A model generated the notes under the pieces. The model was not told where the DNA came from. It worked only from the letters and a program-made list of their open reading frames with translations, and did no database searches. DNA of 24,336 nt from an uncultured Lachnospiraceae bacterium. GTDB lineage: Bacteria > Bacillota > Clostridia > Lachnospirales > Lachnospiraceae. The stretch lies in NCBI GenBank assembly GCA_948500385.1, contig CAOOXE010000052.1, positions 1 through 24,336 on the forward strand, in the 5' to 3' direction. The stretch's first letter is position 1, and every line of letters begins with the position of its first letter. A program made the position numbers and the translations under genes. Shown here piece after piece: positions 1 through 24,336 of the stretch.

Positions 1-122
1 CCAGAAAAACCACCAATTCCCCCTAATACTTCTGGTCGCATCGTTGCTTGTACATGCTTTTTCATTAGTTCTACTGCTTTATAACCTGCTTCAATATCCA
101 CTCCTGCCTTTTTATAATCCAT
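1..122 (-). CDS. purM: Phosphoribosylformylglycinamidine cyclo-ligase (AIR synthetase), N-terminal 40 aa only; the gene continues beyond the window start
   Basis: Reverse-complement translation from the ATG at 122 gives [40 protein letters not shown], the conserved PurM N-terminus. A GGAGGAAAAAAG Shine-Dalgarno sits upstream (plus strand 123-140). It lies downstream of purE on the same strand. Confidence 0.75.
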
Positions 123-273
123 CTTTTTTCCTCCTGCATTTGGTATTCTATTCTTATTTTATCACATTTCGTTTCAAAACACATCTTATTTTTCTTTATC
201 CCATTCATAAGATAGCTTAATAACATCCCACTATATCACAAAACACTACTCAAAAATATCTCTTTGCCAATGA

Positions 274-789
274 TTATGTCATTTGTTTCAGATATTCACG
301 ATAACCAATTTCTTCTAACTTCTCTTTCTTTGCAACAACTCCGTCTTTTAATCCATCTTTATATTCTTTAATTTTATCCAACAACTCTAGATTCGAAGTA
401 GCCAAGATTTCAGCCGCAAGTAATCCTGCATTCATAGCTCCATTGATTGCAACTGTGGCTACTGGAATTCCTGAAGGCATCTGTACAATGGAATATAAAG
501 AATCCACTCCCCCCAAAGCCTTTGTATAGATCGGAACTCCAATTACAGGTAATGGAAAAATAGCTGCTGCCATTCCTGGAAGATGTGCTGCTCCTCCAGC
601 ACCTGCAATAATCACTTTAAACCCCTTACTTTCTGCCGTCTTTGCATAGTGAAAGAAAATATCAGGCATCCTGTGAGCAGAGATAACCGTAACATCATAG
701 CTGATTCCCAATTTATCCAAAATCTCACATGCCTTACACATAATTGGTAAGTCTGAATCACTTCCCATAACAATTCCCACTTCTGGCAT
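274..789 (-). CDS. purE: N5-carboxyaminoimidazole ribonucleotide mutase (PurE)
   Basis: 171 aa. Characteristic PurE sequence (GIVMGSDSDLPIM, ISAHRMP, IIAGAGGAAHLPGM). The size fits the PurE class. Confidence 0.9.
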   Translation of the reverse strand: MPEVGIVMGSDSDLPIMCKACEILDKLGISYDVTVISAHRMPDIFFHYAKTAESKGFKVIIAGAGGAAHLPGMAAAIFPLPVIGVPIYTKALGGVDSLYSIVQMPSGIPVATVAINGAMNAGLLAAEILATSNLELLDKIKEYKDGLKDGVVAKKEKLEEIGYREYLKQMT

Positions 790-910
790 ATCAAATCCCT
801 CTCTTTCTTTTTATAAATTAGATTCGTCAAAAAGATATTTTTGAGCAGTGTTTTATTATATAGGAATACTCTGTCAGCTTTTATTTTACAATACTGACAG
901 AGAACAACTG

Positions 911-2953
911 TTAAATATTTAAAAGTTCTGTTCCTGGCAAAACAAATTTTCCATCAGAAAGTAACACAACCTTTCCCCCTTCTTTTTGACAACAGGCAAT
1001 CTCTCCAATCTCCTCATAAGGAATTGTTATATCAGTATGACAATTAAAATAGGCTTTTTCTACTTCTGTTTTGCGAAGTTGGCTAAATGCATTTTCCCTA
1101 GCGATTACTTCTTTTCCATCGGGATTCCATACAAGAACCTCTTCTTCCCAACTATAGCAAGTATCTCCAACTGCAAAATGAGGCCCCATTTTCTCTACAA
1201 TTAAAATTGGAAGTTTTTGTAAAATTCCATATTTTTTTGCCATAGCATAAGCTACGGTATTGGTTCCTATTGCAAATTCTCCAAGAGGAAGGGTTTCATG
1301 TCCTTGCATGACATGCTGTTTTATATAATTGGCATTTTCCTTTTCAGTTTCAAAATTTTTACAAGAATACGCACTAATACAGCCATCTTGAAATTGAATT
1401 TCTAGATCTACAAATTTCAATCCACGCAGAAAAACTTCCTTTACATGAAGGATTCCATTTGTTCCAGCAAGCTTTGGGGAAGTAAACACTTCTCCAAGTG
1501 GAATATTCACATCTGCTAAACAATTTTCAAATCGAGTTTCTCGATTTTTGTCATTTAGTTCTGTTAAATTTACAATTAAATTAGTTCGATTTCCATTTGT
1601 TCCAGTAATTTGCACAAAATCACAAGCATCTAATGCATCAATCAAATACTGTTGCACATTCTGATAGACAGAACAATCTAATGTATTAATTCGTATCGTT
1701 TCTTGAAAAATTTCCTCAAAATGCTCTCCAATTTCTGGTGTTGGAAAAGCAATTATTGTAAAACTGGTTTCCTTAGAAGGGTTATATCGTTCTGCTAACT
1801 GATTTTTCTCATTTTTAAAATCTACCATCCATTTTTGCTGTTTTTTAGAAAGTACAACACATTCTGGCTTACTTACTGGGTGAAATGGTTCCTCTCCAAA
1901 TATTTCTAATACCGCAGGTCCTGCTACATTTCGAAAGTAAGAAGCATACTTTTCATAAATAACTTGTAAAATTGACATCTTTCTTTCATAAAATGCTTTA
2001 TCAAAATAAAGCCCCTCATCTTGACAATGGTCATAATCATATTGTTTATTTGCACAAGTTGCAGTATAACCAACTCTTTGTGTCTTTTGCTTTTCTACGC
2101 TATGTAATCCATAACGAAGCATCACTGGTTCTAATCCAAGTGTAGCAAATATTATAATTGCCTTACGAATCACACGTTCAAAACCAATTGGAAAACAAAT
2201 CTGTACCACTTTTTTCTTAGAAAGATCTTTTTTCGCATGTTCAAAACCTTTTTGGTAACCTTCTACAAAAGTTCTAGCCATTTTTTCAATGGTTTCTTCT
2301 GAAAGCTGATTTAAAAAAGTAGCCATTTGAATTTCTATTTTGGTAATATATTCTCCATAGGAAAACAAATAGCGTAAATCACTCAAATCCTCCTCCAAAA
2401 TAATTTTTTTTGCAAAATCAAAGGAAGGATCACATCCAGCTAAAATCCGCTTTGCATAGATTACATCACTATAATCACTTAAATACCAATAAACTGCATC
2501 AAAGATTTCCTTCTGATTTCCTTCCGTTTCAAATAAATTGTAAAGCTCAATTAACAACTCACAACCAGATACGACTTCCACAAAATTTCCTTCATAAACA
2601 TCTGCAATTAATGCTCTAAGCTCAGTATAAACAAAAGACAATAATTGACCATATTCTTTTCCCAACTTTTGCACTGCATAAGTTGGATTTGCATAACTTT
2701 TCGAATATTGTTCTGGTAAAATATCATAATATAATTGTGTATTATATGCCTGATATTCTTCAAAAGAAAATTGCTTTAATTCTCCACTTTGTTTCTTTTC
2801 CATCAATTCTTTTATCTGTAAAAGAAATCCTGCTATCTGGTAAAAATAATCTCGAAATGGCTCTTTTATTGTATCTTCCAATCGAATCATTGTAATCCGT
2901 TCCATTGATAATTGATAACGTTCTTCTAATAATTCTTTTTCTTCTATTGTCAT
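911..2953 (-). CDS. M29-like (aminopeptidase T/PepS family) metallopeptidase with an about 270-aa N-terminal extension
   Basis: 680-aa ORF. The C-terminal about 410 aa carry M29-type motifs (GEFAIGTN, HFAVGD). The N-terminal about 270 aa have no match I recognise. Family assignment is from motif recognition only. Confidence 0.55.
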   Translation of the reverse strand: MTIEEKELLEERYQLSMERITMIRLEDTIKEPFRDYFYQIAGFLLQIKELMEKKQSGELKQFSFEEYQAYNTQLYYDILPEQYSKSYANPTYAVQKLGKEYGQLLSFVYTELRALIADVYEGNFVEVVSGCELLIELYNLFETEGNQKEIFDAVYWYLSDYSDVIYAKRILAGCDPSFDFAKKIILEEDLSDLRYLFSYGEYITKIEIQMATFLNQLSEETIEKMARTFVEGYQKGFEHAKKDLSKKKVVQICFPIGFERVIRKAIIIFATLGLEPVMLRYGLHSVEKQKTQRVGYTATCANKQYDYDHCQDEGLYFDKAFYERKMSILQVIYEKYASYFRNVAGPAVLEIFGEEPFHPVSKPECVVLSKKQQKWMVDFKNEKNQLAERYNPSKETSFTIIAFPTPEIGEHFEEIFQETIRINTLDCSVYQNVQQYLIDALDACDFVQITGTNGNRTNLIVNLTELNDKNRETRFENCLADVNIPLGEVFTSPKLAGTNGILHVKEVFLRGLKFVDLEIQFQDGCISAYSCKNFETEKENANYIKQHVMQGHETLPLGEFAIGTNTVAYAMAKKYGILQKLPILIVEKMGPHFAVGDTCYSWEEEVLVWNPDGKEVIARENAFSQLRKTEVEKAYFNCHTDITIPYEEIGEIACCQKEGGKVVLLSDGKFVLPGTELLNI

Positions 2954-2971
2954 TCATTCACCCCATTCTTT

Positions 2972-3322
2972 TTATAAACCCAATAAAAAAAGCATCATCA
3001 TACTAATTAATACTGCTGAATTTCCAATACTTCCTATCCATGAAAACAAAAAGAAAATCTCTTCTTCCTGAAAACTTCGAATTCCAAAATACAAACCATA
3101 TCCAGAAAGAAAGATTGCAAGAATACCAAGTACACCAACTTCCAATCCTCCTTCCCCTCTATGCTGAAATGAAATCCAAATGGCTGCTGCACAAGCTAAA
3201 ATAGCCCCAATAGCAAGCAGCGTAGAGAAAATTCCTCCAACTGACTGACTTTTATCAGAAAATTTATATTTTTTACGATTTCCACTATTTATTTTATTTT
3301 TCAATCGGCATCCCTTTTCCAC
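2972..3322 (-). CDS. Small integral membrane protein (3 predicted TM helices), hypothetical
   Basis: 116 aa: basic N-terminus (KNKINSGNRKKYKF) followed by three hydrophobic segments. The start is GTG at 3322, or TTG at about 3304 preceded by AAAGGGA. It overlaps the 3-prime end of the VanZ-like gene by about 11-29 nt, suggesting translational coupling. Confidence 0.5.
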   Translation of the reverse strand: MEKGCRLKNKINSGNRKKYKFSDKSQSVGGIFSTLLAIGAILACAAAIWISFQHRGEGGLEVGVLGILAIFLSGYGLYFGIRSFQEEEIFFLFSWIGSIGNSAVLISMMMLFLLGL

Positions 3323-3770
3323 TCCATTTTCTTACATACTGTGCCATCCAGAAGAGAAGATAACCAAGTATCCCTCCTATCGTATTTAAAAGTAAATCAT
3401 CCACATCAAAACTTCCTACTTTATAAATAAGCTGTGTTGTTTCAATTACTAAACTAAATAGAAAAGTCAGGCAGGTTACGGTATAACAACTTCTAGTACG
3501 TATTGCTAAAAATGGAAGAAAAAATCCAAATGGCATAAGTCCTACTATATTTCCTGCTAGATTTAATAAAACTGCTGTAAATCCTAATTGTTCTCTATAG
3601 TGCCAAAATCGCCAAATTTCCTTAAATAATACCAAATTATAGCGATACGTTTTATCTATTTCTGTATGAGTTCGGCCAAACATTTCCGCAAACAATAAAA
3701 AATATACCAATGCAATTAGATAAACTAAAAAAGCTACCCAACCTGCCAGCTTCCATTCTCTTCGATTCAC
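3294..3770 (-). CDS. VanZ-like family membrane protein
   Basis: 158 aa, multi-TM. The C-terminal motif ETTQLIYKVGSFDVDDLLLNTIGGILGY is typical of VanZ/YoaR-like proteins. Confidence 0.75.
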   Translation of the reverse strand: MNRREWKLAGWVAFLVYLIALVYFLLFAEMFGRTHTEIDKTYRYNLVLFKEIWRFWHYREQLGFTAVLLNLAGNIVGLMPFGFFLPFLAIRTRSCYTVTCLTFLFSLVIETTQLIYKVGSFDVDDLLLNTIGGILGYLLFWMAQYVRKWSGKGMPIEK

Positions 3771-3785
3771 ATTCTATCCCCTTTA

Positions 3786-4019
3786 TCAAAATAATATCTT
3801 TGATTTATTTTTTAACAAAGAAGCTCCGGCAACAATAGATATAATTCCTGTTACAATTCCTGTTACCAAAAGAATGACCCCTATTGTAATACTTGCTGCT
3901 CCTGCCCTTCCCATTGTTTTATATGCTTCTTCTCCCATATTCCTACTCCCTTTCCGATTCCATACCTCTAACTGTTTTTGAGCTTGTTCTTTTTCTTCTT
4001 GATTTTCTAATTCTTTCAC
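3786..4019 (-). CDS. Small membrane protein, hypothetical (77 aa from GTG; more likely 50 aa from the internal ATG at 3938)
   Basis: C-terminal single TM helix (ITIGVILLVTGIVTGIISIVAGASLL). The track start at 4019 is GTG with a weak SD. The internal ATG at 3938 is preceded by AAAGGGAG at good spacing, giving MGEEAYKTMGRAG... Confidence 0.45.
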   Translation of the reverse strand: MKELENQEEKEQAQKQLEVWNRKGSRNMGEEAYKTMGRAGAASITIGVILLVTGIVTGIISIVAGASLLKNKSKILF

Positions 4020-4037
4020 TTTCTACCACTTACTTTC

Positions 4038-4715
4038 TTACTTTAATGCACCATACTTTTGATAATAAGCATCAATTGCTGTTTTTATAGTATCATCGAT
4101 AATGATCTTTCCTTTATATGGACGATTATAAAGATACTCCATCACTTCTTCCATCGTTACAATTGCTGTTGTCTCCATCTCATACGTATCCTGAATTTCT
4201 GCTAGTGCACTCTTTTCTCCATGCCCACGTTCCATTCTATCTACAGAAACTACCAAACCAATAATTTGAATATCGCCTTGTGCTTTTACAATTGGAAGTG
4301 TTTCCTGAATTGAAGTTCCAGCTGTTGTAACATCTTCAATAATCAAAACACGATCTCCATCACAGATTGGACTTCCCAGTAAAATCCCAGTATCTCCATG
4401 ATCTTTTGCTTCTTTTCGATTGGAACAATAACGAATATCTACCTGATACAATTCACTAATTTCCATTGCTGTTGCAACAGAAAGTGGAATCCCCTTATAA
4501 GCTGGTCCAAACAATATATCAAACTCCAATCCAAACTTATCTTGAATCGCCTTAGCATAAAATTCACCTAATTTTTTTAACTGTGCACCTGTACGATAAA
4601 ATCCCGTATTAATAAAAAATGGCGTCTTTCTACCACTCTTAGTAACAAAATCACCAAATTTCAAAACGCCACAATCCACCATAAATCCGATAAAATCCTG
4701 CTTATACTGTTCCAT
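4038..4715 (-). CDS. pyrE: Orotate phosphoribosyltransferase
   Basis: 225 aa. N-terminus MEQYKQDFIGFMVDCGVLKFGDFVTKSGRKTPFFINTG and PRPP-binding motif VLIIEDVTTAGTS. SD AAGGAG 7 nt upstream of the ATG. Confidence 0.92.
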   Translation of the reverse strand: MEQYKQDFIGFMVDCGVLKFGDFVTKSGRKTPFFINTGFYRTGAQLKKLGEFYAKAIQDKFGLEFDILFGPAYKGIPLSVATAMEISELYQVDIRYCSNRKEAKDHGDTGILLGSPICDGDRVLIIEDVTTAGTSIQETLPIVKAQGDIQIIGLVVSVDRMERGHGEKSALAEIQDTYEMETTAIVTMEEVMEYLYNRPYKGKIIIDDTIKTAIDAYYQKYGALK

Positions 4716-5464
4716 ATGTCTATACTCCTTATTTTTTTGGCTTTTAACAGCCTATTTTACATTTTTATGTTATTTTACTTTCTATTATTTTTATTGGTTT
4801 GCAATTTCATCGTTTTTTAGTATAGCATTATCTTTTTTAATATTCAAGGGTTATTAATAACTTCTTTCATAATTTTACCTTATTTTAAAATATTCATTTC
4901 TTTTTCATAAGCCTTAAAAACATAAAATAAGTAAGATAAATATTAAATTTTTAAATAAAAACTTTTTTAGATTATTTCTATTTAAAAAATCTATTTCCTT
5001 ATAATGATACTACAATATAAAACTAGATAGTATAAAAAATCTTACCATAGAAGTTATAAGACAATTTACCATTATATTATTATATTTCTATTTATAATTA
5101 ATATTTAGAATAAACTGAAAAATTCTATGATAAACATATAGAAACATAATCTTTAATAAATTTAACCCTATCAACTTCTTTAAAAAGTTAATAATTTATT
5201 TTTATTTTAAAGAATAAAGAGGAAAAGGGAACAATTTTTACAACAGATAATACATTCTGCAAATTATTTTTACAGTAATAATAAAAAATATCATTACCAA
5301 TAAACAAATTTCTGCATAAAAACATAATTTTTTACTATTTGGAGATTGATTGAAACAACAAAATATCTACTGTATTTCTAATCTCCATTAAAAATTGTTA
5401 TTTCTTATTACAAAAAGAAAAATCCCTTGATAAATCTCTTAAAGTAGCATACTCTACGAAAACT
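4716..5464. other. 750-bp extremely AT-rich non-coding spacer inside the pyr gene cluster (between pyrD stop and pyrE start)
   Basis: No ORF of 60 aa or more in any frame. By eye the GC content is under about 20%, against about 32% in flanking coding DNA. Long A/T runs throughout. Contains the inverted repeat GGAGATT...AATCTCC (5341-5386) and a duplicated 12-mer TATTTCTATTTA (about 4973 and 5086). Confidence 0.7.
4819..4847 (-). promoter_or_regulatory. Candidate sigma-70-type promoter for pyrE (TTGAAT-17-TATACT), about 100 nt upstream of the pyrE ATG
   Basis: Minus-strand TTGAAT (plus 4842-4847), 17-nt spacer, TATACT (plus 4819-4824). Confidence 0.3.
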
Positions 5465-6367
5465 CTATTTTACACATCCTACTAACTCTCCAATCTCATT
5501 TACCCCATGTTTTTTCATATACTGTTCTATTCCTTCTATAACTTCCAAAGTAGCAGTAGGGCAAAAGAAATTTGCTGTTCCAACGGAAACTGCTGTCGCA
5601 CCAGCTAGTATAAATTCTATCGCATCTTCTGCTGTTTGGATTCCTCCCATTCCAATCACGGGAATCTTTACTGCATTTGCTGCCTCGTAAACCATACGTA
5701 CTGCCACTGGTTTTATTGCTGGCCCTGATAAGCCACCTGTCTTATTTGCTAAAGCAAATGTTCTCTTTTCAATATCAATTTTCATTCCAGTCAATGTATT
5801 AATCAAAGACAACGCATCTGCTCCTCCTGCCTCTGCTGCCTTTGCCATATCTGCAATACTAGTAACATTTGGACTTAATTTCATAATAATTGGCTGTTTT
5901 GCACGTTTTTTCAATTCTTTTGTAATCGCTTCTACTGCTTTTGCATCTTGTCCAAAAGCAATTCCTCCTTCTTTTACATTTGGACAAGAAATATTGATTT
6001 CCATTAGATCAATTTCTTCTTCTGCAAGACATTCTACTACTTCACAATAATCTTCTGTTGTCTTTCCACATACGTTTACAATAATCTTTGTATCATATTG
6101 TTTTAAAAATGGAATATCTCTCTTTCGAAATACATCGATTCCTGGATTTTGCAGTCCAATTGCATTTAACATTCCACCATAAGTTTCTGCAATTCTTGGT
6201 GTTGGATTTCCAGGCCACGGCACATTTGCTACCCCTTTTGTCACAACTGCTCCTAATCGATTTAAATCTACAAAATCACAATATTCTGCTCCCGATCCAA
6301 ATGTTCCAGAAGCTGTCATAACTGGGTTTTTTAATTCTACACCTGCAATGTTTACTTTTGTATTCAT
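5465..6367 (-). CDS. pyrD: Dihydroorotate dehydrogenase, catalytic subunit (class 1B)
   Basis: 300 aa with PyrD family motifs (NPVMTASGTFGSG, ISCPN, GGLSGPAIKP). The start overlaps the pyrK stop (ATGA). Confidence 0.92.
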   Translation of the reverse strand: MNTKVNIAGVELKNPVMTASGTFGSGAEYCDFVDLNRLGAVVTKGVANVPWPGNPTPRIAETYGGMLNAIGLQNPGIDVFRKRDIPFLKQYDTKIIVNVCGKTTEDYCEVVECLAEEEIDLMEINISCPNVKEGGIAFGQDAKAVEAITKELKKRAKQPIIMKLSPNVTSIADMAKAAEAGGADALSLINTLTGMKIDIEKRTFALANKTGGLSGPAIKPVAVRMVYEAANAVKIPVIGMGGIQTAEDAIEFILAGATAVSVGTANFFCPTATLEVIEGIEQYMKKHGVNEIGELVGCVK

Positions 6368-7149
6368 TAAAGTTCCACCTCCTCCGCATCAAAAACTGGC
6401 CCATCTTTACAAATCCGCTTATTATGTACATGGGAATGTTCATCTACTTCCTTTGACTGACAGACACAAGCTAAACATGCGCCTATTCCACAGGCCATCT
6501 TTTCTTCCAGAGAAATCTGTGCTGGAATTCCTTTTTCTTTTGCATAACTTTGTACTGCCCGAAGCATTGGTGTTGGCCCACAAGCATAGATCTGTTCTGC
6601 TTCAAAATGTTTTCCTTGAATTACATCTAATACATTTCCTTTGATTCCTGCACTTCCATCTTCTGTTGAAATAGAAACCGTTCCATACTGTTTTAATTCT
6701 TCTATCAAAAATAATTCTTTTCCATTTCGATACCCTAATATAATTTCTTTCTCTCCCTGCAGTCTTTTTGCAAGTTCCAACAATGGTGGGATTCCAATTC
6801 CTCCTCCAATTAGATATGCCTTTTTATGTTCCTTTAATCGATACCCGTTCCCTAAAGGCCCCATAATATCCAATCTATCACCACTCTTGTAAGAGGAAAA
6901 CTCTTTTGTTCCCTCTCCCACAATCCGATAAACCACTCGGAGCCTGTTCTGTTCTTTTTCTACTTCACAGATACTAATTGGTCTTGGAAGAAGTCTAGAA
7001 CCTTCTTTACAATAGATAGAAAGGAACTGCCCTGGCTGCGCAGCTTTCGCAATAGATTCTGTTTGGAACCAAATACTATAAATATCGGTTGCAATTTTAT
7101 CTTGTTTTATAATAACTGCCTGTTCTTTCCATTTCCATTGATTCTCCAT
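6367..7149 (-). CDS. pyrK: Dihydroorotate dehydrogenase electron-transfer subunit (FAD/2Fe-2S)
   Basis: 260 aa. C-terminal cysteine cluster CGIGACLACVC. Position immediately upstream of pyrD with a 4-nt overlap. SD AAAGGA upstream. Confidence 0.9.
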   Translation of the reverse strand: MENQWKWKEQAVIIKQDKIATDIYSIWFQTESIAKAAQPGQFLSIYCKEGSRLLPRPISICEVEKEQNRLRVVYRIVGEGTKEFSSYKSGDRLDIMGPLGNGYRLKEHKKAYLIGGGIGIPPLLELAKRLQGEKEIILGYRNGKELFLIEELKQYGTVSISTEDGSAGIKGNVLDVIQGKHFEAEQIYACGPTPMLRAVQSYAKEKGIPAQISLEEKMACGIGACLACVCQSKEVDEHSHVHNKRICKDGPVFDAEEVEL

Positions 7150-7191
7150 ATCAACATTTTCCTTTCCATTTTATTTCTGTATCTCTATCTT

Positions 7192-8115
7192 TTATTTCGA
7201 AAGTGCTTCATTAATGTCAGTAATCATGTCTATTACTGCTTGACGGGCTGCATCTGCATAATGCTCCTCGCCAAACGAAGCATACTTTTCATTTTTATAA
7301 GCTGCAATAATTCCCCGAGAAGAATTTACAATAGCTCCCAATCCATCTTTATGGAAATAATGTACCAAATCTTGTGCTTTTCCGCCTTGTGCTCCATATC
7401 CTGGTACCAAAATATAAGTTTTTGGCATTAACTTGCGAAGAACTTTTCCCATCTCTGGATAAGTAGCCCCTACTACAGCACCAATATAACTATACGTTTC
7501 TCCCATATGTGCCTCTCCCCATTTGGCCACTTGTTCCCCCACTAATTCATACAAAGGTCTGCCATCAACCAGTTTGTCTTGAAATTCTCCACTAGAAGGA
7601 TTTGATGTCTTAACTAAAATAAATAATCCCTTTCTTTCCTCTTTACATACATCTAAAAATGGCTGAACTCCATCTGTACCAAAATAAGGATTTACTGTAG
7701 CAAAATCCTCATTAAAAACAGAATATCTTTTATTTCCTATCTGTACTTTTCCTAAATGGGCTTCTGCATAAGCAGCAGAAGTTGAGCCAATATCTCCTCT
7801 CTTTATATCTCCAATTACTACTAATCCTTTTTCTTTTGCGTAGGCACAAGTCTTTTGAAATACTTTTAATCCTTCCAGCCCAAACTGTTCATACATTGCA
7901 ATCTGTGGCTTTATTGCAGGAATCAAATCAAAAGTCGCATCAATAATTCCTTTATTAAACTGCCAAGCTGCTTCCGCTGCCGCTTCTAACGTCTCTCCCA
8001 TTTCTGCAAATACTTTACTGCAAATTTCTTTTGGAATATAATTCATCATTGGATCTAAGCCTACTACAATTGGTGCATTTGTCTTTTTAATTTTTGCTAC
8101 TAATTGGTTAATCAT
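7192..8115 (-). CDS. pyrF: Orotidine 5-prime-phosphate decarboxylase, long (type 2) form
   Basis: 307 aa. N-terminal VVGLDP and a conserved DIKRGDIGST motif. The length matches the type-2 PyrF found in Clostridia and Actinobacteria. SD GGAGAAAAAG upstream. Confidence 0.85.
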   Translation of the reverse strand: MINQLVAKIKKTNAPIVVGLDPMMNYIPKEICSKVFAEMGETLEAAAEAAWQFNKGIIDATFDLIPAIKPQIAMYEQFGLEGLKVFQKTCAYAKEKGLVVIGDIKRGDIGSTSAAYAEAHLGKVQIGNKRYSVFNEDFATVNPYFGTDGVQPFLDVCKEERKGLFILVKTSNPSSGEFQDKLVDGRPLYELVGEQVAKWGEAHMGETYSYIGAVVGATYPEMGKVLRKLMPKTYILVPGYGAQGGKAQDLVHYFHKDGLGAIVNSSRGIIAAYKNEKYASFGEEHYADAARQAVIDMITDINEALSK

Positions 8116-8153
8116 TCTTTTTCTCCTTTTGCCTTTTATTCTATTTTTAACAT

Positions 8154-8182
8154 TTTAGCATAAAGAAAGTATCCATTCAAGA
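8154..8182 (-). promoter_or_regulatory. Candidate sigma-70-type promoter of the pyrF-pyrK-pyrD transcript (TTGAAT-17-TAAAAT)
   Basis: Minus-strand TTGAAT (plus 8177-8182), 17-nt spacer, TAAAAT (plus 8154-8159), about 38 nt upstream of the pyrF ATG. The leader is too short for a PyrR-type attenuator. Confidence 0.4.
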
Positions 8183-8231
8183 AATCCCAAAAAATTATTT
8201 TAAAAAATAGATTTCCTTAAATAAATTAATT

Positions 8232-8483
8232 TTACTTAAACAGCCTTTGATATCGTTCTTTTACTTTATTATATTCCTCTTCCGTTACAGGTTCTTCATT
8301 TATAAAATAGGTAGTTTCCTCTATATGCTCTAATCCAAAAGAAAGACTCTGTTCTATCTCTCCCTCTTTATAATCATAGATTTTTCTTTCTGAATAATAC
8401 CAGCAAATCCTCCAAAAGTTCCACTTACATACTTCCATTCCACTACAAAACAATAGTAATATCAATAAAATATAGTTTATCAT
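8232..8483 (-). CDS. Small hypothetical protein with N-terminal hydrophobic signal/anchor and acidic C-terminal domain
   Basis: 83 aa (MINYILLILLLFCSG...). Strong SD GTGGAGGTTAA directly before the ATG. It starts 27 nt after the stop of the upstream phosphatase gene. Confidence 0.5.
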   Translation of the reverse strand: MINYILLILLLFCSGMEVCKWNFWRICWYYSERKIYDYKEGEIEQSLSFGLEHIEETTYFINEEPVTEEEYNKVKERYQRLFK

Positions 8484-8510
8484 TTAACCTCCACTTTTAC
8501 GCAATTTTTC

Positions 8511-24336: not shown

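Follow-up and report, generated by a model that had tools for sequence, protein, structure and literature searches.

The window analyzed here is a 24,336-nucleotide stretch of DNA from an uncultured Lachnospiraceae bacterium, in which every gene of the pyrimidine region lies on the minus strand. A preliminary description of the sequence had pointed out that pyrF, pyrK, and pyrD are tightly packed and that pyrE is set off from them by a long gap. This is the case, and the gap measures 749 bp (Table 1). It is the longest in the window, as claimed, but the statement that all others span 0-300 bp was too strict, since 335 bp (9123-9457) and 412 bp (21138-21549) were measured for two of them. The 412-bp gap holds a tRNA-Leu. 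GC content was said to be below 20% and is 18.8% in the gap, compared with 34.1% in the window and 35.0% in coding sequence; the GC3 of the window genes is 23%. No ORF of 60 or more amino acids is present, the longest starting with ATG having 45 aa, and the longest stop-free run is 47 codons, compared with 49 +/- 11 in composition-matched shuffles. The long A/T homopolymer runs noted previously are enriched, but only mildly (18 observed, 11.8 +/- 3.0 expected). Two repeats noted there were recovered: the 12-mer TATTTCTATTTA, which occurs twice (at 4973 and 5083), and the 7-bp inverted repeat GGAGATT/AATCTCC at 5341-5386, which sits in a longer hairpin (-13.3 kcal/mol, z -3.0).

Table 1. Genes, sequence features, and strain-variable segments at the pyrD-pyrE junction, in window coordinates
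Feature	Position	Strand	Basis or remark
pyrF	7192-8115	-	
pyrK	6367-7149	-	
pyrD	5465-6367	-	
pyrD 3' flank, left half of a palindromic inverted-repeat-like site	5437-5464	-	AGTTTTCGTAGAGTATGCTACT...
Fossil invertible-promoter element, facing pyrD	5240-5442	-	blastn to L126/L133, alignment
67-bp segment absent from short allele	5289-5355	-	
45-aa ORF	5188-5325		
Acyl_transf_3 (PF01757) pseudogene, first ~102 codons	4907-5186	-	blastn, tblastn, alignment
50-bp segment absent from short allele	4993-5042	-	flanked by 10-bp direct repeat AGATTTTTTA
Hypervariable spot in pseudogene	4953-4957	-	four alleles among strains
ABC ATPase tail, last 13 codons (VFKAYEKEMNILK)	4921-4883	-	tblastn
Stop codon of ABC ATPase tail	4882-4880	-	tblastn
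Predicted pyrE promoter box CCCTTGAATATTAAAAAAGATAATGCTATACT	4819-4850	-	consensus scan, conservation in relatives
Predicted -35 of pyrE promoter, TTGAAT	4847-4842	-	followed by 17-nt spacer and extended -10 TGCTATACT ending at 4819
Predicted pyrE 5' leader, about 97-103 nt	4716-4818	-	read from sequence
Small hairpin GGCTGTTAAAAGCC	4739-4752		in pyrE leader
RBS AAGGAG	4725-4730		in pyrE leader
pyrE	4038-4715	-	

To compare the junction among species, we used 80 loci with PyrE relatives from GTDB genomes and four closer relatives added via PyrD homologues. The closest genome is a mouse-gut MAG (95% PyrE identity). At family loci with pyrD before pyrE, the gap is usually 20-240 bp, and in the nearest relatives it is 171 bp (L089, PyrD 93%), 238 bp (L090, 90%), or 149 bp (L009/L093, 88%). 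When the gap was aligned with these orthologous junctions, only the ~135 bp adjoining pyrE could be matched; the sister-taxon gaps of 149-238 bp hold a promoter and a leader only. The distal ~600 bp (~4880-5464) is absent from sister species and is species-specific. The earlier wording that the spacer splits the operon is too strong, as pyrE has the same promoter in relatives whose pyrD-pyrE gap is 149-238 bp.

This promoter, proposed previously as TTGAAT-17-TATACT, was confirmed by a consensus scan. It carries a TG extension at -15/-14, and its hexamers match the consensus at 9 of 12 positions. In five relatives at genus level (L009/L093, L089, L090, and L010), 29-31 of the 32 nt of the promoter box are identical, with flanks that cannot be aligned, and the near-invariant 32-nt consensus across relatives reads CCCTTGAATATTaAAAAAnATAATGyTATACT. 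Between alleles within the species, the proximal 134 bp shows no substitutions. L010 (PyrE 92%) has the box upstream of pyrE even though pyrD is absent there and the genes upstream of the box are aspS, a deaminase-like gene, and one for a small membrane protein. Retention of the box before pyrE without pyrD suggests that selection acts on the promoter and that it makes up, together with pyrE, a self-contained unit. We infer that pyrE carries its own sigma-A promoter and can be transcribed independently of pyrFKD, a possibility that conservation of promoter and leader across the genus also supports. Most probably, pyrE is transcribed from this promoter, with a predicted start near 4812; because no terminator is visible, any read-through from pyrD would add to its expression.

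The leader that would result folds weakly (-7.3 kcal/mol, z -1.4), and both its sequence and its length (75-167 nt) are poorly conserved across species. In line with the preliminary description, it is not a PyrR-type attenuator: Rfam RF00515 had no match in the window when the gathering score was applied, and none in 4600-5600 even at E<=10. A long regulatory leader spanning the spacer, another of the early suggestions, is not supported either, since the promoter lies only ~100 nt from pyrE and the other ~600 bp is upstream of it. A literature search on pyrE and PyrR in Clostridia yielded nothing specific. Pyrimidine clusters of Firmicutes have internal promoters; the pyr operon of Bacillus subtilis is attenuated by PyrR, and in E. 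coli attenuation acts at rph-pyrE. As in Firmicutes clusters with internal promoters, pyrE here follows pyrD and has what appears to be a dedicated sigma-A-type promoter and a leader. The differences are that no PyrR motif is detectable, that the leader is short, unstructured, and poorly conserved, and that no mechanism of regulation is evident.

We also searched the gap for other functional elements and for a known source. An Rfam/Infernal-type check of 4600-5600 at E<=10 gave chance-level matches only, with no relevant match at the gathering score either, and 120-nt sliding folds on both strands (38 windows, minimum z -2.2) revealed no structured segment, leaving the suggested non-coding RNA without a signal. 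The suggestion of curved DNA likewise found no support: A-tracts show no 10-11 bp phasing, and power at 10-11.5 bp is not above Markov-1 controls. A promoter/terminator scan detected no terminator-like site on either strand of the gap, and repeat searches with autocorrelation detected no tandem periodicity above null. A period of ~110 bp hinted at by two repeat pairs was dropped, its autocorrelation not exceeding null. Six-frame stop-free segments of the gap had no Pfam match; a tblastn comparison of the spacer with 3,861 ORFs taken from 80 related loci returned low-complexity noise only, blastn against phage and plasmid collections returned weak AT-rich chance matches only, and exact k-mer scans with distal-spacer words in JGI metagenomes and IMG/VR returned nothing.

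These searches bear on the view that an IS element, MITE, or group II intron decayed to give the spacer. The spacer is indeed lineage-specific, AT-rich, and non-coding. However, its boundaries lack terminal inverted repeats, no transposase or intron was matched in Pfam or Rfam, no copies occur in the phage, plasmid, viral, and JGI collections, and homology to other sources, described below, covers most of its length. We regard such an origin as scarcely credible. The earlier idea of a decayed insertion was thus correct as to decay and incorrect as to an IS or intron; what decayed is a surface-glycopolymer island together with an invertible promoter.

Sequence upstream of the pyrE promoter was identified through other strains of the same species. 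A promoter-pattern scan of JGI returned one short contig, L105, whose sequence matches that of the window at 99.3% identity from 4920 on in the downstream direction and departs from it upstream. Its upstream open frame ends in ...AYEKEMNILK and a stop, and the window keeps the last codons of this frame. The possibility that the 54-nt divergent end of L105 is an assembly tip was rejected, the 30-aa peptide being the C-terminus of an ABC ATPase. The PyrE variant of L105, K203T, was present on 62 contigs, and on many of these the upstream neighbor of pyrE is a gene for a 250-aa ABC ATPase rather than pyrD, with the same promoter. The intact ATPase gene ends 164 bp before pyrE (L106-L108, L110, L112-L123).

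In contigs of the same species, a gene island lies directly upstream of the identical promoter and pyrE (L106-L108, L110, L112-L114, L117-L123). Identity between the window and these island-bearing strains is likewise 99.3% downstream of 4920. Upstream from the ATPase gene come, in order, genes for an ABC-2 permease, an Acyl_transf_3 protein, and a 917-aa TagF-like protein combining Glyco_trans_1_2 and Glyphos_transf; still further upstream are an epimerase, an IspD-like nucleotidyltransferase, an acetyltransferase, and more genes. The Pfam set of the island is PF04464, PF01757, PF01061, and PF00005. Island contigs were read 10 kb upstream of pyrE, and the island is longer than 10 kb. On Pfam-level assignment, it is a teichoic-acid-type cell-surface glycopolymer locus. 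Wall teichoic acid gene clusters follow a TagF, TagG, TagH logic. The lost island resembles them in its TagF-like PF04464 protein, IspD-like nucleotidyltransferase, and ABC-2 permease with ATPase; it differs in that the assignment is at Pfam level alone and that none of its genes survives in the window.

What does survive are fragments of two of them. When the intact 250-aa ATPase was used as a tblastn query, residues 238-250 matched the tail preserved in the gap. Next to it lies the 5' part of the acyltransferase gene, which aligns by blastn with L114:7100-7398 and L119:7101-7399 (69.4-69.7% over 304 nt, E 1e-26 to 1e-28) and by tblastn with the intact 361-aa PF01757 protein (E 2e-17); in a MAFFT alignment, identity is 74% over 270 columns. 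The copy is disabled: its start codon has changed from ATG to TTA (5183-5181), it contains two in-frame stops and three internal gaps, and it is truncated after codon ~102. It is syntenic with the intact island: the ATPase tail comes next and after it the identical pyrE promoter. Between pseudogene and ATPase tail, ~2.4 kb of the intact island is missing, and at their join, near 4905-4915, there is a short microhomology, ATGnTTAT. Mismatches to the intact gene comprise 41 GC-to-AT and 20 AT-to-GC changes, and the GC content is 15.6% in the pseudogene, compared with 24.8% in the intact acyltransferase gene. The ~53 nt at 5187-5239 was assigned no homologue.

The part of the gap adjoining pyrD has a different source. 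Two contigs, L126 and L133, encode exactly the PyrK and PyrD of the window, and after pyrD they have a 31-nt palindrome followed by an element of ~430 nt, where the contigs end. The element contains a predicted promoter, TTGACA-17-TATCAT (11/12 matches), pointing away from pyrD. Positions 5442-5240 of the window match its reverse complement with 76.7% identity over 206 nt (E 1e-39; 80% over 190 columns in a MAFFT alignment), and hence the window copy is in the opposite orientation. This copy keeps the -35 as TTGATA (plus strand, 5427-5432); a deletion of ~53 nt took away the -10 as well as the right half of the palindrome. The hairpin at 5341-5386 belongs to the fossil element and is conserved in L126. 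In the flank of pyrD, 26 of 28 nt are common to L126, L133, and L132, all of which have the full 31-nt palindrome AGTTTTCGTAGAGTATGCTACTCTATGAAAA. We found no second inverted repeat for the fossil element in the gap; the window copy is therefore not an active inverton, and its orientation is the same across all island-free contigs. Mismatches to the intact element are again skewed, with 19 GC-to-AT and 9 AT-to-GC changes and a decrease in GC content from 26.7% to 21.0%.

Outside the window, ~8 kb past pyrE, a related element separates purD from a GT2 glycosyltransferase cluster. In L115 it is bounded by 42-nt inverted repeats (18343-18384 and 18911-18952), to which the pyrD-side palindrome is 86% similar. 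L116 is otherwise near-identical to L115, with a ~610-bp segment inverted (97.4% over 618 nt). Comparison of the two assemblies proves that, at its purD-side copy, the element family is a true inverton. Among the pyrD-side contigs, L132 is the only one with the switch facing pyrD, unlike L126 and L133. We considered it as a second orientation and set it aside as a possible assembly chimera, because 133 nt of it is 100% identical to the purD-side inverton. A collinear-looking match of the gap to the C terminus of TagF (tblastn E 0.85) was also rejected, since the stretch is inverton-derived.

Invertible promoters at surface-glycan loci are well known from gut bacteria; examples are the capsule loci of Bacteroides and the invertons surveyed with PhaseFinder and DeepInverton (PMC11892184, PMC11602134). 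Like those invertons, the intact relatives of the fossil element consist of a predicted near-consensus promoter between inverted repeats, heading glycan-synthesis genes, and one copy, on the purD side, is found in both orientations in near-identical strains. Unlike them, the window copy is left with a single half-repeat, lacks a second repeat, a -10, and downstream genes, and can neither invert nor drive any gene; a further difference is that the 42-nt repeats of the family are internally palindromic, with no recombinase assigned.

Strains lacking the island vary in the spacer itself. Contig L003 agrees with the window at every position over 8.7 kb, and two main spacer alleles exist, of 749 bp and 629-630 bp, the short allele being present in L004, L006, L007, and L104. 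In addition to the 67-bp and 50-bp segments, the short allele lacks 5 bp at 5156-5160. The 10-bp direct repeat bounding the 50-bp segment is a signature of slippage-type deletion. All indel or gap columns between alleles fall in the distal 615 bp, where the substitution level is 1.83% versus 0.2-0.9% in most flanking genes; the short flanking orf83 has 1.6%. By these measures the distal part appears to behave as unconstrained DNA with a roughly neutral substitution density.

That several contigs (L008, L100-L103, L136, L137) break inside the spacer could be taken as a sign of a mis-join in a metagenome contig. Yet the stretch from pyrD to pyrE is covered by more than 15 independent contigs of different samples, all showing either this sequence or the one short allele, which leaves an assembly artefact next to no credence. 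L100 ends in a 35-nt divergent tip.

A lineage-specific small RNA or micro-protein encoded in the spacer might be proposed because of the hairpin at 5341-5386 (z -3.0) and the 45-aa ORF. However, in the short allele one hairpin arm and the start of the ORF are lost with the 67-bp segment, ORF lengths in the gap are those expected by chance, and there is neither an Rfam or Pfam match nor a paired promoter and terminator. Moreover, homology to the inverton and the pseudogene accounts for the region. We consider a product of this kind very unlikely.

A relic that still works deserves slightly more attention. Here, ~600 nt of untranslated AT-rich DNA would uncouple pyrE from pyrFKD read-through, for example by favoring termination, or would enhance the pyrE promoter as an AT-rich upstream element. 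In support of this idea, the spacer measures 629-749 bp in every island-free strain sampled, not ~150 bp as in sister species, and AT-rich DNA lies directly upstream of the pyrE -35. Against it, no terminator-like site exists on either strand, three independent deletions totaling 122 bp have been tolerated, and the spacer has at least as many substitutions per site as the flanking genes. In addition, in island-bearing strains coding DNA reaches to within 32 bp of the same -35 on its upstream side, with the ATPase stop ending at 4880, which indicates that the promoter does not need the AT-rich stretch. A working relic therefore seems improbable to us.

Read from pyrD, the spacer begins with half an inverted repeat and the switch relic, continues with the acyltransferase pseudogene and the ATPase tail, and ends with the pyrE promoter and its leader. 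Given the homologies, the disabling lesions, the bias of decay, the absence from sister species, and the conservation of the promoter, all observed directly, we conclude that the spacer is very likely a decayed relic of a glycopolymer island and its invertible promoter, followed by a conserved pyrE promoter with a short leader. It represents ordinary genome decay next to an ordinary conserved promoter, and no new regulatory device.

The ancestor would have carried the glycopolymer island, headed by the invertible promoter, between pyrD and the pyrE promoter. We infer at least two deletions in the lineage of the window, as well as the order of events. One deletion would have started within the invertible element and stopped shortly before the acyltransferase start, and the other, of ~2.4 kb, would have spanned acyltransferase codon ~102 to ATPase codon ~238. 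Nearly the whole locus would have gone with them, apart from half of an inverted repeat, a switch fragment of ~200 nt that has no -10 and is locked in the orientation toward pyrD, the 5' acyltransferase pseudogene, and the ATPase tail. In the absence of selection, the strong GC-to-AT mutation bias of the genome and replication slippage would then have produced an indel-polymorphic remnant of ~16-21% GC. The ultra-AT-rich appearance would follow from a source that was already AT-rich (a membrane-protein gene and a promoter region) and then drifted toward the mutational equilibrium of the genome.

Two features of the data qualify this reconstruction. No single contig joins pyrD, the inverton, the island, and pyrE (L126 and L133 stop at the end of the element), so the position of the island between pyrD and pyrE is deduced from the collinear relic and two anchored junctions; assemblies that break at the switch are what one would expect if the switch inverts. 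Furthermore, divergence between the relic and the intact copies sampled is 20-30%, against a background of flanking genes at least 99% identical, which suggests that the direct ancestor of the relic was a different or older allele, or that the locus has recombined. In a tentative and rather doubtful extension, the pyrD/pyrE junction could be a long-lived presence/absence polymorphism of a phase-variable island and an off-locked fossil. The switch family with 42-nt palindromic repeats would also control the second glycan locus 8 kb away, and the divergence would reflect ancient alleles kept under balancing selection from phage or host immunity and spread by recombination.

Scars of gene islands, that is, pseudogene remnants left by deletion and decaying toward AT, are established in bacteria. 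The spacer resembles them in its collinear gene fragments, lost start codon, in-frame stops, junction microhomology, GC-to-AT enrichment, and indel polymorphism. It differs from them in that the remnant includes the fossil of a DNA-inversion switch and is unusually diverged (20-30%) from intact alleles of the same species.

For annotation, the gap should be treated neither as a riboswitch nor as an sRNA or operon attenuator: pyrE probably has its own promoter, and the rest is pseudogene and island scar. An AT-rich, ORF-free spacer in a low-GC gut Firmicute could be decoded here through strains of the same species, sister species merely being without the sequence. The comparison points to a cell-wall glycopolymer locus of an uncultured Lachnospiraceae that varies among strains and probably also undergoes phase variation; surface glycopolymers with such variation are the kind of trait that matters for phage susceptibility and host interaction. 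At the pyrD-pyrE junction, unrelated genes have been gained independently in several other Lachnospiraceae; they encode CBS-domain, NlpC/P60-like, beta-lactamase-like, and 226-aa proteins.

Upstream of pyrE, some strains of the window's species carry an island of 30.9% GC that differs by strain and spans more than 10 kb, a lower bound, as the sequence read stops short of its left end. Its genes are listed in the table. A separate departure was seen in contig L100, which matches the pyrD-pyrE spacer as far as the hypervariable spot (window ~4955) and then ends in 35 nt (L100:3521-3555, AAAAGAAAACGCTTGATTATCTCAAAAAAGCCTTG) that are GC-richer than the spacer and unrelated to it. This end matched nothing in any fetched locus; it represents an assembly tip or else a further structural variant.

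Features of the island, the purD-side inverton and other parts of the window
Feature	Location	Description
Island loci	L114, L117-L122 (1-9836); also L106-L108, L110, L112, L113	
Island gene		533-aa protein of unknown kind
Island gene		acetyltransferase/glyoxalase
Island gene		IspD-like protein
Island gene		epimerase
Island gene		TagF-like protein, 917 aa
Island gene		Acyl_transf_3; 361-aa allele or truncated 288-aa allele
Island gene		ABC-2 permease, 282 or 312 aa
Island gene		ABC ATPase
Inverton	L115:18343-18952 vs L116; ~8 kb beyond pyrE, outside window	opposite orientation in two near-identical strains
811-aa protein	window 13242-15677; its neighbour at 15696-17486; both - strand	match to major-vault-protein shoulder domain (PF11978)
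Tryptophanyl-tRNA synthetase gene	window 10268-11416	

The segment inverted between L115 and L116, a clean inverton of ~610 bp, has purD on one side and a GT2 glycosyltransferase cluster on the other, and is bordered by 42-nt inverted repeats, each internally palindromic (TAAAATAAGTTTTCATAGAGTAATCTCCTCTATGAAATATAA). It carries a promoter, TTGACA-17-TATCAT; no recombinase gene was seen near it. When the sequence after the pyrD palindrome of L132 (L132:2875-3051) was compared with this segment, 133 nt were found to be 100% identical to the inverton interior. Either the two switches have undergone gene conversion, or the match is a k-mer chimera formed via the similar repeats.

A word-index protein search with the 30-aa C-terminal peptide of the island ABC ATPase, padded with X, gave zero matches, yet many contigs in the assembly collection encode the full ATPase, this peptide included; short queries can therefore yield false negatives. 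In the PyrE search, two related proteins of 338 and 323 aa (P0122 and P0123) outscored the exact 225-aa match. One of them has an extra PF03831 domain, and both may be fused or mis-called genes.

In other Lachnospiraceae (L019, L066, L073 and L074/L081), unrelated genes have been gained independently between pyrD and pyrE, their products being a CBS-domain protein (147 aa), a 226-aa protein, an NlpC/P60-like protein (331 aa) and a beta-lactamase-like protein (325 aa). In L050, an ORF-free gap of 375 bp takes the place of a gained gene. This junction seems to be permissive for insertion. In a relative (L010:2837-4678; PyrE identity 92%), pyrE and its conserved promoter stand apart from pyrD; their neighbours are aspS, a cytidine-deaminase-like gene and a gene for a small membrane protein.

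T-box leaders are common in Firmicutes; no T-box match at the Rfam gathering score was obtained in the 183 bp (window 10085-10267) upstream of the tryptophanyl-tRNA synthetase gene. The Vault_3 match of the 811-aa protein is faint. Its neighbour is a 596-aa FtsA/MreB/PilM-like ATPase, and the two make an unusual pair for a Firmicute.
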